Assembly: GCA_965267575.1 (NCBI GenBank)
Contig: OZ254086.1
Coordinates: 1,440,001 to 1,504,000, forward strand
Direction of reading: 5' to 3'
DNA length: 64,000 nt
Source: Calditrichales bacterium
Lineage (GTDB): Bacteria; Calditrichota; Calditrichia; Calditrichales; J004
Below the pieces are notes generated by a model that ran no database searches, was not told the origin of the DNA, and saw only the letters and a program-made list of their open reading frames with translations. Positions 1 to 64,000 of the stretch are shown here, piece after piece (within the stretch, counting starts at the first letter, position 1; each line of letters opens with the position of its first letter). The position numbers and the translations under genes were made by a program.

Positions 1-2562
1 GTTTTTGCTGTGCAGAAGGCTCTCCTGCTCGGTTTGCTCTTTTACCGGGAAAAGAATACGGAAGCGCGTGCCATTGTTCACAGAGGTTTCCAGATCGATG
101 GCGCCACGATGGCTGCGCACGATACCCAGCACGGCGGCCAGGCCGAGACCACGGCCGGTGAACTTGGTCGTAAAAAAGGGATCAAAAATACGTTCTACCG
201 TTTCCTGATCCATACCGCTGCCGTTGTCCTCAACCTCAAGATACATGTAGTGGCCTTCAGGGAGATTTTCTTCGTGCAGCGTAGTGTTGAGGTATTGGCG
301 ATCGCAGAACATGGTTTTGGTGCGCACCGCAATACGGCCTCGGCGGTCACCAATGGCTTCGCTGGCATTGGTGATAAGGTTCATGATCACCTGCTGAATT
401 TGCGCGGCATCCGCTTCGAGAGCCGGCAGCGATTCGTCAAAGTCATACTGCAGCTCAACCTTTTTGGATAATGATACCTCAAGCAAATGGGTCATGTCCT
501 CAACCATATCATTGAGGTTGATTGCTTCGACGATAAACTGACCCTTGCCGGAGTAGGCCAGCAGTTGGCGGCATAGGTCGGCCGCCCGCGTTGAGGCCTT
601 TTCGATATTGGCCAGATTTTTCCGCAACGATTTTCCCTCGTCCGGTATCTGCATAATGGCCAGTCCGCAATTACCCATAATCGCCGTTAACAGATTGTTG
701 AAGTCGTGGGCGATGCCGCCTGCCAGAACACCAAGGCTTTCCAGCTTCTGCGAGTGGCGGATCTGCTCCTCAAGCTTACGGCGCTCCTTCTCCGCCAGTA
801 TGCGCTCGGTAATATCCTTTGCTACGCCGACAAAGCGCAGCTCACCGCTGGAATTCTGGTTGCGCGAAACCGATGTGGCATGCCATGCGGGATGGCCGTT
901 TTTGTGGTTGACTTTGTACTCCAGCCCGATCTCGTTTTCGCTGCCCTCCAGAACGCGCTTGAGGCTGGCACTCACTTTGTCGCGGTCTTCCGGAGCGACA
1001 ATCGTCATAAAAGGCTGATGCCGCAGCTCCTCCGTTTTGTAGCCGCTGGCCTGCTCAACGGCAGGCGACAGGTCCGCAAAAGTTGCTTCCGGCGAGAGTG
1101 AAAAAATAACATCCTGGGCATTTTCAAAAATAAAGCGCAGCCGGTCTTCGCTCTCCTGCAGGGCTTTCTCGGCGGTTTTTTTCTCCGAGATATCGCGCAC
1201 GATGCGCATAACGCGTTCTTCGCCGCATTCACTGATGCGCGCCTCAAAGTGGCGTATTTTACCGGTGACGTTAAGGCTGTATTCCATGGTGCAGGTTTCA
1301 CCGCTGGCAAGCGACCTGGCGAAAAGTGTTTTCATTTCGTCGGCCACGTCAGCCGGCAGCACATCGTCAACGGTTTTACCCAGAAAGCCGCTTTCCGGCG
1401 AAGCGGTATTTTTCTCGGCTGCCTGATAATCCAGGTACTTTCCGTCGCGGTTGTGCAGAAAGATCAGGTCGGGAATGGACATCAGCATCGCCTTGTTGCG
1501 CTCTTCGCTTTCCTTTAAGGCTGCTTCGGCTTTTTTGCGCTGATTGACCTCTACCAGAAGCTCCTTGTTTATTGTTGCCAGCTCCAGTGTGCGTTTGTTT
1601 ACACGTTTTTCAAGGTCGTTTTGGATATCCTTCAGCTCGCCTACCGCACGGCGACGCTCCTGGATGGCAACCGCCATGCTGTAACCAACCAATGCGGCAA
1701 TCCCAACAAAAAACTGTGTATGCGTAAGCGCCAGTTGCCTGTCCGGACGCATAAACGGCCCGTAGCCGGACATCGTAGCCAAAACGGCCATGGCGGCCAG
1801 GCCAACCACCGCGGCGGCCGTTTCGCGAGGCGTAAAACGGAAGCTTATCCAGAGCAGAACGATCATTGTCAGAAAGGGAAGAACAGATATAAACTCTTCG
1901 GCGATCATGGGGCCGAATATCAGGAAAATCAACGCGACCGTGAGCGTGAAGACGGAAATTACCTCAAGGAAACCGCCCAATGAAAAATCGAGCTTGCGGT
2001 TTTCGTAAAAGGCAAGCATAAAAGGCGTTATTACCCAAAGGCCAATGATATCTCCCAGCCACCAGGTAAGCCAGCCATTTAGAAAAAGATTACCTTCCAG
2101 CAGGCCGAAAACCAGAAATAAGGTTGCCCCGGGCAGCGAGGTTATAAAGCCAAGCGCCAGTGCCAGGCCAAAAAAGGTGAAGGTGTTTTTTACACTGCTT
2201 AGAAAACCCTTATCAATATTCAGCTGTTTGAGTACGGAGTAACCGATCCAGGCCTGGGCACTCGCAACAAGCGCATCGAACAAGGCAAACAGCACAATCG
2301 ATAAACTCCAGCCGTGGCGCCAGGGCAGCAGGCTGAAAGTAAGTATCAGGGATCCGAAAAAAATAGCCGGCAAAATGCGCTTGCCAAACAGAAGCATAGC
2401 GGCAAGCGCTAACCCTGCGGGCGGCCAAAACGGACTGATAAGAGTTGACGGCGTTGCCAGCAAAAAACCGGTCCACCCTGCGACCGGGAAACCGATGGTT
2501 ACCAGCAGAAAGGTGAGGATCTCTTTTTTATCAGGCGGCTTATCAAAAAAATGTATTGGCAT
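1..2562 (-). CDS. MASE1-PAS-PAS sensor histidine kinase, probably hybrid; 3' end runs off the window start; absent from ORF track
   Basis: Manual translation of segments in one frame from ATG 2562: MASE1-like start (LISPFWPPAGLALAAMLLFG), H-box QKLESLGVLAGGIAHDFNNLL, HATPase RIFDPFFTTKFTGRGLGLAAVLGIV; still open at position 1. Confidence 0.9.
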   Translation of the reverse strand, partial: MPIHFFDKPPDKKEILTFLLVTIGFPVAGWTGFLLATPSTLISPFWPPAGLALAAMLLFGKRILPAIFFGSLILTFSLLPWRHGWSLSIVLFALFDALVASAQAWIGYSVLKQLNIDKGFLSSVKNTFTFFGLALALGFITSLPGATLFLVFGLLEGNLFLNGWLTWWLGDIIGLWVITPFMLAFYENRKLDFSLGGFLEVISVFTLTVALIFLIFGPMIAEEFISVLPFLTMIVLLWISFRFTPRETAAAVVGLAAMAVLATMSGYGPFMRPDRQLALTHTQFFVGIAALVGYSMAVAIQERRRAVGELKDIQNDLEKRVNKRTLELATINKELLVEVNQRKKAEAALKESEERNKAMLMSIPDLIFLHNRDGKYLDYQAAEKNTASPESGFLGKTVDDVLPADVADEMKTLFARSLASGETCTMEYSLNVTGKIRHFEARISECGEERVMRIVRDISEKKTAEKALQESEDRLRFIFENAQDVIFSLSPEATFADLSPAVEQASGYKTEELRHQPFMTIVAPEDRDKVSASLKRVLEGSENEIGLEYKVNHKNGHPAWHATSVSRNQNSSGELRFVGVAKDITERILAEKERRKLEEQIRHSQKLESLGVLAGGIAHDFNNLLTAIMGNCGLAIMQIPDEGKSLRKNLANIEKASTRAADLCRQLLAYSGKGQFIVEAINLNDMVEDMTHLLEVSLSKKVELQYDFDESLPALEADAAQIQQVIMNLITNASEAIGDRRGRIAVRTKTMFCDRQYLNTTLHEENLPEGHYMYLEVEDNGSGMDQETVERIFDPFFTTKFTGRGLGLAAVLGIVRSHRGAIDLETSVNNGTRFRILFPVKEQTEQESLLHSKN

Positions 2563-2668
2563 TTTTGTTAGCTTGTACTTTTGCTAAGGCAATATTCGGC
2601 AGATATTTTTGTAGATTTACGCTTTCAGTTCAGAAAGATGGTAATAGGTCTGAAAAAATACGGGATGA

Positions 2669-3094
2669 GTGTGGATGGTTTACGTAATAGCACAGTTCTT
2701 TTTTCTGGGCATGCTGGCCTGGGTGGCGCCGCTGTGGCCGCTAAAAATCGTGCCCCTGGTTTTGTTAAGCCTGGGTATATTTACCGGGTTGTGGGCGATT
2801 ATAAGTATGGGCTGGCCGTTTAATGTGCGACCGCAAATCCATCCCTCGCGTGAGAAACTGGCAACGCATGGCCTCTACCGCTATGTACGCCACCCGATGT
2901 ATCTTTCGGTTTTGACGGTCGGCGCGGGTCTGTTGCTGCAACGTGTTAATCTGTGGAGCCTGATCGCATTTGCGGGTCTTGTTGTTGCGCTGCTTCTGAA
3001 GTTACACTTTGAGGAAAAGCATTTGCAGCAAAAATTCCCGCAATATGAAGAATACATAAAAAAAAGCAAAAAGCTAATACCGTTTATTTATTGA
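2669..3094 (+). CDS. Isoprenylcysteine carboxyl methyltransferase (ICMT/PEMT-like) membrane protein
   Basis: Hydrophobic helices with LATHGLYRYVRHPMY and EEKHL..KFPQYEEY motifs. Confidence 0.85.
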   Translation: MWMVYVIAQFFFLGMLAWVAPLWPLKIVPLVLLSLGIFTGLWAIISMGWPFNVRPQIHPSREKLATHGLYRYVRHPMYLSVLTVGAGLLLQRVNLWSLIAFAGLVVALLLKLHFEEKHLQQKFPQYEEYIKKSKKLIPFIY

Positions 3095-3561
3095 TCGTTC
3101 CATTCGCGGTAGGGGTATTTTGCCAGCCAGGCATTGTAATAGCGTTTGTCGCCTGTTACTTCTTTGCCCAGCCAGGGCGGTTTGGCAAACTGTTCATCCG
3201 CGTTGTCAAGCTCAATTTCAGCAAGAACAAGTCCGCGGTTTTCGCCTTCAAAGACATCCACTTCCCAGGTTTTTTCCCCGAATTCAATTTTATAGCGCCA
3301 TTTTTCTACCACATTACCGCAATAACGCTCCAACATATATTGGGCTTCCTGCAGCGGGATCTCGTATTCAAATTCATCCCTGGTTAGATTTTCAGCAGGA
3401 CCCTTTATGGTCAGAAAACCCTTGTCGCCGGCGATGCGCAGCCGAACCGTGGTTTTACTGTCTGAGGTTGAAATGTAACCCTGGCGAAAGGGAATTCCTT
3501 TTTCCGATTGTAGCCAGGATGTGTCTGTTATGAGAAATTTGCGCTCGGTTTCTTTTGCCAT
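3088..3561 (-). CDS. CYTH domain protein (triphosphate tunnel metalloenzyme)
   Basis: ETERKFL N-terminal motif, RLRI, WEVDVF, LAEIEL, EVTGDKRYYN. Confidence 0.92.
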   Translation of the reverse strand: MAKETERKFLITDTSWLQSEKGIPFRQGYISTSDSKTTVRLRIAGDKGFLTIKGPAENLTRDEFEYEIPLQEAQYMLERYCGNVVEKWRYKIEFGEKTWEVDVFEGENRGLVLAEIELDNADEQFAKPPWLGKEVTGDKRYYNAWLAKYPYREWNDQ

Positions 3562-3567
3562 AATAAG

Positions 3568-3594
3568 AAAAAAGCCCGCCGGGCAGCGGGCTTT
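3568..3594 (-). terminator. Intrinsic terminator after the barrel-lipoprotein pair
   Basis: AAAGCCCGC-cgggca-GCGGGCTTT hairpin, T-run on the minus strand, just past the stop at 3603. Confidence 0.7.
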
Positions 3595-3602
3595 CGTTTG
3601 GA

Positions 3603-3980
3603 TTATTTTCTGTTAAGTGTCAGCGTTTCCTGCTCTGTGTTGAAAAGCAGCTGGTTTTCTTCCGGCTGTTCTACAAAATAACTGACAACACGGTCATTGT
3701 AGGCAATATCGATTTTCTGGTTATCGGTTATATTCCAGTAGGCTGCTGTCACATTTTCGCCTTCACGGATTTTCAGCGTTCCGTCTTCGGCGAAGGTCCA
3801 GGTAATGTCCCCATTGGTCCAGCTATCGATCAGCTCTACGGATTCCCAGTAATTGTAGCTTCCGTAATAGCTGCCACCAAAACCGGAAGGACTATCGCCG
3901 GCAAAACGGCCGCACTGACATTGGCCCAAAAACAGGGAAGCTACGGCAAGGACTGCGATAATTATTTTGGTCTTTTTCAT
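3603..3980 (-). CDS. Small exported protein or lipoprotein, lipocalin-like beta fold
   Basis: MKKTK signal peptide with LFLGQC; LIDSW..TWTFAEDGT pattern; overlaps the upstream gene by 4 nt. Confidence 0.55.
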   Translation of the reverse strand: MKKTKIIIAVLAVASLFLGQCQCGRFAGDSPSGFGGSYYGSYNYWESVELIDSWTNGDITWTFAEDGTLKIREGENVTAAYWNITDNQKIDIAYNDRVVSYFVEQPEENQLLFNTEQETLTLNRK

Positions 3981-5128
3981 TCTTCACCTCCAAAATTATA
4001 AGTGAGGGAAAGTTGAGTGGCCAGCCTTTCACCCGTATTGCTTATGATTGCGGGTCCGTCAAACAGGATGCCTTCATTAAAAGCGAAGTCCAGGTCAAAA
4101 GCACCAAAGTTCATGGCCAAACCAAGGGAAAGACGGAACTGTGATCCGTCGGTCGTTGATTCGCTGGTTTCCCCACCTTCCGGTTTAGATTCGGTTGTTG
4201 TTTGTACGTTTTCCTGTGCGGCTCCAACACGCCCGGTAAGCCAGCTTGAAATCCGTGATTCTACTCCAACAAAAATTGCCGGTAAGCGTAGGGTCGTTGT
4301 GGTCGTTTCGCCAACATCTTTTGTATCGGCGGTAAGACTGCTGTAGGTAATACCCTCTATACCCACCACAATCAGATTATTTTCACTAATCTCTTTGGAG
4401 ACACCAACGCCCGCCGAGACAGACAAATTGCTGAAATCAACCTCGGTGCCATTGGAAAGCGAACTGCTGCTAAAAACCACGCGACCAACAGGGAAAATAT
4501 TATAGCCGTTTCTTTTCATTAAATGCATACGTCCGTTTGCGTTCAGGCCAAAACCGCTGAATTCCGTGGTTGCATCTCCGACTTTTCTCTCGATGGCGGG
4601 CAGTTCTACCATCAAGCCGAGATCCATCATATTATTTGATAAGCCCGCTAAAACCGAAAGATAGCGAGATGTTTCCTCTACCTTACCGGCACCACTGCCC
4701 GTTTCCGTACCAGACATGGCGCCCATAAAACCAAAGCCAAGATTCATACCACCAAAATTAGCGGCGTACATTAAAGCGTAAGTATTATCAAGCGTGGATG
4801 TAAGCCCGGCGATACTTGCTTCTCCAATTGCAACAAGCGGAGAGGTAATAGGCATATTAATGTACAAGGCAGATGCCGTATTTTGATCATAGCCCATATG
4901 CACGCCAACCGAATAGCTGGGCTGCGTTTTGCGGGCACGCATTTCGGCAACAACCAAATCCTGGTAGTCGGCCAGAGTTGCCGGAAATAAAAAGACGTTG
5001 GCCTGGTCCTCGAGGAAAATACCGGAGCCGCCCATCGTAGCGATGCGCGTTTCACTCGCGAAAACGTTTGTGGCCAGGAAGGTAACAAGAAGGGCAAATA
5101 ACGTGCGCTTCGTAAACGAATTCTTCAT
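3977..5128 (-). CDS. Outer-membrane beta-barrel protein (porin-like)
   Basis: Start moved to ATG 5128 (AGGAG at 5136-5140); signal peptide ending VFA; alternating amphipathic strands; near-terminal LSLTYNF. Confidence 0.7.
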   Translation of the reverse strand: MKNSFTKRTLFALLVTFLATNVFASETRIATMGGSGIFLEDQANVFLFPATLADYQDLVVAEMRARKTQPSYSVGVHMGYDQNTASALYINMPITSPLVAIGEASIAGLTSTLDNTYALMYAANFGGMNLGFGFMGAMSGTETGSGAGKVEETSRYLSVLAGLSNNMMDLGLMVELPAIERKVGDATTEFSGFGLNANGRMHLMKRNGYNIFPVGRVVFSSSSLSNGTEVDFSNLSVSAGVGVSKEISENNLIVVGIEGITYSSLTADTKDVGETTTTTLRLPAIFVGVESRISSWLTGRVGAAQENVQTTTESKPEGGETSESTTDGSQFRLSLGLAMNFGAFDLDFAFNEGILFDGPAIISNTGERLATQLSLTYNFGGEE

Positions 5129-5295
5129 AGTCGATCTCCTGATAGGTGTTGGTTGGAATCCGTTCTGTGAAGATACATCCGTATAAGAAAATATAGCTGA
5201 CTGCACCTCCTTCTTTTAGTGACACTTTCGTTCGAGAAAGAAATTGGGATTAAAAATAGCCTTACGATGCCCTTTTGTAAAGAATTAATTTCAAT

Positions 5296-6531
5296 TTATG
5301 ATTGTGGTGTAAACTGAATGCGATTCATATCCTGGCCGGAGGGTTGCTGGTAAATGTGCAGATCAAACTCCGGTACCACGGCCAAAATGTGGTCGAAAAT
5401 GTCGGCTTGTATGGCTTCGTATTCAACCCAGGCCGTAGTGTTGGTAAACATATATATCTCAAGCGGCAAACCCGTCGCGCCGGGGGCAAGCTGGCGCACC
5501 ATGCAGGTCAGGTCCTGGCGGATGCGCGGATGGTTCTTGATGTATATCTCCACATATTTACGGAACGTACCGATATTGGTAAGCCGCCGGCGGTTTACGA
5601 TCTCGGTGTCATCAATGTTATGTTTCGCATTATGCTCGGAAAGTTCTTTTCTTTTTTCGGATAAATAATCGCGTATCAGGCGGATCTTTTCAAAGCGTTG
5701 CAGAAGAGCTTCGTCGCAAAAGCGAATGCTGTTCAGGTCAATGAAAAGGGAGCGCTTGATGCGCCGTCCGCCGGCCATGGTCATACCGCGCCAGTTCTTA
5801 AAACCTTCTTCAACCAGTTTATATGTCGGGATTACACTGATCGTCTTATCCCAGTTTTGCACCTGTACGGTATGCAGGGCAATGTCAATCACGTCGCCAT
5901 CCGCGCCGTATTTGGGCATTTCGATCCAGTCGCCTACGTGCACGAGATCGTTGCTGGCAATCTGGATGCTGGCAACAAAACTGAGGATCGTGTCGCGGAA
6001 AATAAGCAGGAGAACCGCCGTAAGCGCGCCCAAACCACCGAGCAATGCCCAGGGCGACTTTCCTGTTAAAGAGGCTAACACAAAGATAAAGGCAATCAGA
6101 TATACAAACAGATTGACTATTTGCACATAGCCCTTGATCGGACGCTGCTTTGCGATATCCAAAGTGGAATAATAATTACTGAAGCCGCTGGTGAGTGCCG
6201 TAATGGAGCGGGCGATTATAAACACGATTACGATCTCGCCCACGGCATGAATGATGCCCTGGTAGCTTTTGAACAGAAGCAGCGCGTTATATATGATAAG
6301 TACGGGGATCAGCAGGCTGAGCTTGTCAAAAACACGGCTTTCCAGAATATAGTCGTCAAAACGGACGCGGCTGCGGCGGATCAGGCTTTCCGCCAGCTTA
6401 AGGATAACCCTCTTAAGAAGAAGATGGATGATAAAACCGATAAGAAATATTAAACCGACAAGCACGGCATTACGCCATGGCCCCAGACCTTCCAGCCATT
6501 GCTGCGCATTTTGAAAGATGTATTCAAACAT
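5296..6531 (-). CDS. MscS-family mechanosensitive channel, YbdG/MscM type
   Basis: VGDWIEMPKYGADGDV, QNWDKTI, FKNWRGM, GGRRIKRS, MVRQLAP motifs. Confidence 0.92.
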   Translation of the reverse strand: MFEYIFQNAQQWLEGLGPWRNAVLVGLIFLIGFIIHLLLKRVILKLAESLIRRSRVRFDDYILESRVFDKLSLLIPVLIIYNALLLFKSYQGIIHAVGEIVIVFIIARSITALTSGFSNYYSTLDIAKQRPIKGYVQIVNLFVYLIAFIFVLASLTGKSPWALLGGLGALTAVLLLIFRDTILSFVASIQIASNDLVHVGDWIEMPKYGADGDVIDIALHTVQVQNWDKTISVIPTYKLVEEGFKNWRGMTMAGGRRIKRSLFIDLNSIRFCDEALLQRFEKIRLIRDYLSEKRKELSEHNAKHNIDDTEIVNRRRLTNIGTFRKYVEIYIKNHPRIRQDLTCMVRQLAPGATGLPLEIYMFTNTTAWVEYEAIQADIFDHILAVVPEFDLHIYQQPSGQDMNRIQFTPQS

Positions 6532-7184
6532 TAGGCGTTCTCCCGGTTCTGCAGCAGAATGTTTTCCTTAATGGATTTACCGTCGCTGACAAATTCCCTT
6601 ACGCTGCCGTGCATAATATCCAGGCTGCCGTCGCTGTTATAGCAGACAAAGCTGTTCTTACTCAGCCCCCAGGCCGCGGCATGATCACCGCTGGCCAGCA
6701 GCGTTTTCTTAAGGCCGGACCAGTGACTTTTGTCCGCATGCACGTCAATAAAAAAGGGGATCAGACCTATGCAGGGCGCGATGGCGCTTTCGTTCCAATA
6801 GCCTTTGCCCAGATGAATGGCGCCGGCGGACACCCCCGCCAGCATGCAGCCGTCAACAAAGCGCTCGCGGATAGTCTCAATAAACCCGCCGCTTAATAAA
6901 GCGCTTATTCCCATTATCACATCCCCGCCGGACAACAGGACAAAATCGGCCTGTTTTAAAAAATGCCACTCTTCGTCGCTCGGGCGGGCATGGACGTGGA
7001 CACATTGTTCAATTCCCAGATTGTTCATGGCGCCGCGAAAAAGCTCATAAAATTCCGGCTGGTCGCCATTGGCGGCGCCGATATAGGCAGCGCGGCTTTT
7101 GCCTTTCAGGACGTCGCGTATTTCATCGGAAAAAAGCGGGCGGCTGTCTGCCAGAAGCAAAATGGCTTGCGTTTTAGCGGCCAT
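6531..7184 (-). CDS. Peptidase S51 / cyanophycinase-like protein (class I glutamine amidotransferase fold)
   Basis: YIGAANGD, LSGGD, nucleophile elbow GVSAGA, DVH; start moved to ATG 7184, overlapping the lgt stop. Confidence 0.8.
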   Translation of the reverse strand: MAAKTQAILLLADSRPLFSDEIRDVLKGKSRAAYIGAANGDQPEFYELFRGAMNNLGIEQCVHVHARPSDEEWHFLKQADFVLLSGGDVIMGISALLSGGFIETIRERFVDGCMLAGVSAGAIHLGKGYWNESAIAPCIGLIPFFIDVHADKSHWSGLKKTLLASGDHAAAWGLSKNSFVCYNSDGSLDIMHGSVREFVSDGKSIKENILLQNRENA

Positions 7185-8010
7185 GTTTCTTTTTCTTTTG
7201 CTGTTTGGATTGCTTTGCTTTTGGTTCGGGCTTTGGCGGCAGCGGGCGGTTTTTTGCAGACAGGAAAAAATATAGACCGACAAGCACCAGCGGGATGCTC
7301 AGCATCTGGCCCATGTTCAGGGCCATGGTGGCTTCAAAAGCTTCCTGGTTTTCTTTGAAGTTTTCCACGAAAATGCGGAAGCCGAAAACGAGAATTAAAA
7401 ACAGACCAAAGAGCGAACCCGGAGCGGTCCTTTCTTTCCTTTGGGTATATAAAAAGTAAAGAAAAACAAAAATGATCAGATAGGCGCCGGCCTCATAAAG
7501 TTGCGCAGGATGGCGCGGTATCATATCCACGCGCGTAAATGTGAAGGCCCACGGCACATCGCTGGGTTTGCCGATAATCTCGGAGTTGAACAGGTTGCCA
7601 AGCCGGATAAAACTTCCGGCAAGCGCGACCGGGATTACGACGCGGTCCAGCAGCCATAGAAAATTAAAGTGCGGCCTGCGCTTGACAAAAAGGTAGAGGG
7701 CTATAATGATTCCGGCGGCTCCGCCATGGCTGGCAAGACCACCTTCCCAAACTTTGAATATTTCTAAGGGATTGCTGAAATAGTGCCCCGGATTGTAAAA
7801 CAGAACATGGCCCAGGCGCGCGCCCACAACGGTTCCGATCAGCACATAAACAAGCAGGTCATCCACTTCAAGAGGATCATGGTTTTCCCACTTGAAAAAA
7901 CGCTTCATGAGAAACAGGCCCAGCAGAAACGAAACAAGAAAAAGAAGACTGTAGTAGCGGATCGAAATAAAACCGAAAGAAAATATTTCCGGGTCAACGG
8001 ACCAGGTCAT
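7174..8010 (-). CDS. lgt: Prolipoprotein diacylglyceryl transferase
   Basis: GARLGHVLFY, WEGGLASHGG, IRLGNLFNSE, RHPAQLYE. Confidence 0.96.
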   Translation of the reverse strand: MTWSVDPEIFSFGFISIRYYSLLFLVSFLLGLFLMKRFFKWENHDPLEVDDLLVYVLIGTVVGARLGHVLFYNPGHYFSNPLEIFKVWEGGLASHGGAAGIIIALYLFVKRRPHFNFLWLLDRVVIPVALAGSFIRLGNLFNSEIIGKPSDVPWAFTFTRVDMIPRHPAQLYEAGAYLIIFVFLYFLYTQRKERTAPGSLFGLFLILVFGFRIFVENFKENQEAFEATMALNMGQMLSIPLVLVGLYFFLSAKNRPLPPKPEPKAKQSKQQKKKKHGR

Positions 8011-8074
8011 GGACTACCTTTCTTTATAGTTAACAGGAAATTTCTGCTTTTAAACCACACGATGCAAGTGGCAA

Positions 8075-8653
8075 TCAGCTCGTTTCGATGACCCGGCGGA
8101 TGGTGTCGCGCAAACGCGGAAGCAATTCGTCCTCGAACCAGGGATGACGCTTAAACCAGGCCTGGTTGCGTGGAGAAGGGTGCGGCAAAGGCCACGTTTC
8201 AGGAGCAAACTCCTGCCAGCATTCCACGTTACGGGTAAGATTGCCCCGGTGGTTTTGAGCGAGATAGTAGCTGTGCGCGTATTGTCCGCAAAGCAGCGTC
8301 GCGGAAATATTTTTCAAGGCGGGAATAAGACGATCAAAAAATAACAGGCTGCATTCTTTGCGCGGCGGCAGGTCTCCGCTTTTGCTTTTGCCGGGGTAGC
8401 AGAAACCCATCGGGACCAGCGCAAAAAGGGCGGGATCGTAAAACTGCTCTTTGCTGACATTAAGCCAGCGCCGTAGCCGGTCTCCACTTGGGTCGTTCCA
8501 AGGGATGCCGGTTTGGTGAGCGGCGCGTCCCGGTGCCTGCCCGGCAATCAGGATTTTTGATTGGGATGATGCCTGAAGCAACGGAGCCGGCCCCAAAGGT
8601 AGCTGATCCGCGCAATATGTGCAGGAACGAATTTCCCGAAGCAGCGAATCCAT
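8075..8653 (-). CDS. Uracil-DNA glycosylase family protein
   Basis: CTYC, GQAPG, PWNDPSGDRLR, PMGFCYPG, LPHPSPRN. Confidence 0.9.
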   Translation of the reverse strand: MDSLLREIRSCTYCADQLPLGPAPLLQASSQSKILIAGQAPGRAAHQTGIPWNDPSGDRLRRWLNVSKEQFYDPALFALVPMGFCYPGKSKSGDLPPRKECSLLFFDRLIPALKNISATLLCGQYAHSYYLAQNHRGNLTRNVECWQEFAPETWPLPHPSPRNQAWFKRHPWFEDELLPRLRDTIRRVIETS

Positions 8654-9270
8654 CAGGATGATGAGAGTTCTTTTATGATTTTGTCCAGGCGGCGTTGACG
8701 CGTTTCCTCTTCCTTGGCCTGCTCCACGGAAATAACTATTTCTTTTTTGCGGGTATAGGAAAGCTTTTCAAAAGCTTCCGTAAGACCGGCCTCTTCCAGC
8801 TTATCGCTGAGTGCGTCGGGAAGGCTTTTGATCTCGCGGTCCTCAAAATCAATATGCTTTGATTGCTTCGGTCTGGATTTGACCTGCTCCTTTATCCGCA
8901 GCCTCATTGCCGACCAGACATCGCTGAGAGCTATCTGGGAAACCGCGCGTAAGTTAAAATCAGCTGCCATTTCCATGATCCGGTCACGATTAAGATCGCC
9001 CTGTTCGCCCTTGGCATATGCAGTCCAGATGATTGTTTCATCAGAACTTTGTTCCAGCGTCCGGTCCAGCTTTTCTTCAAAATCTTCGGCATCGTTTACA
9101 AAGGCGATGATCCAGTCGGCTATCGCGTCATGGCTCTCCATATCGACGATGCTGCATCCCTCCGGCAGTGGCTTCAATGCCGCAGTAATCTCCTGTGGCG
9201 CATCGATAAGCAGGACTTTGTAGTTTATGTTGAGTTGCAGTTTTTTGTGTAAAGGATTTGCAGACATCAT
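8653..9270 (-). CDS. YdeI/OmpD-associated (OmdA) domain protein with DUF3052-like N-terminus
   Basis: IWTAYAKG..DLNRD..WSAMRLR and C-terminal FEKLSYTRKKE..AKEEETRQRRL. Confidence 0.75.
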   Translation of the reverse strand: MMSANPLHKKLQLNINYKVLLIDAPQEITAALKPLPEGCSIVDMESHDAIADWIIAFVNDAEDFEEKLDRTLEQSSDETIIWTAYAKGEQGDLNRDRIMEMAADFNLRAVSQIALSDVWSAMRLRIKEQVKSRPKQSKHIDFEDREIKSLPDALSDKLEEAGLTEAFEKLSYTRKKEIVISVEQAKEEETRQRRLDKIIKELSSS

Positions 9271-9981
9271 TTATCTCAGCCTTGCCAGTTCAACATCAAT
9301 TTGCCCAATTAAACCCGAAGCGTCATTAAAATACTCTCTGTAGTATTGGATTATGGAGCTCTTAAAAATTCTGTTGACTATCAGAGAATTACGAAAATAT
9401 TTTTGCTCCATGAGCTCTTCATAAAGGGCTTTTCCCGATTTTGTTTTTCTCATCGGATTATCGACAAAAAACATTGTCGCGTCTTTCATCAGGAATGGTA
9501 TAAACTGTTCAAGCACCATGCTGCGATCTATATAACTATACTCCTTTAAAACCAGGGCTTTGTCATTGTATAGTTCCACAACCCTTTTTAAAAGGGCCTT
9601 GTTTGAGATTATGTTGAGCTGCCCGGTTTCTTTCAGCTGTTCATATCCGGTACTGTTTTTATTAAACGTGGTATATGTGGCGTAGGCCGTTAAGGCGGTT
9701 ATTATACTGTCCCTGTTTGCCTGCGCATCTCCCTGGTACAATCGAATCATATAGTTAAGCGCACTATCAAACTTATCCATTTGCTTGATTTCATTATTGA
9801 TCATGGTTGTGTCGGCAACCAGGTCATCACGCAAACTTTCCAAAGCCCGGATCTCGGCCTCGGCCATGTTGCGGTCCGCGCGCCATTCATTTAGCAAAAA
9901 AGAGAGCGTAATACCAACGATAATAACACCTATCTCAAGCAGGTATTCTGGCCAGCGGCGCTTTAGTGTATCAATAAACAT
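9271..9981 (-). CDS. Membrane-anchored helical hypothetical protein (DUF6090-like)
   Basis: YLLEIGVIIVGITLSFLLNEW followed by YEQLKETGQLNIISN. Confidence 0.65.
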   Translation of the reverse strand: MFIDTLKRRWPEYLLEIGVIIVGITLSFLLNEWRADRNMAEAEIRALESLRDDLVADTTMINNEIKQMDKFDSALNYMIRLYQGDAQANRDSIITALTAYATYTTFNKNSTGYEQLKETGQLNIISNKALLKRVVELYNDKALVLKEYSYIDRSMVLEQFIPFLMKDATMFFVDNPMRKTKSGKALYEELMEQKYFRNSLIVNRIFKSSIIQYYREYFNDASGLIGQIDVELARLR

Positions 9982-9987
9982 GATTGT

Positions 9988-12555
9988 TTACTCGTCTTTA
10001 AACAGCGTCGTTTGCTCTTCTCCGGCGATAATAATTTCAGGGCCGTCATCATCGGCATTTTCAACCGGTTTAACATCCAGCACCCGGTAATTGCTCAGGC
10101 GGTTGCCGCGGGCCTTCCAGCCCTTCACGTCCACAACGTCCTTTAACTCCAGGGTTTCCGTGCGACGCTCTTTCTGGCGGCCAAAAAGAAACTTTACCTG
10201 TGCCTTCGGATTGTCGTCGGTAGATATAAGCGCGGGAAAGCTGCTTTTGTCCTCGGATATAAAAGTGAACAGCCTTCCCGTTGACTCGCTTTCCACCTGG
10301 AAACGCTTTACATAGAAGTTGTCCGATTCGCTGTCGTAATGCACGGCGGTTATTACAATTTCAGGATCGTATCTCATTATGCTGTGGATTTTTTCATAAT
10401 CATAGCGATTGGTCAACTCGTAATTGGTCAGTTCCAGCGACCCGTCTTTGTAGATAACCAGTATTTTGTCGTCACCCTCAAAGCTGCCCAGGTACTGCCC
10501 GCGCTCCTCGTCGTTCAGGCGGCCCACGGTCGCATCGTACCAAAGCTCAAGCCCGCCCAGCGTGGAAGCGCCGGTTTCGCGCAGACTTACTTTGCGCACC
10601 GGATATTTTGTTAGAATGTTGCCCTGCGCGCCGCGTCCCTTGATGGCCAGCTCTCCGAAATCGAAAGAAAATTCCTTTTTGCGTGCTTTTGATTTGGGAT
10701 GTAGCTGAATGTCTACAACCTCGGATTCGCTGTTGGGGTTAGACGAAAAGTAAAGCACTTTTGAGCCTGCCGTGCCTTTGGACAGGTCGTAGGGCTTGTC
10801 GCGTGTAATAGACGTGACGGCGAATCGCTTAACGTAACTGCTGCCATCTTTGCCATCGCGGTAGATCATGTGGTAGATCATGCGCTCATCGCCCTTTTTC
10901 CAGACGGTGGCGTGGATGATGTTTTTGCCCACGAAGACTTTTTCCGACATACGCGTCACCTGGAAATTGCCGTCTTCCAGGAAAACAATGATATCATCGA
11001 GGTCCGAGCAATCGCAGATAAGCTCATCCTTGCGCAATCCCCACCCGATAAAGCCTTCCTCGCGGTTTACGTATAGCTTAACATTGTTTGCCGCTACCTG
11101 CGCCACCTCAATGGTGTCAAAGTTGCGGATTTCGGTCTTGCGTTCGCGGCCAGTGCCATATTTTTTGAGCAGATTGCGGAACCAGTCAATGGCGAAATCG
11201 ACAAGGTGCTTGAGGTGGTGCTTCACCTCACGGATCTCGTCTTCAAGGTTCTTGATCGCCTCATCGGCCTTGAACGAATCGTATTTTGAAATACGTTTGA
11301 TCTTAATCTCGGTTAGCCGGATGATGTCGTCGCGGGTGATCTCACGGTAAAACATATCCTTGTAGGGCTGCAGGCCCTTGTCGATTGTCTCGATGACCGC
11401 TTCCCAGGTTTCGCACTCTTCGATATCGCGGTAAATGCGCTTCTCGATAAAGATCTTTTCCAGCGACGAAAAGTGCCACTTTTCATTCAGCTCGGCCAGG
11501 CGGATTTCCAGCTCACGCTTGAGCAGGTGCAGTGTGTTACGCGTGGATTGCTTCAGGACGTCGTTGACATCCATGAAATGCGGCTTTTCATCAATGATGA
11601 CGCAGGTGTTGGGCGAGATCGATACTTCGCAATCGGTGAAAGCGTAGAGGGCATCGATGGTCACATCCGGTGATGTACCCGGCGGGATTTCAACGATGAT
11701 CTCCACCTCCTGGGCCGTATTATCGATAACTTTTTTGATCTTGATCTTGCCGTTATCGTTGGCCTTGATGATGCTTTCTATCAGTGAGGTGGTGGTGCTG
11801 GAAAAGGGAATTTCACGGATGGCCAGCGTGCGCTTGTCTACCACGTCGATCTTAGCGCGAATGCGGACGCGTCCGCCCTTTTGGCCGCCGTTGTAATTGC
11901 TGAAATCGGCCATACCGCCTGTTGGAAAATCCGGCAGGATGCTGATCTCTTTTTTCTGCAGCACCGCGATGGATGCTTCGATCAGCTCGCGGAAGTTGTG
12001 CGGTAAGACTTTGGTGGCAAGACCAACGGCGATGCCTTCGGCGCCCTGGGCCAGCAGCAGGGGAAATTTTACCGGCAGATGCACCGGCTCGTTTTTTCGG
12101 CCGTCGTAAGAGAGCTGCCATTCGGTGGTCTTATCGTTAAAGGCCACCTCGAGGGCAAATTTGGAAAGGCGCGCCTCGATATAACGCGGTGCCGCGGCGC
12201 TGTCCCCCGTGCGGATATCGCCCCAGTTGCCCTGGGTTTCGATCATCAGCTCTTTCTGGCCCATATTGACCAGCGCGTCGCCGATGGCCGCGTCTCCGTG
12301 CGGGTGGAACTGCATGGTATTACCGATGATGTTGGCCACTTTGTTGAAGCGCCCGTCATCCATCTGCTTCATGCTGTGAAAAATGCGCCTTTGAACGGGC
12401 TTCAGTCCATCGAACAGAGCCGGTACGGCCCTTTCAAGAATCACATAGGAAGCATAGTCCAGGAACCAGTTGCTGTACATGTCCTGAACGTGTGTGGCCT
12501 CACGCATTTCCTGCGGCTGGCCGTTTTGTTCTGCGGGAGTTTTTGAATCTGGCAT
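9988..12555 (-). CDS. parC: DNA topoisomerase IV subunit A (FCB/Bacteroidota-type)
   Basis: DGLKPVQRR, HPHGD, catalytic Tyr in AAPRYIEARL, LPDFPTGG; adjacent to parE. Confidence 0.92.
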   Translation of the reverse strand: MPDSKTPAEQNGQPQEMREATHVQDMYSNWFLDYASYVILERAVPALFDGLKPVQRRIFHSMKQMDDGRFNKVANIIGNTMQFHPHGDAAIGDALVNMGQKELMIETQGNWGDIRTGDSAAAPRYIEARLSKFALEVAFNDKTTEWQLSYDGRKNEPVHLPVKFPLLLAQGAEGIAVGLATKVLPHNFRELIEASIAVLQKKEISILPDFPTGGMADFSNYNGGQKGGRVRIRAKIDVVDKRTLAIREIPFSSTTTSLIESIIKANDNGKIKIKKVIDNTAQEVEIIVEIPPGTSPDVTIDALYAFTDCEVSISPNTCVIIDEKPHFMDVNDVLKQSTRNTLHLLKRELEIRLAELNEKWHFSSLEKIFIEKRIYRDIEECETWEAVIETIDKGLQPYKDMFYREITRDDIIRLTEIKIKRISKYDSFKADEAIKNLEDEIREVKHHLKHLVDFAIDWFRNLLKKYGTGRERKTEIRNFDTIEVAQVAANNVKLYVNREEGFIGWGLRKDELICDCSDLDDIIVFLEDGNFQVTRMSEKVFVGKNIIHATVWKKGDERMIYHMIYRDGKDGSSYVKRFAVTSITRDKPYDLSKGTAGSKVLYFSSNPNSESEVVDIQLHPKSKARKKEFSFDFGELAIKGRGAQGNILTKYPVRKVSLRETGASTLGGLELWYDATVGRLNDEERGQYLGSFEGDDKILVIYKDGSLELTNYELTNRYDYEKIHSIMRYDPEIVITAVHYDSESDNFYVKRFQVESESTGRLFTFISEDKSSFPALISTDDNPKAQVKFLFGRQKERRTETLELKDVVDVKGWKARGNRLSNYRVLDVKPVENADDDGPEIIIAGEEQTTLFKDE

Positions 12556-12592
12556 GTCTTTATTGAATGATTGATTTGATGAATTTATTGAA

Positions 12593-14494
12593 TTAATGGA
12601 TTGCTGAAACCTCTTCCGCGGCTTCTTCCGCCAGGTCCGGCTCTTCGTCTACGACGTCTTTTTCAACGCGCAGGTTGTCTATGATAAAGGTCTGCCGGTC
12701 GGGTGTGTTTTTGCCCATGTAATAGCCGAGCAGATTTTTGATGTTGGTCTTTTCCTGCAATACCAGTGGCTCAAGGCGGATATCTTCCCCGATGAACTGC
12801 TTGAACTCCTCAGGCGAGATCTCGCCAAGGCCTTTAAAGCGCGTTATTTCAGGATTCTTGCCAAGCTTTTCCATGGCCCGGCGTTTTTCTTCTTCACTGT
12901 AGCAATAGATGGTTTCCTTTTTATTGCGCACACGAAACAGCGGCGTGTCCAGAATATAAACATGGCCGTTGCGCACCAGGTCCGGGAAAAATTGCAGGAA
13001 GAATGTCATCAGCAAAAGACGGATATGCATGCCGTCCACGTCGGCGTCGGTGGCAATTACCACGCGGTTGTAGCGCAATCCTTCCAGTCCGTCTTCGATG
13101 TTCAGCGCGTGCTGCAGCAGGTTAAACTCCTCGTTTTCATAGACCACTTTTTTGGTCAGCCCGAAGCAGTTCAGCGGCTTGCCGCGCAGGCTGAAAACGG
13201 CCTGTGTGTCCACATCCCGGGCCTTGGTAATGCTGCCGCTGGCCGAATCGCCCTCGGTGATGAACAGCGTCGTGTTGTGGCGGCTTTCCTTTTTCTCATC
13301 TTCGTAATGAGTGCGGCAGTCGCGCAGCTTTTTGTTGTGCAGGTTGGCTTTTTTGGCGCGTTGATTGGCCAGCTTCTTAATGCCGGCGATTTCCTTGCGC
13401 TCGCGCTCGGATTGCAGAATGCGCTTCAGCAGCTTGTCCGCTGTCTCAGAGTCACGGTGCAGGTAATCATCCAGCTGCTTTTTGACGAAGTCATTGATAA
13501 ACGTACGGATGGTTGGCCCGTCCGGACCGACCACCTGAGAGCCCAGCTTGGTTTTGGTCTGCGATTCAAACACCGGCTCCTGCACGCGCACGCTGATCGC
13601 GCCGATAATCGAAGCGCGGATATCGGAAGCGTCAAAATCTTTTTTGTAAAATTCTCTAACCGCTTTAACGATACTTTCACGAAAAGCGGACAGGTGCGTG
13701 CCGCCCTGCGTGGTGTGCTGGCCGTTTACAAAGGAGTAGTACTCCTCGCCGTATTGGATGCCGTGGGTCAGGGCGAATTCAATGTCCTTGCCGCGAAAAT
13801 GGATGATCGGATAACGGATCGACTCCGGATCGGTTTTGCGTTCCAGCAGATCACGCAGGCCGTTTTCAGAATGGATTTTATCACCATTGAAGTTGACCGT
13901 TAAACCGGCATTGAGAAAAGCGTAATTCCAGAACTGGCTTTCCAGAAAATCGGGAATGAAGCGGTAATGCTTGAAAACAGAATCGTCCGGCTCAAATTCT
14001 ACCAGCGTGCCGTTGCGCTGTGTCGTAAGCTCTACCGGATGGTCTTTCAGGACTTCACCGCGGGAGAACTCGATGGTCTTCATCTTGCCGTCGCGCACGG
14101 ACTGAACCTTGAAATAGTTGGATAACGCGTTAACCGCTTTCGTACCCACGCCATTCAATCCGACGGATTTCTGGAATGCTTCGCTGTCATATTTACCGCC
14201 GGTATTTATCTTTGCCACGCAATCGTACACCTTGCCCAGCGGGATGCCGCGGCCGTAGTCACGGATTTTTACTTTCTGCTCGGTAATGCGTACGTCTATG
14301 GTTTTACCAAAGCCCATCACATGCTCATCAATGGCGTTGTCGATCGTCTCCTTCACCAGCACGTAGATGCCGTCATCCTGGGCGCTGCCGTCACCGAGCT
14401 TGCCAATGTACATGCCGGGTCGCAGACGGATGTGCTCTTTCCAGTCCAGCGATCTAATATTCTCTTCAGTATATGTGGAATTGTTTTTTGCCAT
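12593..14494 (-). CDS. parE: DNA topoisomerase IV subunit B
   Basis: [59 protein letters not shown] 14494 preferred over GTG 14515. Confidence 0.93.
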
Positions 14495-14584
14495 AATATC
14501 TTTTGTTGGGGTCACGGGTTGAAGTAACTGATGGCCAAATATACATCACATGAAGTTATTTGCACAACCGTACAATAAAAACAA

Positions 14585-15349
14585 TTACGACTCCTGCAAA
14601 TAAATACGCTGCTGCAGGTCGTCGATGGTGTCCGGTGCGTGGCCTTCATAGTGGTTGTTGGCAAAGGCAAAAACCTCGAGGCCTTTCTCCATAAACGCGC
14701 GGATACGCCCGGCCCACCAGTCCAGTTCCAGCGACCGGTCAAGGGTACGTTCAGTAAAATCATCGCCGGTCACTTTGCGGTTGCCGATAAGCCGGATGTA
14801 AACAAAGGCGGCTGTTTCAATGCTCAGCCGCGGCATGTAATAGAGATCGTTTAAGACCAGCGCGATGTTCAATCCGCGCAGGCGATCATAAAATGTGGGA
14901 TTGAGCCAGCTTTTGTGGCGCACTTCTACGCAGAGCCGCGCCTCATCACGGTGCCGTTCCAGAAAATCAAACAGGACACGTTCAAATTTGGCTGCGGTAA
15001 ATTTGTAATCAAACTGCAAAACCACGGGACCAAGACGCGGGCCAAGGCCGGACATAACCTCCATAAATTCACGCCACAGATCATCGCAATCCTGCAGGCG
15101 CTTTTCATGGGTGATCTGTTGCGGAACCTTGGGGGCAAAGCGGAAATCCTCTGTTGTTACGGCTGCCCATTTCTCAATGGTCGTAGGCCGTGGCGTGCCG
15201 TAAAACGTGGAATCGATTTCGACCACATCAAAACGCTTGGCATACTGCCGCAGAAAGTCCGTCGATTTGGAACCGGGCTCGTAAATCTTTCCCAGCCAGT
15301 CTTTATAGCCCCAGCCGGAGGTGCCGAGATGTAGCAGCTTTTTGTTCAT
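14585..15349 (-). CDS. DUF72 (YecE-like) family protein
   Basis: GTSGWGYKDW, VEIDSTFY, VEVRHKSW, NNHYEGHAP. Confidence 0.9.
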   Translation of the reverse strand: MNKKLLHLGTSGWGYKDWLGKIYEPGSKSTDFLRQYAKRFDVVEIDSTFYGTPRPTTIEKWAAVTTEDFRFAPKVPQQITHEKRLQDCDDLWREFMEVMSGLGPRLGPVVLQFDYKFTAAKFERVLFDFLERHRDEARLCVEVRHKSWLNPTFYDRLRGLNIALVLNDLYYMPRLSIETAAFVYIRLIGNRKVTGDDFTERTLDRSLELDWWAGRIRAFMEKGLEVFAFANNHYEGHAPDTIDDLQQRIYLQES

Positions 15350-17778
15350 CAGCGCAGCAAGACCATTCTTTTTTCAAAACTGTGACCGCCGGCCTGCAGC
15401 TTGAGAATGTAGATGCCTGATGCCGCGGGCGTGCCGTTTGCGCTGTTGCCATCCCATACCAGTTTTGTTTCGCCGGCGGATGCGCTGCCGTTTACCAGTG
15501 TGCGCGTTTTGCGGCCGTGGATGTCGTAAACGGTCAGCCGGACGTCCTGCGCTTTGGGCAGATAAAAGCGCAGCGTGGTTTGCGGGTTAAAGGGATTGGG
15601 ATAGTTTTGATAAAGCTGCATGGCTTGCGGCTGTAACGGCTTCTCTTCGCCGATATGATCCGGCGTATCCCGGTAACCAATGATGGCGATATCGTCAATA
15701 TGCCAGCCGTCGAATTCCACGTTGCTGTCCGAGGAGAGGTTAAAGCGCAGATAAAGCGAATCACTGCCGGCGTAGGTGCTGAGATCGATAAGCTCGTGCA
15801 CCCAAATCAGTTGCGTACCGTGATAGCCGGGTTCGTTAAGGTCCTGCCGCCCGTAACCGGAGCCGGGATAGCTGAAAAGGCCGCTCAAAGCGTTCCAGTT
15901 GCTGCCATCCGTCGAAGCCTGAACGATGCCAAAATCATAACCGGTTTCAATGGACCAGCGCGTGCGGAAGCTGAGGTAAATGTTTTGCAACGAGTCTGCC
16001 GGGAGGGCTTTTTTCAGCACAAAGCTGCTGCTAAGATTGGAGCCGTAGTCGGAGCCGGGGCTGTCGCTGTAATGATTTTCTCCGCTATAAGAGTCGCTGC
16101 TTTCTTTGGCCCAGGGGCCCTCAAAAAGGGAGATTGTACTGTCGGCATTGTCGGTCATCAGCAGGTTGGGGATGCCTACAAGAAAAGTTCCGACCGGTTG
16201 ATAGTGCGTATAACCGTTATGGTCAATTTCCAGAAACAGATCGCTGACGAGGCCGCGGCCGGCTGCCATGCTTGCTATGACGGGAATGGTCAGGATGGTG
16301 TCTGTCTGCGCGGCCAATGAATCCAGCATGATGCTTTCTGTTAGCGGCAGAATGTCCTCGTTTTCGTTGAAGATATTTATCCGGGCATCAGCGGCAGTCC
16401 CAAGCCCGATGTTGCGAATGCGAAATTGAATGTTGACGGAATCACCCGGCGCAACCCAGGTGACCGGGCTGTCGTTTTGGCTTAATGTGTAACCCCGGAA
16501 GCGCAGCAATCCGCCCGCGGCTTGTGCCAAAACCAGGTTGGGATAAAGGTTCTCGCGGGCATGCGGATAGATGCGATCTATGTCAGGCCAGAAACCGTCG
16601 GTATAGCGGCCCACTTCGGGCGTCATCGAGAAAATCTTGTTTTTCTCTTCCTGCTCGCCGTACATCCAGTCGTCGGAATCGCCATTAACCAGGTAGCCGA
16701 CAGTTTGATCGCCGGTGCCGTAGACGTAGCGGTTGTCGCGCGTCATTTCCATACCCAGGTAACGAAAGGCCGTGGAGTCTTCCGTCTCAAAGGAAGCGAT
16801 GTAGCCCCAGGGATAGATCAGCAGGTTGGAGTAGGTGTGATAGTTGAGCGCCAGCCGGAATTCGTGCAAAAAACAGAAATCGCGAATGGCCTGTGTTTCC
16901 GGCTCTGAGAAAGGCCCCGTGCCGCGGTACACGGCGCTGGAAGGATTGGAGCTGGAACCGTTGTCGTCGTAACCCCAGGTGTGGCCGTAGTTGCGGTTGA
17001 GGTCTACACCATAACTGCCGCCGCCGTTGTCGCGGCGGTTTTTGCGCCAGTATATGTTGCCCTCTTCGTAGCCGTTTTGATTATAGAGATAACCATCGGG
17101 ATTGATCATCGGGACAAAATGAAGCTGGCGGTTTTCCAGCAGGTAGGTGACCTGCGGGTCCAGGCCGTAGTTTTCCAGCAGGTACCACATAAAATAGACC
17201 AGTGTCTGCATGCTTCCCGGTTCGCGGGCGTGGTGCAAAGAAGTATAAAGCACTTCCGGCTCCTGCTCCTCATATACCTCGGGATTGTCGGAGATTTTCA
17301 CCGTCCAAATGCTGCGATCTTCTATAGTTTTACCGATGGAAGACTTCTCCGTAATTAAATGCGGGTAAAGCGATCGCATGGAATCCAGCTCGGCCTCAAA
17401 TTGCTCTTTGGTGTAAAAACCGCCCAGGTCGCCCAGCTCAAAGTTGACGGGATCGTCGCTGTTTTCCAGCTGCGCTATGTCCGGCCATTGCTTTTTGCGG
17501 CGCTGGTAATCGGCAAACAGGTCTTCCACGGTGATGCGGTAGGAAAAACCGGAGGCCTTAAGCAGGGCCATTTCATCCTGACCCAGGATTGTTTTTAGCA
17601 CAAAGCTGCCGTCAGCTTTCTCCAGGTGCGCGTGGTCCAGGATAACGCCGGCCCCGGCCAGTTCTGCAATCTCAGCTTTGGAGTTAAGCAAAATATCCAC
17701 TTTGCTGTGAATGTTTTGTGCCGGCGCAGGGGCCGTAAGCGCAAATACAATCGAAACTAAAATTAAAATCCGTTTCAC
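15349..17778 (-). CDS. Secreted M14 zinc carboxypeptidase (carboxypeptidase T-like) with Ig and jelly-roll domains and a C-terminal FlgD/T9SS-like domain
   Basis: HHAREP, WRKNR, GVDLNRNY, NYHTY, TPEVG; C-terminal QNYPNPFNPQT...ASGIYILKL. Confidence 0.9.
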   Translation of the reverse strand: MKRILILVSIVFALTAPAPAQNIHSKVDILLNSKAEIAELAGAGVILDHAHLEKADGSFVLKTILGQDEMALLKASGFSYRITVEDLFADYQRRKKQWPDIAQLENSDDPVNFELGDLGGFYTKEQFEAELDSMRSLYPHLITEKSSIGKTIEDRSIWTVKISDNPEVYEEQEPEVLYTSLHHAREPGSMQTLVYFMWYLLENYGLDPQVTYLLENRQLHFVPMINPDGYLYNQNGYEEGNIYWRKNRRDNGGGSYGVDLNRNYGHTWGYDDNGSSSNPSSAVYRGTGPFSEPETQAIRDFCFLHEFRLALNYHTYSNLLIYPWGYIASFETEDSTAFRYLGMEMTRDNRYVYGTGDQTVGYLVNGDSDDWMYGEQEEKNKIFSMTPEVGRYTDGFWPDIDRIYPHARENLYPNLVLAQAAGGLLRFRGYTLSQNDSPVTWVAPGDSVNIQFRIRNIGLGTAADARINIFNENEDILPLTESIMLDSLAAQTDTILTIPVIASMAAGRGLVSDLFLEIDHNGYTHYQPVGTFLVGIPNLLMTDNADSTISLFEGPWAKESSDSYSGENHYSDSPGSDYGSNLSSSFVLKKALPADSLQNIYLSFRTRWSIETGYDFGIVQASTDGSNWNALSGLFSYPGSGYGRQDLNEPGYHGTQLIWVHELIDLSTYAGSDSLYLRFNLSSDSNVEFDGWHIDDIAIIGYRDTPDHIGEEKPLQPQAMQLYQNYPNPFNPQTTLRFYLPKAQDVRLTVYDIHGRKTRTLVNGSASAGETKLVWDGNSANGTPAASGIYILKLQAGGHSFEKRMVLLR

Positions 17779-17916
17779 GATGCGATCCTTTTTTTATGAA
17801 TGTTTTTAATATTAGTGCACCTGCCAACGCGCCGCAAACAAAAGAGTGCCCCGGCAATTTGAAAAGCATGCGCGTATCCGATATTTTCAAGCTCTGAATT
17901 AAACCTGCTCATCCGC

Positions 17917-19725
17917 ATGTTTTCGATCATAGACTGGCTTATCATCATCGCTTACCTGGTTTTTGCTTTTGCCATCGGCGCGCTAATGACGCGCAAGGCG
18001 GGCACAGGCCTGGACTCCTACTTCATCGCCGGGCGCAGTTTGCCCTGGTGGTGGCTGGGCACATCGATGGTCGCTACGACCTTTGCCGCCGATACGCCGC
18101 TGGCCATCACCGGCATCATCGCCAAAGACGGTATCTCCGGCAACTGGTTCTGGTGGAGCTGGATCATCACCTTTGTCACGATCACTGTATTCTTTGCCCG
18201 GCGCTGGTCGCAAAGCGGCGTGCTCACCGACGTGGAGCTGATCGAACTGCGCTACAGCGGACGTCCGGCGTCCATCCTGCGTGTGTTCAAGGCGCTGTAC
18301 ATGGGCGTGATCGTTAACTGCGTGATCCTGGGCTGGGTGTTCCGGGCGATGAGCAAAATTACCAGCCCCTTCATCGACTGGCAGATTATTCTTGGTTCCG
18401 GCGTTTATAACAACCTGCTCAACTTCTGGCCCGGATTCCTCATTTTTGACAATTTTAATAACACGCTGACCGTGCTGGTTATTTTTGTTATTGTTGTCAC
18501 CTACAGCAGCATGGGCGGTATCCGCGGCGTTATTTTAACCGACCTGTTCCAGTTTGTTTTGGCCATGGGCACGGCGATCATTTTCGCGGTACTGGCGGTG
18601 CAGCATGTCGGCGGCTTGGGAGAACTGTTTGCGCAGATGCACCAACTTTACCCCGAACGCGGCGCGGACTTCCTGCGTATCTGGCCCGATTTCGACAATG
18701 TGCTTTTGCCGTTTGAGGTGTTTCTCATTTTCATCGCCATCCAGTGGTGGGCGCAGTATTACTCCGATGGCTCCGGCTACCTGGCCCAGCGCATGAATAC
18801 GGCGCGCACACCGGCGGACGCGGAAAAAGGGACCTTGTGGTTCACGCTGGCCAACTTCTGCCTGCGCACCTGGCCCTGGATCATGGTCGGGCTGGTGGCG
18901 ATTGTCGTTTTCCCGCTGGACGATCCCGCCAGGTATTACGCGCTTGGTGAAAGCGTGGCCGGCGACCGCGAGATGGGCTACCCGGTGCTGATGAAACTGA
19001 TCCTGCCGTCGGGCTTACTGGGCCTGACTTTCGCCAGCCTGATGGCCGCCTTTATGAGCACGGTGGACACGCACATCAACTGGGGCGCCAGTTACATGGT
19101 CAACGATCTGTACAAGCGTTTCTTTAATCCTGCAGCCTCGCAAAAGCGCCTGGTTCTTGCCAGCCGCGTCAGCGTTATTCTTATTTCGCTGGCCGCCGTG
19201 TTGATAGCCAGCCAGATCAGTTCCATCGAAGAGGCCTGGAAGTTTTTTGTCGCCCTGGGCGCCGGGCTGGGTCTACCGCAGATGCTGCGCTGGCTGTGGT
19301 GGCGCGCCAACGCCTGGACCGAGATCAGCGGCATGGCGGCGGCGTTTGTCAGCTCCGTTTTTCTTTACACGGCCTTCCCTGATACCCGCTCGGAGTACCT
19401 CATCTTCTGGAGCGTATTGATCAGCACGGCCGTGGCATTATCCGCCACATTTGTAACAGCGCCGGTGCGCGCTGAAACGCTGCGTCAGTTTGTGGACAAA
19501 ACATCACCGGTGGGTTTTTGGGGCGTTTACACCGTAAAAACAGAACAGCGCAAAAAAGAATTCAAACAGCGATTGCTAATATGGCTATTGGGGCTGATTA
19601 CCTGTTTTGCCAGCGTATTTGGTATAGGCTACCTGTTGCTGCTGGACTGGCCGTTGGGACTGGCGTTGCTCGCTTTGTGCGTGGTGTGTTTTTGTGCCAT
19701 GCTAAAACGGATGAAGGCGAAATAG
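17917..19725 (+). CDS. Sodium:solute symporter family protein
   Basis: [39 protein letters not shown]; many TM helices. Confidence 0.92.
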
Positions 19726-19790
19726 GCTTTTCGCCGATTCCCTCTTTTTCCTTCTCATTCTCGTTATCTTTATCGTATCTTTATTTCACC

Positions 19791-19824
19791 ATGAAGGCCA
19801 TGAAGGCCATGAAGAGCATGAAGG
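19791..19824 (+). repeat. 9-bp tandem repeat (ATGAAGGCC x ~4)
   Basis: ATGAAGGCC ATGAAGGCC ATGAAGAGC ATGAAGG. Confidence 0.8.
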
Positions 19825-19896
19825 AAAATAATGCCACGACGGTTTCTTGATCATGATCGTGCTCCTGATCAAAGAGAATGTACCCTTCTGGGCAAA

Positions 19897-19953
19897 GATC
19901 CCGGTGTGGAAAAAGCACCAACCGGGATGACACTTTGGGCTGTCATTTCCCGG
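19897..19953. repeat. REP-like inverted-repeat element
   Basis: ATCCCGGT..ACCGGGAT arms, and CCGGGATGACA..TGTCATTTCCCGG as an alternative pairing. Confidence 0.5.
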
Positions 19954-19982
19954 CGGGGATATTTTCAGCTTGAAGGAAAAAT

Positions 19983-20007
19983 GTAGAGACGCAAAATCTT
20001 GCGTCTC
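19983..20007 (+). repeat. GTAG-type REP palindrome, copy 1
   Basis: GTAGAGACGCAA-AATC-TTGCGTCTC. Confidence 0.85.
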
Positions 20008-20020
20008 ATTGAATTAGAGA

Positions 20021-21098
20021 ATGATAATGATTATGAAAATGAAAAAGACCTTTACGCGGCTGCCGCTCCTGGCCTTATCGTTTTTCTGCAGCGAACAGCC
20101 AACAGACCCGCCTCCCCAACAAGACGTTTGCGAAATAAGCGACACGACAACCCATAACTTTACCTGGCATACGGACACATTGGGCGAGTGGCCAAGCGTT
20201 TTATATGATGTTGCTGCTGTTGATGAGAATAATGTGTGGGCCGTGGGCGACATCAAAAAAGCGGACAGCCACTATAATGTTATTAAATGGAACGGGGAGT
20301 CTTATGATTACTTATCATTAAAACTACATGCATATGGCGGCAATAATCCTCTTTATCAAGAGCTACGCTCATCAATAGCTTTTTCCGTAAATGATGTTTG
20401 GGTTTTTCCCATAGGGGGAGCTTATGCGCATTGGGATGGTAGCAAGTGGGAAAGTGAATATTTTGGGACCTTCCAAAAAGGCATTACCCTTGATGTATGG
20501 GGTTCCTCTTCCAACGATATTTTTATTGTCGGCTCAAACGGCTCCATTACCCACTACGACGGCTCATCCTTTACGCTTATGGAAAGCGGAACGGACGTGG
20601 AACTGCGCGACATCACCGGCTATGTCGATCCGGAGACCGGGCTGACCCACGCCTGGGCCGCAGGGCCATTGACATTGCTGCATTACGATGGCTATGAATG
20701 GCAAACAGTGTGGGATGAAAACAATCCCCTGGTTCCGGACGGCTACATTCATCCGGCGGCCATACATGATATTAACCATGAACAGGTTCTGGTCGCTGCT
20801 TACAAGCCGATTGAAATCAGCGGTTATTGCATCAATACAAAAGACCCTGCCGACTTCCGCCACATTTTTACGACGGACTTTTTTCCATACGCCATTAGCG
20901 GGAGCAACGCTTAGTGACATCTTTGTTGTAGGAGAATGGGGAAATATAGCACACTTTAATGGCGCCAGTATTATGAAATATCCGGAGTCAAACTCAGGTG
21001 TAAACAGAAACGTGAGTTACGTAAACGACCACGTCTTTGTCGTCGGTCCGCTTGCCGAACAATTAGGGTTATTTGTCAGAGGCAGGAAAATTCCTTAA
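20021..21098 (+). pseudogene. Putative beta-propeller-like lipoprotein, paralog 1, split by a 1-nt frameshift near 20900
   Basis: ORF 20021..20914 aligns with the N-terminal ~80% of 21159..22244; the rest (TLSDIFVVGEWGNIAHFNG) continues in the +1 frame to 21098; likely start MKKTF at 20039. Confidence 0.75.
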
Positions 21099-21120
21099 CG
21101 GGCGTCTATGAAGAATAAAT

Positions 21121-21145
21121 GCAGAGACGCAAAATCTTGCGTCTC
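21121..21145 (+). repeat. REP palindrome, copy 2 (GCAG variant)
   Basis: GCAGAGACGCAA-AATC-TTGCGTCTC. Confidence 0.85.
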
Positions 21146-21158
21146 ACCGGATTAGAAA

Positions 21159-22244
21159 ATGATAATGATTACGAAAATGAAAAAGATTCTTGCGCTATGG
21201 TCGTTTTTATGCTTGGCGCTCTTTTGCAGCGAACAGCCAACCGACCCGCCGCCTGATGAAAAAGAGCTTTGTGAAATAACGGACACTACGAGTCATGCTT
21301 TTACCTGGCGAGTTGACACTCTTGGCGCTTTTGGAAGTGTATTGATGGACGTGGAAGCTGTTAGTGAAAACGAAGTGTGGGCATGCGGGGAAATCGAGCT
21401 TAAAGAGCGTCCGGAAGTTGACAGATACAATGTGGTAAGATGGAATGGGTCTGAGTACGAATTCTTGAAAGCAAAAGCATATGGCGGTGTCTCTCTTGCC
21501 GAAGCGATACTGCCCTTCCCTGATGGGACGGTCTGGGTATTTATGGCAGGTGTAGCGTATTCGTTTTGGAATGGAGATTCCTTTAAAACCGAATATTTTG
21601 ACGGAGAAGTGACCGGGCGGGTAATGGATGCCTGGGGCACCGCTACAGATGACTTTTATGTTGTCGGTCAATTCGGCTCAATCGCCCACTACGATGGTAC
21701 CTCTTTTACTCCGATGGAAAGCGGAACGGATATTACACTTTTCGAAATACAGGGCTATGTGGATCCGCAAACAAATAAGCAACATATCTGGGTTTTGGGC
21801 TTCGTGACCGGTCGCTCGGTTGTACTCAAGCTGGAAGACGGCGTTTGGAAACATATGTGGGAAATGGAGATGCTGCAGAATAACTTTCGCTTCCCGCAGT
21901 CTTTGTTCATTGATGATTCCGAAACGGTCGTCATGTCTGTGTGGAGTGGCCTGGATCAACGGGGCAGGCTTTATTGTTTTGACCAAAACGATTTTACCAA
22001 CTATCGACTGCTTGCCGAACATAGCGCGTATTCTCGGGGTTTTGGTGGAACGGGGATCAATGACCTTTTTGTCGCTGGCATTAATCAATATAATATTGTT
22101 CACTTTAATGGTTCCACGGTATTTCAATATAGCGAGCTCAGGGCCGCCGGTCTTCTAACTGAAATAGCAACCTTAAATGACAAAATATACATAGTGGGAG
22201 ATACTGCAGGCGGTGCTCATGCGGTAATCATGCATGGCTGGTAA
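21159..22244 (+). CDS. Putative beta-propeller-like lipoprotein, paralog 2
   Basis: MKKIL..ALFC-SEQPTDPPP signal; DTTSHAFTW; repeated WG..DD(F/I)YVVG..G.IAHYDG units. Confidence 0.75.
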   Translation: MIMITKMKKILALWSFLCLALFCSEQPTDPPPDEKELCEITDTTSHAFTWRVDTLGAFGSVLMDVEAVSENEVWACGEIELKERPEVDRYNVVRWNGSEYEFLKAKAYGGVSLAEAILPFPDGTVWVFMAGVAYSFWNGDSFKTEYFDGEVTGRVMDAWGTATDDFYVVGQFGSIAHYDGTSFTPMESGTDITLFEIQGYVDPQTNKQHIWVLGFVTGRSVVLKLEDGVWKHMWEMEMLQNNFRFPQSLFIDDSETVVMSVWSGLDQRGRLYCFDQNDFTNYRLLAEHSAYSRGFGGTGINDLFVAGINQYNIVHFNGSTVFQYSELRAAGLLTEIATLNDKIYIVGDTAGGAHAVIMHGW

Positions 22245-22248
22245 AAAT

Positions 22249-22276
22249 GTAGAGACGCAAAATCTTGCGTCTCTAC
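22249..22276 (+). repeat. GTAG-type REP palindrome, copy 3 (perfect arms)
   Basis: GTAGAGACGCAA-AATC-TTGCGTCTCTAC, 12-bp arms. Confidence 0.88.
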
Positions 22277-22294
22277 CTCCTTGGCACAAATCAC

Positions 22295-22561
22295 CTAAAA
22301 ATCAAAAAGATCATTCAGGAAATTTTTCTTCTTGCGTTTCTTGTAATCGTAATCATCATCGTAATCCTTGCGGTAGCTTTGTTCGCGCCGCTGGCTCTGG
22401 GCGGGTGCTTGTCCAAATCCGGCGGTGGCGCTGCGCTCGATGATTTTATCAAGCTCACCGCGGTCCAGCCAAACGCCGCGACACTGCGGGCAGTAGTCCA
22501 CTTCAATCCCCTGCCTGTCGGCGATTACAAGGGTTACATCTTTACATACCGGGCAATTCAT
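22295..22561 (-). CDS. zf-TFIIB-like zinc-ribbon protein
   Basis: CPVC..EVDYCPQCRGVWLDRGELDKII and C-terminal FLNDLFDF. Confidence 0.9.
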   Translation of the reverse strand: MNCPVCKDVTLVIADRQGIEVDYCPQCRGVWLDRGELDKIIERSATAGFGQAPAQSQRREQSYRKDYDDDYDYKKRKKKNFLNDLFDF

Positions 22562-22721
22562 ACTCTTTCTCCTTTGTGGGTAGTGTTTTCAATTACTCGC
22601 GTTAACGATAGACAAAAAATTAAGATTCCTGAAATCGGTTTGAAGAATTGATTTGCGAAAGGAGCCTTTTTATTTATATTTGCTAAGCGATTGTATGTTT
22701 TTACTAAGCAGGACTAAAGTT

Positions 22722-22979
22722 ATGATTAATCACAAATCAGTCAAAGTAAGCAACCGTTTTCAAATTGCACTTCCCAGCGAGGCGAGAAGGAAATTGAACA
22801 TTCATGCCGGCGACCGGCTTTTGGTTGATATTCAGGATGGAGCCATTGTGCTGGTACCGCGCCCGGACAGCTTTACAAAAAACCTGGCGGGACGCTACGC
22901 AAACATCTGGAGAGAGCTGAAGTCTGCTGAATATTTGGCGCAGGAGAGAAATGATTGGAAAGACTCAGTAAGCGGCTAA
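22722..22979 (+). CDS. AbrB/MazE/SpoVT-family antitoxin
   Basis: KVSNRFQIALPSEARRKLNIHAGDRL; start moved to ATG 22722; overlaps the PIN toxin gene. Confidence 0.85.
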   Translation: MINHKSVKVSNRFQIALPSEARRKLNIHAGDRLLVDIQDGAIVLVPRPDSFTKNLAGRYANIWRELKSAEYLAQERNDWKDSVSG

Positions 22980-23404
22980 AAAGCCATCAAATAGTTGCGC
23001 TGGATACTTCCATTTTAATTTATCATTTCGAAGCGCGCACAAAGTATCTGCCTTTAACGCATATCATTTTGGAAAATATCGAAACCGGAAATAACAAAGC
23101 CGTAATTTCCACCATTTCCCTAATGGAAATAGCCGTTGGGCCTTTGCGCTTTAAACGGCACGACATTGCCCAGCAATACGAAGCGCACCTGGCAAATTTT
23201 CCCAATCTTTACATTGCAGATATAACACGCGATGTCGCCCGCAAAGCAGCTTATATCCGGGCGGAAGATAAACTGGCTCCCCCCGACTCATTGCTTATTG
23301 CAAACGCGATTATTAATGGGGCGACGTTATGGCTTACTAATGATAAAAGACACGACAGGCTTAAAGCGGAAATAGACGTGTTGATCCTCGATGAGTTTCT
23401 ATAA
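22955..23404 (+). CDS. PIN-domain (VapC-family) toxin
   Basis: VALDTSILIY, TISLMEI, PPDSLLIA, LTND acidic PIN motifs. Confidence 0.88.
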   Translation: MERLSKRLKSHQIVALDTSILIYHFEARTKYLPLTHIILENIETGNNKAVISTISLMEIAVGPLRFKRHDIAQQYEAHLANFPNLYIADITRDVARKAAYIRAEDKLAPPDSLLIANAIINGATLWLTNDKRHDRLKAEIDVLILDEFL

Positions 23405-24448
23405 TCATCCATCATACCTCCCCACAGCCACTTCCGGGTGCAATTCACTACCAAACACTAAATAAGCTGCCATTTGCCGGGCGAAGTAGGGTGCCAGTGT
23501 TACGCCCTTTGTGCCAAGACCGTTAAAAATATGCAGACGCGACTCTTCCGGGTGTGTGCCGATGAAAGGTCGCCGGTCCTGGGTGGCCGGCCGTAATCCC
23601 GCCTGCTGATCCGTTACTTCAAAGGGCAGTCTTACCAGGCTTTTAATTTTTTTTGTAATGAATGTGCGGCCTTCCTCCGTTGTGTCGAGGTCGAAGCGGT
23701 CCCACTCGTAGGTGGAGCCGGCGCGGAAAAGCCCGTTGCCCAGGGGCAGCAGAAAAACACCTTTATTGAGAATAGCTTGTTGATTTAGCCCGGGACAATG
23801 AATCGTCAGCACCTCGCCCTTGTTGGGGTAGATTTCCAGATGCCGGAACCAGGGGTTTTCCTTCACCCGCCAGCCCTCGCAGAAAATCACGTGCCGCGCT
23901 TCCACATCTTTCCATCGTACGTCCTCTTTGCGCAGATCTAGATCGTCATAAGCGATATTTTGAGTGGTCAAAGCTTCGCTCTTCTCAAGATAGCTGCGCA
24001 TTTCATCCAGGAAAATTTCTGTATCCAGCCAGCCGCCATAGCGGAAAACGGCGTGGCCATGCGGCGCGTTCAACTGCCCTATATCCGGGCGAAAGTCCTC
24101 GTCGATAAAGGGTGCTGCTTCGGGGTCCGCCGCTTTCACCGACCAGTCGTTGGCCTGTTTGGCGGAATTAAAGACGCGTACCACTGGAAGGGGGAAGAAA
24201 AAGCGTTTGTCAAAAAAACGCTCCAGCTGTGGATAAATGGAATGGGCAAATGGAAAAAGTTCGTCGGCCAGCCAGGTAAGCACCATCTTTTTGCCGGTGA
24301 CAGGATTGATGATACCGGCAGCAACGCGTGATGAGTGGGCACCGCTGCGGGCGTCGGCGACTAGCACACGTTTGCCATGCTGCATCAGAAACCAGGCCAG
24401 CCAGCTTCCGGCCAAACCCTGCCCGGCGATCAGGTAATCAACCTGCAT
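23405..24448 (-). CDS. FAD-dependent oxidoreductase (DAO/glycine oxidase-like)
   Basis: GQGLAG Rossmann motif, SSRVAAGIINP, AGLRPAT.DRRP, NGLGTKG. Confidence 0.88.
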   Translation of the reverse strand: MQVDYLIAGQGLAGSWLAWFLMQHGKRVLVADARSGAHSSRVAAGIINPVTGKKMVLTWLADELFPFAHSIYPQLERFFDKRFFFPLPVVRVFNSAKQANDWSVKAADPEAAPFIDEDFRPDIGQLNAPHGHAVFRYGGWLDTEIFLDEMRSYLEKSEALTTQNIAYDDLDLRKEDVRWKDVEARHVIFCEGWRVKENPWFRHLEIYPNKGEVLTIHCPGLNQQAILNKGVFLLPLGNGLFRAGSTYEWDRFDLDTTEEGRTFITKKIKSLVRLPFEVTDQQAGLRPATQDRRPFIGTHPEESRLHIFNGLGTKGVTLAPYFARQMAAYLVFGSELHPEVAVGRYDG

Positions 24449-24803
24449 CCAGCTCCTCGCGTTTGGCGCGTGGCAGGCTTTTAACGATCAGATCGTAGCT
24501 GTCACGGACCAACTCTTCTAAAAATTCAGTGGCAAGGCTGCCGTCCAGCTGCACGGTGTTCCAGTGCTTTTTGTTCATGTGATAACCCGGCGTGATGGCG
24601 GGGTGCTTTTGGCGCAAAGCAATCGCGAAAACGGGGTCGCATTTCAGGTTCATACTGACGGGTTCATCCAGGCTGAGCAGGCAAAACATTTTGCTGCCCA
24701 CGCGGAACACCATCGGGTCCGGGCCAAAGGGGAAATCGTGGGTTACTCCGTTAAGAGAATGGCAGTAGTTGATGATGTGTTGCGCGATCTTATTGACGTC
24801 CAT
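24438..24803 (-). CDS. MmcQ/YjbR family protein
   Basis: FPFG..VFRVGSKMF, NLKCDP, PGYHMNKKHWN; ATG 24803. Confidence 0.92.
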   Translation of the reverse strand: MDVNKIAQHIINYCHSLNGVTHDFPFGPDPMVFRVGSKMFCLLSLDEPVSMNLKCDPVFAIALRQKHPAITPGYHMNKKHWNTVQLDGSLATEFLEELVRDSYDLIVKSLPRAKREELDAG

Positions 24804-24932
24804 GCTGAAAAATAGCAAAAAGCAGGCAGAAGCGACAGTTCAACCGCAATCATTTTATCCGCTTGCAGGCATCTTTCAATAACCGCGGCGCGTTGCTATA
24901 TTGCAGCCGAGCAATCGTAAACGGACATTGAA

Positions 24933-25481
24933 ATGTTTTTTGAAGAAGTAACTATTTTTGGTGACGTCTTTCGTTTTTACAGCAAGGCTCTGGCCTTTCC
25001 GTATAATGAAATGGGCTTTGAGTTTCAGCATCTTTTCCGGCAAATGGAGGTAGCCTGCCGCAGCGATGAGGATGAGCAACTTGCCGCCCGCGTTCTGCAG
25101 GTGATCAATAATTTCCAGGGTGAAGAGATTAGCGCCCTGCAGGCCGAATATACGCGCATGTTCACACATGAGCCCGCGTCCAGGCCGGATGTCTCTATTT
25201 ACATGGCGGATTACAGTAACAGCGAGACGGCAGACGCGTTGATTGCCCGCATGTATGAAAGCGATCTGGGCGATATGTATGATGAGACGCCGGAAACGAT
25301 CACACACTTGTTAAATTACGCGGCGCAGATTTCTGACGAAAATGATCCTGAAAGCCAATTATCAGAGCTGCCGCAAATAATCAATCCCTTCAGCCAGCAC
25401 CTGTACAAAGGCACTACATTGGGCTTTTACAAGGAAGTGGCCAAAGGGCTCAGCGAAATCTGCCTTGTCATAACCAGCTAA
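24933..25481 (+). CDS. TorD/DmsD/NarJ-like chaperone-fold protein
   Basis: ALAFP, LQAEYTRMF, ETPETITHLL, GFYKEVA resemble the redox-enzyme maturation chaperone pattern. Confidence 0.6.
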   Translation: MFFEEVTIFGDVFRFYSKALAFPYNEMGFEFQHLFRQMEVACRSDEDEQLAARVLQVINNFQGEEISALQAEYTRMFTHEPASRPDVSIYMADYSNSETADALIARMYESDLGDMYDETPETITHLLNYAAQISDENDPESQLSELPQIINPFSQHLYKGTTLGFYKEVAKGLSEICLVITS

Positions 25482-25489
25482 AAAACCAT

Positions 25490-27892
25490 ATGGCCATTCG
25501 TGTTGATGGGCGGGATATTTATCTTGCCGTGAGGGACCTGGCTCCTGCAGCGGATGACGGACCGCTGCTTTCCTCTTTTCCGCTGCCACGCCGTGGTGCT
25601 TTGGGTCAGCGTGCTCAAAAATATTTTCAGCGCCAGAAAAAACAAACCGGGCTTTTCCACAGCGAATATCACATCAGCCGCAGCTACGAGCAGGATGGAT
25701 TCCGCTTTCACCTCTCCGGGCGCATCGATGGCATTTACGCGATGCCGGGCAAGCTGGAGGTGGAAGAGATCAAAAGCGTAATCTTAAACCGCGCGGCTTT
25801 TAAATCCCTTCAACCGCAAAATATGCCGCACTTTACCGAGCAGCTTCTCACCTACGCGCTGATGCTCGCCCAGGAAAAACCGAACGAAAAAATCCGCCCT
25901 TACCTGATTCTGATCAACCTGACGGACCTGAGTGAGAAAAAAGTAGAGCTCGACCTGGACCGCAAAGTGCGGGAAGCCGTTCTGCGCAAAAAACTTGCCG
26001 ATATTGCACGGCGCACCGAAGACGAAATGACCGCACGCGAGATTCGCAAAGACCAGGCCTCGCGTATGATCCCCGAGCCTGTGGAAGAGCGGCCGCAACA
26101 AAGGGAGATGGTGGCCTGCGTTCAGCGGACGGTGGAGCAGGGCGGACAGCTTCTCGTTTCTGCACCAACAGGGACAGGCAAAACAGCGGCGGCGCTTTAC
26201 CCTGCTTTGAGCTATGCCTGGGCCAATGGCAAAAAGGTCATTTTCCTAACCCCCAAGAACAGCCAGCATGAAGTGGTAATCGACGCTCTGCGCCCCGTGC
26301 GGCAGGCCAATCCGGATCTGCGCTGGGCCATACTGAAGGCGGCCCGCAAGCTGTGCGCCAACGACATCTTTTTCTGTCACGAAGCGCATTGCAGCTATGC
26401 CGAAGATTTCCGTAAGCGGCTGGACAGCAGCAATCTAACCGGCAGGCTGATCCAACGCGGCATAATGCGGCCGGAAGATATATTTGACCAGGCCCGTGGT
26501 GAAATGCTATGTCCGGCAGAAGTAAACAGCGATCTGGCTGTGCGCGCCGATGTTATCGTCGGCGATTACAACTATGTGTTTGATCCGGCCGCCCGCTTTA
26601 ACCGGCTTTTTCAAAAAACAGCCGAAAGCGATTGTATTCTTATCATCGATGAGGCGCACAATCTATACGACCGGGGACGCCACTACCTGTCACCCACACT
26701 CTCGCGCAGAAAAACGGCGTTGCTTCTGGAGCATGCGTCGTCGTACCATTTGGCTGTCTACAAAAAGCTGGCCCGCGCCCTTAAGGAGATCAAAAGCGTT
26801 TTTGACGCTCTGCAGCAGGAAGGTGAAACCGCGCATGAATCGCAACAATACATGGCGGTCCAGCCAGATGTGGCGCGTTGGCGTGAACTGCAGGCGGCCT
26901 ATGAAGCCGCTTACGTGGCTTACCTGATCTACCGCGTTAAAAAAAATATTGTGCAGGCGGAAGATCCCTTTGAAGACTATTTTTATAATCTGCAGCGTTT
27001 CGCGCGCACCCTGCGCCTGCTGGATGATTCCTTCCGGGTCTACTATGACGCTGCCGATGGCGGTGTGCTCAAGTTGTTTTGCTGCGATCCCGCGCTGCAT
27101 CTGGCCAATATCTTGCAGCGTTTTCATGCGGTGATTGCCATGTCTGCCACGCTCGATCCAATGGCTTATTACCGTGAGGTGCTGGGCTTCGATGCCAATG
27201 CCGATACTTTGCGGCTTGATTCGCCGTTTCCTTCACAAAACCGCAAAGTGGTGATCGTGCCGAATGTCTCTACGTTGTATAAAGACCGTACCGACAGCTA
27301 TCCGCGCATCGCCGAGATCCTGATGCGTTCCGTAGCGCTGAGGCAGGGCAATTACCTGGCTTTCTTCCCAAGTTATGAGTACATGCAAAACGTAAAGCTT
27401 TTTATGGGACGGGCGCCATTTGAGATTTATATGCAGCGTCCCTCGATGGGGCAGGCAGAAGTTGAAAGCATTCTTGCCGAAATAAAAAATAACGGACGCG
27501 GCCAATTGCTTATGGCCGTTATGGGCGGGATATTCGCGGAAGGCATTGATTTCAAAGGTGACATGGCCATCGGCGTATTTGTGATCAGCCCGGCCCTGCC
27601 ACGGGTGGACTTTGAGCGGCGGCTTTTGCACGAGTATTATGAAAATAAGAACGGTAGTGGCACCGCCTATGCCTATCATTATCCCGGTATGAATAAAGTA
27701 ATCCAGTCTGTGGGTCGGCTAATCCGCGGGCACAGCGATAAAGGTGTGGCGGTTTTGATCGGAAAGCGATTCGCCGAGGATCATCTTAACGGACTTTTGC
27801 CCGATTATTGGTTTGGCGCCACCAGAAGCGTTGTTATCAGTGCAGATTATGAGAACGAGTTGAAGGATTTTTGGTCATCCATTCAAAAGTAA
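25490..27892 (+). CDS. DinG/Rad3-family Fe-S helicase with N-terminal PD-(D/E)xK nuclease-like domain
   Basis: SGRIDG..EEIKS; Walker A APTGTGKT; four Cys (LC..FCHEAHC..LCP); DEAH; SATL; QSVGRLIR. Confidence 0.9.
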   Translation: MAIRVDGRDIYLAVRDLAPAADDGPLLSSFPLPRRGALGQRAQKYFQRQKKQTGLFHSEYHISRSYEQDGFRFHLSGRIDGIYAMPGKLEVEEIKSVILNRAAFKSLQPQNMPHFTEQLLTYALMLAQEKPNEKIRPYLILINLTDLSEKKVELDLDRKVREAVLRKKLADIARRTEDEMTAREIRKDQASRMIPEPVEERPQQREMVACVQRTVEQGGQLLVSAPTGTGKTAAALYPALSYAWANGKKVIFLTPKNSQHEVVIDALRPVRQANPDLRWAILKAARKLCANDIFFCHEAHCSYAEDFRKRLDSSNLTGRLIQRGIMRPEDIFDQARGEMLCPAEVNSDLAVRADVIVGDYNYVFDPAARFNRLFQKTAESDCILIIDEAHNLYDRGRHYLSPTLSRRKTALLLEHASSYHLAVYKKLARALKEIKSVFDALQQEGETAHESQQYMAVQPDVARWRELQAAYEAAYVAYLIYRVKKNIVQAEDPFEDYFYNLQRFARTLRLLDDSFRVYYDAADGGVLKLFCCDPALHLANILQRFHAVIAMSATLDPMAYYREVLGFDANADTLRLDSPFPSQNRKVVIVPNVSTLYKDRTDSYPRIAEILMRSVALRQGNYLAFFPSYEYMQNVKLFMGRAPFEIYMQRPSMGQAEVESILAEIKNNGRGQLLMAVMGGIFAEGIDFKGDMAIGVFVISPALPRVDFERRLLHEYYENKNGSGTAYAYHYPGMNKVIQSVGRLIRGHSDKGVAVLIGKRFAEDHLNGLLPDYWFGATRSVVISADYENELKDFWSSIQK

Positions 27893-27896
27893 AATT

Positions 27897-30626
27897 ATGG
27901 ACTATTCAAACTATACCCGCGAACAATTAATAGAGCGCCTGAAACAGCTGGAGCTGCGTGATGCGGTATCCGCCGTTAATACCCAACCGGGCGATACGGA
28001 AAGCCTTGTTCTCGACAGCCTGCCTGTTGCCGTAATCCGTTTTAACAAAACAGGCCGCATGCTTGCCACGAACCGGTTCAGCCATATTATCTTTGCCGCC
28101 CTATCCGATCCGCTTGCGGGTTACAGCAACATTGAAGACAGCCCGGCGGTAAAGCTGATGCAGCTGGAAGAGCCGCTACACAATCTAATTGCCAAAGACA
28201 AGGAGTTTGATTTTGAGACGGAGGGCCTGAGCAGCGGCAAGTATGTACGTTATATGCGCTGCATCGGCCGTGTGTTGCACCCTGGCAATGAAAGCGAAAA
28301 TCAATATGTGCTGATTGTCGGTGATATCACCCAGCGAAAGATCATCGCTTCGCGTTATATCGAGCACAGTTACAACTATAAGGCGCTATTCAAAGTGTCG
28401 CCCAATGCCATTCTGCTGGCCGACGACAACGGCATCATCATCGATGTTAACCCGGCCCTTTATAAATCGCTTGGCTACGAAAAAGATGACTTGATCGGGA
28501 AGAATGTAAAAATATTGGCGCACCCTGAGAACGTAACCGAGGTGGAACGCAATATAAGCCAGATTTTGCGTGGCGACACGTTGCGTCATACCGTAAAAAG
28601 CCGCACGAAAAAAGGTGATATTGTCTACATGGAGCTTCATGAGCGGCGCGTTTTGCTAGCCAACAACCGATACGGTTTTATAAGCGTGGGGCGCAATATC
28701 ACGGAGCGTGTGCTGGCCGAACAGGCCCTCAAAAGTGCCCGCGATCAGCTGCAGGCGGTTATCGATGCGGTGCCGGGAGGTATCAGCTGGATTGGGCGCG
28801 ACCTGCGCTATATCGGCGTGAACCGCCACTTGTGGGAAAGCCATAAGGTCGAAGCGAATGAGTTCATCGGGAAAAAGGTGGATGAATTCGTACCGGTAAG
28901 CGAGGGTTTTATCCAGTTTGCCAAGTCCTTTTTTGCCACCGACCGAACAAAGGACAGTTGCGAAATACAGGATGATTTTGCGGGGCGCAAACGGACATCG
29001 CTGATTGTGGCGCAGAAGTATTCTTCCGGTAACGCCGCCGTTTTTGTTGATATTGATATTACGGAAAGCCGCCACGCCATGGAGCAGCTTGAGGAGGAAC
29101 GCAACTTTAACCGCAGCCTCGTGGAAGCCGCTCCCGCGATCATCGTTATTTTGGAAAAGCCGGATCTGATACGTGAAATAAATAAATACGGCCTGCAACT
29201 GAGCGGCTATCGCCGGGATCAGGTGATAAACAAAAGCTGGATGGAATGTTTCGCGTCGCGCAACGATGAGGAAGATGCCAGGGAGCTTTTAAAAGACATG
29301 TTTATCGAAGGGAAGATGGCGGAAGGCCGGCTGGCATCTTTATACACGCATGACGGCAAGCAGCGGCGCGTTTTGTGGCACAACAGCCTGCTGTCCCGCG
29401 GCACCCGGCAGAACCTGGTTATTGCAGTCGGTATCGATGTAACGGAAAACCTGCGTCTTGAGGAGCAGTTGAGGCAGTCGATCAAGATGGATGCGATTGG
29501 AAAACTGGCAGGAGGCGTCGCTCACGATTTTAACAATCTGCTTACCATAATTAACGGCTATTGCGAACTGCTGTCTCTGGACAAAAAACTGGAGGAGGAG
29601 TCGCAATCCAAGATCGTGCAGATCAGGGATGCGGCGGAGCGGGCGGCGGGCTTAACGTCGCAGTTGCTGGCTTTTAGCCGGCGGCAGATGCTAAAGCCGA
29701 CAATTGTCGATTTGAGCGACTTGGTGCGCAATATGAGTAAGATGGTCTCACGGGTGCTGGATGAAAATATTCGTTTTGAAACGCGCCTGGCTGAAGACCT
29801 GTTTAAGATCAAGGCCGATCCCAACCAGATTGAAAGCGCGCTTCTGAATCTGATCATCAACGCGCGAGACGCCATGCCCGATGGCGGCGAACTGCTAATA
29901 GCAACGGAAAACCTGCATCTGGATGAAGCGGCTGAGTTTAACAGGACGCTGCTGCCGGCCGGTGAATACGTCAAGCTTTCGATACGCGACTCGGGCAAGG
30001 GGATTGCGGAAAACATCCAGGACAAGGTTTTTGAGCCATTTTTTACAACGAAGGATATCGGGCATGGAACCGGCCTTGGACTATCCATGGTTTATGGTGT
30101 GATTAAGCAAACGGGCGGGCACATTGCGCTGGAAAGCGAAGCGGGCAAGGGAGCCTGTTTTAATATTTTCCTGCCCCGCACGAAAGAAAAGGCGCCGCAA
30201 ATAAAGCGCGACGGGCGGGTACATAAAAAGCCTGAGGCCCACTACGGTATTCTTGTTGTTGAAGATGACGATAAAGTGCGCAAGCTGGTTTGCGATATAC
30301 TGGTATCCAACGGCTACGTGGTGCGCAATGCCGCAGACGGCAAAAAGGGACTGCTCGCTTTTCAGGCGGAACCGGAAAAAATAAAGCTTGTTTTAACCGA
30401 TGTTGTCATGCCCGTAATGAACGGCCCGGAGATGGCCAGGCACATCCTCCAGATAAAGCCCTCTGTAAAGATTCTTTATATGTCGGGCCACCCTTATGAT
30501 GTGATGCAGGGGAAGGGTCTTTTGCAATCGGAGGCGGAAATGATCAAGAAGCCTTTCACGCTGGACGAACTTCTGTTGAGGATCAGCGGTCTGGCCGAAA
30601 AAAGCGACCCGAATGAGGTGCTATAA
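27897..30626 (+). CDS. Cytoplasmic multi-PAS hybrid histidine kinase
   Basis: PAS repeats, GGVAHDFNNLL, FEPFFTTK..GTGLGL, receiver VEDD..LTDVVMP..KKPF. Confidence 0.93.
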   Translation: MDYSNYTREQLIERLKQLELRDAVSAVNTQPGDTESLVLDSLPVAVIRFNKTGRMLATNRFSHIIFAALSDPLAGYSNIEDSPAVKLMQLEEPLHNLIAKDKEFDFETEGLSSGKYVRYMRCIGRVLHPGNESENQYVLIVGDITQRKIIASRYIEHSYNYKALFKVSPNAILLADDNGIIIDVNPALYKSLGYEKDDLIGKNVKILAHPENVTEVERNISQILRGDTLRHTVKSRTKKGDIVYMELHERRVLLANNRYGFISVGRNITERVLAEQALKSARDQLQAVIDAVPGGISWIGRDLRYIGVNRHLWESHKVEANEFIGKKVDEFVPVSEGFIQFAKSFFATDRTKDSCEIQDDFAGRKRTSLIVAQKYSSGNAAVFVDIDITESRHAMEQLEEERNFNRSLVEAAPAIIVILEKPDLIREINKYGLQLSGYRRDQVINKSWMECFASRNDEEDARELLKDMFIEGKMAEGRLASLYTHDGKQRRVLWHNSLLSRGTRQNLVIAVGIDVTENLRLEEQLRQSIKMDAIGKLAGGVAHDFNNLLTIINGYCELLSLDKKLEEESQSKIVQIRDAAERAAGLTSQLLAFSRRQMLKPTIVDLSDLVRNMSKMVSRVLDENIRFETRLAEDLFKIKADPNQIESALLNLIINARDAMPDGGELLIATENLHLDEAAEFNRTLLPAGEYVKLSIRDSGKGIAENIQDKVFEPFFTTKDIGHGTGLGLSMVYGVIKQTGGHIALESEAGKGACFNIFLPRTKEKAPQIKRDGRVHKKPEAHYGILVVEDDDKVRKLVCDILVSNGYVVRNAADGKKGLLAFQAEPEKIKLVLTDVVMPVMNGPEMARHILQIKPSVKILYMSGHPYDVMQGKGLLQSEAEMIKKPFTLDELLLRISGLAEKSDPNEVL

Positions 30627-30629
30627 TTT

Positions 30630-30658
30630 TTGATTTGAAAAAACAATCATCGTATATT
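30630..30658 (+). promoter_or_regulatory. Putative sigma-70 promoter for tRNA-Leu
   Basis: TTGATT-17 bp-TATATT ending 13 nt before the tRNA. Confidence 0.55.
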
Positions 30659-30671
30659 TAAAAGCTCTGAT

Positions 30672-30755
30672 GCGAAAGTGGTGGAATTGGTAGACGCGCT
30701 AGGTTCAGGGTCTAGTGGGCGCAAGCCCGTGGGGGTTCGAGTCCCCCCTTTCGCA
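30672..30755 (+). tRNA. tRNA-Leu (anticodon CAG), CCA not encoded
   Basis: Acceptor GCGAAAG/CTTTCGC, D-loop GGAATTGGTAGAC, anticodon loop TTCAGGG, long variable arm, GGTTCGAGTCC. Confidence 0.96.
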
Positions 30756-30764
30756 CAGCAACGG

Positions 30765-30790
30765 GCCCCGCTAAAACGGGGCTTTTTTTT
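30765..30790 (+). terminator. Intrinsic terminator after tRNA-Leu
   Basis: GCCCCG-ctaaaa-CGGGGC followed by T8. Confidence 0.85.
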
Positions 30791-31005
30791 ATTCATCTTT
30801 TTCATTTTCTTAATCTTTATCTTTTTCAAAACAATCCGGCATGAAGCCGGGAAGGCAATTATTAGTCTTGCTGCGTTTATGAAGCTGTTGGCAGTTACCG
30901 GCTAAATCCTGAAAATCCCAATCTTTTATATAATCGCCTTTCATTAACGATGCGAACGTTGTAAATTTTTGTGCTTCCCTGTAACCGAATGAGGAGGAAA
31001 TTTAC

Positions 31006-32391
31006 ATGCGTAAGGAAAAGGATGCTTTGGGTCCGGTAATGGTACCGGAGGACAAATACTTTGGAGCGCAGACACAGCGTGCTTCTGATAATTTTAAAAT
31101 CGGTGCGGAGTATTTTCCGAAAGAAATGATACGTGCCCACGCCACAGTTAAAAAAGCGGCGGCACGTGTCAACAGTGCCATCAGCGGCCTTGACAAGAAA
31201 ATCGCCGAAACAATTGAAAAAGCGGCCGATGAAGTGATTGAGGGCAAACTGGATGATCACTTCCCGCTGGTGATCTGGCAAAGCGGCAGCGCGACGCAAT
31301 TTAACATGAACGTCAACGAGGTGATTGCCAACCGCGCCATCAAGATGCTGGGCGGGCAGATGGGCACCAAATCACCGGTGCACCCCAACGATCATGTGAA
31401 TATGTCGCAATCCACCAACGACACGATTCCCACAAGCATGCACGTGGCCACGGTAATCGCCCTGAAGGAAAAACTGCTGCCGGCCGTGAAATACCTGAAG
31501 GAAGGTCTGGACAAAAAAGTAAAGCAGTTTGACGGCATCGTGAAAATTGGGCGCACGCATCTGCAGGACGCCACGCCGCTGACACTGGCACAGGAATTTT
31601 CCGGGTACGCCGCGCAACTGGAACAAGCCTATGAAGCCATCGAAAACACGCTGGATCATTTATACGAACTGGCCATAGGCGGCACAGCCGTTGGCAGCGG
31701 CCTGAATACCAAAGTGGGCTACGACAAAAAAATGGCCGAAGAGATCAGCACAATTACCGGGCACCCGTTTAAAGCGGGCCGTAATAAATTTGCCGGTCTG
31801 GCCGCCCATGATGCCATCGTGGAAACTTCCGGCGCGCTGAAAACGCTGGCCGCGGCGATGATGAAGATTGCCAATGATATCCGCTGGCTTGGCAGCGGAC
31901 CCCGTTCCGGTCTGGGCGAGCTAAACCTGCCGGCCAATGAACCAGGCAGCTCGATCATGCCGGGCAAGGTGAATCCCACGCAGTGCGAAATGGTGACACA
32001 GGTGGCCTGCCAGGTTTTTGGCAATGACACCACCATCGCCATGGCTGGGTCACAAGGCAATTTTGAACTGAACGTGTTCAAGCCGCTAATGGCCTACAAT
32101 ATCATTCAATCGATTAATATTTTGGCCGATGCCTGTAATTCGTTCCAGGATAAGGCGATCGAAGGGCTGGAAGCCAATATGAAGAATATCAACGAGCATC
32201 TTAAAAACTCGTTGATGCTGGTGACCGCGCTAAACCGCCACATCGGTTACGACAAGGCCGCGGAAATCGCCCTTAAAGCCTGGCGCGAAGACAAGACCTT
32301 ACGCGAGGCAGCGCTGGAGCTGAAATATCTAACCGAAGATGAATTTGAAAAGTGGGTCAAACCGGAAGAGATGACCGGCCCGTCGAAGTAG
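31006..32391 (+). CDS. fumC: Class II fumarate hydratase
   Basis: [30 protein letters not shown]. Confidence 0.96.
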
Positions 32392-32399
32392 AAAAATTT

Positions 32400-32425
32400 A
32401 AGGCCGTCGAAAGGCGGCCTTTTTT
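32400..32425 (+). terminator. Intrinsic terminator after fumC
   Basis: AAGGCCGTC-GAAA-GGCGGCCTT then T-run. Confidence 0.85.
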
Positions 32426-32524
32426 GTTGAATTATTGGATTTTTTAATTGTTGAATTATTGCGTTTTAAAAAGCGGGCCACTTAGCTCAACAATTCATTA
32501 ATTCAATAATTTACCGATTCAACG
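32424..32524. repeat. Inverted pair of imperfect 8-bp tandem arrays
   Basis: TTGTTGAA TTATTGGA TTTTTTAA TTGTTGAA TTATTG facing TCAACAAT TCATTAAT TCAATAAT TTACCGAT TCAACG. Confidence 0.7.
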
Positions 32525-32529
32525 CCCTT

Positions 32530-33186
32530 TTACCTTCGTCCCAACTCGAAAAGTTTTACCAAGAGCAAGCCTGCTACGAAACCTCCCAAATGCGCGTACC
32601 AGGCAACACCGCCGGTCATGGCGTTACCATATTCCAGAAATACATTCAGCAATTGATAGGCAAACCACAGCCCCAGCGCAATCATTGCCGGAACGCGGAT
32701 AATGCGGATTATAATGAAGAAAAAGAAAAGCAGCGTCACACGGTTGCGCGGGTATTTAACCAAATAGCCGCCAAGCACGCCGGAGATGGCGCCGCTGGCT
32801 CCAACCATCGGGACGGTTGATTCCGGGAACGCCACCACCTGTATCAGTGCGGCACAAATGCCCACGGCCAGGTAAAACAAAAGATAGCGCACGTGGCCCA
32901 GCGCGTATTCTATATTGTCGCCAAAGATCCACAGGTAGAGCATGTTGCCGCCCAGGTGCCAGATATCTCCGTGAAGAAACATGGAACTGATCAGCGCGCT
33001 GTAGCCCATCAAAAAGCGGCTTTCTTCGCCCAGTGTGGAGGGAACAAGGCCGTAAGTGTTAAAGAAGCTCTGCAGCATCGCCCGCTCAGCCGGTTGTTGA
33101 AAAAAGGCAAAAATGTTCAGGGCCAAAAGCAGGTAATTTACAAACGGCAGAAAGCGCTTTGGGCTTTGATCAGCTATGGGGATCAT
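32530..33186 (-). CDS. Rhomboid intramembrane serine protease
   Basis: MFLHG..HLGGNM, VGASGA, AHLGG. Confidence 0.93.
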   Translation of the reverse strand: MIPIADQSPKRFLPFVNYLLLALNIFAFFQQPAERAMLQSFFNTYGLVPSTLGEESRFLMGYSALISSMFLHGDIWHLGGNMLYLWIFGDNIEYALGHVRYLLFYLAVGICAALIQVVAFPESTVPMVGASGAISGVLGGYLVKYPRNRVTLLFFFFIIIRIIRVPAMIALGLWFAYQLLNVFLEYGNAMTGGVAWYAHLGGFVAGLLLVKLFELGRR

Positions 33187-35381
33187 GGCGTCACGCGGAT
33201 AGTGTAGGTTTTTTCCAGGCGGTTGCCGCTGCGGTCCTGAACTTCAATGTGCAGGGAGTGTGAACCGGGCTCCAGCACAAAATGCGGCGTGGCGCTGACG
33301 ATATCACGCTCCGGGTCCCACTCAGAAACCACAAACCTGTCATTGATCGTAATGCGGATATCGCGGTCGCCGTTAAACCCGGACAAACCATCTTTAACGG
33401 CAAAGCGGATGTTACCCACATTACGAACAGGTTTGAGAAGCTGCGTGGAAAGCAGGCGGATATCCGGCTTTGCCGTATCAGCGGCGATTATATAGCGGCC
33501 AAAGGAGCGAATGCGTGTTTCTATAAAGCCGTTTTGCCTGCTTCCCCCATCGAATGAAAGCTTGCCGTCCGAGGAAGCGCGATAGATAGCTGCTTGTTTA
33601 TGAAACGTGCTGTCCCCCAGGCGCAGGCGTAACGTAAACGACTCCCGCAACAACCTGTCCGTTGGCCGAATATCATAAAGCAGTCCGTTTACCGGGGCTT
33701 CCCAGTCAATGCCTTCGGAAGATTGCTCATTTATGGCGATAAACATTGTATCGTAGACGCTGCCGGCCGGCCACTCCAGACGCAGTGAGCCGTCAAAAAC
33801 ATCTGCCACGCCGCTGTGATCAGGGAAAACAAGACGGCTGTTTAAGAGCGTATCGGCCAGCACCTCTCCTGATTTTTCCAGAGATATACGCACAGGGCCA
33901 TCAACAGCCTGCGACGCGGGAAGAAAGCCGTAAAGGTCCGGGTATGATCCCTCGATGGCCGCTTCCCGTTGCCCGCCAGCGCCGTGGAAAACCAGCTTAG
34001 CCTGTCCATCCCCGCTGAAACGATCGGTTTTTACATATATGTATTTGCCCCACAACAGCGGTTCAATAAAATGGGGTTCGCCGATTGTATTATTCAGCGT
34101 GGTGAGAACATCGCTTTCCCATCCGCTCTTATCCCTCGCCACAGCCTTCAGGAAGGGATCACCGGAATCACGCAGTTTAACTTTCAGCAGCGCGCTGCTT
34201 TCCTCTTTGCCGTGGTTCCAGTCGATAAACTCGTAGTAGTCCACCGGGTTAAGCTGGTTGGGGTCGCGGCCGGAGTAAAATTGCAGTCCGGCCATCTCCG
34301 CGGGCAGGCGCATGCGCAGATACGCGTTGCCATTAAGCTGCTCGCTTTGTTCAATTGCCAGTCTGCTCGACGGCGCCTTTGAGACAACTTTAAAGCGCAG
34401 GGTAGTATAATTGCCAAAGAAGTCGCCCACCTTTATCTCCACATATGAGCTGTCGCCGGAATAGGTGAGGATGCCGTCTGCCGGACTGGAAGCGTAAGCC
34501 AGCAAATCGGTTTCCGGCTCGCGATATAGCTTGGTATAGCGGCGGCCAGTGCGCGTTTTCCAGGGATAGAAAATATGGCGGTTGATCAGGTGCGTATGGG
34601 AAAAACGCATTTGGTCATAGCGCATACTGAAGCGTTCGTTACCGTTTACAGACATACTTAGGCTGTAAAAGCCCAGTTTGTTGTGAACCTCATTAGCCTG
34701 GTCATAACCCTCTATGGCAAAACCCAGCCGTCCATAAGCGTGGATCGGTTTATCCAGCGTAATCAAATTGTTGCGGCTTCGCGGCAGATCGATCTCCAAA
34801 GGCATCAGATCATTGTTTACGCGCGCCTTTTCGTTTAAAGGAATTACCAGCAGCTTTCGTAATTCCGGAGCCAGGTTATCTTTGATCTTTTCGTAAAACG
34901 CCAAAGGATTGAGTGGTCGGTTTTCACTGTCGCGAATTTCAAAATGGAGGTGCGGCACGCCGATGCCTGTTTGTCCGGTGTAGGCGATCACTTCGCCTTT
35001 TTTTACTTTAATCCCCGGCCACCAGTCAATGCTGTAGCGCTCCTCGGCGATCTGTCTTTCGCGAATGGCTTTTTCCAGTTCCGGAGTAAATTTTTGCAGG
35101 TGGGCGTAAACGGCCGTGCGACCGTCATTCAATTTCAGGTAGAGCACTTTGCCATAGCCAAACGGCGAAACGCGTATACGGCTAATCGTACCGTCCTCTA
35201 TGGCGTAGCAATCGTAGCCTTCGCGGTTCCACGTCTTAATGTCTATGGCGCTATGGAAGTGTCCCGAGCGGTATTCACAAAAACTGGAGGTCAGATAGTT
35301 GCTGGCATTCGTCGGCCATAAATAATTTTGCCCGAATGACCATTGGGCAACAAGCAGCAAAAGCAGAGCTGAAAACTTCAA
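33183..35381 (-). CDS. Secreted M23-family metallopeptidase with long C-terminal extension
   Basis: Signal peptide; HFHSAID (HxxxD), YAHL, PHLHFE (HxH). Confidence 0.88.
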   Translation of the reverse strand: MKFSALLLLLVAQWSFGQNYLWPTNASNYLTSSFCEYRSGHFHSAIDIKTWNREGYDCYAIEDGTISRIRVSPFGYGKVLYLKLNDGRTAVYAHLQKFTPELEKAIRERQIAEERYSIDWWPGIKVKKGEVIAYTGQTGIGVPHLHFEIRDSENRPLNPLAFYEKIKDNLAPELRKLLVIPLNEKARVNNDLMPLEIDLPRSRNNLITLDKPIHAYGRLGFAIEGYDQANEVHNKLGFYSLSMSVNGNERFSMRYDQMRFSHTHLINRHIFYPWKTRTGRRYTKLYREPETDLLAYASSPADGILTYSGDSSYVEIKVGDFFGNYTTLRFKVVSKAPSSRLAIEQSEQLNGNAYLRMRLPAEMAGLQFYSGRDPNQLNPVDYYEFIDWNHGKEESSALLKVKLRDSGDPFLKAVARDKSGWESDVLTTLNNTIGEPHFIEPLLWGKYIYVKTDRFSGDGQAKLVFHGAGGQREAAIEGSYPDLYGFLPASQAVDGPVRISLEKSGEVLADTLLNSRLVFPDHSGVADVFDGSLRLEWPAGSVYDTMFIAINEQSSEGIDWEAPVNGLLYDIRPTDRLLRESFTLRLRLGDSTFHKQAAIYRASSDGKLSFDGGSRQNGFIETRIRSFGRYIIAADTAKPDIRLLSTQLLKPVRNVGNIRFAVKDGLSGFNGDRDIRITINDRFVVSEWDPERDIVSATPHFVLEPGSHSLHIEVQDRSGNRLEKTYTIRVTP

Positions 35382-35451
35382 ATGAGATCCCGGTTTGTTT
35401 TAAATCAAACCGTAAATATATCAAAAGCGGAGAAATAGGTTCAACAGCGTT

Positions 35452-35805
35452 TTACGAAAGTATACTTTGGATACGTTTAACCAGATCCCCGAGTTTAAGC
35501 GGTTTATCTTCTACACCCTTTATTCCCAGCTTCTCTATCTGGTCTCTGTATTTATGCTGGTGAGCCGTTATTATAAGTATGGGAAAATCGGGATTATGCT
35601 CAAGGATCTTGCGGGAGAGCTGTAAACCGTTCATGCGCGGCATTTCCAGGTCAATCAAGGCCATGTCGGGTTTTGATGTAAGATATTTGTCCCAGCCATC
35701 AAGACCATCTTCGGCACTAACGCATTCGTAACCGCTAATTTCCAGAAATTCGCATATCAGAGTACGAACATCCTGTTCGTCATCAACAACAAGTACTTTT
35801 TCCAT
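35452..35805 (-). CDS. Single-domain response regulator
   Basis: VVDDE, IDLEMP, ITAH, DKP. Confidence 0.92.
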   Translation of the reverse strand: MEKVLVVDDEQDVRTLICEFLEISGYECVSAEDGLDGWDKYLTSKPDMALIDLEMPRMNGLQLSRKILEHNPDFPILIITAHQHKYRDQIEKLGIKGVEDKPLKLGDLVKRIQSILS

Positions 35806-35980
35806 GTCCTTATCTTTATATCTGATCCTTTTAAGATAGTCGACTTTAGTGACGCTAAAATGAGCCTTACCCGTTAAACAGTGTTAATTTTTTCACCGGG
35901 CTTTGAATCTAAGGTGTAATTTAGATAAAATTGAACGCCTGCTTTTGCTCAATCACTCAAAAAACCGGGAAAATAATAAA

Positions 35981-36910
35981 ATGCTTGATATTTTTAAGGT
36001 TGGACATTACAGCGATACGCAAAACGGAACAGGTTGTACGGTCATACTTCCCCCATCTGAAAACATTACTTCGGCCCATGCCATGGGAGCATCACCCGGC
36101 ACGCGTGAATACGCCCTTTTGTCTCCCAAAAGGAAGATCAGTACCATCCATGCGCTGGTGTTAACAGGCGGGAGCGCTTTTGGTTTATGTGCTGCCTGTG
36201 GCGTGATGGATGCTCTGGAGGCCCGTAAAACAGGCTATCAGACGCATTTTGGTGTAGTCCCGATCGTGCCCGCAGCCGTTGTTTTTGATTTGAATGTGGG
36301 CAATCCGCGCGTACGCCCGACCGCAGAAAACGGACGTGAGGCTTTGGAAAATTGTGCTTTTAATAATGACGCCGCCGGCTGTGTTGGCGCGGGAACCGGA
36401 ACAACCGTCGGCAAATGGAATGGTATGCCGAGTGCCATGAAAGGCGGCATAGGTATCGGGTATAGCGAATTTGGCTCCATCCGCGTTACGGCATTGATGG
36501 TCGTTAACGCTGTCGGGGATATTGTTGGCACACATGACCGGATAATCGCCGGAGCTTATGGCAAAGATGGTCAGTTTCTGGCCGAAAACGATCTCAAACG
36601 GCGTTGGAATCAACCGCAGGTAGGCCTTGCCGAAAGTACAGTACTCGGTGCCGTTATGACCAATTGCCGGTTGACCAAGCAGCAGGCCGCCTACGTGGCG
36701 CAGCGTGCGCATCTGGCCATCGCCCGGCACGTGGCCCCGTCTCATACACAGCATGATGGCGATATCGTATATGTGATGTCCGCCGGAAAAGAAGAAGCGC
36801 CACTAGAAACCGTAACCGAAGTGACAAAAGACGCCGTGGCCGCAGCCGTAGTTGACAGCGTTGAAAAAGCCCACAGCCTGCTGGGTATAAAAGCAAAGAA
36901 AGACCTATGA
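35981..36910 (+). CDS. Peptidase S58/P1 (DmpA-like) Ntn hydrolase
   Basis: TGCTV, PGTRE, LTGGSAFGL, VGAGTG, VNAVGD, HTQHDGD; start moved to ATG 35981. Confidence 0.88.
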   Translation: MLDIFKVGHYSDTQNGTGCTVILPPSENITSAHAMGASPGTREYALLSPKRKISTIHALVLTGGSAFGLCAACGVMDALEARKTGYQTHFGVVPIVPAAVVFDLNVGNPRVRPTAENGREALENCAFNNDAAGCVGAGTGTTVGKWNGMPSAMKGGIGIGYSEFGSIRVTALMVVNAVGDIVGTHDRIIAGAYGKDGQFLAENDLKRRWNQPQVGLAESTVLGAVMTNCRLTKQQAAYVAQRAHLAIARHVAPSHTQHDGDIVYVMSAGKEEAPLETVTEVTKDAVAAAVVDSVEKAHSLLGIKAKKDL

Positions 36911-37491
36911 ACATTTTTTTTCAGGTACTGCATTATTTCTCTATACAGGAAGTTTTCCTGGCGACCGTCATCTATTTTGGCGGCTACGCGCTGGCTCCCA
37001 CGGTATGCTACAAAAATATCCGCCTGTTAACCGGGTACCCGCTTTGGGTGCAATCGCGGCTGGAGCACTTTCTTAAAAAGAATAAATCCAACTGGCAGTT
37101 GTTTGCGGTGTTGCTGCTTACAAACTGTTTGCCTTTGCTGCTGGTGTTATTCAGCGCGCTTATTCCGGTGGTACCGTTTGTGCTGGCAGGTTGGCTGGGG
37201 CTTAAGCTGGGGATAATCGCCTACAAAACGCTGGAAGGTGAGATGTTCTTTTCTTCACTGATAAATCCGGTAGCTATTTTTGAGTTGCCGGCATTTTTTA
37301 TCACGCTGGCGCTGGCCTTCAACTTTAACCTGCAGCAGCTGGGGGTCGTAAGCCCGTTTGTAGTTGCACAGGTTACGTTTGGCCAGCACCTGGCAGGTTT
37401 TCTGCTTCTTGCGGTCCCGTTGCTCTCCTTTTCCGCCTTGCTGGAGCTGCTGGTTGTACGCCTTAACCAAAAAGCGGAGCAGGATCAGTAA
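36907..37491 (+). CDS. Membrane protein, SpoIIM-like
   Basis: Several TM helices, PVAIFELPA, LLSFSALLE. Confidence 0.55.
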   Translation: MNIFFQVLHYFSIQEVFLATVIYFGGYALAPTVCYKNIRLLTGYPLWVQSRLEHFLKKNKSNWQLFAVLLLTNCLPLLLVLFSALIPVVPFVLAGWLGLKLGIIAYKTLEGEMFFSSLINPVAIFELPAFFITLALAFNFNLQQLGVVSPFVVAQVTFGQHLAGFLLLAVPLLSFSALLELLVVRLNQKAEQDQ

Positions 37492-37494
37492 TTT

Positions 37495-37947
37495 TTATTC
37501 ATCAAGGATGTCGTCAATCCGCTTATTGTCTTCCACGCCCTCTTCGTTGAATTTATCGTATTTGCTGCCGTACCCCTTATCCTGGCGTATCTGGTTGAGC
37601 TTATTTTTTTTCATGTACAAATCTGTGAGTTTTGCCGGATCCAAACCAACCAATTGACACTTGCTGACCCAAAAATGAAGTTCATCGATCAGTTCCATGC
37701 GAATATGGTCCCAGTCGATTTCAGATTTATCCTTCCACCATTTCCAGGGCAGGTCGTCCTCCATTTCGATCGATTCATGGATTTGGGCGCGGTTGTAATT
37801 GAGCAGCCACTCCACGCGATGCTTTACGGTCTCCGGGCTCACATCTTCCTGGTTGCATATGTTATCGTAGTCCAGACCGTTGCGCTCCTTCAATATGCGC
37901 TTGTTCAACTCGTATTGCTTATCAAAAATAACTTTAAGCAAATCCAT
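37495..37947 (-). CDS. Dimeric all-alpha dUTPase family protein
   Basis: HESIE, PWKWWK, MELIDELHF, YMKKNKLNQIRQDKGY. Confidence 0.85.
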   Translation of the reverse strand: MDLLKVIFDKQYELNKRILKERNGLDYDNICNQEDVSPETVKHRVEWLLNYNRAQIHESIEMEDDLPWKWWKDKSEIDWDHIRMELIDELHFWVSKCQLVGLDPAKLTDLYMKKNKLNQIRQDKGYGSKYDKFNEEGVEDNKRIDDILDE

Positions 37948-37955
37948 GAAGCCTC

Positions 37956-39365
37956 CTAACTTTCAACGCGGATAAATAAAAAGCGCGTATCATTATTGCG
38001 CCTTATAAAAAAGCGGATATAGGTGTTTTCGTCCGTCTCATATTTTTTTAGCGATTGTTCCAGTTCATTGGGTGTGCTTATGCCGTCGCCGTTTACGCTC
38101 AGCAGCAGATCACCAATGCGCAGGCCGCCTAATCCCGCAGGGCCGGCACGTTCCACCCGCGATATCCAGACACCCTGTGTATCGAACGGCAGTTTCTTGG
38201 CCAGGATAATATCTTTTGTAAGTCGCTTTGCCGAAAAACCCAGACGGGAATTGCTGTATTCATCGGCGAGGGCCTGACTGATTGGTGTATCGCCCAGGGT
38301 CAGTTCTTTTGTCTTCAGCGCGTTGTCACGCCAGAATGTGATTTTGGCATCGGAGCTGGGCGCGTTGCGCACCAGATTGCGAAATACATCAAGGTCGGCA
38401 TTTTTTTCACTGCGCAGGGCAATACCGTTAAAATGCGTCAACACATCACCGGATTGCAGGCCGGCATCTTCCGCCGGCGAATCTTCTATCACCGTATTGA
38501 CCAGAACGCCCTGCACCTCCGGTGCGCCGAAGTATTCGGCCAGGTCCCGGGTAAAGGGCTGCATGTTGATGCCCAGCCACTTTTTAGCGTTACTGCGTTC
38601 TATGCTGTTGTTAGCGGTTTTGCTTTCAAAAACGGGCGGATTGTCGATAAACGGCTGTAGCCTGGTATAGGGCAGTATCTCCACAAAGCCCGGCGCCGTG
38701 CGGCTGAACTGCGGGATAAACATATCACCGTTGCCCCGTGGATTGTGCATAACACCTACCGGCAAACCCAGATCATTAAAAGCCAGCGCAAAAGCAATCG
38801 TGCCCTCGGACATATCTGAGAGCCAGCGCATGGGCGGCCCTTCGATAACGGCATTTATTTCCGCCTTTTTGAGCATCAGCTGGTTGTTATAATTATCGCC
38901 CAGAATCGATGTAAGCAGCAATACCGAGCCATAGTACAGGCTGTCCTGAACAAAGGAAACCGTTTCCCACGGTCCCTTTTGCTTCAGGCGGACAAAGGCA
39001 ACATGGTGGTCATCATCCTTGCCGACAAAATCGGCGGGATGCGACGAGCCGTCCTGAAAATAGACCTTTATATCGCTGGGTGGGCTGGAACGGCCAAAAA
39101 GAGACGCACCGGAAATGTCCAGCCGCGCGGAAAAAATCACCGGCGAGGTCAGTATCAGGCCGTCCTTTGTGACGACAACGCCGTTTACCGTGCGCCGGAT
39201 CTTACCGCTCTCCTCAACCGATTCCGGGGAATCGATCGACTCATAATATTCGATTTGCACCAGCGCGTTTTTGGACGTGGTGAGCGCCATCTGCCAGTTT
39301 GTCGTCTGGCCGGTTGCGGTTACAGCAAAGGCCGTAAGCAGGAAAATTAAGAAAATATGTTTCAT
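37956..39365 (-). CDS. HtrA/DegP-like protein with two PDZ domains, apparently catalytically inactive
   Basis: Trypsin-like start NGVVVTKDGLILT without the TNxH His; no GNSGG; WLGINMQ PDZ1 and a second PDZ. Confidence 0.75.
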   Translation of the reverse strand: MKHIFLIFLLTAFAVTATGQTTNWQMALTTSKNALVQIEYYESIDSPESVEESGKIRRTVNGVVVTKDGLILTSPVIFSARLDISGASLFGRSSPPSDIKVYFQDGSSHPADFVGKDDDHHVAFVRLKQKGPWETVSFVQDSLYYGSVLLLTSILGDNYNNQLMLKKAEINAVIEGPPMRWLSDMSEGTIAFALAFNDLGLPVGVMHNPRGNGDMFIPQFSRTAPGFVEILPYTRLQPFIDNPPVFESKTANNSIERSNAKKWLGINMQPFTRDLAEYFGAPEVQGVLVNTVIEDSPAEDAGLQSGDVLTHFNGIALRSEKNADLDVFRNLVRNAPSSDAKITFWRDNALKTKELTLGDTPISQALADEYSNSRLGFSAKRLTKDIILAKKLPFDTQGVWISRVERAGPAGLGGLRIGDLLLSVNGDGISTPNELEQSLKKYETDENTYIRFFIRRNNDTRFLFIRVES

Positions 39366-40693
39366 GGATTCTTTTTGATTAATGCGTAATAGTTTGACCT
39401 ACCGGATTGTAAGAAAAGCAGGTGTGATTCGTTTGCGGAAGAGGTCACATCGGCATACAGTTTTTTAAATTGTTCCAGATCGTCAATTTCGTTTTTATCT
39501 ATTGATAGAAGGATATCGCCGGGACTGACACCAGCGCGTGCCGCCAGACCGCCCATCTGGACGCCGGAAATGAGAACGCCTTCCTGCGAAGTAAGATTGA
39601 AATTACGGGCAATACGCGGCGTAATCTCCTGAACGGAAATCCCCCATTCGGGCCCGTTGAATTCCGTGCCGCGAAACTTGCCCTGGCGTTGTGTTTCCAA
39701 TTGCAATGCTATTTCGCGATTGTCCCGTACCACGGTACATTCGATTTCCGTACCCGGTTCAAAAGTGGAAATAAGCAATCTTATTTTAGGCAGCTCTTCT
39801 TCATAAAGGGCGTTAATCTTTTGCCCGTTCAGATGGGTGATCAAGTCGCCGGGTTTGAGGCCTGCGGCTTCCGCGGGAGAGCCATCTTCCACACCGGCCA
39901 CGAGTACGCCGCTCAATCCGGGCTTGCCGGTATAAATGCGGAACTCGCGTATCTCCTGCAGGGTCAGCCCCACCCAGGAGCGCTCAACCTCTCCTTTTTG
40001 TAGCAGCCGCTCCACCACGTCCATCACGATATCGGCCGGGATGGCAAAACCCAGGTTCTCGCCAAACAGAACGGCCCTTGCGTTGATGCCGATTATCCGC
40101 CCGTCAAGATCGACCAACGGACCACCGCTGTTGCCGGGATTGATGGCGGCATCGGTCTGAATCCAGAGATTAAATGGCGAGATCATTTCGCCCACATCGC
40201 TGAAATAGCGCTCCACCGAGCTGATGACACCCATGCTGAGCGAACGCGCCAGCCCCAGCGGCGAACCCAGCGCCAAAACGATCTGGCCCACTTCCAGATC
40301 TGCGCTGGAGCCAAAACGGGCCCATGGAACGCTGTCCAGACCAGCGGATTCCAGGTCCAGCTTAAGCACGGCCAGGTCGGTCCAGGGATCCAGCCCGACA
40401 ACTTCGGCATCCAGCTCCCTGCGTGATGAAAGCGTGCAGCGTACCTGGCTGGCTTGTTCGGCAACGTGGTTATTGGTCACAATATAGCCATCCGGACTAA
40501 TGATAACGCCGCTGCCGGTAACTTCCACGCGCTTCTTCTGGCCGGTGTCGTACAACTCCTTTACCGGTTGCAGGTGCACCAGCGCCGGAAAAACGGTCTT
40601 GCGCGCCTTGATGATCCTGTCTTCCAGGTCATCAGCTAAAGCATGGGCCGTAAGGACGGAAAAAATCAGAAAAAATATCATTGCGAATTTCAA
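39362..40693 (-). CDS. HtrA/DegP/DegQ serine protease with two PDZ domains
   Basis: GSGVII, TNNHV, DLAVLK, QTDAAINPGNSGGPL. Confidence 0.93.
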   Translation of the reverse strand: MKFAMIFFLIFSVLTAHALADDLEDRIIKARKTVFPALVHLQPVKELYDTGQKKRVEVTGSGVIISPDGYIVTNNHVAEQASQVRCTLSSRRELDAEVVGLDPWTDLAVLKLDLESAGLDSVPWARFGSSADLEVGQIVLALGSPLGLARSLSMGVISSVERYFSDVGEMISPFNLWIQTDAAINPGNSGGPLVDLDGRIIGINARAVLFGENLGFAIPADIVMDVVERLLQKGEVERSWVGLTLQEIREFRIYTGKPGLSGVLVAGVEDGSPAEAAGLKPGDLITHLNGQKINALYEEELPKIRLLISTFEPGTEIECTVVRDNREIALQLETQRQGKFRGTEFNGPEWGISVQEITPRIARNFNLTSQEGVLISGVQMGGLAARAGVSPGDILLSIDKNEIDDLEQFKKLYADVTSSANESHLLFLQSGRSNYYALIKKNP

Positions 40694-40698
40694 GCAGG

Positions 40699-41100
40699 TT
40701 ACTCCTTTTTTTCAGGGGCGGTAAGGCGGATTTCCTGGAGCACACGCAGACCGCGAAACTGCACGGTGAAATAGACGACCACCGCGACGATAAGCAGCAG
40801 CATGCGCCAGAAGTATGGCATAATAGATTGCCAATGCAGCCAGGTGATGACGATGATACCGATCAGAATAAGGGTGAGCAGGCCGGTCAGAAAATTGAGG
40901 CGGCGTACGTCAGCCGGGCCAACCACGTGGTTTTCCTTGAGCAGGCTGGCCATCACCATAAAGGCAATCTGGCTAAAAATAAGCGCCACGGTAAACTTGG
41001 TGGCCTGCAGCCAGTCGGTCATCTCAAAAAGAAAAAAGCTGACGATGAACACGATTACCGGCAGATAATTTTTTAATTGCTGGGATGATTGTTTTGACAT
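40699..41100 (-). CDS. Small four-TM hypothetical membrane protein
   Basis: Hydrophobic ORF tightly packed between neighbours in one operon. Confidence 0.65.
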   Translation of the reverse strand: MSKQSSQQLKNYLPVIVFIVSFFLFEMTDWLQATKFTVALIFSQIAFMVMASLLKENHVVGPADVRRLNFLTGLLTLILIGIIVITWLHWQSIMPYFWRMLLLIVAVVVYFTVQFRGLRVLQEIRLTAPEKKE

Positions 41101-41102
41101 GT

Positions 41103-42140
41103 TCAGTAAATTTTAAATCGTTGAACGCCCTGGTAGACTTCCTTGCTGACCACCTTTACGATGCCGGTTGCTGGAACTGCCAGCAGCATCCCGATGATTC
41201 CGAAAAACTGGCCCCCAATCAGAATAGCCAAGATAATGGTGAGCGGGTGCAGATTTACACTGCGCGCCAGCACCAACGGTTGAATCAGGATGTTGTCGAT
41301 CAGCTGAACAATGGAAAAGGCGGCAATGACCCATAATATTTCCTGAACGCTCCCATCGTTTAACGCGACTACCGAAACGGCCGCCACCGCGCCTGCCATC
41401 GGGCCGACATAAGGGATCATATTGGCCAGCCCGGCAAAAACACCTATCATAACGAAATAGGGCACGTTAAGAATCCACATGGCTATCAGCGCCAGCAGGC
41501 CTACAAGAAAAGCATCCAGAAACTGACCGCGCAGATAATCGCCAAGCTGCAGGTCCACTTTATACATCAGGTTCAGGGCCATCTCGAAGTAGCGGTTGGG
41601 AATGGCGCTTACCAGGGCCTTTTTCAGGCTGCGTCCGTCTTTTAGCAGGAAAAAGGCGGCAAACGGAATGATAACAATCGTTGATATAAGCGAAACAACA
41701 TCGAGCAAAATGGAGAAAAAGGAATCGGCCAACTGCTGCAAAAACGTACTGAGTTGATCCTGCAGGTGCAGCGATTGATCGGCCAGGATGGGAACATTGC
41801 TGCTTATGAATTGCTCAAGCTGCTGTATAAGACTGCTGGCTTTTCCGCCATGAAAGCCTTCCTGCAGCGCCGTGATTTCATGGGCAAGCGCGGGCGCGAG
41901 CAGCCAGCTCAATGCGGCAAAAAGAACAACCAGGCCGGCAAAAATAAAAACCGCTGCTTGTGTGCGCGATAAACCGCGGAATTCCAGGTAACTGGCAATC
42001 GGGTCAAGAATGTAGGCGATAAGCGCGGCGATGAGCAGCAAAATTACGATTTCATGCAGGGCAACAAGCAGCCAGATGGAGGCCGCCACTGCCCCCAGGC
42101 CAAACAGCGTTTTGATGATACGTCCGAAGGTTATGTCCAA
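41103..42140 (-). CDS. AI-2E family transporter
   Basis: AYILDP, FFLLKDG, YLRGQ, IPYVGP, LHPL, GMLLAVP. Confidence 0.92.
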   Translation of the reverse strand: MDITFGRIIKTLFGLGAVAASIWLLVALHEIVILLLIAALIAYILDPIASYLEFRGLSRTQAAVFIFAGLVVLFAALSWLLAPALAHEITALQEGFHGGKASSLIQQLEQFISSNVPILADQSLHLQDQLSTFLQQLADSFFSILLDVVSLISTIVIIPFAAFFLLKDGRSLKKALVSAIPNRYFEMALNLMYKVDLQLGDYLRGQFLDAFLVGLLALIAMWILNVPYFVMIGVFAGLANMIPYVGPMAGAVAAVSVVALNDGSVQEILWVIAAFSIVQLIDNILIQPLVLARSVNLHPLTIILAILIGGQFFGIIGMLLAVPATGIVKVVSKEVYQGVQRFKIY

Positions 42141-42704
42141 TCAAGCCTCCCCGGACGGAATCGATTCTTTGTTGCGCAGTGCTTCCAGTTCGGACTGCAT
42201 TTCATGCAGGCGCGTTTTGAGCTGCGAATTTTCAAGTGTGGTCAGACGCAGCCTTTCCGCGATCATTTGCGACAGCCGGCGTAGAATTTTATTGCCCACT
42301 TTGGGATTGGTTTCCAGCAGGTTAAACAGGTCGGGCTGGAAAAAGCCCCACAGGCTGGTCGGTTCCGTGGCCGTGGCCGAAGCAGTGCGCCGGCCTTCCA
42401 GGATCAGCGCCATCTCGCCAAAAAAATCGCCGTTGGAGAGCAGCACCAGCAGCTTTTTCTGCTTGCCGATGGTGATGTTGACCTTGCCTTTTTCGATGAT
42501 GTACATACCAACACCGGGTTCGTTTTCGTGGAAGATCGTTTCATCGGCGCGGTAGGTGCGGCGGTGCAGAATGCGTTCGATTGCTTTCAACTCTTTATAG
42601 CTCAGGTCCTGGAAAATCGGCACGCGCTTGAGCAGCACGTAGATGTTTTCTTTTACGACTTTCTGGCGTTTAAAAATATTGGTCCAGTAAAACTCATCGG
42701 CCAT
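42141..42704 (-). CDS. Cyclic-nucleotide-binding domain protein without HTH
   Basis: IFHENEPG, YIIEKG, FFGEMAL..RRTASA; coiled-coil tail; ATG 42704. Confidence 0.85.
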   Translation of the reverse strand: MADEFYWTNIFKRQKVVKENIYVLLKRVPIFQDLSYKELKAIERILHRRTYRADETIFHENEPGVGMYIIEKGKVNITIGKQKKLLVLLSNGDFFGEMALILEGRRTASATATEPTSLWGFFQPDLFNLLETNPKVGNKILRRLSQMIAERLRLTTLENSQLKTRLHEMQSELEALRNKESIPSGEA

Positions 42705-42792
42705 ATAAATGTCATCCTTGTTGCTAGTTTTCCGCGGGAGGGAGAATATACAGGTCGTCCGTAATGATGGCAAAAATTAAAACGGGGTTGGG

Positions 42793-42840
42793 AGGGTCTG
42801 GGAGTCTGGAAGTCTTGAAGTCCTGAAGTCTGGACGTCCG
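42793..42840 (+). repeat. Imperfect 8-bp tandem array (GAAGTCYK)
   Basis: AGGGTCTG GGAGTCTG GAAGTCTT GAAGTCCT GAAGTCTG GACGTCCG. Confidence 0.75.
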
Positions 42841-42907
42841 GTCGTGAGCCTGGATTGCATCGAGGGCGCTTTGTGGAATCAGCATTGTTGTTCTTGCCAA
42901 TGAATCC

Positions 42908-42972
42908 AACGCCGAAGGCGTGACAGGATTGTAGCAAAAGCCCAACCCAATTCTTAAAATCCCGAAGGGATG
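42908..42972 (+). repeat. Double-hairpin REP-like element, copy 1
   Basis: AACGCCGAAGGCGTGACAGGATTGTAGCA..AAAATCCCGAAGGGATG; second copy at 45480. Confidence 0.75.
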
Positions 42973-43025
42973 AAACAATGAACGGGCATATGCTAAAACT
43001 AAAAAAGCCCGGAAGCCGTGATCCC

Positions 43026-43064
43026 TTCAAGACTCCACGACTTCCCGACTATTGACTTCAAGAC
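43026..43064 (-). repeat. Inverted counterpart of the 42793 octamer array
   Basis: TTCAAGAC TCCACGAC TTCCCGAC TATTGAC TTCAAGAC. Confidence 0.6.
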
Positions 43065-43069
43065 ATCTT

Positions 43070-45025
43070 TTAGGACTTAATCGACGCGCGGCGGAAATAC
43101 CAGGCCAGGATAACAAAAAGCGCCAGCGCCAGCAGCCAGGCAAAATCTCCGGCCCAGGCAAAGCCGATACCATCCGGCGCCGTGCCCGATATAAACACAA
43201 CCGCGGCGATACCCACGCCCAGCAAGCCTTCTCCGCCAACCAAACCCGAGCCAAACAGGATGCCCCGTTCGCGGCGGCCGGTAGCTTCTTCCTCGCTGGC
43301 CGAATTTTTCTCCAGCCACAACTTGAGCATACCGCCCAGGAAAACGGCAAAGGTAGTCTTTAGCGGCAGGTAAACACCCACGGCAAAAGGCAGGCTGGGG
43401 ATCTTAAATACTTCGCAGAGCAAGGCAATGGCAATACCGATTCCGATAAAGGCCCAGGGCAGCGCGTTGTCAAAAATACCTTCGATAACCAGCTTCATCA
43501 GCGTGGCCTGCGGAGCGGGCAGTTCCTGTCCGCCAAAACCGTAGGCCTGGTCGAGCAGGATAACGGCGCCGGCCACAAATACAGCCGAGGTCAATACCCC
43601 GACCAGTTCACCCATTTGCTGGCGGCGCGGCGTGGCGCCAATCAGGAAACCGGTCTTTAAATCCTGCGATGTATCGCCCGCTATCGATGCGGCAATGGCT
43701 ACAATACAGCCTACCGTGATGGCAGCCACCTTTCCGGCGTCACCGTCAAAGCCCAGCAGCAGAAAAATGGCCGATGTGCCAATCAGCGTGGCGATGGTCA
43801 TGCCGCTTGTCGGGTTGGAGGTAACACCCACCAGACCGACAATACGCGAGGATACGGTGACAAAAAAGAAAGCGAAGATAACTACGAGGATAGCGCCGGC
43901 AATGCGGAAACCAAAAACCTCTATCGGGCCAAAAACGAACGGCACGAGGGCCATGACCAGGGCGATAATGGCGATGCCGATGCCGACGGTTTTGAGCGGC
44001 AGATCATCATCGGTGCGCAGAGAGACAAAGTTGCTGTCAGCCATGCGTTGTTTTAGTTGTTGCAGACCGATCTTGAAGCTTTCGATCATTGTGGGAATGC
44101 TTTTTATAAGTGTGACCAGTCCGGCCGTGGCCACGGCACCGGCCCCGATGTAGCGGATGTAGCGCGTCCAGATCAGCGCGGCGTCCATGTTGGCGATAAT
44201 CTTATCGGTTTCCGGGAAAAGCGGCATCGCGCGGTCAGCGCCCCAGATGGCGATACCCGGTATCAGTACCAGCGACGACAGCAGGCCTCCACCAACCATA
44301 ATCGTGGATATGCGCGGCCCCAGGATGTAGCCGACGCCGAACAAGGCGCTGGACATGGCCAGGGAGATTTCGCCCTTGGGCAAAAAAGGAATCTTGGCTT
44401 TTAACGTACGCGGTGTGAGGTGCAGCCAATCGACGATGAATTTGAACAGCATACCGCTGCCCAAACCAAGGAAAACATTCTTGGCGCGTGAACCGCCCAC
44501 TTCACTGGCAACAAGCACTTCGGCACAGGCGGTGCCCTCCGGATAGGGCAGATGTCCGTGTTCGCGGGCGATCAGGAAACGGCGCAGGGGAATCATAAAC
44601 AGTACACCGAGCAGGCCGCCAAACATGGCCAGCATAGTCATCTGTAATAGTGTCGGCGGCAGACCCCATAGAAACAGCGCCGGCAGAGTAAAGATAATCC
44701 CGCTGGCCAGCGAGCTGGAGGCCGAGCCGATGGTTTGCGACAGGTTGGCTTCCAGGATGCTGCTTTGGTTGCCCATGGCCCGCAGCGCGCGGAAAGCGGC
44801 CACGGTCATAACGGCAACAGGGATGGAAGTAGAAATGGTCAGACCGGCATACAGGCCAAGGTAGGCGTTGGCGGCGCCAAACATCACGCCGAACAGGATC
44901 CCGGCGATAAGCGTTTTGGCGGTAAATTCAACCGGACTTTCCTGTGAGGGCACAAACGGTTCGTAGGTTTCTCCTTTTTCAAGCGGACGGTAAGCGTTCA
45001 GATCCAGGCCTTCTTTGCTCGCCAT
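43070..45025 (-). CDS. OPT-family oligopeptide transporter
   Basis: NAYLGLYAG, LPYPEGTACA, NPTSGM, SQDLKTG, PAPQA; ATG 45025. Confidence 0.93.
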   Translation of the reverse strand: MASKEGLDLNAYRPLEKGETYEPFVPSQESPVEFTAKTLIAGILFGVMFGAANAYLGLYAGLTISTSIPVAVMTVAAFRALRAMGNQSSILEANLSQTIGSASSSLASGIIFTLPALFLWGLPPTLLQMTMLAMFGGLLGVLFMIPLRRFLIAREHGHLPYPEGTACAEVLVASEVGGSRAKNVFLGLGSGMLFKFIVDWLHLTPRTLKAKIPFLPKGEISLAMSSALFGVGYILGPRISTIMVGGGLLSSLVLIPGIAIWGADRAMPLFPETDKIIANMDAALIWTRYIRYIGAGAVATAGLVTLIKSIPTMIESFKIGLQQLKQRMADSNFVSLRTDDDLPLKTVGIGIAIIALVMALVPFVFGPIEVFGFRIAGAILVVIFAFFFVTVSSRIVGLVGVTSNPTSGMTIATLIGTSAIFLLLGFDGDAGKVAAITVGCIVAIAASIAGDTSQDLKTGFLIGATPRRQQMGELVGVLTSAVFVAGAVILLDQAYGFGGQELPAPQATLMKLVIEGIFDNALPWAFIGIGIAIALLCEVFKIPSLPFAVGVYLPLKTTFAVFLGGMLKLWLEKNSASEEEATGRRERGILFGSGLVGGEGLLGVGIAAVVFISGTAPDGIGFAWAGDFAWLLALALFVILAWYFRRASIKS

Positions 45026-45097
45026 ATACTCTCCCAAATGTTATGGTTGAAAAATAAAGGGCTAAGTGTAAGAATTGCGGTTGAAACAGGCAAGTTC

Positions 45098-45618
45098 TTA
45101 ACCACAGAGAACGCGGAGGTTTTCACAGAGGGCACGGAGTATTTTTACTGAATGGTCTTTTTCATTTTCATTATTTTAATCTTTCTCCGTCTTTGTGGTG
45201 GTGAGAATTGAGATGGTAGGCGTAAATATGCGATTCAATCATTTTAATAATGATTATGTCCCTGACGGGACTTGTGGGGTATAGGCATTTTGCCTGTCTA
45301 CCAACATTATGCTCCTGACGGGGCCTTATTGTAACATTTAGATTAAGGGTATTTTTGAATTAGTATTCTTTCTCATTTTAATTCTCTTAATCGTTATTCG
45401 TTTTTTTGTGGTGGGAGAATGGGAACACGGAGCACACAAGTGGCGCAGATAAATCCAAAGATCTGCGATGGGTCTTTCAAACGCCGAAGGCGTGGCAGGA
45501 TTATAGCATAAGTATCCCAATATTTCTCCAAAATCGCGAAGGGATGGTATAGAGGTCGCGCCCATCCGCACCAACCCAACCATTCATTAATTCAATAATT
45601 CAACGATTCGTCACTCCA
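45098..45618. repeat. Intergenic cluster of several repeat families
   Basis: CACAGAG/CACGGAG units 45104-45140; ~60-bp imperfect direct repeat near 45155-45210 and 45365-45422; ATTAT-GYYCCTGACGGGRC at 45258 and 45311; REP-like copy 2 at 45480-45546; octamer array 45581-45610. Confidence 0.7.
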
Positions 45619-45624
45619 CCCGTC

Positions 45625-46431
45625 TCACATATCCCTCTTGGCAAACACGCCGTAGGCCGCGGCGCTGAATACCGCAAACAGACTTCCCAAATAAATAAAG
45701 GCACGTGTAAAATTATAATCACCCGCGCCGATTTGCGTGGGCTGGTAATAGCCAAACAGGCTCCAGGGCTGCAGGAATTCGATATCCGGCCAGATGCGGA
45801 TGATGGCGTCGAGAACGAAAAGAACGACCAGGATACCGGCGCTCCAACCGATGGTGCGGCCACGGTAGCTGTTCAACACCGCCACCAGCATGACAATCGC
45901 GCCAACGGCGGTGAAAAAAAACCAACCGACAGCGGCAATTACCAGCAGGCTTTGAACGGGCATGGGCTCATCCAGCCCGGAGAGCACTTTGCCGATATAA
46001 CTGCCCAAAAGCATAACAGCGAATGTCAGCAACACGGCAATCATAACATACACCTGCACCGCCAGCAGCAGTTTTGGCCGCGGCAGTACGCGGTTGGCCA
46101 AAAGCTCAATACCGCGCGTTTCGATTTCCGCGGTGATGTGTCCGCTGAAGGCGGCAATGCCGATACTGCTCAGCAACAGCAGCACGGAAGGATGGCCAAA
46201 GCCAAAAGCGAGAAACTGTTTGCCGCTGAACGTCTCGCCGATGAGGCCGGAAACCTGCTTGATAAAGCCCGGCATCACCTGGTAGAGGCTTTCCATAAAC
46301 AGGCGCAGTTCCGAAGTGGCCAGGATGTAGGCATATAAAATCTGCATGATGCCGGTAAACAACATGGTCAGCAACAGGACCCAGCGCTGGCGGTAAAAAA
46401 TCATCCGCAGGTGATACAAAAAAGCCATCAT
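45625..46431 (-). CDS. ABC-2 type transporter permease
   Basis: Six TM helices, ITAEIETRGIELL, WSLFGYY, FAKRDM. Confidence 0.85.
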   Translation of the reverse strand: MMAFLYHLRMIFYRQRWVLLLTMLFTGIMQILYAYILATSELRLFMESLYQVMPGFIKQVSGLIGETFSGKQFLAFGFGHPSVLLLLSSIGIAAFSGHITAEIETRGIELLANRVLPRPKLLLAVQVYVMIAVLLTFAVMLLGSYIGKVLSGLDEPMPVQSLLVIAAVGWFFFTAVGAIVMLVAVLNSYRGRTIGWSAGILVVLFVLDAIIRIWPDIEFLQPWSLFGYYQPTQIGAGDYNFTRAFIYLGSLFAVFSAAAYGVFAKRDM

Positions 46432-47330
46432 GCGCGGCGATTCCCTTCACGGTAAAAGTCCATAAAATAATCTTCCAGCGAGGAAGGCGGGATATGCAGG
46501 TCTGCCACGTCAAATTGTGCCAGAAGCTTGACCAGCTTGTCGCTTTGCCCATCGATCTCCAGTTCCATAAAATGGCCTTCGCTGTGGCGAATGTTAAAAT
46601 GGCCGGCCAGCTTTTGCGGGTCTACAGGCGTTTTAAACCAGATTTTGGCAAAGCGCGGCAGACGCTTTTTTAGGTTCTCCAGGCTGTCCTGTTCCACAAG
46701 CACCCCGTCTTTGATGATGCCCACATGGTGACACACTTTTTCAACCTCGGCCAGGTTGTGCGAGGAGAAAAAGACCGTATGGCCGGCCGCGGCAAACTCA
46801 CGCACATAATTATATAAGGTGCTTTGCATCAGCGGATCCAGGCGCTCGGAAGGTTCATCGAGTATGAGCAGCTGCGGCTTATGCTGCATGGCCTGGATCA
46901 GGATAAGCTTTTGCTTCATGCCCTGCGAGTACTGGCCGATTTTTTTATCCAGGTCGCGCGGGGTGAGTTTGAAATCATCGCACAATTTTTGACGCCACGC
47001 CGCATCGGCGGGCAGAAAACGTCCCCAGTAATCCAGCGCCTGGCGACCGTTTAACCCGCCAAACAGGTGCACTTCGCCGGGCACTACGCCAATCCGCCTT
47101 GCTACATCTGCAAAACGGGACGGCACTTCCTGACCCAGCACTGAAATCGAACCGCTATTGGCTTTGGCGAGATTGAGCAGCATGCGGATGGTGGTGGTTT
47201 TACCCGCACCGTTAGCGCCAAGGTAGCCGTAGATCGTGCCTCGCGGCACGTGCAGGTTTACTTTATCGACCGCAGCAAAATTGCCAAAGTATTTGCTCAG
47301 CTGCCGTGTTTCAATGGCTGTATCACTCAT
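46428..47330 (-). CDS. ABC transporter ATP-binding protein
   Basis: GANGAGKTT, YSQGMKQK, LILDEP, SSH. Confidence 0.93.
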   Translation of the reverse strand: MSDTAIETRQLSKYFGNFAAVDKVNLHVPRGTIYGYLGANGAGKTTTIRMLLNLAKANSGSISVLGQEVPSRFADVARRIGVVPGEVHLFGGLNGRQALDYWGRFLPADAAWRQKLCDDFKLTPRDLDKKIGQYSQGMKQKLILIQAMQHKPQLLILDEPSERLDPLMQSTLYNYVREFAAAGHTVFFSSHNLAEVEKVCHHVGIIKDGVLVEQDSLENLKKRLPRFAKIWFKTPVDPQKLAGHFNIRHSEGHFMELEIDGQSDKLVKLLAQFDVADLHIPPSSLEDYFMDFYREGNRRA

Positions 47331-47435
47331 TAGCCGGTCAATTTCCTTTTTTGTTTGCCAAGCCCGAATAGATTTATGAGCTTTCCTTCGTTAAATTAAA
47401 GACTCTATCGAACTTCAAAGCAAGGAGATATATTC

Positions 47436-49703
47436 ATGGTCTTCGATCTGGAAATGATCAAAAAAACATATCAACAGTTTCCGGCACGCATCGCGGCCGC
47501 CCGCAAAGCTCTGGGCCGTCCCCTGAGCCTAACCGAAAAAATTCTCTACAGCCACCTGTGGGACGGCGAAGCGACAAAAGCCTTTACGCGCGGCAAAGAT
47601 TACGTGGAATTTGCGCCCGACCGCGTTGCCATGCAAGACGCCACGGCGCAGATGGCCCTGCTGCAGTTTATGCAGGCCGGACGTAAAAAAGCGGCAGTGC
47701 CCTCCACGGTCCATTGCGATCACCTGATCCAGGCGCAGGCCGGGGCACACACCGACCTGAACCATGCCCTGGAAACCAACCGTGAAGTTTACGACTTCCT
47801 GGAGTCGGTTTCCAATAAGTACGGTATCGGTTTCTGGAAGCCCGGCGCGGGTATTATCCACCAGGTAGTTCTGGAAAACTACGCCTTTCCCGGCGGCATG
47901 ATGATCGGGACCGACTCGCATACGGTAAATGCCGGTGGCCTGGGTATGGTGGCCATTGGTGTGGGCGGCGCCGACGCCGTGGATGTGATGGCCGGTATGC
48001 CGTGGGAGCTCAAATTTCCAAAGTTGATTGGTGTAAAACTCACAGGAAAGCTCAGCGGATGGACCGCCTCTAAGGATGTGATTTTAAAAGTGGCCGGGAT
48101 TTTAACGGTTAAGGGCGGCACGGGCTGCATCCTGGAGTATTTTGGTGAAGGCGCCAAAAGCCTCTCCTGCACCGGTAAAGGCACCATCTGTAATATGGGT
48201 GCAGAGATCGGCGCCACCACCTCCACCTTTGGCTACGACCAGAAAATGTCCGAGTATCTGCGCGGCACAGACCGTGCGGAGGTTGCAGACCTGGCCGACA
48301 AGATTGCCGAACACCTGACGGGCGACAAAGAGGTATATGACAATCCTGAAAAATATTTTGACCAGGTTATCGAGATTAATCTCTCCGAACTGGAGCCGCA
48401 CATTAACGGGCCGTTTACACCGGACCTGGCCACGCCGATTTCGCAGTTTGGCAAAAAGGTCAAGCAGGAAGGCTGGCCGCAAAAACTGGAAGTGGGCCTG
48501 ATCGGGTCGTGCACCAACAGCTCTTATGAAGACATTACGCGCGCGGCTTCCGTTGCCAAAGCGGCCGCCGACAAAGGCCTCAAGGCCATATCCGAATTTA
48601 CGATCACCCCGGGTTCGGAGCAGGTGCGATTTACAGTGGAGCGTGACGGTTACCTGGATACATTCGAGCAAATCGGCGGCGTGGTATTGGCCAATGCCTG
48701 CGGTCCCTGCATCGGGCAGTGGAAGCGGCACGGCGCGGAGAAAAAAGAGAAAAATTCGATTATTACCTCCTTTAACCGCAACTTTGCCAAGCGCAACGAC
48801 GGCAATCCCAATACGCACAGCTTTGTGGCTTCACCGGAACTGGTAACCGCCATGGCGCTTGCCGGCGATCTGACATTCAATCCGCTGAAGGACACGTTAA
48901 AAAATGAAAAAGGCGAAGATGTGAAGCTGCCGGAGCCGCTTGGCCTGGAGATGCCCTCCAAAGGTTTTGCTGTGGAAGATGCAGGCTACATCGAACCGGC
49001 CAAAGACGGCTCGGGGCTTGAGGTGAAAGTCGATCCTTCATCGGACCGTTTACAACTGCTGGCGCCCTTTGAGCCGTGGGATGGCAAAAACATTAGCGGC
49101 ATGAAGCTGCTGATCAAAGCAAAGGGAAAATGCACCACCGACCATATCTCCATGGCCGGACCGTGGCTGCGTTACCGCGGACACCTGGACAATATCGCCA
49201 ACAACACGTTGACAGGCGCCATCAACTTTTTCAATGATGAAGCGGGCGTGGTGAAAAACCGGCTGACCGGAGAATATCAACCTGTTCCGGATGTGGCACG
49301 TGCTTACAAAAAAGAGGGTATCCCGACTATCGTCGTGGGTGACGAAAACTACGGGGAGGGCTCGTCCCGCGAGCACGCCGCCATGCAGCCGCGGCACCTG
49401 GGTGTGCGTGCCGTGCTGGTTCGTTCCTTCGCGCGTATCCACGAAACCAACCTGAAGAAGCAGGGCATGCTGGCACTAACCTTCGCCAACCCGGCCGACT
49501 ACGACAAGATCCGTGAAGACGATGATATTGATTTTGCCGATCTGGACAAATTCGCGCCGGACAAGCCTCTGACGCTGGTTCTGCGGCACAGTGACGGCAG
49601 CGAGGATCAGATCAAGGCTAACCATTCCTACAATGCGCAGCAGATTGCCTGGTTAAGGGCCGGCTCCGCGTTGAACATGATCCGCCAGCAAAACAAGAAT
49701 TAA
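47436..49703 (+). CDS. acnA: Aconitate hydratase, mitochondrial-like type
   Basis: [50 protein letters not shown]. Confidence 0.95.
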
Positions 49704-49715
49704 GACACACAGATG

Positions 49716-49745
49716 AGGGCTGTTCAAAAGACAGCCCTTTTTTAT
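49716..49745 (+). terminator. Intrinsic terminator after aconitase
   Basis: AGGGCTGT-tcaaaag-ACAGCCCT then T-run. Confidence 0.75.
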
Positions 49746-49749
49746 ATCC

Positions 49750-51090
49750 ATGAACAAACCCGTTTCACCACTAAAAATCCAACTTATAGCCGAGAAATCC
49801 GCTTTTGAAGAGCGTCTCGGAAGAGCTCTTGGTGACGACTTTGAACTTAAACGCGTCACGCTTAAAACCTGGCTCTCCGGCGCCTTTAGCAATATGTCCT
49901 GCGGTTTGCAGATTATTTGCAGCCCGATCCCGGTGACTCTCTCGGAGGCGCTATTGGATGAGATTGAGGTGCGCTCACAGGCGGCGCCGGTTTTGCTGCT
50001 GGTGGATAAAAAGGACATTCCCTTTGGTGTGCAGGCACTCGCTCGGGGCGCTTTCCAATACGTAAAAATGCCGCTGGCTGACGAAGAGCTGAAGCTTCTG
50101 GTTACAACCGCGGTTGACCAGCCGGGTGCGGAGGAGACAAAGGAAGCTGTTGAAGGCCTGGATCAGCTTATCGGGCAGGCTGCCGTTATGCGCTCACTTT
50201 ATGACCTGGTCCATAATGCCGCGGAAAGCGATATACCGGTTTTGATCCTCGGTGAAACGGGCACGGGCAAAGACCTGGTGGCTCAGGCGATCCATAATAT
50301 GAGTTCCAGGAGCGCTGAAAATTATATCCCGGTTAACCTGGGTGCCATCCCGCGTGATTTGATTGGCAATGAATTGTTTGGCCATGAAAAAGGCGCTTTT
50401 ACCGGAGCGCAGAAAAAGCACAGCGGCGTGTTTGAGCAGGCCGCCGGCGGCACCGTTTTTCTGGATGAGATAGATACGGTTGATGAAAAAGTGCAGATCA
50501 GCCTGTTGCGCCTTCTGGAACAAAAACGCTTTAAGCGACTGGGCGGTAAGCGTTTTATAAAAAGCCATGCCCGCGTTATCGCTGCTACCAACAACGATCT
50601 TGTGGAGCTTGTAAAAAGCGGTAATTTCCGCCAGGACCTCTTTTTCCGGCTCGACGTTTTTCGTATTACCGTGCCCCCGCTGCGCGAAAGGCGTGAAGAT
50701 ATCCCCATGCTCAGCCGTCATTTTCTGGCCCTGTTCAGGCGCACGATGAAGCGCAAAGTCAATCAAATCGGGAATGCCTGTATGCAGGCCCTGCAAAATT
50801 ACGACTGGCCTGGAAACGTGCGCGAGCTGAAAAACGTTATTCAGCGGGCAACACTGGTCTGCGAAGACGAAGCTTTAGGGCCTGAACATTTGCCGCCGCG
50901 TTTCCAAAAGCACCATAAGCCTGCCGATACCATCACCATCAAAATCGGCACTCCTTTGGCCGATGTGGAAAAGACCATGGTGGAGCAGGCCTTGCGTCTT
51001 TCCGCAAATAACCGCACGGAAGCCGCCCGTTTGCTGGGAATTAGCAGAAGAGCCATCTATAATAAACTAAAAAAATACGGCCTTCTGTAA
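49750..51090 (+). CDS. Sigma-54-dependent activator (NtrC-like) with degenerate receiver domain
   Basis: GETGTGKD, ELFGHEKGAFTGA, FLDEI, WPGNVREL, Fis-type HTH. Confidence 0.93.
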   Translation: MNKPVSPLKIQLIAEKSAFEERLGRALGDDFELKRVTLKTWLSGAFSNMSCGLQIICSPIPVTLSEALLDEIEVRSQAAPVLLLVDKKDIPFGVQALARGAFQYVKMPLADEELKLLVTTAVDQPGAEETKEAVEGLDQLIGQAAVMRSLYDLVHNAAESDIPVLILGETGTGKDLVAQAIHNMSSRSAENYIPVNLGAIPRDLIGNELFGHEKGAFTGAQKKHSGVFEQAAGGTVFLDEIDTVDEKVQISLLRLLEQKRFKRLGGKRFIKSHARVIAATNNDLVELVKSGNFRQDLFFRLDVFRITVPPLRERREDIPMLSRHFLALFRRTMKRKVNQIGNACMQALQNYDWPGNVRELKNVIQRATLVCEDEALGPEHLPPRFQKHHKPADTITIKIGTPLADVEKTMVEQALRLSANNRTEAARLLGISRRAIYNKLKKYGLL

Positions 51091-51127
51091 ACTATCTTCA
51101 CGGCTTGTCGCCTGAAAACCAAACCCC

Positions 51128-51182
51128 GTACCATACCTGCACACTCTTTTTTGAAATACCACTAAGTGTACCGATCGTGCAC
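51128..51182 (+). promoter_or_regulatory. Two candidate upstream activator boxes GTACC-N5-TGCAC
   Basis: GTACCATACCTGCAC at 51128 and GTACCGATCGTGCAC at 51168, 40 bp apart, upstream of the sigma-54 site. Confidence 0.5.
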
Positions 51183-51259
51183 GATCTGGCTTGCGTAAAT
51201 TCCCGCATTTTGCTGTCGCGCAAAGGCTTAAATTCCGTAAATACAGTTATTTAAGGTTC

Positions 51260-51275
51260 TGGCATGGGTGTTGCT
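51260..51275 (+). promoter_or_regulatory. Sigma-54 (-24/-12) promoter
   Basis: TGGCATGGGTGTTGCT: GG-N10-GC, close match to TGGCAC-N5-TTGCW. Confidence 0.8.
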
Positions 51276-51309
51276 TTTATATATGGCAAACAAAAGCGAG
51301 GTGATATGC

Positions 51310-52038
51310 ATGTTAAAACAAGTCAAACATCTTATTGGTAGAAAATTGACAATTCGTGACCAGACACTTGGTGAGGTCGGCGATATGCTTATCGACGACT
51401 CTAATTGGCAAATGCGTTATTGGGTGTGTGTTGTACCGGCGACGCAAAAGCAATGGCTTTTTAAGGCAGACGCATTAAAATCGTCTGAAACAGATTCCGG
51501 TTACCTGGCCATAAAGCTCAGGCACGGCAATATACTTGATGCAGACAAGGTGCCGCCTGTAAGCAAGCAGAAAAAGAAAGAAATGCAAAAATATAAAGAA
51601 TGGCCGCTCAATAACATGAACCTGGATGCGCTGAGCGAAGAGGAAGCTCTTGAGCTGGCTGAGATCATGTCCAGCCACAGCGGGTTGAAGAACAGCAGAT
51701 CGATGATCCTTGATGAGCATCTGCGCAGTGTCAAGGAAATTATGGGATACCGCATTGATACTGTTGATGATGAATTCGGCCACGTGGACGATTTTATTGT
51801 TGATGACAGCGACTGGTTGATTCGCTATGTCGTTATTGATACACGCAACTGGCTGCCGGGTGGAAAGCGCTTGTTGCTGCCGGTAACATGGATTGAAGAT
51901 ATCATGTGGAGCGATAACACCATCAAGACTGCACAAAGCCGCGAAAAGCTGGAAGGATGTCCGGAATTTGAAGACGGACAAAGAATTACAGCAGAAGAAG
52001 AATTAACCATTTTTAAACACTACGGAGGACATCTTTAA
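51310..52038 (+). CDS. Double PRC-barrel domain protein
   Basis: LGEVGDMLIDDSNWQMRY and FGHVDDFIVDDSDWLIRYVVIDT; start moved to ATG 51310 after GAGGTG. Confidence 0.85.
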   Translation: MLKQVKHLIGRKLTIRDQTLGEVGDMLIDDSNWQMRYWVCVVPATQKQWLFKADALKSSETDSGYLAIKLRHGNILDADKVPPVSKQKKKEMQKYKEWPLNNMNLDALSEEEALELAEIMSSHSGLKNSRSMILDEHLRSVKEIMGYRIDTVDDEFGHVDDFIVDDSDWLIRYVVIDTRNWLPGGKRLLLPVTWIEDIMWSDNTIKTAQSREKLEGCPEFEDGQRITAEEELTIFKHYGGHL

Positions 52039-52452
52039 TTGAGTTTATGGAATGACTTGTGGCCGGTTGTGGTCGTTTCCACACGCGAAGATATGGAGCT
52101 TTTGAGGGCCGTGGTGGCCGGGCGCTGTGTGCCGCTGATACGCCAGGATATCAGCCGCCTTTTGTTTGTCATCCGCCACCAGATGCCTTTTGCCATCATC
52201 ATTGAAAGTAATTACCTGGAAGAAGATGCGCTGGAAGTGATTCTGAATATCCGCGATGTGGACAAAACCATACCGGTGCTAATTTACGGAGAAAGCACCC
52301 GCGCGCTGGACAACTTTCGCGACGATGAAAATGATCGTCACACGGTGGAGATCAAATCGGCCAAAGACGTGTGTATTTTATTAAAAAGAATGCGTTCGCA
52401 AAGCGCGGGAAAAAAATATAATAAAATAACAGGAAATTACAGATACGCCTAA
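52039..52452 (+). CDS. Stand-alone pseudo-receiver-like protein
   Basis: PFAIIIESNYLEEDALEVILNIRDVDKTIPVLIY resembles receiver beta3-alpha3-beta4 with Glu at the phospho-Asp position. Confidence 0.5.
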   Translation: MSLWNDLWPVVVVSTREDMELLRAVVAGRCVPLIRQDISRLLFVIRHQMPFAIIIESNYLEEDALEVILNIRDVDKTIPVLIYGESTRALDNFRDDENDRHTVEIKSAKDVCILLKRMRSQSAGKKYNKITGNYRYA

Positions 52453-52466
52453 CAAAAGGAGGATAT

Positions 52467-52832
52467 ATGTATCAGGTGATTTATCATGAACAAGATAAAA
52501 TTGAGATCGCATTGGAAGGAAAAGTGACGCGCAAAGATATGCAGGAAGTAAACCACCAGCTGGAATCCCTGTGCCAGATGTATCCGAAGATAAATGTGCT
52601 TCTGGATACGATGAACGCCGATTCCTTCGATGCCTCCGTTTTGCTTGAGGATATCCGTTTTTACAAAGAGTATAGCGGCCATCTTAACCGCATGGCTGTA
52701 GTTGGAGACGGCGCGGCCAAGATGATTGCCAATGCCGTTGACAAAGTGGCGGATACGGAAATAAAAGGATTTAATGATGATGATATTGAAGCGGCGCGCA
52801 AGTGGATTTTTCCGAGCGTACTGCCTGCGTAA
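52467..52832 (+). CDS. SpoIIAA-like (STAS/SEC14) domain protein
   Basis: LEGKVTRKD, EDIRF, RMAVVGD, EIKGF..IEAARKWI. Confidence 0.85.
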   Translation: MYQVIYHEQDKIEIALEGKVTRKDMQEVNHQLESLCQMYPKINVLLDTMNADSFDASVLLEDIRFYKEYSGHLNRMAVVGDGAAKMIANAVDKVADTEIKGFNDDDIEAARKWIFPSVLPA

Positions 52833-52859
52833 TCCGAAAGCTTCGGAAAGGAGTGTCTT

Positions 52860-53612
52860 ATGTTACATAGTTTTAAAGCTCTGAGTAAATTTTCCCTGAA
52901 AGCACGTGATGGAGAAATAGGATCGGTGAGTGATTTCTATTTTGATGACCGCGTCTGGAACGTACGCTATCTAATTGCCGATACGGGCGGATGGCTTGCC
53001 TCAAGGCTGGTCATGATTGCGCCGGATTCCCTGGGCCTGGCCGCCTGGGAAAAGGAAAATCTTAGCGTTGAACTCACGCGTGAACAGATTGAAAACAGCC
53101 CTTCGATTGAAAGGAAGCTTCCGGTTTCCCGGCAAAAAGAGCTGGAGCTGATTGAATATTACCACTGGAATGATTACTGGGCCATGCACGACATTACGAT
53201 TCCGCCCAGCGGATTGATTATTTCCGGGGTGATGCATGACGATAAAGCCAAAAAGGAAATCGCCAAAAGCGACAATAAACCTTGGCTGCGCAGCATGGAT
53301 GAACTGAATGGTTATATCGTGCACGCTACGGACGGAGAAACGGGCCACATAGCGGACTTTTTTATTGATGACAAAAGCTGGCGCATACGCTTTATTGTTG
53401 TTGATACAAGCAATATTCCATTGATGGGCAAGAAAGTGCTTGTTCCGCCGGAATGGATTGAATCTGTTGAGTGGAACAAACGCAGCATTTTTCTTAATAT
53501 CTCCAGGGAGCTTGTTGAGAAAAGCCCTGAATATGATTCACAAAAGCCGTTTGAACAAAAATCGGAAGAAAAAAATTATGATTACTATCAGCGACCAAAA
53601 AACTATGTCTGA
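52860..53612 (+). CDS. Double PRC-barrel domain protein, second paralog
   Basis: ARDGEIGSVSDFYFDDRVWNVRY and ATDGETGHIADFFIDDKSWRIRF. Confidence 0.88.
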   Translation: MLHSFKALSKFSLKARDGEIGSVSDFYFDDRVWNVRYLIADTGGWLASRLVMIAPDSLGLAAWEKENLSVELTREQIENSPSIERKLPVSRQKELELIEYYHWNDYWAMHDITIPPSGLIISGVMHDDKAKKEIAKSDNKPWLRSMDELNGYIVHATDGETGHIADFFIDDKSWRIRFIVVDTSNIPLMGKKVLVPPEWIESVEWNKRSIFLNISRELVEKSPEYDSQKPFEQKSEEKNYDYYQRPKNYV

Positions 53613-54867
53613 TTTTAGCCGGAAACTGCCAGGGCTTCTGCGCGGATTTATGCTCGCCGCTCTGCTTCTGTTAATAGCTGCGGGCTGTAAGCAGGAGCCT
53701 CAGCAACCGGTAATGACCGGCCTGGACCGCGTTGATCAGCATAAGGACATTTTTTATGCCAAAAGGTTGGGCTTGATCACTAATCATACAGCTTTGACCC
53801 GAGACGGATCGCACATGATTGATGTCTTCAAAAACATGGATGGCACCGTAGTCACCGCGATATTCGGGCCTGAGCACGGTATAACCGGCCTGGCCGATGC
53901 CGGCAAAGAAATATCCGATAGCAGCTATGGTGAAATTCCCGTGTATAGCCTGTACGGGGAGAACCGCCGGCCTACTGCGGAAATGATGAACGATATAGAC
54001 ATGTTTGTTTTTGATATTCAGGATATCGGTACACGCTATTATACCTATATCTGGACCATGGCCTTGTCGATGGAATCCGCGGCAAAAGCGGGCATCCCTT
54101 TTGTGGTATTGGACAGGCCCAATCCCATCTCCGGTGAAAATCCTCAGGGTAATCTTGTAGATACGGCTTTTGCCAGTTTTGTGGGTCTCTACCCGGTACC
54201 TGTGCGTCACGCGATGACCGCCGGCGAGTTGGCCGGGCTGTTTAACAAGCAAGGCTGGCTGGATTCTGACAGGCCCGTTGAACTTACCGTTATTCCAATG
54301 GCCAACTGGGACCGTTCCCTTTATTATGACCAGACACAGCTGGAATTTGTAAAACCATCGCCCAACATGCCCGATCTAAAAAGCGCTTTGCTTTATCCCG
54401 GAACCTGCCTGTTTGAGGGCACAAACCTCAGCGAAGGTCGCGGAACGGACATGCCGTTTCAGATATTTGGCGCTCCCTGGGTCGAAAATGAATACATTGT
54501 GCGTCTGCTAAATGAAGCGGATCTGCCGGGGCTAAGCTTCCACATGGAGCAGTTTACGCCGCGTTCAAAGCCGGGTGCCGGGGCTCCCAAATATCAGGAT
54601 GAATTGTGCCTTGGCGTGCGCATTGAGATAGACGATCGGGATTCGATCAATCCTTTTTTCAGCGGGCTCTATATAATAAAGCTGCTTTATGAGCAATATC
54701 CTGAGCAATTCCGCTTCCGTGAAGCGCACTTTGACCGTTTGTGCGGTACGGACAAGATCCGCCAGGCAATCCTGAGCGGTGAACCCATGGAGCGGCTAAT
54801 GAACCTGAGTTCAGAAGGATTGGAAGAATTCAGTACAATTCGTCTCAATCACCTGCTGTACCAGTAA
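53605..54867 (+). CDS. namZ: Exo-beta-N-acetylmuramidase (DUF1343) lipoprotein
   Basis: Lipobox IAAGC; FGPEHG, FDIQDIGTRYYTY, LDRPNP, FEGTNLSEGRGT; start moved to ATG 53605. Confidence 0.88.
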   Translation: MSDFSRKLPGLLRGFMLAALLLLIAAGCKQEPQQPVMTGLDRVDQHKDIFYAKRLGLITNHTALTRDGSHMIDVFKNMDGTVVTAIFGPEHGITGLADAGKEISDSSYGEIPVYSLYGENRRPTAEMMNDIDMFVFDIQDIGTRYYTYIWTMALSMESAAKAGIPFVVLDRPNPISGENPQGNLVDTAFASFVGLYPVPVRHAMTAGELAGLFNKQGWLDSDRPVELTVIPMANWDRSLYYDQTQLEFVKPSPNMPDLKSALLYPGTCLFEGTNLSEGRGTDMPFQIFGAPWVENEYIVRLLNEADLPGLSFHMEQFTPRSKPGAGAPKYQDELCLGVRIEIDDRDSINPFFSGLYIIKLLYEQYPEQFRFREAHFDRLCGTDKIRQAILSGEPMERLMNLSSEGLEEFSTIRLNHLLYQ

Positions 54868-55852
54868 GTATTACTGCTTTCATCTGTTCGATAATTTCCG
54901 GATTTGGCAGGTTGTCAAAACCCAGGACCAGGTATTCAAAATTGCTGGCCAGAATCTCTTCAGGATGAATGATATATTGTGTGTTGCGTCCGATATGCTC
55001 CCAGAATGAGGGCAGTGAACCGGGCGAGTGCAAAACAGGATCACCGTTTTTAAGTACGGCTTCCCAGCCGGAATTATTCTTTTTTGTCTCCATCAAACTG
55101 AAAGCGAAGTTCTGAAAAATACCGCCGGGCTTATCCGGATTATAATGTGGGGATGAGCTATGCAAAAAAGACGTGACCGCTATGGTACTGTCTTCATGCT
55201 TCAGCGTCATCACGGCGTTAATCAGCGGCGCGTCAGGATTTGTAAGGCGCCGGTTGTGCCATTCCTCCGGCAGTTTCACTTCGTAATTCAGTTCCTTAAA
55301 TCCAATAATCTCAAAAAGCTGTTGCCGCAGCGCCGGGTTTTGCCGCGAAAAAATATGAAAGATCTCGTGCACAAAAATCTCTTTTAAGCGTGCTTTTTGC
55401 TGCACGATAATACCTTCTGTGTAAACGATGCCGTTTCTGCGGGTATAGGCCACCGGAGCCCCGCCCTCCTCCAGACCACTTGTTTTTAAAAGCCATACCG
55501 TATCCGGAAGCTGTAACTCCAGCTGCTCCAGTTTTGGGCGAATTTCATTGACGTAGGCTTTAAACAGCTCAATTTCCTCAGCCGTCCAGGAGCGGCCCTG
55601 TTTGGCCATATGGCCCAAAAGCGCTTCACGGCTCACCGGCTCCAGCCTGTTCAAACGTGCCTGAAGGTCATAGCGGCCCATCGCCCGGATATATTCATCT
55701 TCAATGCTTAAAAACGCACCTGCTTTCTGCGCATCCGCGAAAACAAGTACGCTGCTTTGAGACAGGTCTGTTTTTTGCCCGTGGACGGGGCCGGCCCATA
55801 GTACAATCAGAAACGCGCAGAAAAAGAGTAAAAGGATTCGTTCCGTTCGCAT
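54845..55852 (-). CDS. Secreted zincin-like hypothetical protein
   Basis: Signal peptide; AYTR, HEIFH, HPEEILASNF. Confidence 0.65.
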   Translation of the reverse strand: MRTERILLLFFCAFLIVLWAGPVHGQKTDLSQSSVLVFADAQKAGAFLSIEDEYIRAMGRYDLQARLNRLEPVSREALLGHMAKQGRSWTAEEIELFKAYVNEIRPKLEQLELQLPDTVWLLKTSGLEEGGAPVAYTRRNGIVYTEGIIVQQKARLKEIFVHEIFHIFSRQNPALRQQLFEIIGFKELNYEVKLPEEWHNRRLTNPDAPLINAVMTLKHEDSTIAVTSFLHSSSPHYNPDKPGGIFQNFAFSLMETKKNNSGWEAVLKNGDPVLHSPGSLPSFWEHIGRNTQYIIHPEEILASNFEYLVLGFDNLPNPEIIEQMKAVILTGTAGD

Positions 55853-55955
55853 TGTGTTACCTCCGTTGGATTAAGAAAATTGCGTGCAGTATCTTTTTTT
55901 AATTAGCTTCGTAGGTGCACTTGATATCCCGGACTTTTGCAGGAGTTGGACGGTT

Positions 55956-58394
55956 ATGGCCAAAGATATTCGCGTACGTATTCTCATATATTTTCTCCTC
56001 GCCATCGCATCATTGTTTATGGGCTTCAGACTGGATAACAAAACATCTCCGGACCTGGCCCTCGTCCCAAAAATTGACCGCCAGCAGGCCATCGAAACGG
56101 CCAGGGCTTTTCTGGATCGTTATGGCTTTGCGTATGAAAACTTTAGCGAATACGCCTTTTATAAATTCGATAACAGCGGCTCCAATTATATCATTTCTCG
56201 GCGCGGCATCGAAGGTTTCCGCGCGCTGGTTGAGGCTGATAGCATTCCCTTCAGCCAATGGAGCGTCGAATATTATAAAAATGTCCCAAAAAACAAAGAA
56301 GAAGAATTATTTATGGTTCTTGTTTCTGCCACGGGACATCTTAACGGATTTATGCACCGTTTACCGGATTCCACGTCAATGCTGTCGGCCAGTGAAGAAG
56401 AAGCACTGCAAAAAGCCAACGCCTTTCTGGAAAAGTGGCCGGGCATAGACGCGACGCAATTTACCCGCGACCGCGTAAACTCTCAGAATTTCAGCCGTAG
56501 CCATTACGATGTGGTTTATGTGCGCAGCGGTCCGAAACTGGCCGCCGGCGAGGAGAAAATATTTATAACCGTTTCCGGTGATCGTGTCACCTCTTTTCGC
56601 CACATTTTTTCAGAACCGCAAAGTGCCAATGTGGGCGCGGTTGAAGGTCCCAACCTGCTTTTTAATGCGCTCTCCATCTTAGCCTATTTGATTGTCAGTA
56701 TCCTGGCGCTGGTTCTGTTTCTCAAGCGCTATCACGAAGGTGAAATCGGCGTAAGCACCGCGCTTTGGGCAGGCCTGATTGTTTATGTGGCGTTGATCGT
56801 AATGGTCATATTGCTGTGGGATGGCTGGGCAGATGGTGTCGGATTTGGAACCGTGAGCCGCATCTATACAAAATGGATCCTGCTGGGCGTGCAGATGATT
56901 ATTTCCTATGTCTACCTTTTCGTCAATAGTTTTACAGCCTGGGCCGTTGGCGATTATGAAATCCGTAAAAGCGGCCGCAATTTGCTGGGTGGTCTGGACA
57001 GCATTCTCAACAGGGCGTTTTTTACAAAAAACGTTGGTCGTGAAGTGCCCGTTGGCATTGCCATGGGCAGCGTGGTCTTTGGCCTGACGGTCGTGGTTAA
57101 TTTTCTCATCATTACGTTTACCGGCGGCTACAGCGAGGTTTACGGGGAAAATACACGCCATCTGAATTATTCCTTTCCGCTTGCCGGCGTATTCTTCTCC
57201 ATGCTTTTTTACGCGCTGTACGAGGAGATCATTTTCCGCAAGTTTTTTGTTACCTACATGCGGAACATTACATCTTCGTGGTTCTGGGGCATTTTTATTT
57301 CGGCCGGAGCCTATGCCCTGTTCAATATTTTCTTTTCGTCGTTTTTCCAGTTCTGGCCACGCTACTACGCGCTGATTCCCTACTTTACCATAGGGCTGGT
57401 TCAGGGCTACGTTTTTTGGCGCTACGGTCTGCTGGCTTCAATGACTTCGGGCATGTTTTTTGTCAGCATGGATATTGTGCGCTACTGGCTGGAAAGCGGT
57501 AACCCCGCGTACACTGTGCCCGCCTACATTACCGTGGTTTTTTGGATTGCCGTAACGCTCGTGTCGCTATATAGCCTTGTAAAAGGGCGCTACTTCCAGT
57601 ATTCGCGCTCCAGCGAACCGCTGCATATCAAGCGCATTAAGGAACGTACCCGCATGCAGAAGGAGTTGGAAATAGCCCGCAGGGTGCAGCTTGGCCTGCT
57701 GCCCAAGGAAAGACCGGCCATGGAAGGTTTTGACGTCGCCGGAATTTGTGTGCCGGCAAATGAAGTGGGCGGCGACTATTTTGATTTTATTCAACTTCAG
57801 GACGGCAAGCTGGGACTGGCCATCGCCGACGTTTCCGGTAAGGGCGTTCCGGCGGCGATATACATGACGCTTACCAAGGGCATTTTGCAGTCGCACGCCG
57901 AATCCGATCTTTCACCCAAAACGGTTCTCAGCAAGGTAAACAGCCTGATGTACCGCACCATTGAGCGCTCCTGGTTTGTGAGCATGTTCTACGCCGTGCT
58001 CGATCCGCAAACCCGCAAGATGCGCTTTGCCCGTGCCGGTCACAATCCTGCTTTTGTTATAAACCAGAACAGGGAAAAACCGCAACTGCTGCAAACAGCG
58101 GGCATCGGTCTTGGCCTGGAAATGGGCGAGATCTTTAACCGCACCCTGGCCGAAGGCGAGCTGCAGCTCAGCCCCGGTGATACGCTGGTTTTTTACACGG
58201 ACGGTTTCACTGAGGCAATCGATGAACAGGGTAAGGAATATGGCGAGGAACGCTTGCTGGACTTTATCCAGGCTAACGACAATGGTGGCGGCGCGGCCGG
58301 TATACTCGAAAAAACCGTAAATGAAATCAGACTGTTTTGCGGAAATGCCGAGCAGCACGACGATATGACCATGGTGGTACTTAAAGTGTTATGA
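55956..58394 (+). CDS. Membrane protein: periplasmic domain, CPBP/CAAX-like membrane domain, C-terminal PP2C (SpoIIE/RsbU) phosphatase
   Basis: YEEIIFRK; EVGGDYFD, IADVSGKG, YTDG, DDMT; ATG 55956 after AGGAG. Confidence 0.88.
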   Translation: MAKDIRVRILIYFLLAIASLFMGFRLDNKTSPDLALVPKIDRQQAIETARAFLDRYGFAYENFSEYAFYKFDNSGSNYIISRRGIEGFRALVEADSIPFSQWSVEYYKNVPKNKEEELFMVLVSATGHLNGFMHRLPDSTSMLSASEEEALQKANAFLEKWPGIDATQFTRDRVNSQNFSRSHYDVVYVRSGPKLAAGEEKIFITVSGDRVTSFRHIFSEPQSANVGAVEGPNLLFNALSILAYLIVSILALVLFLKRYHEGEIGVSTALWAGLIVYVALIVMVILLWDGWADGVGFGTVSRIYTKWILLGVQMIISYVYLFVNSFTAWAVGDYEIRKSGRNLLGGLDSILNRAFFTKNVGREVPVGIAMGSVVFGLTVVVNFLIITFTGGYSEVYGENTRHLNYSFPLAGVFFSMLFYALYEEIIFRKFFVTYMRNITSSWFWGIFISAGAYALFNIFFSSFFQFWPRYYALIPYFTIGLVQGYVFWRYGLLASMTSGMFFVSMDIVRYWLESGNPAYTVPAYITVVFWIAVTLVSLYSLVKGRYFQYSRSSEPLHIKRIKERTRMQKELEIARRVQLGLLPKERPAMEGFDVAGICVPANEVGGDYFDFIQLQDGKLGLAIADVSGKGVPAAIYMTLTKGILQSHAESDLSPKTVLSKVNSLMYRTIERSWFVSMFYAVLDPQTRKMRFARAGHNPAFVINQNREKPQLLQTAGIGLGLEMGEIFNRTLAEGELQLSPGDTLVFYTDGFTEAIDEQGKEYGEERLLDFIQANDNGGGAAGILEKTVNEIRLFCGNAEQHDDMTMVVLKVL

Positions 58395-58442
58395 GAGTCG
58401 CTGCTGTTTTGCCTGTGGCGGCATAATCTTTAAATTGTCGTT

Positions 58443-58724
58443 ATGATTAGATTATATCGACACCCTCAAAGCGCTTTGGCCGACCAGCTTGAGGAGCGCT
58501 TAAAGGAACATTCCATTGCTTATGAAAAGCGCGTTGTAAAAGACCAAACCCCGCCTGAAATACCGACGGATGTATCATTGCCCGCATTTGAAGAGGGCGG
58601 AAAAATAACATCCGGAAAAGAGGCCTGCCTTAAATTTATTAAACAACTGGAAAAAGAGATCGCTGACTGGCGCAAGTTTCAGAGCGATTCCTGCTATATT
58701 GACGATGACGGAAAAGTGTGTTAA
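58443..58724 (+). CDS. Small glutaredoxin-like-fold protein
   Basis: IRLY..LEERLKEHSIAYE..SLPAFEEGG; no CxxC; C-terminal CYIDDDGKVC. Confidence 0.55.
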   Translation: MIRLYRHPQSALADQLEERLKEHSIAYEKRVVKDQTPPEIPTDVSLPAFEEGGKITSGKEACLKFIKQLEKEIADWRKFQSDSCYIDDDGKVC

Positions 58725-58745
58725 CGACCTAACCTGTGAGGGAAT

Positions 58746-60812
58746 ATGAAAACGATCCTGTTTATGATTTTGCTTTGCGTGGCCTTTGTTTTGGCCCAGA
58801 ACAGCAGGGAATGGCTGAGTCCGGCTATCGATAATGCTACGACGCAGCTTGTGGAAAAGTATGGTGAGGAGCAGCGCGCCTCCATTGAACGCGGACTGAA
58901 ACAGGTAGCCGATTTCTGGCGTGAGGAAGACGGCAGCGCGGAAGACTACATCGCTTTTGCGTTGCGCCATTACGCCGGGGATCAGGCCACGCGCGACGCT
59001 ATGTTTAATCGTTACCAGTATTTGCTGGAACAGATCGGCGGACACATGAACCAGATGATCCTGGCATTGCGCCGCCAGACGGATGAGGACAGGGGCCCGA
59101 TCTATCCGTTTGATGAACTGTTTGCCGCTTATAATCCGGCAGCCCACGTCAACTCAGACCTTTTTGAGAACAAGCTGGCCTTTATTGTATTGCTCAATTT
59201 TCCCCTGACCACACTGGAAGAGCGGCTGGCAAACGGTGCTGAATGGACCCGCCGGCAATGGGCCGAGGTGCGGCTTGCCCAAGATTTTGGCGTGCGCGTG
59301 CCCTCTTCCGTAAACCAGGCCGTTTCGGCTGCTGCCGCCAGGGCCGATCAGTACATTGCCGGTTACAACATCTGGATGCATCACCTGATTGATAATGACG
59401 GACAGCGCCTTTTTCCGGAAGGACTGCGGCTGCTGTCGCACTGGAACCTGCGCGATGAGATAAAGGCCCAGTACGCCCAGGACGAGCAGGGGCTGGAGCG
59501 CCAGCGCATGATCCGGAAAGTTATGGAGCGGATTGTTGACCAGACAATCCCTGAGGCGGTTATTGACAATCCGCACCTGGATTGGAATCCCTACAGCAAC
59601 ACCGTCAAAAAATCACCCGTTAACGACAGCGACCGTAAAGCTCCCACAGACCTGAAGGCCGATGACAGCCGTGAACCCGATACGCGCTACGATGTATTGC
59701 TGGGCACATATCTGGCTGCCCGCCAGGTCGATGCTTATTCGCCGACCGCGCCGACGCATATTCTGCGCCGTTTTGAGCAGGACCGTGAAATCCCTGAAGA
59801 ACGCGTTCGCAAAATGCTGGAAACGGTTCTGGAGTCGCCGCTTTTTGCGCAGGTCGGGCAGCTTATAGAACAGCGCCTGGGCCGCGAGCTGGAGCCTTTT
59901 GATATCTGGTATAATGGTTTTAAACCACGCGGCAAATACACCGAGCAGGAGCTGGATAAAATTACCCGCGAGCGCTATCCCACGGCGCAGGCATTTCACA
60001 AGGACATTGCCCGCATTCTGACGGGGCTGGATTTTTCCCGGGATAAAGCCGATTACCTTGCCGCCAACATTGAGGTGGATCCCGCACGCGGCTCGGGACA
60101 TGCCTGGGGTCCGCAAATGCGCTCGGCGCCGGCCCACCTGCGCACCCGCGTGGGCAAAGACGGCATGGACTACAAGGGCTATAACATCGCTGTGCACGAG
60201 CTGGGACATAATGTGGAGCAGACCTTTTCCTTAAAGGATTTAGATTATACGCTGCTTGAGGGTGTGCCCAATACCGCTTTCACCGAAGCACTGGCTTTCG
60301 TTTTCCAGAACAAGGATTTGGAATTGCTGGGACTTTCCAGCGATGACCCGCAAGGCGAAGCGCTTAATGCTTTGAATACGTATTGGGGTACCTGTGAGAT
60401 TGGTGCGGTGGCGCTTGTTGATATGGAAGTGTGGCACTGGATGTATGATCACCCGCAGGCCACGCCCGCCGAGTTGCGCCAGGCCACGCTGGACATCTCC
60501 AAAAAGATCTGGAACCGCTATTTTGCGGATGTCTTTGGCAAACGCGATGTGACGTTGCTGGGCATCTATTCGCACATGATCCACTCCTTTCTGTACCTGC
60601 CGGATTACCCGATTGGCCACATGATCGCCCTGCAGATTGAGGAACACATGCGCGAGGCCGGTGAGATCGGACCGGAGTTTGAGCGCATGACCGTGCAGGG
60701 CCGCTTAACGCCGGACCTGTGGATGAAAGGCGCCACCGGAAAACCGGTAGGTCCGGACGCGTTGCTTAGCGCTACGGAAAAGGCCCTAAAGGTTATAAAA
60801 AACGGCAACTAA
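58746..60812 (+). CDS. Secreted gluzincin metallopeptidase (M3/M32-like)
   Basis: Signal peptide; HELGH then NTAFTEALA; YLPDYPIGH. Confidence 0.75.
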   Translation: MKTILFMILLCVAFVLAQNSREWLSPAIDNATTQLVEKYGEEQRASIERGLKQVADFWREEDGSAEDYIAFALRHYAGDQATRDAMFNRYQYLLEQIGGHMNQMILALRRQTDEDRGPIYPFDELFAAYNPAAHVNSDLFENKLAFIVLLNFPLTTLEERLANGAEWTRRQWAEVRLAQDFGVRVPSSVNQAVSAAAARADQYIAGYNIWMHHLIDNDGQRLFPEGLRLLSHWNLRDEIKAQYAQDEQGLERQRMIRKVMERIVDQTIPEAVIDNPHLDWNPYSNTVKKSPVNDSDRKAPTDLKADDSREPDTRYDVLLGTYLAARQVDAYSPTAPTHILRRFEQDREIPEERVRKMLETVLESPLFAQVGQLIEQRLGRELEPFDIWYNGFKPRGKYTEQELDKITRERYPTAQAFHKDIARILTGLDFSRDKADYLAANIEVDPARGSGHAWGPQMRSAPAHLRTRVGKDGMDYKGYNIAVHELGHNVEQTFSLKDLDYTLLEGVPNTAFTEALAFVFQNKDLELLGLSSDDPQGEALNALNTYWGTCEIGAVALVDMEVWHWMYDHPQATPAELRQATLDISKKIWNRYFADVFGKRDVTLLGIYSHMIHSFLYLPDYPIGHMIALQIEEHMREAGEIGPEFERMTVQGRLTPDLWMKGATGKPVGPDALLSATEKALKVIKNGN

Positions 60813-60844
60813 GCGGAAGAAAAGAAAAGCTAAAACTACTGAGA

Positions 60845-60868
60845 GGGCCCGCTCGGCGGGCCTTTTTT
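60845..60868 (+). terminator. Intrinsic terminator
   Basis: GGCCCGC-tcg-GCGGGCC then T6. Confidence 0.8.
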
Positions 60869-61031
60869 ATTTAGAGCAACTTCAATTTTTAGCTTCATTC
60901 GAATTTGCGTATAGATTTTGGCATATTTTTTTTATCTTTGTTTCAGCTTGCAACACTTTTTTTAAATGCGCGTGCGTTGCAGCGCTGGCCAAATCAACCC
61001 AATACTAAAACAGTAAACAGACGAGGAAAGA

Positions 61032-61934
61032 ATGGTAAAAAGCGTCTTAAAGCGCTTACTGCTTCCAACACACTGGTGGGGTATTTATAGGGCGTCGCGC
61101 GGCGGCCGTCGGCCGGCTCGTTATGCCCAAGATCCGCAACTGAAGCTGTACGACCAGATCCTGCAAACGGATTTTCTGCATTACGGCTATTTCCCCAATC
61201 CCGCGATTGTGCCGGAAAAGATAAGCCTCTATGATATGAGAGAAGCGCAACGCCGTTATGCCCGGCTTATTCTCGACCAGGTAAATGACGATACCAATCC
61301 CGTGCTGGATGTGGGCTGCGGCATGGGCGGGCTGATCGGGATGCTTCTGAAAAGGAATTCCGCAACCGTTGGCGTTACGCCGGACAGGCTGCAAATAAAC
61401 TACATCTACCGCAAGTATCCGCAGGCGCGTTTGGTGCACGCGCGCTACCAGAACATGAAGACAGAAGATTACAACGCTTATTTCGGCACGATTATCCACT
61501 CCGAGTCGCTGCAATACATGAGTCTCGATAAGGCAATCGAAAACACGCTTAAAATGCTGAAGCCCGGCGGACGCTGGATTGTGGTGGATTATTTTCGCCT
61601 GGGCAATGCTTATGAAAAGTCCGGCCATTTGTGGGCCGATTTTTTGCACAAAACGGGCAAAAGCGGATTGCGCATAATTAACGAGCAGGATATTACCAAA
61701 AACATTCAGCCGACGCTGGCCTATATTTTTATGTGGGGAAAGGAAATCGGCAAACCCTTATTTGAGTTTCTTGTGGAGAAGCTGAAGCACAAACATCCCG
61801 GCAAATATTACGTTCTGCAGGATATGGTCGAGCAAATGGAGAGCAAGATCAACAAGCAGCTAAATATTGTAAATCCCGACATATTTGTGCAGGATAAAAA
61901 ATACACCTTGATGACCCTGGAAAAGCCGGAATAA
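61032..61934 (+). CDS. Class I SAM-dependent methyltransferase
   Basis: LHYGYF, VLDVGCGMGG, SESLQY, LKPGG. Confidence 0.88.
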   Translation: MVKSVLKRLLLPTHWWGIYRASRGGRRPARYAQDPQLKLYDQILQTDFLHYGYFPNPAIVPEKISLYDMREAQRRYARLILDQVNDDTNPVLDVGCGMGGLIGMLLKRNSATVGVTPDRLQINYIYRKYPQARLVHARYQNMKTEDYNAYFGTIIHSESLQYMSLDKAIENTLKMLKPGGRWIVVDYFRLGNAYEKSGHLWADFLHKTGKSGLRIINEQDITKNIQPTLAYIFMWGKEIGKPLFEFLVEKLKHKHPGKYYVLQDMVEQMESKINKQLNIVNPDIFVQDKKYTLMTLEKPE

Positions 61935-62028
61935 CGAAAAAACCACAAACAGTGCCTAATTAAACTATCTCTTTTTGAATACTTTGGTTTGTTATTTCTG
62001 TTTTGAAATTTGGAATTTTGGACTTTTT

Positions 62029-62802
62029 ATGATCCGTAATTTGCTTTTACAATCTCCCGGCCGGGGAGACGTACTGTTTCGCTGGCGCGGAAATGAGGTT
62101 TCGCGGCTGGAGGGTTTCAGCGACGCGGCTTTTGCTTTTGCTATAACCCTGCTGGTGGTTTCACTGGAGGTGCCGCGCGGCTACAATGAGCTTTTGCGCA
62201 CCATGCTTGGCTTTCCCGCTTTCATGATCTCCTTTGCCATAGTGGTGTTTCTGTGGTATTACCACTATCTTTTTTTCCGGCGCTACGGCCTGCAAACGGC
62301 CACAGTCATCGTGCTAAATTCATTGTTGATATTTGTGGTTCTGCTTTATATCTATCCGCTGAAGTTCCTGTTCAACTACCTGATTGGCTTCTTTTTTGAT
62401 GCACATGAAGGCACTCAGAAAATCTTTATTTCCCGTTTGGATGCATCCAACCTGCTGATCATTTATTCGGCCGGTCTCTCGGCAATTTTTTTGATTTACC
62501 TGCTGATGTATCGCTACGCCTACACGCTGCGCGACCAACTAAGACTCAATGATGTAGAGGTGGTGCTTACAAAGGCGGCCGTCGAAACACAGGGTATTTA
62601 TCTCGGTGTTTCACTGGCGTCGATTGTGTTGGCGCTTTTTTCGCCTTTGCTGCCGCTGGCCGGATTCATCTATATTTTATTTTTACCGCTTAAGGCGCTT
62701 CATGGCTATACCGTCGGCAGGCGTATCAAAAAGCTGGATGAATTAAAGGGACTGGATACAAACGTCACCTTCAGAAAAAGGGATATGAAACGTGGCGCTT
62801 AG
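62029..62802 (+). CDS. TMEM175-family (DUF1211) potassium channel-like protein
   Basis: SRLEGFSDAAFAFAITLLV, W..H..FF, LN; ATG 62029. Confidence 0.85.
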   Translation: MIRNLLLQSPGRGDVLFRWRGNEVSRLEGFSDAAFAFAITLLVVSLEVPRGYNELLRTMLGFPAFMISFAIVVFLWYYHYLFFRRYGLQTATVIVLNSLLIFVVLLYIYPLKFLFNYLIGFFFDAHEGTQKIFISRLDASNLLIIYSAGLSAIFLIYLLMYRYAYTLRDQLRLNDVEVVLTKAAVETQGIYLGVSLASIVLALFSPLLPLAGFIYILFLPLKALHGYTVGRRIKKLDELKGLDTNVTFRKRDMKRGA

Positions 62803-64000
62803 ATACAGTAACGAATGGCTGCAAGCCTGGCACGAAGCCATCAACGCCTCACCTGCTTACGAGGCGGCCGCCGCAAAATGGGAATGGCCCGTATTGCTAA
62901 ACGTGGAAGATAAACCCGGCCTGCGCTTTTATCTTGATCTCAAAAAGGGCAAATGCCTGGAAGCAAGGCGCGCCGCCGAGGCCGATACGGTCGGAGACGT
63001 TTACGTCCTGAATGCGCCCAAAGCCGTCTGGGACAGTTTGCTTGATGCGGAGATGGAGCCCATCTCCGCTGTAATGCGCGGCAAGCTTAAACTGGAAAAG
63101 GGCAAGCTGAGCCGTTTGCTGGGGCAGGTAAAAGCGGCGCAGGAGTTGGTGCAATGTGCCCGCGGCCTGGAACATGGCAATGATACAATCCCGGATGCAG
63201 AGGATGACAAGCCGCCCGCAGTCACAAAAGCGCCGCAAAGCGGTTTCCGCTCATTGCAGCCTTTTGAACAGAAATTCCCATTGCGGCTGTACCAGAAAGC
63301 TAAAAAGTTGGGCATATGGAACCCCGCCGACATTGATTTCTCGCAGGACAGGAAGGACTGGCAGCAGCTGAATGAGCTGGAGCGGGAAGTACTGCTGCAT
63401 CTGACGACGCTTTTTCAGGGCGGAGAAGAGGCAGTAACCATGGATATTTTGCCACTGATGTTGTGCGTGGCCCGTGAACGGCGCATCGAGGAAGAGCTGT
63501 ATCTTTCCACATTCCTGTTTGAGGAGGCTAAGCACACTGAATTCTTTCGTCTTTTCCTGGATGAGGTTTGCGGCGAGCAGCCCGACCTTTCGCGCTTTCA
63601 TGATGCCGCTTACAACCGTGTTTTCAGCGAGGCCCTGCCCGCCGCCATGTCCGTTTTACTGCAAGATCCGTCAGCGCAAAACCAGGTAAGGGCGTCGGCT
63701 ACGTATAACATGATCGTTGAAGGTGTGCTGGCGGAAACAGGCTACCAGGCATATTACAGCATGCTGCAACGTAATGATATTATGCCCGGTTTGCGCAGCG
63801 GCATTGCACGGCTAAAGCAGGATGAATCGAGACATATTGGGTATGGGCTCTATTTTATCGCCCGTCATATTGATGAAGACCCTGCCTTGAAAAAGGTTTT
63901 GTTTACTACCATGGATGCGCTTTTTGCGGATGCTGTCGCTGTTATCGAAGCTATTTTCGCGCGTTATGAGGTTATGCCTTTCGGATTGCAAAAAGATGAG
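62792..64000 (+). CDS. SCP2 lipid-binding domain fused to R2-like ligand-binding oxidase (R2lox); runs off the window end; absent from ORF track
   Basis: Manual translation from GTG 62792, 403 codons with no stop: EWLQAWHEAINASPAYEAAAAKWE..PISAVMRGKLKLEKG (SCP2), linker, then WNPADIDFSQD, GGEEAVT, EEAKH, TYNMIVEGVLAETGY, DESRH. Confidence 0.9.
   Translation, partial: MALRYSNEWLQAWHEAINASPAYEAAAAKWEWPVLLNVEDKPGLRFYLDLKKGKCLEARRAAEADTVGDVYVLNAPKAVWDSLLDAEMEPISAVMRGKLKLEKGKLSRLLGQVKAAQELVQCARGLEHGNDTIPDAEDDKPPAVTKAPQSGFRSLQPFEQKFPLRLYQKAKKLGIWNPADIDFSQDRKDWQQLNELEREVLLHLTTLFQGGEEAVTMDILPLMLCVARERRIEEELYLSTFLFEEAKHTEFFRLFLDEVCGEQPDLSRFHDAAYNRVFSEALPAAMSVLLQDPSAQNQVRASATYNMIVEGVLAETGYQAYYSMLQRNDIMPGLRSGIARLKQDESRHIGYGLYFIARHIDEDPALKKVLFTTMDALFADAVAVIEAIFARYEVMPFGLQKDE

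Follow-up and report, generated by a model that had tools for sequence, protein, structure and literature searches.

The gene that runs off the end of the window (the whole 64,000-nucleotide stretch of DNA that was analysed) is predicted to encode, on one polypeptide, an SCP2-type lipid-carrier domain and a complete Mn/Fe (or Fe/Fe) oxidase of the R2lox family, with a flexible linker of ~20–35 residues between them. We regard it as probable, though well short of certain, that this is a built-in lipid carrier feeding the oxidation of a long aliphatic chain by R2lox. The proposed arrangement is as follows. The SCP2 domain would capture a poorly soluble long-chain aliphatic molecule (candidates are alkanes, fatty alcohols, fatty acids and related lipids) and would hold it at high local concentration beside the hydrophobic R2lox channel. 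The O2-activated dimetal site would then oxidise this molecule by two electrons, most likely by hydroxylation.

The fusion gene and its domains

The coordinates of the gene and its parts are collected in Table 1. From its start codon the frame extends for 403 stop-free residues to position 64000, where the window cuts the protein, and it is the sole long plus-strand frame in this interval. In the whole genome the frame is completed 81 bases past the window; the last 27 codons, including the stop, occupy 64001–64081. The initial annotation had read the open frame as an SCP2 domain, a linker and an R2lox domain and had proposed extending the contig. Translation, Pfam and NF006202 confirm that reading, and the extension yields the full-length protein. 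A stop or frameshift in the linker, against which the same annotation had cautioned, is seen neither in Logan contigs nor in a diverged relative. Three Logan contigs, all from one sample that is probably the source of the assembly, show 0 differences over the frame. A metagenomic contig from another study, 87% identical over 62700–64000, has 168 substitutions and 0 gaps. Because these independent contigs, including the diverged relative, keep the frame, the gene is taken to be free of frameshifts and stops.

Table 1. Positions of the fusion gene, its parts and the two ORFs upstream of it, in window coordinates
Feature	Position	Strand	Basis or remark
Class I SAM-dependent methyltransferase ORF, 300 aa	61032..61934	+	Pfam Methyltransf_25/11/23
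Upstream membrane-protein ORF, TMEM175/DUF1211-like, 275 aa	61975..62802	+	Pfam PF06736, 52.8 bits
SCP2-R2lox fusion gene	62792..64000, on to 64081	+	GTG start; 429 aa; N-terminus agrees with homologues
SCP2-type lipid-carrier domain, residues 1–129, Thermus TT1886 type	62792..63178	+	Pfam, PDB, Foldseek
Flexible linker, residues 130 to ~150, acidic and Pro-rich	63179..63241	+	pLDDT
R2lox ferritin-like domain, residues ~151–429	63242..64000, window-cut at residue 403	+	NF006202, 4hr0, Foldseek
Dimetal-site codons	E212 63425; E245 63524; H248 63533; E310 63719; E345 63824; H348 63833	+	
Candidate crosslink-pair codons	V215 63434; Y305 63704	+	Whole site and pair span 63425..63835

The stop of the TMEM175/DUF1211-like ORF overlaps the GTG of the fusion by 11 nt, and the two genes may therefore be co-transcribed. 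The last 92 nt of this ORF are also found upstream of the fusion in the 87%-identical relative; the ORF lies beside none of 169 other loci and is not a conserved partner. The methyltransferase ORF, 40 nt upstream of the membrane-protein ORF and on the same strand as the fusion, is absent beside other fused loci, and a functional tie to the fusion is only putative. Two amidohydrolase genes lie directly downstream of the fusion. Amidohydrolase-related Mn/Fe oxygenases, as treated in passages of two articles (PMC10401708, PMC13154177), are the kind considered for this pair, which does not recur beside other fused loci. Promoter-like sites around the fusion gene number 3, with 4.0 expected, by a sigma-70 consensus that may not fit an FCB-type genome. 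The GC content of the gene is 0.53, that of the genome 0.496 (5–95% range 0.41–0.56); since the gene falls inside this range, it carries no composition signal of recent horizontal transfer.

The N-terminal domain proves to be SCP2-type, as had been proposed. Pfam SCP2 (PF02036) matches residues 18–102 with 27.5 bits, passing the gathering threshold (cut-off 21.3), and this is the genome's single PF02036 match. In a sequence search against solved structures, residues 5–129 match the Thermus thermophilus SCP2 protein TT1886 (1wfr and 2cx7; E 8e-18 and 3e-17), a stand-alone protein of 130–143 aa that is the closest solved relative. Foldseek aligns the predicted model with 2cx7_B at a TM of 0.83 (target-normalised) and 38% identity. 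The AF2 model gives the domain a pLDDT of ~81–97 in ten-residue blocks and places five strands with flanking helices in it; residues 1–129 are thus predicted to have the SCP2 alpha/beta fold. L50, G53, C55, W80, P90 and G104 are invariant among 120 fused homologues.

The acidic, Pro-rich linker noted in the initial annotation is present, and residues 130–146 (pLDDT <50) are predicted to be disordered. Across the 120 homologues the segment from A123 to P163 is 37–57 aa long, rich in A, S, T, P and G, and unconserved. A linker that is long, variable and predicted disordered does not imply a fixed continuous tunnel from SCP2 to R2lox. The full-length AF2 model has a mean pLDDT of 89.4 and a pTM of 0.84; a prediction of the complex between the two domains (median score 0.37, one control 0.48) gave no verdict.

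In the C-terminal domain, Ribonuc_red_sm (PF00268) matches residues 155–390 with 78.6 bits (cut-off 33.6), and the NCBIfam equivalog for R2-like ligand-binding oxidases, NF006202, reaches 344.7 bits, above its cut-off of 315. Stand-alone R2lox proteins of solved structure include GkR2loxI (4hr0), M. tuberculosis Rv0233 (3ee4), SeR2lox (7qbp) and S. acidocaldarius R2loxI and R2loxII (6qrz, 7qbk). They match the fusion with E values of 2e-58 to 1e-51 (4hr0 at 2e-58, 3ee4 at 4e-56), and they share with it all six metal ligands as well as the Val/Tyr pair, in an alignment that is unbroken from the first of these residues to the last. The solved chains, 316–330 residues including tags, lack an SCP2 domain, whereas the fusion adds 150 N-terminal residues made up of SCP2 and linker. 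The predicted structure agrees with the assignment: R2lox chains are matched by Foldseek at E 4e-16 to 8e-14 (TM 0.85–0.94), the best R2c at E 1.5e-7 (TM 0.71).

In the indel-free alignment with 4hr0, E212, E245, H248, E310, E345 and H348 correspond to GkR2loxI E69, E102, H105, E167, E202 and H205, and V215 and Y305 are the counterparts of V72 and Y162. The list of GkR2loxI ligand and crosslink residues is printed in a passage of PMC10867098. All eight residues sit where they had been placed by eye and are invariant in 120/120 fused homologues. V215 and Y305, being present and conserved, are a candidate ether-crosslink pair.

Membership in the ribonucleotide reductase (RNR) R2/R2c family, together with an R1 partner, was looked for. 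The best RNR beta model reaches 47.5 bits (cut-off at least 237), and identity as an R2 or R2c subunit was rejected. The fusion protein is the sole PF00268 match in the genome. The sole PF02867 protein is a B12-dependent class II NrdJ (TIGR02504, 529 bits, cut-off 400), and no class I R1 (NrdA/NrdE) was found in the genome. With this NrdJ as its one RNR catalytic subunit, the genome needs no R2 partner. Some sources do name homologues 'ribonucleoside-diphosphate reductase beta chain', the sole hint that the ferritin-like domain might be an RNR R2/R2c subunit or the fused frame an artefact of assembly or annotation. Against this proposal stand the frame kept in independent contigs, the RNR beta scores far under their cut-offs, the Foldseek ranking of R2lox ahead of R2c, and fused homologues numbering in the hundreds in databases and metagenomes; the proposal is extremely improbable and, as far as can be judged from sequence, refuted.

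Occurrence as a fusion and as separate genes

The fused architecture is found in 120/120 of the best database matches, which are 422–491 aa long with 98–100% query coverage, and in the ESM Atlas, PF02036 and PF00268 occur together in 19 of the 30 nearest clusters. Among the loci fetched, 9/80 from genomes and 31/80 from metagenomes are fused. Within the window's phylum the fusion is patchy, being present in 0/40 relatives of the same family, order or class and in 9/16 genomes of another family; eight full-length fused copies were counted in one family of the phylum. The fusion is thus common in uncultured bacteria and neither unique nor unannotated. Its novelty had been overrated, as many database clusters consist of this architecture, and NCBI and JGI name such proteins automatically. 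It is under long-term selection in several phyla. No description of the fusion turned up in searches of one paper library.

The fusion had been taken as a Rosetta-stone clue, and a survey of fused and adjacent SCP2/R2lox genes found both forms. The two parts are adjacent separate genes at four distinct loci (L012, L099, L108, L036). The two-gene loci L012, L020 and L178 belong to Thermoactinomycetaceae and L036 to Ignavibacteriota; L099 and L108 are metagenomic. SCP2 is encoded first. At L012, for example, the SCP2 stop TAA is followed by a Shine-Dalgarno-like AAGAGGAGGGG and then by the R2lox ATG. The SCP2 of these operons is of the same subtype as that of the fusion (N-terminal HMM 137–174 bits) and keeps the G-x-C motif, and their R2lox is of the fusion's type. 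They differ from the fusion in making separate polypeptides, the SCP2 ending in a conserved (V/I)E(T/A)xFP tail with no long linker. Some have genes for ADH, ALDH and ABC1 kinase as well: one Melghirimyces cassette reads SCP2 – Zn-ADH – R2lox – ALDH – ABC1 kinase, and a second reads SCP2 – R2lox – ABC1. With both parts found side by side as individual genes, and in the Melghirimyces cassettes, the Rosetta-stone logic holds. Haloarchaeal clusters of R2lox with a sterol carrier protein and a ferredoxin, as described in a passage of PMC9314684, are likened to these operons by description only.

Fused and adjacent loci have no conserved neighbour, no family being found at more than 4 of 46 distinct loci, and the window's own neighbour genes recur beside 0/169 other loci. 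Unfused R2lox of Bacillota type lies in a different setting: counted over 81 loci (80 genome loci and the window's own), the flanks hold ALDH at 39, Fe-ADH at 38 and acyl-CoA synthetase at 32, whereas the fusion is without such neighbours. The window's genome has no homologue, at E 1e-10 or better, of the Bacillota-type Fe-ADH, the Zn-ADH of the Melghirimyces operon or the WS/DGAT joined to the SCP2 subtype. Its ALDH and acyl-CoA synthetase homologues are distant ones and lie megabases away from the fusion. In seven genomes with unfused R2lox, a search for a homologue of the fusion's SCP2 (positive controls 3/3) found it absent in six and present in one as a single distant copy elsewhere. It follows that SCP2 is not a general requirement for R2lox. 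These results on neighbours, on homologues elsewhere in the genome and on unfused R2lox weigh against the proposed built-in carrier.

Proposed lipid carriage and substrate class

The SCP2 subtype of the fusion is mostly a stand-alone protein of ~125–160 aa; 128 of its 150 best representatives do not exceed 200 aa. The partners found among these 150 are R2lox (8), WS/DGAT wax-ester synthase (4) and Fe-alcohol dehydrogenase (1). That is, WS/DGAT–SCP2 and SCP2–Fe-ADH fusions place the very same subtype on a lipid-handling enzyme, although the catalytic partners differ. The fused Fe-ADH is 41% identical to the Fe-ADH downstream of Bacillota R2lox. Eukaryotic SCPx and MFE-2 and the bacterial alkylsulfatase SdsA1 (Alkyl_sulf_C) are further enzymes with an appended SCP2-type domain. 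The domain is C-terminal in most such enzymes, whereas it is N-terminal in SCP2-R2lox. PF14864 (Alkyl_sulf_C) matches 17–31% of the members in three ESM Atlas clusters, two of fused SCP2-R2lox and one of SCP2 only.

These data bear on the proposal that SCP2 is not a shuttle and acts instead as a membrane- or lipid-droplet-targeting, gating or product-acceptor module, which would keep the oxidase at a hydrophobic surface or carry the oxidised product away. A flexible, unconserved linker suits tethering better than a rigid tunnel, and R2lox works without this SCP2 subtype in the six genomes noted above; both fit such a module. We nevertheless hold it to be unlikely: a subtype that is mostly stand-alone, and that is fused to three different lipid enzymes, is expected to be a soluble carrier.

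Taken together, the adjacent genes, the haloarchaeal clusters, the Fe-ADH and wax-ester synthase fusions and the dehydrogenase neighbours of unfused R2lox favour long aliphatic chains as the substrate, which agrees with the alkane hydroxylation claimed for GkR2loxI. According to passages of PMC9314684, haloarchaeal R2lox is more strongly expressed on hexadecane, purified R2lox contains C16/C18 hydroxy fatty acids, and a delivery partner for poorly soluble aliphatics has been hypothesised for R2lox. As substrate class, long aliphatic chains of alkane/alkanol level are our leading, still tentative, choice. The earlier statement that R2lox has no known physiological reaction is out of date, as GkR2loxI was claimed in 2024 to be an alkane monooxygenase that hydroxylates alkanes (PMC10867098). 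The evidence for this activity is weak: the claim is based on the disappearance of alkane from crude lysate of E. coli, one results passage of that article mentions no product, and the E202A/H205A mutant had an activity only 11–21% lower (PMC10867098). In the paper library searched, nothing relevant was found on sterol carrier protein SCP2 with alkane monooxygenase, and no paper on Halorientalis hydrocarbonoclasticus with a sterol carrier protein.

An isoprenoid lipid, such as a quinone or polyprenyl intermediate, has also been weighed as the substrate. The module would then work as UbiJ/UbiT do when they hand ubiquinone intermediates to hydroxylases, and ABC1/UbiB-type kinases would assist. 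A passage of PMC9499169 proposes that the UbiJ/UbiT SCP2 domain holds the lipid on which hydroxylases act, and that the UbiJ domain acts on lipid intermediates of the Ubi metabolon; an ABC1 atypical-kinase gene lies directly 3' of R2lox at seven distinct Bacillota loci (L020, L178, L012, L022, L024, L082, L070). However, UbiJ and UbiT are unfused and serve different hydroxylases, and no ABC1 gene lies beside fused loci, the ABC1 homologue of the window's genome being 1.4 Mb off. The C16/C18 hydroxy fatty acids that co-purify with solved R2lox proteins (PMC9314684, in part) also argue against an isoprenoid, as do the other fusion partners of the SCP2 subtype, Fe-ADH and wax-ester synthase. On balance, an isoprenoid substrate seems very unlikely.

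Meaning for the R2lox family

To our knowledge, structural studies of R2lox have been under way since 2009 with its substrate still not agreed, and the alkane hydroxylation of 2024 is the sole activity claimed. The proposed built-in carrier invites a broader reading, namely that TT1886-type SCP2 is a dedicated long-chain alkane/alkanol carrier, repeatedly welded to the enzymes of one pathway, and that fused SCP2-R2lox is a self-contained soluble Mn/Fe alkane/lipid hydroxylase. R2lox would convert alkane to alkanol, Fe-alcohol dehydrogenase would convert alkanol to aldehyde, and wax-ester synthase would convert alkanol to wax. We consider this extended proposal doubtful. Were it true, the fusions would constitute an environmentally common, unrecognised class of hydrocarbon-oxidising enzymes in Gemmatimonadota, the FCB group and Actinomycetota, and the long-open question of the role of R2lox would be settled.

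Apart from that extension, the natural SCP2-R2lox fusion would supply, within one polypeptide, the aliphatic-delivery partner that has been hypothesised. With alcohol dehydrogenase and wax-ester synthase as further fusion partners of this carrier subtype, the search for the R2lox substrate may be narrowed to long aliphatic chains. The value of the fusion thus lies in the lead that it offers for the whole R2lox family, and not in being an oddity of one genome.

The fusion gene and its two domains

The frame that opens at GTG 62792 on the forward strand stays open to the window end (62792–64000), as the initial annotation had it; this part spans 403 codons, and in the complete, single-contig genome of 4.73 Mb the frame ends at window coordinate 64081, giving a protein of 429 aa. 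The N-terminus is indeed an SCP2 domain: residues 18–102 match the Pfam family (27.5 bits against a cut-off of 21.3), and residues 5–129 match the solved Thermus SCP2 structures 1wfr and 2cx7 (E about 1e-17). The Pfam Ribonuc_red_sm match covers residues 155–390 in the window's 403-residue part and 155–419 in the full protein. Assignment of this ferritin-like domain to R2lox is likewise upheld, by the NCBIfam equivalog NF006202 (344.7 bits, cut-off 315) and by the solved stand-alone proteins GkR2loxI (4hr0, E 2e-58) and MtR2lox (3ee4, E 4e-56). The motifs picked out initially lie at residues 210–215, 244–248, 304–311, and 344–348. They align, with no indels, to GkR2loxI E69, V72, E102, H105, Y162, E167, E202, and H205, the residues printed in section 18 of PMC10867098, so that the metal ligands and the Val/Tyr pair are present as claimed.

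An AlphaFold2 model with 120 homologues as input has a mean pLDDT of 89.4, falling below 50 solely at residues 130–146, i.e., the linker quoted in the initial annotation. In Foldseek comparisons, the model matches R2lox chains at TM 0.85–0.94 and 2cx7 at TM 0.83; no solved chain among the matches spans both domains.

It is highly improbable that the fused frame is artefactual or that the ferritin-like domain is an RNR subunit. Logan contigs from three runs of one sample, which is probably the source of the assembly itself, are identical to the fusion region, and a 30.7-kb metagenome contig from another study shows 168 substitutions and 0 gaps over 62700–64000, with neither a stop nor a frameshift in the linker. 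Every NCBIfam RNR beta model scores the fusion far under its cut-off. The fusion is the sole PF00268 match in the genome, which has no class I R2 apart from the R2lox domain; the sole RNR catalytic gene found encodes a B12-dependent NrdJ of class II (529 bits).

Distribution and separate-gene forms

The fused architecture is abundant and automatically annotated, and is neither rare nor first seen in this genome. In a collection of 5.8 billion proteins, all of the 120 best matches are 422–491 aa long with 98–100% query coverage; one is 88% identical to the fusion and the others at most 53%. SCP2 residues L50, G53, C55, W80, P90, and G104 and the metal site are invariant in all 120. Homologues bear the source name 'R2-like ligand-binding oxidase' (Gemmatimonadetes, Calditrichota, Balneolaceae, Rhodothermales) or the JGI name 'ribonucleotide reductase beta subunit family protein.../putative sterol carrier protein'. 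Both Pfam families occur in 19 of the 30 nearest ESM Atlas clusters; the phyla most often labelled there are Gemmatimonadota and Actinomycetota.

When the best 80 of 278 relatives in GTDB species genomes were classed by architecture, 9 were fused, 2 were adjacent two-gene forms, and 67 were R2lox only; one had an ADH gene between SCP2 and R2lox, and one was cut by a contig end. The best 80 of 564 metagenome relatives comprised 31 fused, 4 adjacent (two identical to loci L012 and L036), and 45 R2lox-only loci, 10 of the last with fewer than 500 bases upstream. Among the 86 species genomes of the phylum, matches were confined to the window's own genome and to a single other family, where 9 of its 16 genomes matched, 8 of these 9 being full-length fused copies (49–54% identity). 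The gene is missing from all 40 relatives sampled within its own family, order, or class, and nothing in its base composition points to recent transfer.

Separate SCP2 and R2lox genes are genuine. The L012 junction reads '...TAA aagaggaggggatcaacc ATG', with a Shine-Dalgarno-like stretch between; at L099 and L108, TGA is followed by 3 or 24 nt and then ATG; and at L036 the genes overlap by 17 nt. The SCP2 proteins of these four loci have a conserved (V/I)E(T/A)xFP end, without a long linker. Melghirimyces profundicolus has two cassettes, one of a LuxR/GAF regulator, SCP2, Zn-ADH, R2lox, ALDH, and ABC1 kinase, and the other of SCP2, R2lox, and ABC1 kinase. These forms are in keeping with the Rosetta-stone logic of the initial annotation. 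The R2lox family and its clustering with SCP genes are already published (PMC9314684); no paper describing the fusion was found in searches of PMC Creative Commons papers and bioRxiv.

On a quick, unrooted maximum-likelihood tree of 110 R2lox domains, on which gain and loss are not separable, the fused label changes twice, a single change being compatible with the starred branches; the Thermoactinomycetaceae two-gene forms fall within the Bacillota clade. SCP2 is not a universal companion of R2lox: of 7 genomes whose R2lox is unfused, 6 yielded nothing in a search with the Melghirimyces SCP2 (positive controls 3/3), and the seventh yielded a distant copy elsewhere.

The G-x-C motif of the SCP2 domain (G53, C55; Cys55 codon at 62954–62956), invariant in the 120 fused proteins, persists in each of the six separate SCP2 genes that were checked, as well as in a distant stand-alone Anaerolineales SCP2. 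Such a conserved cysteine is unexpected if the carrier is passive.

Gene neighborhoods

The fused genes lack conserved neighbors: no gene family recurs in more than 4 of 46 distinct fused or adjacent loci. The window's own neighbors recur beside 0 of 169 other loci. They comprise a PP2C phosphatase, an unknown protein of 688 aa, a SAM methyltransferase, two amidohydrolases, and a TMEM175-like membrane protein, with an 11-nt overlap between the stop of the last and the fusion GTG. Immediately downstream of the fusion, the amidohydrolase genes share a 4-nt overlap (window coordinates 64180–68525). Amidohydrolase-related dinuclear Mn/Fe oxygenases have been described (PMC10401708, PMC13154177); the adjacency is probably a coincidence, since these genes are beside no other fused locus.

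Four Gemmatimonadota-type fused loci of one lineage (L006, L007, L008, L094) share a fixed context: upstream come a GntR regulator and an SPFH/Band-7 protein, and downstream a gene of the nitronate-monooxygenase family (PF03060); L006 and L008 have a Zn-ADH on the opposite strand.

Coordinates of features discussed
Feature	Location	Strand	Remarks
836-aa membrane protein	55884–58394		PepSY-like repeats, Rce1-like CAAX protease domain, C-terminal SpoIIE/PP2C phosphatase
688-aa ORF	58746–60812		follows the 836-aa protein; no Pfam or NCBIfam match
Amidohydrolase-family gene 1	G000:C1:1504180–1507236 (L002 from 9180)		1018 aa, two amidohydrolase regions
Amidohydrolase-family gene 2	G000:C1:1507233–1508525 (L002 to 13525)		430 aa
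Class II NrdJ	G000:C1:476363–478864	−	TIGR02504; outside window, 1 Mb from fusion
ABC1 kinase genes	L020 8428–10239; L178 4014–5882; L012 7399–9165; L022, L024, L082, L070		G000, window's own genome; L, neighborhood loci

Substrate clues and a proposed role

Unfused Bacillota R2lox sits in a conserved gene set that matches the cluster published for GK2771 of G. kaustophilus (PMC10867098). Across 81 loci (80 from genome contigs plus the window's own, families being named by one example per cluster), it includes ALDH (39), Fe-ADH (38), acyl-CoA synthetase (32), acyl-CoA dehydrogenase (25), and a LuxR/GAF regulator (23). GkR2loxI is claimed to be an alkane monooxygenase on evidence that is weak: alkane loss was 20–60% over 24 h in crude lysate, a double-ligand mutant was just 11–21% less active, and section 18 of that paper makes no mention of a product (PMC10867098).

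A search with the SCP2 domain alone against 1.84 billion representatives gave 435 relatives at E 1e-3 or better, of which 118 reach at least 1e-10. Among the best 150 of the 435, 128 are at most 200 aa. The 22 longer ones (21 scanned with Pfam, the architecture of P0024 being already known) comprise 8 R2lox fusions, 9 proteins without another Pfam domain, 4 WS/DGAT wax-ester synthases that carry SCP2 at the C-terminus (P0224, P0237; partial P0186, P0236), and one SCP2 N-terminal to an Fe-ADH (P0262). Over 275 residues, the Fe-ADH of P0262 shares 41% identity with the one encoded downstream of R2lox in Bacillota. R2lox, WS/DGAT, and Fe-ADH all act on or next to long-chain alcohols, and these partners fit an R2lox that makes or uses such alcohols. 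The window's genome lacks homologues, at E 1e-10 or better, for the Bacillota-type Fe-ADH, the Melghirimyces R2lox-operon Zn-ADH, and the WS/DGAT carrying the fusion's SCP2 subtype, and no electron donor for the fusion was identified.

ABC1/UbiB-type atypical kinase genes lie directly downstream of R2lox at seven distinct loci (Thermoactinomycetaceae, Alicyclobacillus, and Bacillota), with or without an SCP2 gene. They suggest an isoprenoid or quinone lipid as substrate, in a UbiJ-like arrangement, a reading that we consider doubtful. Somewhat less remote, though still unlikely, is that the SCP2 domain serves as a membrane-targeting, gating, or product-acceptor module.

We lean towards a lipid oxidase to which a carrier is tethered. 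In this reading, the SCP2 domain would capture a poorly soluble long-chain aliphatic and hand it over to R2lox, whose Mn/Fe site would oxidize it, probably by hydroxylation. Between conserved anchors, the linker of the fused proteins has 37–57 residues, rich in A/S/T/P/G and not conserved, which speaks more for a tether than for a fixed tunnel. Both domains are intact and conserved, and their genes are coupled. The SCP2-R2lox fusion offers a good lead, amenable to testing, on an enzymological question that is still open.
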